Source: a bacterium (GTDB lineage Bacteria; Zhuqueibacterota; Zhuqueibacteria; Oceanimicrobiales; Oceanimicrobiaceae). Taken from it: a stretch of 14,717 bases of DNA. A program made the translations under genes and the position numbers. The notes beneath the pieces were generated by a model. The model made no database searches. It was not told where the DNA came from and saw nothing but the letters and a program-made list of their open reading frames with translations. Positions 1 to 14,717 of this stretch are shown piece after piece. How positions within the stretch are numbered: the first letter of the stretch is position 1; every line of letters starts with the position of its first letter. Location of the stretch: positions 1 to 14,717 of the forward strand of contig JBHHXT010000113.1 in NCBI GenBank assembly GCA_046757165.1, read 5' to 3'.

Positions 1-171
1 CAGTTTACCCACTTATTCTTTATTATGAGTGCTTTACTTTATTACTGCTAACGAGGAAAATATGCGACCATCTTATTTCACTACTCATACACACATGCAT
101 ATTTGTTAACGATGAACATTTCGCCGTCTGCATCGCGCTTGCAGCGTGTCAAGTATAGCTAGCCCAATCCA

Positions 172-2238
172 TTATTTCTTCGTTGTTGTTTTCAGACCTC
201 TTATCACCTTGAATTCGAGGTTCTCAAAGTCATCCTTTAGAACTTGTTCAATAAACTCATTTGCATTCCTCTTGGTCTGAAATCCACCGAATGTGGGTTT
301 GTCGCCATCGAGCAACACGAGATCATATGGTTTCAGTGCGGAGGTGAGCTTGTCGAGGTCCGGGTCCGCTGCCAGCTCGGTTTCCATCTGAATGGTCCAC
401 TGAAAATATTCGTTTGGCGTGGCCAGGGCTGCAAAATTAGCAGGGTCCTTCTCATCCTTGACCAGGAGAACCTTGACATTGCGGTTTCTGATTCTCGTAA
501 CGTTATTATAGCTATTGCCAACATCTGCACCGAGTTCACGTGGGAATGCGAACTCGCCAAAGTAAGACTTCTTCATTCGTTTTGACGCGATGTCCTGTTT
601 TTTCAAAAACGAATAAACGCGATTAGCCCTGCGCTTTGAAAGACCAAAGTTGTAGGTTTCCGGGCCTATATCACACGTGTGGCCCTTGAGACTGATCTTG
701 ATGAAAGGATTCTTCTTCAATATCTTGACGGTTGTTTGGAGGCTGCTGAGATAATGTTTGAATATATCGGCCGACTTGGTGAGTTTGCCTTTTTCATCCT
801 TTCTGAGCACCGACCGATCGAAGTCAAAATAAACGTCGTCAAAAGCTAACTCAACCTCTTGGCTGGCGCGAGCTCCGTCGCTCGTTCTTAGCAGAACGCT
901 ACTGCCGTAGATTTCCGGTTGTTTTCTTCTGTACGTGAGTTCGTAGAGATAGCTCGTGCTCCTACCAATGCGATTCAGGATATCGACAAGGGATTGATTG
1001 ATGTCGTAGCAATAGCCGTTGGTGGTGCTGGCGAATTCAGAGAAGCCCTCGTTGCGATTTCTCATGTCGACTACCGTGTTGAAGATCGTGTTATCAGCGC
1101 CGGCCAACTCCGTGAGCCTGTTCAGCACATCCTGTAAGCTCATCAGGCCGTATTTACCCCAGAGGAATGGTCGCTGGTCATAGTAAAAGTGCTCATCGGT
1201 CATCCACAGCACCTGTTTAATAGCCCCAGTCCTATAAGGAAAGCGAGTGGCCTCCCGAACGGCGACAATCGGATCCTCGAAGCCGCTACCATGAGAGGAG
1301 AGCACGAGCTGGCTTTTGAACCTGTTTAGATTGGTGGTGAAGTTGATGGCGTGATAAATCCTGTCTGAGTAATGTGCAAAGGCAATACGCGCGTCAATGC
1401 CGCGCGCTGCCAATGCATCGACGAATGAGTTGATGTTTTGTTCCAAGGTCTGGATATCATTATACATGCTGCCACTGTTGTCTATCATAAAAACGAAATC
1501 CACGGGAACGTTGCTTTTGCTTTCGATAAGTTTCAAAGAGAGAATGTCCACTTCCTCGCCATCCTCGGACAAGCGGATATCTTCTATCCGCAAGTCTTTT
1601 ATGAACCGGTTGTTCGAGGTTTCTCTGTAATCAAAGTATAGTTTTATCACTGGGTAGTCTTCGAAGTCTTCGCCCAGAATTGACATGCGCGAGGGAGCCT
1701 CAGAGACTAATTTCATCTTGTTCACAGTGCTGTCTTGCTGAGAGGTATAAACCTTTATCAATTCGAGAGCACTTTGGTTGAACGTGTTATCAGGATGCTC
1801 CTTTATGAATTGCTGCAACGCGGCAGCGCTTCCTTGCTCAGCAAAAGGTTGGAACTGCAAGCGGTCGCGTTCGGTTGTAGCTGCCGCAGCGAAAGGACTC
1901 TCGGGATAGTTCTTGATGAAGTTGTCATACAACTCCGCGTCATTTTTTTGCAGGCACTCAACAAAAGGATGACCATTGTATTTCTGTATGAACACAGCAA
2001 GACTATCCGCTTCCCCTTTGACCTCCATATATTTTATATACTTGATTCGCTCCGACGCATCCGCCACATAGGAATTGTCTGGGTATTTCGATATGAACTT
2101 CTGGTAAGCCTCGACCGTGTTTCTTTGACGATATGGTGAGTAAATCGACTCATCATCCTCTACTTTGTCCCCGGTTGTAGCACATGCAAACGAAAACAGC
2201 ATGACGCACGCGAAACCGAATATAGTCTGAACCTTCAT
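172..2238 (-). CDS. Lipoprotein with helical Y-x-x-F-I-x-x-Y-P repeats, vWA domain, OmpA-like C-terminal domain and possible SPOR-like tail (688 aa)
   Basis: Start moved from 2313 to ATG 2238 because CAGGAGG lies just upstream and MKVQTIFGFACVMLFSFAC is a signal peptide ending in a lipobox-like FAC. Four repeats (YQKFISKYPDNSY, LAVFIQKYNGHPF, YDNFIKNYPESPF, LQQFIKEHPDNTF); vWA MIDAS motif (VDFVFMIDNSGSM ... WMTDE); OmpA_C motifs VYFDFDRS, LKGHTCDIG, NFGLSKRRA, RNRNV. Confidence 0.85.
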   Translation of the reverse strand: MKVQTIFGFACVMLFSFACATTGDKVEDDESIYSPYRQRNTVEAYQKFISKYPDNSYVADASERIKYIKYMEVKGEADSLAVFIQKYNGHPFVECLQKNDAELYDNFIKNYPESPFAAAATTERDRLQFQPFAEQGSAAALQQFIKEHPDNTFNQSALELIKVYTSQQDSTVNKMKLVSEAPSRMSILGEDFEDYPVIKLYFDYRETSNNRFIKDLRIEDIRLSEDGEEVDILSLKLIESKSNVPVDFVFMIDNSGSMYNDIQTLEQNINSFVDALAARGIDARIAFAHYSDRIYHAINFTTNLNRFKSQLVLSSHGSGFEDPIVAVREATRFPYRTGAIKQVLWMTDEHFYYDQRPFLWGKYGLMSLQDVLNRLTELAGADNTIFNTVVDMRNRNEGFSEFASTTNGYCYDINQSLVDILNRIGRSTSYLYELTYRRKQPEIYGSSVLLRTSDGARASQEVELAFDDVYFDFDRSVLRKDEKGKLTKSADIFKHYLSSLQTTVKILKKNPFIKISLKGHTCDIGPETYNFGLSKRRANRVYSFLKKQDIASKRMKKSYFGEFAFPRELGADVGNSYNNVTRIRNRNVKVLLVKDEKDPANFAALATPNEYFQWTIQMETELAADPDLDKLTSALKPYDLVLLDGDKPTFGGFQTKRNANEFIEQVLKDDFENLEFKVIRGLKTTTKK

Positions 2239-2394
2239 GGTAACCTCCTGATTGCTAATAAGTTTATTCCCGGCTTTCATAGCCGCAGCTTGAGCAGCGC
2301 AGGATATGGCCACCGCATGCGGTTTCTCAACGAAATCTTTGCGGACACAGACATGTTCAGAAACCTAACCCGGCCAAGCTGGAACCAAACAGGA

Positions 2395-2458
2395 AACGGC
2401 GAACTAACGCGAATGGAATCAACATACTATTGGCGTTTATTCGTGTTCATTAGCGGTT
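2395..2458. repeat. Degenerate 10-bp-period inverted repeat element (ATTCGCGTTY type)
   Basis: ATTGGCGTTT/ATTCGTGTTC/ATTAGCGGTT at 2429-2458 is imperfectly complementary to AACGGCGAACTAACGCGAAT at 2395-2414. Confidence 0.5.
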
Positions 2459-2472
2459 GTCAAACCTGTACA

Positions 2473-2494
2473 GTAAAGTCTTTCAGGACTTTAC
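2473..2494. repeat. Perfect 8-bp hairpin (REP-like or leader structure)
   Basis: GTAAAGTC-TTTCAG-GACTTTAC, with no adjoining U-tract. Confidence 0.45.
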
Positions 2495-2706
2495 AACTCA
2501 CGGCCTAACTGCCTACCACACCGCTCAAGGGGCGATATCCTGAGACTGGATAAGTCCGATGCCCGATACCCGGGAGCATTTGAGAAACAAAACTATCCAT
2601 CTGTTCACGATCACGTTGCTTTCTCCCTTCCCGAAAACCAGAGGTCGTCGCCGCAGATGAATTTGTCGAGAGTGGGAATCGTAGGTGAAAAAACTGGGAG
2701 TAACAA

Positions 2707-2735
2707 AAAGTAGGATAAAGTGACCAAAATGTCAA
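2707..2735 (-). promoter_or_regulatory. Sigma70-like promoter upstream of the vWA/OmpA lipoprotein gene
   Basis: Minus strand reads TTGACA (2735-2730), 17 nt, TACTTT (2712-2707), with an AT-rich stretch upstream. Confidence 0.55.
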
Positions 2736-2807
2736 GAAAAAATTCAGGCGATAGTCAAATATCGCGCCTGAGCAGACCAGCCCGCGGAAGGCGAGGGCCC
2801 TCACCGC

Positions 2808-3470
2808 TCAGATCAACCGCTCCCTGAGCGCCTTGGCCACGACATCGATTTGTGAGTGAACCTGTAGTTTGGTGTAGATGTTTTTGAGGTGGGTATCGAC
2901 GGTATACAAACTGATGTGCAGATGGTCGGCGATGTGTTTTTTGCTCATGCCATTGACCAGGTGCTGTAGGATTTCCTTTTCCCGCTGGGTCAGGCCATAT
3001 TCCTTTTTCGGTTGCGAGTATTCGGTGAACATTTTCAAAACCTTGGCGGCAATGTGCGGGCTCATGGCCGCCCCGCCGCGCACGACATCCGCGATGTAAC
3101 GGCAAATATTCTCCGAAGAAGCAGACTTCAACAGATAGCCTGACGCTCCCTGACAAACCGCATTGAAGATTTTGTCATCATCATCGAAAACCGTCAGCAT
3201 GATGATACGGGAGGCAGGCGAAAGCGCTTTGAAATGCTGGATGCCTTCAATGCCGCTCATGCCGGGCAGGTCGATATCCAGCAGCAAAATCTCTGGCACG
3301 AAATCGCTTTCGATGGCCGCGAGCGCCTCTTCACAGGACTCATAGACGCGTTCACACTTGAGCGTCTCACTCTCGTTGATGAGCTCTTGAATAGATTCCC
3401 GAAAAAGCGCATCATCCTCGACAACCATGACGTTGATGGGATCAGGGATTTGCTTTTTTTCATCTTCCAT
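2808..3470 (-). CDS. NarL/FixJ (LuxR-HTH) family DNA-binding response regulator (220 aa)
   Basis: Receiver motifs VMVVEDD, LLLDIDLPGMSG and GASGYLLK; LuxR HTH LTQREKEILQHLVNGMSKKHIADHLHISLYTVDTHLKNIYTKLQV. Confidence 0.95.
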   Translation of the reverse strand: MEDEKKQIPDPINVMVVEDDALFRESIQELINESETLKCERVYESCEEALAAIESDFVPEILLLDIDLPGMSGIEGIQHFKALSPASRIIMLTVFDDDDKIFNAVCQGASGYLLKSASSENICRYIADVVRGGAAMSPHIAAKVLKMFTEYSQPKKEYGLTQREKEILQHLVNGMSKKHIADHLHISLYTVDTHLKNIYTKLQVHSQIDVVAKALRERLI

Positions 3471-3534
3471 AGCAGGCTCTTTATTTTTGGTTTACCTCAG
3501 TCGTATCGGATTGTGTTCTTCTCTTCAATGGGAG

Positions 3535-3592
3535 GTGGCAATCTCACTGCGCAACGAGGGAGATTGCTTCGCAAAAAGCGCTCGGAATGACA
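3535..3592. repeat. Partial GCAATCTC/GAGATTGCTTCG...AATGAC palindromic (RPE/REP-like) element
   Basis: GCAATCTC (3538-3545) pairs with GAGATTGC (3560-3567) and is followed by TTCGCAAAAAGCGCTCGGAATGACA. This resembles, from memory, a widespread intergenic repeat; its left arm is missing here. Confidence 0.55.
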
Positions 3593-3675
3593 TTTCTTGC
3601 GGACTTTTTTGGAACGATAAACACAGTCGGAGACTGTGTTGGATCGTTAACCGCACTCGACTGATGTCATATGCC

Positions 3676-3721
3676 AAAGTAGGCAACTCTGGCGGGAAAC
3701 GCCATACCGTGATCGCGGTAT
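3676..3721 (-). promoter_or_regulatory. Candidate response-regulator operator (7-2-7 palindrome) plus -10 box facing the response regulator gene
   Basis: ATACCGTGATCGCGGTAT at 3704-3721 is palindromic with one mismatched pair. On the minus strand TACTTT (3681-3676) follows the 16-bp core after 23 nt. A second copy with the same geometry is at 10131. Confidence 0.7.
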
Positions 3722-3958
3722 TTTAGGGTACGGCGTCCGTCTTACGTCGTTCGTCACTGTTAGGCAGCAAAATATGTCACCCCTCGTATGTCAAAAGTGC
3801 AAAACAAAACAGTCCTAACCCAGAAGTTATTCCGCTGAACGTCAAGAGGGGTGTTCTATCTTATCAGCAAATTGCGTAAAACGGAAGCGGCACCCGTATT
3901 TTGGCGGCCGGGACAGATGCTCAGGGGAAGGTTCTGATAATTCAATGGAAGAATCAGA

Positions 3959-4306
3959 TCATGCAAAGGACGTATCGAAAAGGTCGATAGTCCAGGCAAT
4001 CGCGAGAAGAACCTCAGCCAATAGTTGATTATGAAGGCGTCCGAGCTTTCGTTCCAGATAGTTCACTTCAATTGGCTGAATCAGATGGGTCTGCACAATC
4101 GTGTCTTTGGTCAGCCCCGCGGCACCGGCAGGGATAAAAACATGATTTGCCAAAAGGGCTCGCTCCTCTACGCGAGAGGATGTACAAGGTACAACCAATA
4201 CAAGTCGTCCGCGGTTGAGCTCATTGCGAGAAACGATAATTGCCGGACGTTCCCATCCCTTATGAAATTCTGCCCACCAGATTTCACCCTGCCGGGATAA
4301 GCCACG
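3959..4306 (-). pseudogene. PemK/MazF family type II toxin; full domain present but no in-frame start codon
   Basis: Frame 4306-3959 reads RGLSRQGEIWWAEFHKGWERPAIIVSRNELNRGRLVLVVPCTSS...GLTKDTIVQTHLIQPIEVNYLERKLGRL, the PemK pattern (GEIWW, RPAIIVS, VVPxTS). GTG at 4305-4303 is one base out of frame; one extra C in the CCC run (GGG 4294-4296 on +) would give MAYPRQGEIWW. Confidence 0.75.
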
Positions 4307-4522
4307 TCATTCCCCCAGGTCTTGAAGCTGGATAGCGAGGCGGCCGCGGCACGCCCTTACGAACTCGACATCTTCTTCCTCGATTTTCTCTGGCAGCAAT
4401 TTCTTCTTATTCCCCGTATGAGGTTCAAGAATGGTGATTACAACCCGCGAGCCATCTGCTACTTTTAACGCTTCCGGCAATTTTATGACACCCTTTTGAA
4501 CGATTCCCTTTAACGTAATCAT
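4307..4522 (-). CDS. Putative antitoxin, AF2212/DUF104-like (AbrB-type fold), 71 aa
   Basis: MITLKGIVQKGVIKLPEALKVADGSRVVITI resembles the DUF104 pattern; acidic C-terminal patch (EKIEEEDVE); lies directly upstream of a PemK/MazF toxin frame. Confidence 0.7.
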   Translation of the reverse strand: MITLKGIVQKGVIKLPEALKVADGSRVVITILEPHTGNKKKLLPEKIEEEDVEFVRACRGRLAIQLQDLGE

Positions 4523-4629
4523 CTTAATTATTTGTTTTTAGTAAAATACGACCATGTCTTATGAAATGTTGAATATCTTAAACATACGTTGATGAAGGAG
4601 AAAAAACAACAAAAAATTTGCCAACGTGG

Positions 4630-7600
4630 CTACGACCGATTCGACCTGCTCCCCCCTTTGACTCTCAGCTCGACTTCTGTCCCCTCGCCAGGTCGGGAGC
4701 GCAGGGCGACCGTCCCGCCCATCTCCAGTGCCCGGCGCTCGAAGTTTTCCAGGCCATTGCCGCGGGGGGTGGCGTCCACATCGAAACCGACGCCGTCATC
4801 CACAATCTGCATGAGCAGAGTATCTTCATCTTCGCTCAGCGCCAGGACAATGTCCACCTTGCTCGCCAGCGAATGTTTCACAATGTTCTGCAGACTCTCT
4901 TTGTAGATCAAGAACAAATTTCGCCGGAAATTCAAGTCTGTTTCAAACGCCATCTCCACCTTCGGGGTCTGAAAGGTGAAGTCACAGAACTCGAGCATGA
5001 GATTGGCGGTTTCCCGCATCTTTATCCAGAGTTTGTCCAGGCTGTCGTTTGCCGGGTTGACAAACCAGACGATGTCCCGCATGGAATTGGCCGTCTGCTG
5101 CGCCACTCCCTGGATATCTTTCAGGCGATTTCTTTCGTGATCTTCGATTTTGGTTTTTCTCTGCAGGGTCTGACTGATCATGGCGATGCTGCTGAGATTG
5201 CTGCCAATTTCATCGTGCAAGTCGCTGGCGATCCGGCGGCGCATGTGCTCCTTTTCCACTTCTTGCTTCGCCTCGGTGGCTCTGGCCTGCAGCTCAGCCG
5301 CTTCCGCCCGTAGTGTGGCCTCCCTCAAGCTTGCGCGCTCCCGTTCCCGTTGCAGCGCCTCCTCGGCCCTACGCTGATACTGTTTGACCTGAAGATTCGT
5401 AAAGCCGGCCAGACCCAATGCACCCGTGACAAGATATAACGCATACGCCCACCAGGTGCGGTACCAGGGGGGCAAAATAGCAAACTCGAACACATCCTGC
5501 CGGCTGATGTGGCCATAAAGGTTCCTGGCGCGCACACGGAATCGATAGTCATTTTCCGGCAGGTTGGTGTAATCTTTTTTCACCTCCCGGGTCCAGGCCG
5601 ACCACTCCGGCTCGAACCCTTCCAGCCGGTACTGATATTCATTCTCGGGCACCGCATCGTAAGAGGTGGCGGCAGCCTCAAACCGCATGGCGTTGTTTTC
5701 ATACGCCAGAACAGGGGAAACCCCTCCCTGACTCTCCTGATGTGAGACTTTCTTTCCTGCGAAAATGACGGAATCCCCGTTCACCGTCACCCGCCTGATG
5801 ATTGCCTGAAAATCCTGCGCGTAGTTTTTGTTGGTCGCCGGGTCATAGCGGGCAATCCCTTCGCTGCCTCCGATCCAGACCGTGCCATCTTCCTCTGGAT
5901 AGATGGCAAAGACGATGCCGACATCGGCGATGCGCCGGAAGGGTGCGGACTGCCAGACGAAGGACCCGTCCGGTTGCGGCGCAGCGTAGCCGATCATTCT
6001 CTGCTTTTCCTTGCGCGAGAAAATCCACACCCTGCTCTGGCTGTCCTCGACGATGCGCCCGACATAGCGCACGGTATCGGCGAACACGGCGCCATACGTC
6101 GAGTCCGGAGCAAAAGTGCCATTTTTGGCGTCAAAGGTGCGGATGCCACGCTCGGTGCCAAAAACCACACGGCCGGCGATATTGAACACATTCACCTCCC
6201 CAACGGGCAGCTTGTCTTCTTTAAACCTGGTGACAGTGGCCTGAAACCACCCGTTGTCCGGCGGTTTGGACAGGTCCAATCCTTGCACCAGGAAGGCGCC
6301 TTCGACATTCGTTCCCAACCACAAATTGCCGGCCTCATCCCCGGCGATTGAGCGGATTTCCACGGGGATGTCTTTGACGCGTCCGGCGTTCATCCAGCGG
6401 CCATTTGTTCTCTTCAGGACGGCCAATCCGTCTGTCAGCCCCACAAGAATGTGGTCGGGATCGTGTTTGCGGTGGTAGAAGGAAAAGGCCCTGGTGCTTG
6501 CGGACTGGATCCGCTCTGCCCTTTCGCCATGGATTTCATAAACCCCATCGTCAGTTGCTGCCAGCAACAGGTCCCCTTCTGAAAACAACGACCAGGAGAA
6601 TGCTGCAATGTTTGCAACAGATTCGAAAGAAGGCCCCTTATCCTGGCCTGGCGGCCTGGCCGCCAGATAGTACACGCCGCGATGGGTGGCCGCATACAGG
6701 ATTCCCTGGTGTCTGAGAATGTATTCCACGCCGCCTTCAAGACCCGTTTCCGAACCGAAGCGGGTGAACGGCGACGAAATCTCTACCCGGGCAAGGCCGT
6801 TCAAGAGTGACAGCCACAGCGCGCCTTCCCGGTCCACAAAGGTGAAGATGACGGTCTGGTCGCGTAAACCGGAGGCCATGTCCAGTTTTTGCAGCCATCG
6901 CCCTTTCCTGTCGACCACGGCCGCACCGCCCCGGATGGTGCCAAAAACGTAATCCCCATTTGCCAGGCGTGTGCCGCTGTAGATCATGTTGGTTTTCAAG
7001 AATTCGTCGGCCTCTGCTTTGAACGGCGTGAAGGAGGCGCCATCATACAAAAACACCCCCTGAGACCGCGTCCCGACAAGCAACGTGCCGCCGTCTGCAT
7101 AGGGAAACATCGTATCCATCCGTTCGGTGGCGAACTTCTCTCCTCCGGGAAGCAACGCCGGCGCTTCACCAGCGACGCGCATCAAGCCGACATTTTTTTC
7201 GGCGTAATAGAGGGTGTCTCTGACGACTTGTGAGTAGGAATGGGCGTCGATTGGCCAACTTTTGAAGGCATCGTGTGCCCAGAGAAAGAGCTTCTTGACC
7301 GTAAAGAAATAGACGCCATGTCGGGTGGCATGGACGCGCCAGACATCGGCAAAATTGCGGTTTTCTTGCGGGATGCGATCTTCCAACGAGATGAATCGCA
7401 TCGATCCGGTTGAATCGGGCGCCAAATAGCCCAGACCCTGTTCCGCGCCGACGTAGACCACGCCCGTGCTGTCGATGGTCAACGCAATGACCGCCGAGTT
7501 TTTGTCAGTTGTGATGTGGCGCCAGGAGACGCCGTCGTACTCCATCACGCCCCAGTTGTTGCCGACGTAGATGATGCCGCGCTCATCCTGAACGATGGCC

Positions 7601-7776
7601 CAATTCTGCTGATGGGCGTCATATTCTTTGTAGCCGAAATTTCGGATGTAGAGCCGCCCGGCTTCAAGGGAGCGCCCGTTTTGAAAATGGTGTGCACCGG
7701 CTGAATCAGGCCACCAAAATAGTGTGATCAGATATGAAGAAGTTGCCAGGAGACGAAAAAAGGACACTGGCTTCAT
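4630..7776 (-). CDS. Membrane sensor histidine kinase: periplasmic beta-propeller repeats, Y_Y_Y, TM, HisKA_3, HATPase_c (1048 aa)
   Basis: Signal peptide; propeller repeats (DERGIIYVGN, DREGALWL, DEAGNLWLGT, EEDGTVWIGG); Y_Y_Y (YQYRLEGFEPEWS...YTNLPENDYRFRVRARN); PPWYRTWWAY followed by a TM helix; RRRIASDLHDEIGSNLS H-box; KESLQNIVKHS N-box; DDGVGFD and GNGLEN G-boxes. Confidence 0.95.
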   Translation of the reverse strand: MKPVSFFRLLATSSYLITLFWWPDSAGAHHFQNGRSLEAGRLYIRNFGYKEYDAHQQNWAIVQDERGIIYVGNNWGVMEYDGVSWRHITTDKNSAVIALTIDSTGVVYVGAEQGLGYLAPDSTGSMRFISLEDRIPQENRNFADVWRVHATRHGVYFFTVKKLFLWAHDAFKSWPIDAHSYSQVVRDTLYYAEKNVGLMRVAGEAPALLPGGEKFATERMDTMFPYADGGTLLVGTRSQGVFLYDGASFTPFKAEADEFLKTNMIYSGTRLANGDYVFGTIRGGAAVVDRKGRWLQKLDMASGLRDQTVIFTFVDREGALWLSLLNGLARVEISSPFTRFGSETGLEGGVEYILRHQGILYAATHRGVYYLAARPPGQDKGPSFESVANIAAFSWSLFSEGDLLLAATDDGVYEIHGERAERIQSASTRAFSFYHRKHDPDHILVGLTDGLAVLKRTNGRWMNAGRVKDIPVEIRSIAGDEAGNLWLGTNVEGAFLVQGLDLSKPPDNGWFQATVTRFKEDKLPVGEVNVFNIAGRVVFGTERGIRTFDAKNGTFAPDSTYGAVFADTVRYVGRIVEDSQSRVWIFSRKEKQRMIGYAAPQPDGSFVWQSAPFRRIADVGIVFAIYPEEDGTVWIGGSEGIARYDPATNKNYAQDFQAIIRRVTVNGDSVIFAGKKVSHQESQGGVSPVLAYENNAMRFEAAATSYDAVPENEYQYRLEGFEPEWSAWTREVKKDYTNLPENDYRFRVRARNLYGHISRQDVFEFAILPPWYRTWWAYALYLVTGALGLAGFTNLQVKQYQRRAEEALQRERERASLREATLRAEAAELQARATEAKQEVEKEHMRRRIASDLHDEIGSNLSSIAMISQTLQRKTKIEDHERNRLKDIQGVAQQTANSMRDIVWFVNPANDSLDKLWIKMRETANLMLEFCDFTFQTPKVEMAFETDLNFRRNLFLIYKESLQNIVKHSLASKVDIVLALSEDEDTLLMQIVDDGVGFDVDATPRGNGLENFERRALEMGGTVALRSRPGEGTEVELRVKGGSRSNRS

Positions 7777-7827
7777 CTAGCCCTCACGAGTTTGCCTCTT
7801 ATCGCTGCCAGTTTAGTGAGAATTTTG

Positions 7828-9918
7828 TTACGCGAGATGGCTCAGTTTCTCGAGTTTCTCCAGACTGGCTTGCGACCCCATGATCAAGATCGAATCACCG
7901 AATCTGAAACGATAGTCCGGCGTGGGTGGGATAACGTGTTGTTTTTCATTCTTTTCAGCATCATAGTTCTGCTTGATCAGAACGACTTCTGTGCCAAAGC
8001 GGCTGCGCAGATTCAACTCCTTCAACGTTTTGTTCACGAACGACCCCGGGACCTCAATCTCACACAGGATGTGTCCGTCCATTAACTCGAGCCGCTCGAA
8101 CTTGCGTGAGGAACCGATATTCCTGGAAACCGAGGTGACCATGTCCCGTTTGAGCATTTCCTGGTTATAGGCCGCGATCACATCATCTTTGGCAATCGTC
8201 CCGATCAATTGTTTATCATCGTCGCTGCTTACGACCGGCAGCTCGTCGGTGTTCATTTCGCCAAACGCTCTCATCACAATGTCCAGGGTATCCGTGGGTG
8301 TGAAGGCGTGACGGATCGGCGTCAAGAGATCATGGGCGACCAGGATGGACTCCAGGCCATCCGATTCATAAATGATTCTGCGGACATCATGGATGGATAT
8401 GACGCCTGTGAGCTGGTCCTCGCGATTGACGACAAAGAATATCGGATGAGGGCTGCTTACCGTCAAATCCATCAATTTGCGGAATGGGGTGTCGGCGCGG
8501 ATGCGCTCGCAATCTGTTTTCATGACGCCCGACACTTCCAATGAATGCAGAACATTGGTTTCTTGACCCTGAAAAAGATTGATGCCCCGACGAGACAATT
8601 TCAAGGTATAAATGGAGTCTTTCTTCAGTCGAGTGGTGATCAGCACGCTGATGATGCACGCCATCATCAAAGGAAGAATAATACGATAATCATTGGTCAA
8701 TTCAAATATGATGAGAATCGAGGTGATGGGCGCATGCATGGCGCCGGCAGCGACCGCGCCCATTCCCACCAGGGCATAGGCCCCCGGGGAGGCCGTGTGC
8801 GCCGGCGCAAGTGTGTGCACAATCGTGCCGACAAAGCCTCCCAGGTTCGCGCCTAAAAACAGACAAGGGGCAAAGATTCCTCCTGACCCACCGGACCCGA
8901 CCGTGATCGAGGTCGCAGCAACCTTGAAGACGACCAGGACCAGCAGGAAAGACCCCACCAATTTGCCGTTCAAGGCCAGACTGATGGTATCGTAACCCAC
9001 GCCAAAGATATGTGGAAAAGAGATGCCCATCAGTCCGACGAGCAAGCCCCCACAGACAGGTTTCAAAAGTTCAGGGATGGGGAGAGTTTCAAACAGGTCT
9101 TCGGTCTTGTACAACACGTGGATGAAAGCCAGGGCAACAAAGGCGGACAGAATCCCCAGGATGAGATAAGGAATCATTTCGAAAACGCTGACCAGCTCGT
9201 AGGCTGGAATCTCGAAGGCGGAGAAGTCCCCCAGGAAGTGGCGCGAAACGACGGTGGCCGCAACGGATGAAACCACGATTGGGCTGAATTTTGAAATGCC
9301 AAAATCGCTCAGAATCACCTCCATGGCAAAAAGCGCCCCGGCGATGGGCGCGTTGAAGGTGGCCGCAATGCCGGCAGCGGTGCCGCAAGCGACAAATGTC
9401 CGCAGCTGCGACCCCGTCACTTTCAGAACCTGACCCAAAGTGGAACCGATGGCAGAGCCGATCTGAACAATTGGCCCCTCTCGTCCGACCGATCCCCCCG
9501 AGCCAATGGTGAGCGCGGAGGCCACGACCTTGGCGATCATCACACGCGGACGAATCGCGCCGCCGCGCAGCACGATGGACTCCATGACTTCGGGAACCCC
9601 ATGACCTTTGGCCTCGCGGGCAAAGTAGAAGACGATGGGGCCCACAATCAGTCCGCCCACTGCCGGGGCAAAAAGCTTGACATACCAGGGCAATTGCAGG
9701 GCGTATTCCAGCGTGTATTCCCAGGTGCCAAAAAAGACCCCCTGAAAGAACCGAATGGCCAGGCGAAAGAAGATGGCACCAAAGCCACCGAGCAATCCAA
9801 TCACCACGGCAACGACCACCATGAACGTATGTTCATTCATGCGAAGCCGAGGCAGTTGATCGACAATCAGTCGTTGCCAGAACCTTGTGATTGCGCGTAT
9901 ATGAATAGAGTTAGACAT
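7828..9918 (-). CDS. ClC family chloride channel/transporter with CBS pair and C-terminal TrkA_C (RCK_C) domain (696 aa)
   Basis: Motifs GHGVPEV, GGSVGREGPIVQIG, ATFNAPIAG, GGSGGIFAP and SIYT; two CBS repeats; VNKTLKELNLRSRFGTEVVLIK...GDSILIMG is TrkA_C-like; GAAGGTG RBS before ATG 9918. Confidence 0.93.
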   Translation of the reverse strand: MSNSIHIRAITRFWQRLIVDQLPRLRMNEHTFMVVVAVVIGLLGGFGAIFFRLAIRFFQGVFFGTWEYTLEYALQLPWYVKLFAPAVGGLIVGPIVFYFAREAKGHGVPEVMESIVLRGGAIRPRVMIAKVVASALTIGSGGSVGREGPIVQIGSAIGSTLGQVLKVTGSQLRTFVACGTAAGIAATFNAPIAGALFAMEVILSDFGISKFSPIVVSSVAATVVSRHFLGDFSAFEIPAYELVSVFEMIPYLILGILSAFVALAFIHVLYKTEDLFETLPIPELLKPVCGGLLVGLMGISFPHIFGVGYDTISLALNGKLVGSFLLVLVVFKVAATSITVGSGGSGGIFAPCLFLGANLGGFVGTIVHTLAPAHTASPGAYALVGMGAVAAGAMHAPITSILIIFELTNDYRIILPLMMACIISVLITTRLKKDSIYTLKLSRRGINLFQGQETNVLHSLEVSGVMKTDCERIRADTPFRKLMDLTVSSPHPIFFVVNREDQLTGVISIHDVRRIIYESDGLESILVAHDLLTPIRHAFTPTDTLDIVMRAFGEMNTDELPVVSSDDDKQLIGTIAKDDVIAAYNQEMLKRDMVTSVSRNIGSSRKFERLELMDGHILCEIEVPGSFVNKTLKELNLRSRFGTEVVLIKQNYDAEKNEKQHVIPPTPDYRFRFGDSILIMGSQASLEKLEKLSHLA

Positions 9919-10127
9919 TTCACCTTCTTTTCGTCACCTACCCCCCGATGCTCAACTCTGAGAATCAGGCGTCTCTTCTTTGCCCAACCTGAACAGCGTG
10001 AAGATAAGTTATTCCCACCTGCAAAACAAGAAAAAATGACGCAGATAGGCGGCAGAGCAAGAACGGCACAATGGGGTGAATAGATAGAGCGTTACATGTT
10101 AGAGGTCGCGCACCGGGGGGGGGAGCA

Positions 10128-10175
10128 AAATACCGTGATCTCGGTATTTATAATTCTGAGATAAAACCCTATTTT
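10128..10175 (+). promoter_or_regulatory. Candidate response-regulator operator (7-2-7 palindrome) plus -10 box facing the OMP/T9SS-cargo cluster
   Basis: AAATACCGTGATCTCGGTATTT at 10128-10149 is a 22-bp palindrome with one mismatched pair. TATTTT (10170-10175) follows the 16-bp core after 23 nt. AGGAGG RBS at 10194-10199. Confidence 0.7.
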
Positions 10176-10206
10176 GTGACACATTAACCAATCAGGAGGT
10201 TTTGCA

Positions 10207-10780
10207 ATGAAACAACGTTACGGGTTACTATTTTTTGTTTGTGCGGCACTGTTCGCCGGATGAACTCTTTTTGCACAGACAGATATCGGTTTCAAAGGAG
10301 TTGGCGGTGAAATTGGTCTGGTGGATCCTGAGGGCTGGGCGGGATGGCGTTTGGATTAGGAGCATTTGCCGATCTAGGCACGATTACTCCCAACTTTCAT
10401 CTGGAAGGCAACCTTGATTACTGGTCCAAATCCTTCTCGAGTGGAGGGCGAAGTCTTCCTTTCGGGATATCGCTTTCGGCGGTACGGTAAAATACATTTT
10501 CCCGGTATCCAACCCGGCATTACGCCCATTTGCTGGCGGCGGACTTGCCCTGCACTTTCTCAATGTCGATGTCGATGTGCCCGAGGTGGATTTTGGCGGA
10601 ACGACATTCGGCGGCTCGAGCTCTGAAACCACCACCAAGATTGGCTTCAATATCGCGGGGGGCGTATTTTATAAAATGAACCCAAAAGTTGATTTGATCG
10701 GTGAATTCAAGTTTAGAGTTGTCAGCAATTTCAATCAGATCATCTTGAGAGTCGGGGCGTTGTTTTACCTGGGACAGTGA
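10207..10780 (+). pseudogene. Disrupted small outer-membrane beta-barrel protein (about 190 aa when repaired)
   Basis: AGGAGG then ATG 10207: MKQRYGLLFFVCAALFAG*TLFAQTDIGFKGVGGEIGLVDPEG (TGA at 10261-10263). A -1 shift near 10335 gives GGMAFGLGAFADLGTITPNFHLEGNLDYWSKSFSSGG. A second -1 shift near 10447 gives AKSSFRDIAFGGTVKYIFPVSNPALRPFAGGGLALHF...FNQIILRVGALFYLGQ*. The repaired protein has amphipathic beta-strands and an aromatic C-terminal strand. Confidence 0.85.
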
Positions 10781-10825
10781 CGGGGATGGTCATTCGCTTC
10801 GCGTCATCCAGGCAATAGACACCTG

Positions 10826-10976
10826 AACCCCGAAGGGATTCCACAAACGGGACAGGGGCGCAGTCCAGCCTGTCAGACCCCGTTGGGGTCTCATCTTTTG
10901 AGGACACGGTGCCCCAGGGTTAATCCGGACAAGTCGGGATTAACCCTGGGCTGTGATGTTTGACCGCGTTGCGGTC
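10826..10976. repeat. Composite REP-like multi-hairpin element
   Basis: AACCCC-GAA-GGGATT (10826-10840); AGACCCC-GTT-GGGGTCT (10875-10891); 14-bp perfect stem CCCAGGGTTAATCC/GGATTAACCCTGGG (10913-10926/10937-10950); GACCGC-GTT-GCGGTC (10962-10976). Confidence 0.7.
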
Positions 10977-11092
10977 TATTGGTGCAGGCGGATGGTCTGG
11001 TTGAGCTACATAAGTATCTTGAATACACCACTTAGATATTACGACGTGAACAAACTTTTGATAATACCAACCTAAAAACAAGGAGGGTGTCC

Positions 11093-12253
11093 ATGAAACA
11101 CCTGTTACTGGCTATTCGTTGGAAACTCGGGCTGTGCCTGTTATTGGCTCTGCCCAACTTTCTCTACTCGCAAATTACCCTCACTTCGGAGGGTCTGCTC
11201 AGCAAAATCGGCTCCCGGCAGGTCGTGCTCGTGGACAGGCGAGATAGCATTCCGGTCGACCTCGGTTCGCCAGGGGCCGATCAAATCTGGGATTTCAGGA
11301 GCGCTGTCATTGCTGATACCGTGGTCGGAGTGTTTGAATTCATGCGTCCTGAAGACACGCCCACGCCGGACCTGTTTCCGGGCGCAAATATGGTCAGCAA
11401 GATCACGACTACGGAAGCCCCGGGCACATCTATATTCAGCTACTTCGATGTGCAGAACGATTTTTTTCTTGAACTCGGGGACAGCTCCATCGTCTCTCTT
11501 GCCGATTCGCTTTTCATCCGTGTGCAAGCAGAACACGACACTATCGCACCGCTGCCAGTGGCGTTCAATAATTCGTGGAGAAGTGTTGATGTCGATAGCT
11601 CGATAACTATCGCGATCAATCCGGTCACCGGAGATACCACGACGCTGATTTCAGTGAGTGTCGACAGCATCGACAACCTGATCGACGGTTGGGGCACGGT
11701 CAGACTCCCGCTTGGCGATTTCGAGTGCTTGCGCTTGCGCCAGGACGTCAAGGTGATGATGAAAACACTTGTCGATGGGACAGTTGTCTCTTCCGGTACC
11801 GAGACTTTTATTCAGTACAACTGGATTTCGCCGGAAGATTACTTGCTGCTTGATATTCAGAGCCAGTTTGGCAACGCCGATCCCGACTTCACGGATGCGC
11901 AGGGGTTTGCGCTCCTCGACACATTGGAGAGCTCGCCAACTACCGGTATTTCTGATGCCCCGGCTGGAGTTCCGGCCGCCTTTGCCCTGAGCCAAAATTA
12001 TCCCAATCCCTTCAACCCCGAGACGATTATCTCCTATCAGGTCCGCGAGGCGTCGCAGGTGAGGCTGACGATATTCAACCTCCTCGGCCAGTCCGTGCGC
12101 CAGCTCGTGTCGGAACGTGTTCAGTCCGGCCAGCATCAGGTCGTTTGGGATGGCATGAATGATTCCGGCCGTCCGGTTCCCTCGGGCGTCTATGTCTACC
12201 GGCTGCAGACCGGCGAAGTCACACAAAGTCGAAAGATGATTCTTCTAAAATAA
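11093..12253 (+). CDS. Secreted protein with FlgD-Ig / T9SS type A C-terminal sorting domain and an unknown beta-rich N-terminal domain (386 aa)
   Basis: ATG 11093 is preferred over GTG 11087 because AGGAGG is at 11081-11086. Signal peptide ends LYS|QIT. Motifs GSPGADQIWDF and IDGWGTVRLPLGDFECLR; CTD FALSQNYPNPFNPET...WDGMNDSGRPVPSGVYVYRL...KMILLK. Confidence 0.9.
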   Translation: MKHLLLAIRWKLGLCLLLALPNFLYSQITLTSEGLLSKIGSRQVVLVDRRDSIPVDLGSPGADQIWDFRSAVIADTVVGVFEFMRPEDTPTPDLFPGANMVSKITTTEAPGTSIFSYFDVQNDFFLELGDSSIVSLADSLFIRVQAEHDTIAPLPVAFNNSWRSVDVDSSITIAINPVTGDTTTLISVSVDSIDNLIDGWGTVRLPLGDFECLRLRQDVKVMMKTLVDGTVVSSGTETFIQYNWISPEDYLLLDIQSQFGNADPDFTDAQGFALLDTLESSPTTGISDAPAGVPAAFALSQNYPNPFNPETIISYQVREASQVRLTIFNLLGQSVRQLVSERVQSGQHQVVWDGMNDSGRPVPSGVYVYRLQTGEVTQSRKMILLK

Positions 12254-12360
12254 GGACATCTGTCCTGATCGTAAGGAGCGCAATCGTCACGATAGCGCAC
12301 GATTGTGGGGGCATGCTCATAACAATAGAGCAATAAAACAATAACACAAGGAGGCTCAAA

Positions 12361-13440
12361 ATGAAACTCGTGACCAGGAAATGGGCTGTTTTGCTAACTC
12401 TGGCTTTTGTGCCAGTCACATCCGTACACGTTAGCGCCCAGACGACCGCGTATGGCATTGACGCCAGCGCGTTTCCTACCATCACTTTTTCCTCTCTGCC
12501 GCTTCCGGCCGCTACACCGGTTACACCAATTGGCGTCACGGCCGCAGGCGGACAGGGTGGAGACTTTGGGCCGGACAGTCTGTTTTACGCCCGGAGTGAC
12601 AATGACCTGGTGACGGTCAGCTTGACCGACGGCAGTCTCACCACCATCGGTACCATCACGGGGCTCAGCAGCGGGCAGGCGGTCATTGGTATGGGATTCG
12701 ACCACGCGAGCGGGACGATGTACCTGGCAAGCACCAACTTGTCCAGTTCAGGTTCGGAATTGTACACGCTGGACCTTACGACCGCCGCCGCTTCTCTGGT
12801 CGGAACCATCACCAACGCGAAGTTTGTCCTGGCCATCGCGGTCGACTGCCAGGGCAACCTCTTTGCCTTTGACGACCAGAACGACAACCTGGTCGCCGTC
12901 GATCCGGCAACCGGCAGCGGGACCGTGGTTGGCCCATTGAATTTTGATACGGGCCCCGTGGCACAAGATGCGGACTTTGATGCCGCCACCGGCACGTTGT
13001 ACTGGACCTTTTTCAATGGCACCAGTGGCGAATTGCGAACCGTTGATCCCGCAACCGGAGGCTCGACCCCGGTGACGACGTGGTCAGCCGACTTTATCGC
13101 TTTCGCCATTCTTGGAGATTGCACGGCCACGAGTGTCGGGGAGAGGTCGAACCAGGTTCCGCAGAGATTCACGCTGGGCCAGAATTATCCCAACCCCTTC
13201 AACCCGGAAACCGTGATCTCCTATCGAACGGCTGAAAGCGGCCGGGTGGAGCTGGCGATCTACAATTTGTTAGGCCAAAAAGTACGGGCACTGGTGGACG
13301 AGACACAGCCTGCCGGGGCGTATGCCGTAAGCTGGAACGGGACAGACGATCTCGGGAGACCGGTCAGCGGCGGCGTCTATGTCTACCGGTTGCGCTCCGG
13401 TTACCTGACGCAGACGAAGAAGATGATTTTATTGCAGTAG
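12361..13440 (+). CDS. Secreted beta-propeller protein with FlgD-Ig / T9SS type A C-terminal sorting domain (359 aa)
   Basis: AAGGAGG RBS; signal peptide VSA|Q; repeated blades (LVTVSLTDGSLTTIG, LYTLDLTTAAASLVG, LVAVDPATGSGTVVG, LRTVDPATGGSTPV); CTD LGQNYPNPFNPET...GGVYVYRL...KMILLQ. Confidence 0.9.
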   Translation: MKLVTRKWAVLLTLAFVPVTSVHVSAQTTAYGIDASAFPTITFSSLPLPAATPVTPIGVTAAGGQGGDFGPDSLFYARSDNDLVTVSLTDGSLTTIGTITGLSSGQAVIGMGFDHASGTMYLASTNLSSSGSELYTLDLTTAAASLVGTITNAKFVLAIAVDCQGNLFAFDDQNDNLVAVDPATGSGTVVGPLNFDTGPVAQDADFDAATGTLYWTFFNGTSGELRTVDPATGGSTPVTTWSADFIAFAILGDCTATSVGERSNQVPQRFTLGQNYPNPFNPETVISYRTAESGRVELAIYNLLGQKVRALVDETQPAGAYAVSWNGTDDLGRPVSGGVYVYRLRSGYLTQTKKMILLQ

Positions 13441-13447
13441 GGGCCCA

Positions 13448-13478
13448 CGTGCCACGCACTCTTGAAGTGCGTGGCACG
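13448..13478. repeat. Perfect 13-bp GC-rich hairpin (REP-like or mRNA-stabilising)
   Basis: CGTGCCACGCACT-CTTGA-AGTGCGTGGCACG between co-directional genes, with no downstream U-tract on +. Confidence 0.65.
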
Positions 13479-13502
13479 GTCTCAAAAATAACGGAGGACG
13501 TT

Positions 13503-14717
13503 ATGAACAGAAACAACTGGCATGCCGTCTGTTTGGGGGTCGTTATAAGCATTTCCACTTTTAGTCCGGATGTCTGGCCCGGTGAAGGGACGCTGAAGCC
13601 GCCCTGTTCCAGAACGATTTATCTGGCGAAATTCTCACCCGGGACGGTTGTCATTCCGGAGAACAGTGCCATCGACGTACCCATCGGGGTGCTGCCGTTT
13701 GTCTCCTGGGACAGCGCAAGCACGCAATGCGGTCAGCCCACGAGCGCTGCTCTGGAATTGACCCTCGCCTGCACGCCTGCCGCGGGCGGCTCGCCGGAGA
13801 CCATCGGGCCGGTCTCCTTTGACGTGCCAACGCCAACCACTCCCGGCGCACAGGACGTGGGCTCGCCGCTAACTTTTACCATCCCGGAAGGCATCGTCAC
13901 CGGCACTGCGCCGCAAACTTGCGTGGTCAGCGGCACGTATACCGTGACCTTTGGCGCCGGCCTTGGCGAGGGCGTCATCTCGGGGACCGGCGACGTTCCC
14001 ATCGTGCTCATGGAACCCACCATTTTAGACACATCGAGAACGATATTGGAAGTGTTCGGACTTCCCTTCGATGGCTCAGGGTATGGCGCGGCGCGGCGCG
14101 GCGATCAGAATACCAACTTTTTTGTGGTCGTGAACAATCATCCCACTGAATCCGTTGAGCTTGACTTTACCGTTACCACAAATCAGACAGCCATGCTGCC
14201 GGACGGCTTCACCGAAGAGAATGCCGCCGAGAATCTCGTGTACTCCATCGCCTGGCCAAGACCCGGCACCGGTAATTTCCCCCTGGCGTTCACTGATGAG
14301 CTCGATTCGTTTGAACGCATCCCCTTGCCGGACCCGACCGGGATCAACGCGCCGCGGATCGTCCGAACGCTATCCATAGCTGCAAAAGCAGCAACCATGG
14401 TACCGGTCGACGTGCGCAGCTTTGGTGGGAGCGGTGACGGCGCCGGCAATGAAATTCTGGCCAAAATCACCGGCAGTTTCAGCGACGGCACGCCGGCGTA
14501 TGGGGCCGCCAGTACCATCCTGAATGTGAACAGCGTCCCCCCAAAGCTGGCGCTGCTGGAATACAGCGACGAGATAAAAGTCAACGCCGACAATTTCGCC
14601 AATTTCGGTCGCGTGGACTTTATGAGCGAGGACAGTACACTCGTTCTTGGCTCCACCCATGCCCAGGGCAATGCCATTCAGGAAGGATTTGGCGATCCGT
14701 TCCGGGTGACGGAGCTG
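13503..14717 (+). CDS. Secreted beta-rich hypothetical protein, 3'-truncated by the window (at least 405 aa; not in the ORF track)
   Basis: GGAGG RBS and ATG 13503; the frame is open to the window end: MNRNNWHAVCLGVVISISTFSPDVWPGEGTLKPPCSRTIYLAKF...EGFGDPFRVTEL. Signal-peptide-like N-terminus, four Cys in the first mature domain, rich in T/P/G/V. Confidence 0.85.
   Translation, partial: MNRNNWHAVCLGVVISISTFSPDVWPGEGTLKPPCSRTIYLAKFSPGTVVIPENSAIDVPIGVLPFVSWDSASTQCGQPTSAALELTLACTPAAGGSPETIGPVSFDVPTPTTPGAQDVGSPLTFTIPEGIVTGTAPQTCVVSGTYTVTFGAGLGEGVISGTGDVPIVLMEPTILDTSRTILEVFGLPFDGSGYGAARRGDQNTNFFVVVNNHPTESVELDFTVTTNQTAMLPDGFTEENAAENLVYSIAWPRPGTGNFPLAFTDELDSFERIPLPDPTGINAPRIVRTLSIAAKAATMVPVDVRSFGGSGDGAGNEILAKITGSFSDGTPAYGAASTILNVNSVPPKLALLEYSDEIKVNADNFANFGRVDFMSEDSTLVLGSTHAQGNAIQEGFGDPFRVTEL

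Follow-up and report, generated by a model that had tools for sequence, protein, structure and literature searches.

Two near-identical 16-bp palindromes, one in front of a NarL/FixJ-family response regulator gene and one in front of a group of secreted-protein genes, were found in the window examined here, the whole 14,717-nt stretch of DNA that was analysed. They are likely binding sites of the local regulator, which would activate both promoters once a propeller-type sensor kinase has phosphorylated it; judged from sequence, we give this reading a probability of about three in four. Taken by parts, the sequences strongly favour the palindrome as the cognate site of this regulator, and point still more firmly to activation as the effect of binding, if it binds; that the output of the cargo-side promoter still reaches the first intact cargo gene in this genome appears only somewhat probable. 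The operator is real and of a known kind of system, and the NarL mechanism itself is not new.

Two operators with identical spacing

The two operators and the promoters predicted beside them are as follows.

3705..3720, minus strand: operator A; in the direction of the regulator its 16-bp 7-2-7 core reads TACCGCGATCACGGTA, and a conserved AAAA precedes and a T follows it
3676..3704, minus strand: predicted sigma-70 promoter ahead of the regulator, with TGGCGT at the weak -35 position (3699-3704), -10 TACTTT, start predicted near 3669
10131..10146, plus strand: operator B, 16-bp core TACCGTGATCTCGGTA
10147..10175, plus strand: predicted sigma-70 promoter on the cargo side, with TTTATA at the -35 position (10147-10152), -10 TATTTT, start predicted near 10182

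The sequence-only reading of this DNA had started from two near-identical intergenic 20-mers (3704-3723 and 10130-10149), which were recovered with a single base differing between them. The 23 nt that it had counted from core to TAnnnT box were also found at both sites, the boxes being TACTTT at 3676-3681 (minus strand) and TATTTT at 10170-10175 (plus strand). Two further details held in part. A good -35 had been denied to both promoters, which is correct for site A (TGGCGT, 2/6), but site B has a partial one (TTTATA, 4/6) that abuts the operator. Of the shared CC-TAnnnT-G context, the -10 boxes are present at both sites, but the CC before them is not conserved in relatives.

The core TACCG-N6-CGGTA occurs twice in the window, where shuffled sequence gave a mean of 0.14 and one of 200 shuffles reached two. 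Genome-wide, nine copies of the bare core were counted where about 2.6 would be expected per spacing (1-9 over spacings 0-15), and outside the window the 6.1-Mb genome contains no match to the 20-mer within three mismatches. With a profile built from other genomes, operator A is the best site in the genome (score 34.3) and operator B scores 33.0; the next-best locus scores 22.3 and has no -10. The core and the -10 are informative in this profile and the loop letters are conserved, while the spacer carries no information. TTGAC-N17-TAnnnT promoters are in use in this genome, with 407 occurrences compared with 84-162 when the spacing is changed. A consensus promoter scan detected neither operator promoter (6 sites against 7.5 by chance), and Rfam gave no match.

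The operators are conserved in front of regulator and cargo genes

All six same-family genomes with a 72-79% regulator orthologue carry site A and site B, and TAnnnT stands at 23 nt in five of the six A sites and in every B site. We then compared loci by the recognition helix of the regulator. The 18-mer was found within two mismatches in 32/32 loci with the helix T[VIL][DE]THLKNIY, loci that form one clade so that the link between helix and operator counts as one event and not 32, against 17/47 other NarL-type loci. A -10 at 23 nt accompanies it in 29/32 of the former (three lack it there) and 3/47 of the latter, which bears out the conservation upstream of regulator orthologues proposed as a footprinting check. 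Six of the 32 repeat loci of an earlier search, the search seed included DTHLKNIY, and the tree was built without L108 and L053, which are truncated or have no upstream DNA. In a search that started from the motif, four regulators lying near a site could be read, and each had the helix T[VI]DTHLKNIY.

When no selection for a -10 was applied, the offset histogram gave 42 counts at 23 from 55 sites, the next best offset having 8; 55 of 68 candidate sites were kept for this and for the profile, with training-set scores of 22.3-35.5. The composite pattern is present in 8/167 genomes of the phylum (reversed control 0) and in 10/10 chosen genomes (control 0). A stricter pattern, devised after seeing the sites and partly circular, picked out 29 and 27 of the 32 loci against 2 and 0 of the 47. 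By itself the 18-mer discriminates poorly: 41 genomes contain 18 such sites, and the control gave 10. Of 81 metagenome sites, 43 are in ORFs and 25 are intergenic without the -10 or the context; the metagenome stretches covered were 80 of 120, and the ORF scan around metagenome sites covered 39 of 75 neighbouring ORFs.

One operator copy precedes the regulator, often overlapping the kinase stop codon, and another precedes genes for cargo of type IX secretion (T9SS). The first gene after site B has a T9SS-type tail at 16 of 27 sites, has none at six and is cut off at five, and operators on contigs other than that of the regulator still precede cargo genes (L023, L244, L245).

The regulator and its sensor kinase

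On the minus strand, the regulator side of the window includes the following features.

2808..3470, minus strand: NarL/FixJ-family response regulator, 220 aa, receiver and GerE helix-turn-helix (HTH), D65, helix TVDTHLKNIY at 190-199
3520..3660, no strand assigned: short genome-wide repeats that lengthen the regulator leader
3725..4650, minus strand: insert between kinase end and operator A, with a 71-aa ORF (4307-4522) of no family and a PemK/MazF-like frame (3959-4306)
4630..7776, minus strand: sensor kinase, 1048 aa, propeller repeats, Y_Y_Y, HisKA_3 (H854) and HATPase_c
7828..9918, minus strand: ClC channel-CBS-TrkA_C gene, between kinase start and operator B

The receiver of the regulator (PF00072, 73 bits) has D19/D20, D65, T93 and K115, and its C-terminal GerE/LuxR HTH matches PF00196 with 65.6 bits; the alignment to NarL spans residues 10-219. 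The kinase has a HisKA_3 domain (PF07730, 42.5 bits) and a membrane segment of only moderate hydrophobicity (1.3). Its chain ends after HATPase_c, the regulator being a separate gene, and in relatives the two genes adjoin. Operator A lies 235 nt before the regulator ATG; in most relatives its distance to the matched start is about 55-190 nt. The insert is absent between kinase and regulator in L001, L002, L004 and L005, and its PemK/MazF-like frame lacks an in-frame start near the 5' end. The ClC channel-CBS-TrkA_C gene was not found at the equivalent place in the loci of relatives. A promoter for the kinase was sought in the opposite direction and rejected, TAnnnT being absent at 23 nt at 16/16 sites.

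The cargo side begins with a broken gene

Downstream of operator B the window contains:

10207..10780, plus strand: pseudogene of an outer-membrane beta-barrel protein, interrupted by an in-frame TGA (10261-10263) and by two frame breaks, near 10345 and 10445
10780..11080, no strand assigned: genome-wide repeat containing a hairpin with 18-bp arms (10913-10950) and a stem that resembles a terminator (10875-10891)
11093..12253, plus strand: secreted protein S1 of 386 aa, with a T9SS type A sorting domain; its N-terminal part fits no named family
12361..13440, plus strand: secreted protein S2, 359 aa, DUF4394/DUF6923 repeats and T9SS sorting domain
13449..14717, plus strand: ORF S3, of no family, truncated by the end of the contig

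The outer-membrane protein (OMP) gene had been counted among the targets of site B; this first gene after site B is a pseudogene with a stop and two frame breaks. Its OMP_b-brl match (28.5 bits) is just below the cut-off of 28.7. In contigs from four runs of a single study, the first break is free of indels, and at the second two of the runs carry an extra base; among the substitutions listed, with 99 more beyond these, there is no change at the stop.

The sorting domains of S1 and S2 match TIGR04183 with 41 and 37 bits (cut-off 23). The gene that comes first after operator B is an S1 homologue in several relatives and an S2 homologue in L002, and the position of S3 behind cargo genes is repeated in L022. 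An atlas search with S1 residues 26-285 gave best matches of 0.86-0.89 to hypothetical proteins, which is a lead only. The genome encodes the T9SS translocon (SprA, 579.9 bits; PorV, 111.9 bits). It has 126 NYPNPFN cargo-tail motifs and only two good operator sites, a ratio with which a genome-wide regulon of T9SS cargo could not be maintained.

Proposed mechanism and alternatives

The kinase would sense a periplasmic ligand, most likely a fragment of a glycan or other polymer by analogy with Bacteroides propeller sensors, and phosphorylate the regulator at D65. A regulator dimer would then bind from -51 to -36 and recruit sigma-70 polymerase through the alpha CTD, via K178 (NarL K174). Promoter A would provide positive feedback on the regulator alone (in relatives the site lies within the last codons of the kinase), and promoter B would drive a short, genome-specific set of T9SS cargo genes. 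The autoactivating regulon first proposed thus keeps its NarL-like 7-2-7 operator at about -43.5, conserved before regulator and T9SS cargo, but it shrinks to two sites. Its positive feedback is still predicted from the operator before the regulator; the kinase gene has no such promoter, so that feedback would raise the regulator only. A transcript from promoter B would cross the pseudogene and the repeat before reaching the cargo genes, so that output of S1 and S2 may be reduced here.

A stronger version of this last point, which we consider unlikely yet worth weighing, is that branch B is vestigial in this genome, driving a dead OMP gene and stopping in the repeat, with S1 and S2 silent or under another promoter. 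The stop and two frame breaks, with no indel at the first break in the four-run contigs, fit such decay, as do the terminator-like stem and long hairpin before S1 and the shorter distance in relatives, where the tailed gene begins 30-220 nt past B. However, operator B retains its -10 and its score of 33.0 falls high in the training range, and the stem is weak evidence since the terminator scan found 20 sites against 15.1 by chance. It is improbable that the regulator binds but represses, or acts as a roadblock to read-through from kinase to regulator. B promoters of relatives have near-consensus -35 elements (TTTACA in 7/19; mean 3.9 of 6) and could be active alone, and site A and the kinase stop codon overlap at 13 of 23 loci, in a register that does not vary; but the site abuts the -35 without covering it, as at the activated yeaR promoter, and fixed 23-nt spacing with a kept alpha-CTD lysine is expected of activation, not of steric repression.

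Slimmer still is the chance that the binder is another regulator, a paralogue or a global factor. TACCG half-sites do accompany other helices, and the genome has two further NarL-type genes; yet the paralogue on contig C470 is accompanied by a palindrome of its own, present in two copies at 23 nt, more than two sites would be expected of a global factor, and the motif-first search led back to the same helix in every readable case. A role as RNA hairpin or terminator is very improbable for the palindrome, as is an origin as a side effect of the conserved last kinase codons (Ile-Pro-stop). The left half of site A reads K-I-P-stop in many kinases, and palindromes of this sort also occur in unrelated metagenome contigs, where they follow convergent genes or stand between them, with A/T runs. 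Against this, site B is non-coding, between divergent genes, and site A is kept although the stop has moved away in 9 of 23 loci, and here too, where the kinase lies 900 nt away. Site A is not followed by a U run, the conserved loop letters speak against a hairpin, and folds in the facing orientation do not stand out (z -1.65 and -1.23), the best of the four values being -2.46 for the minus strand of B. Chance, or a duplicated or repeated element, deserves hardly any weight: the window holds several true repeats, but the flanks of the two copies cannot be aligned in either orientation, and core and -10 are informative, the spacer between them not. Dispersal as a repeat family, raised in the sequence-only reading, was rejected, the two sites being the only near-matches in the genome, with unrelated flanks and no third copy. 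Binding and activation by the local regulator remain the preferred reading.

Relation to known systems

The closest parallel is E. coli NarL at yeaR, where the accessible text of PMC10853779 gives a 16-bp site, 23 nt to the -10 TACCCT and a centre at -43.5. Counted directly, the spacing is identical, and the -35 position there is also 4/6 and abutted, not covered, by the site. Shared with that system, as far as that text describes it (PMC10853779), are a NarL/FixJ receiver with LuxR-type HTH, a HisKA_3 kinase partner, and a 7-2-7 site that starts with TA and ends with GGTA. NarL K174 and K192 are kept as K178 and K196, with K or R at 178 in 31/32 loci, and the equivalent of H190 is also kept, whereas K188, V189 and R178 are replaced by D192, T193 and D182 (PMC10853779, same text). 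Of K174 and R178, the NarL residues in contact with the alpha CTD, the former is thus conserved here and the latter is not. The operator differs from the yeaR site in its heptamer TACCG(T/C)G, asymmetric GATC centre and upstream A run, and the regulon in having two sites, against about 100 genes for NarL, and a promoter before the regulator itself (PMC10853779, in the same text). A nitrate system of the NarX/NarL or NarQ/NarP kind was rejected: the base-reading residues are D192, T193 and K196, the sensor is of the propeller/Y_Y_Y type, and the targets are secreted T9SS cargo and not respiratory.

PorXY-SigP of Porphyromonas gingivalis is, in the accessible parts of PMC4800418, PMC8265659 and PMC12152298, a T9SS-linked two-component system that controls the secretion machinery via an ECF sigma factor. 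Judged against those parts, both systems are tied to the T9SS with feedback through their own outputs, but here the regulator has its own HTH, and its sites lie only before itself and cargo, at predicted sigma-70 promoters.

The PDB matches 4a2l, 3va6 and 3v9f of the kinase are Bacteroides hybrid two-component sensors, which likewise have a propeller and Y_Y_Y ectodomain and a gene beside their targets. Those proteins sense glycans and have an AraC output in one fused chain; here a HisKA_3 kinase and a NarL-type regulator are separate. In the PDB the regulator best matches VraR/LiaR, ChrA and DesR, which share the NarL-family fold and HisKA_3 kinases but have other sensors, helices (TVKTH) and targets. 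Autoregulation is common in that group.

The operator sequence was not found in print, most subscription papers and regulon databases lying outside the search, and no publication on this system was found, judged by titles and the starts of abstracts. With this analysis an uncharacterised two-component system of uncultured bacteria gains a predicted binding site, predicted promoters and predicted targets. The analysis also suggests how control is likely to be exerted on individual T9SS cargo genes, as opposed to the secretion machine.

Paralogous regulators and their operators

The fixed 23-nt rule also finds operators of paralogues, so the regulons of a large unstudied family become testable, among them that of a cultured relative with a variant operator (L089). 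Other palindromes stand at 23 nt in 23 of 61 paralogue loci, with 3-12 at other offsets. A simple code from helix to base was rejected, the outer half TACCG being shared by regulators with different helices (L007, L121, L250), and this common half-site makes cross-talk possible. Tentatively, the paralogous kinase/NarL pairs of KSB1, Calditrichota, Ignavibacteria and Bacteroidota may be plug-in switches, each with its own 16-bp operator at -43.5, a copy at the stop codon for feedback and others before swappable T9SS cargo. If so, sequence alone could reveal the targets of uncharacterised systems, and the ligand of a kinase might be produced or set free by its own secreted cargo, closing the loop outside the cell. 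In one genome, up to five such operators lie side by side.

Twin operators in the window

Two nearly identical 20-mers, each at the same distance from a -10 box, had been described in the sequence-only reading, and both statements hold. The 20-mers are present and mismatch at one base only, and exactly 23 nt separate each 16-bp core from a TAnnnT box, on the minus strand before the NarL-type regulator gene (operator A) and on the plus strand on the cargo side (operator B). The core has two matches in the window against 0.14 expected. The features are:

172-2313, minus: lipoprotein-like ORF of 713 aa containing VWA and OmpA domains, 3' of the regulator gene
2340-2800, 3520-3660 and 10780-11080: intergenic repeats, with about 4-32 blastn hits to other parts of the genome
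3676-3681, minus: -10 box of A, TACTTT
3705-3720, minus: core of A
3959-4522, minus: 71-aa ORF and PemK/MazF-like frame without in-frame start, inserted at the last codons of the kinase
10131-10146, plus: core of B
10170-10175, plus: -10 box of B, TATTTT
10207-10780, plus: outer-membrane-protein (OMP) pseudogene with an in-frame stop and two frame breaks

On the minus strand lie a ClC gene, the kinase (1048 aa, propeller/Y_Y_Y/HisKA_3), the 71-aa ORF with its PemK-like frame, operator A and the regulator (220 aa, receiver-GerE). On the plus strand, operator B is followed by the OMP pseudogene, a repeat and the ORFs S1, S2 and S3. T9SS type A tails are present on S1 and S2, and SprA and PorV are encoded in the genome (G000). 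Among named proteins, those nearest to the regulator carry the labels candidate division KSB1 and Calditrichia, so G000 likely comes from that group.

Duplication or a repeat as the origin of the pair was rejected, since the flanks of the two copies do not align to each other and no third copy within 3 mismatches lies elsewhere in the 6.09-Mb genome. The repeat segment 2640-2760 contains TTGACA-N18-TACTTT directed at the OmpA/VWA gene; by eye, a VWA-like gene also lies 3' of cargo genes in L036, L037, L056 and L068.

Conservation of operators and spacing

A regulator orthologue (72-79%) was found in 6 of 20 same-family genomes. All six have site A immediately 5' of the regulator and site B ahead of a cargo gene. 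TAnnnT stands at 23 nt from five of these six A sites and all six B sites, and never at that distance in the opposite direction. In L001, L002 and L005 the kinase and cargo genes diverge around B and the regulator directly follows the kinase; given this simpler layout, the ClC and OMP genes of G000 look like later insertions, as does its toxin-antitoxin-like segment. The kinase C-terminus of G000 differs where relatives have K-I-P-stop running into operator A, and site A overlaps the kinase stop codon in 13 of 23 loci. Both sites are also retained in the genome G004 (L006, L023, L030), although its regulator, its kinase and its cargo cluster lie apart from each other.

The wider set comprised 79 loci from the species-genome collection, found with seed words that included DTHLKNIY. 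The helix T[VIL][DE]THLKNIY occurs in 32 of them. The 18-mer is present within 2 mismatches in 32/32 loci with the helix versus 17/47 others, and a -10 at 23 nt in 29/32 versus 3/47. Because the 32 loci are one clade, six of them already in an earlier locus set, and because of the DTHLKNIY seed, they are to be read as conservation rather than as 32 independent events. Counts of TAnnnT at every offset to either side of 55 sites peaked at 23 nt with 42, and no other offset exceeded 8. The oriented consensus is AAAA TACC(G/C)(T/C)(G/A)A(T/A)(C/T)N CGGTA T. One locus, L050, has four identical or near-identical operators in 8 kb, two of them at 22 nt from a -10.

A composite pattern scanned across 167 genomes of the phylum matched in 8 (control, 0), and the bare 18-mer gave 18 sites in 41 genomes versus 10 for its control. 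Spacing and position therefore hold the signal. A motif-first metagenome scan returned 120 stretches, and 81 sites were analysed in the 80 listed. Among the matches listed, a -10 stands at 23 nt from 13/81 sites; 7 of these 13, versus 1 of the 68 others, adjoin a kinase, regulator or cargo homologue. A regulator was found in five of the listed loci, and the readable helices (4/4) are T[VI]DTHLKNIY. Against specificity of the motif itself, 43/81 listed sites lie within ORFs, and a further 25, between genes, lack both a -10 and context, several being 3' of genes and terminator-like. By comparison across genomes, the predicted operator system is well supported as real.

Geometry and predicted mechanism

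NarL is reported to activate yeaR from a 16-bp 7-2-7 site centred at -43.5 via alpha CTD contacts, mainly through K174, and to read bases by K188, V189 and K192 (PMC10853779). In the E. coli record, exactly 23 nt follow the yeaR NarL site before TACCCT, the same layout as at A and B. NarL K174, H190 and K192 correspond to K178, H194 and K196 of the local regulator, whereas K188, V189 and R178 are replaced. The kinase ectodomain resembles those of Bacteroides propeller sensors. Since sigma-70 spacing in G000 is canonical, the six bases 3' of the operator are the -35 position, where mean matches of 6 are 3.9 at 19 B sites and 2.7 at 23 A sites.

The phosphorylated local regulator would activate promoters A and B. 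The proposed positive feedback would increase the regulator only, because the kinase gene is without such a promoter. The parts and mechanism belong to a known class. Neither motif nor system was found in the open-access text searched; what is new is the operator, the way it overlaps the stop codon of the kinase, its cargo targets and the series of paralogues.

Targets and regulon size

A T9SS-type tail is present on the first ORF after 16 of 27 B-type sites (15 exceed the TIGR04183 cut-off and one is recognised by FlgD_ig); five other first ORFs are cut by the locus end and six have no tail. Cargo varies by genome, including S1- and S2-like proteins, beta-helix proteins, GH130-like repeats and peptidases. 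Cargo genes still follow the sites on regulator-free contigs (L023, mid-contig; L244; L245), as would suit a binder that diffuses. In G000, which has 126 NYPNPFN motifs in total, a profile derived from other genomes found only the two window sites, and each of ten further genomes has 1-3 sites. The predicted regulon is thus small.

In G000 a repeat with hairpins lies 3' of the OMP pseudogene, ahead of S1. No indel is listed at the first OMP frame break in contigs from four runs of a single study; at the second, two of the four (X3, X4) have an extra base behind 10445. Judged from these contigs, the decay looks genuine and not like an assembly artefact, and since the second break differs between samples it is still segregating.

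Paralogues and other operator families

A palindrome lies 23 nt ahead of TAnnnT, upstream of the regulator, in 23 of 61 other NarL-type loci versus 3-12 at other offsets, and related regulators have related palindromes. The genome G167 has distinct operator-like palindromes at 23 nt in four paralogue loci; several of the paralogue loci examined have none. A second NarL-type module of G000 lies at about 20-900 of another contig, C470 (L258), with TACGGCATGTGCCGTA ahead of the regulator and a variant behind, both 23 nt from a -10. The first gene after this module is a lipoprotein-like ORF of 130 aa; what looks by eye like a toxin-antitoxin pair comes next. As TACCG half-sites accompany other helices too (L007, L121, L250), specificity probably also uses the operator centre. 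Cross-talk may occur.

Related, tightly coupled kinase-regulator pairs with an overlap or short gap (L060, L061, L065, L077, L082) show no operator between the genes. Two further operator families were seen in Bacteroidota-labelled loci: TAGCTATNATTAGTCA with the helix TVNNHVKK (L071, L074, L075, L079, L080, L105) and TCACGGAAATG(G/A)GTGA with the helix TVRTHLKN (L083, L087, L089, L104).
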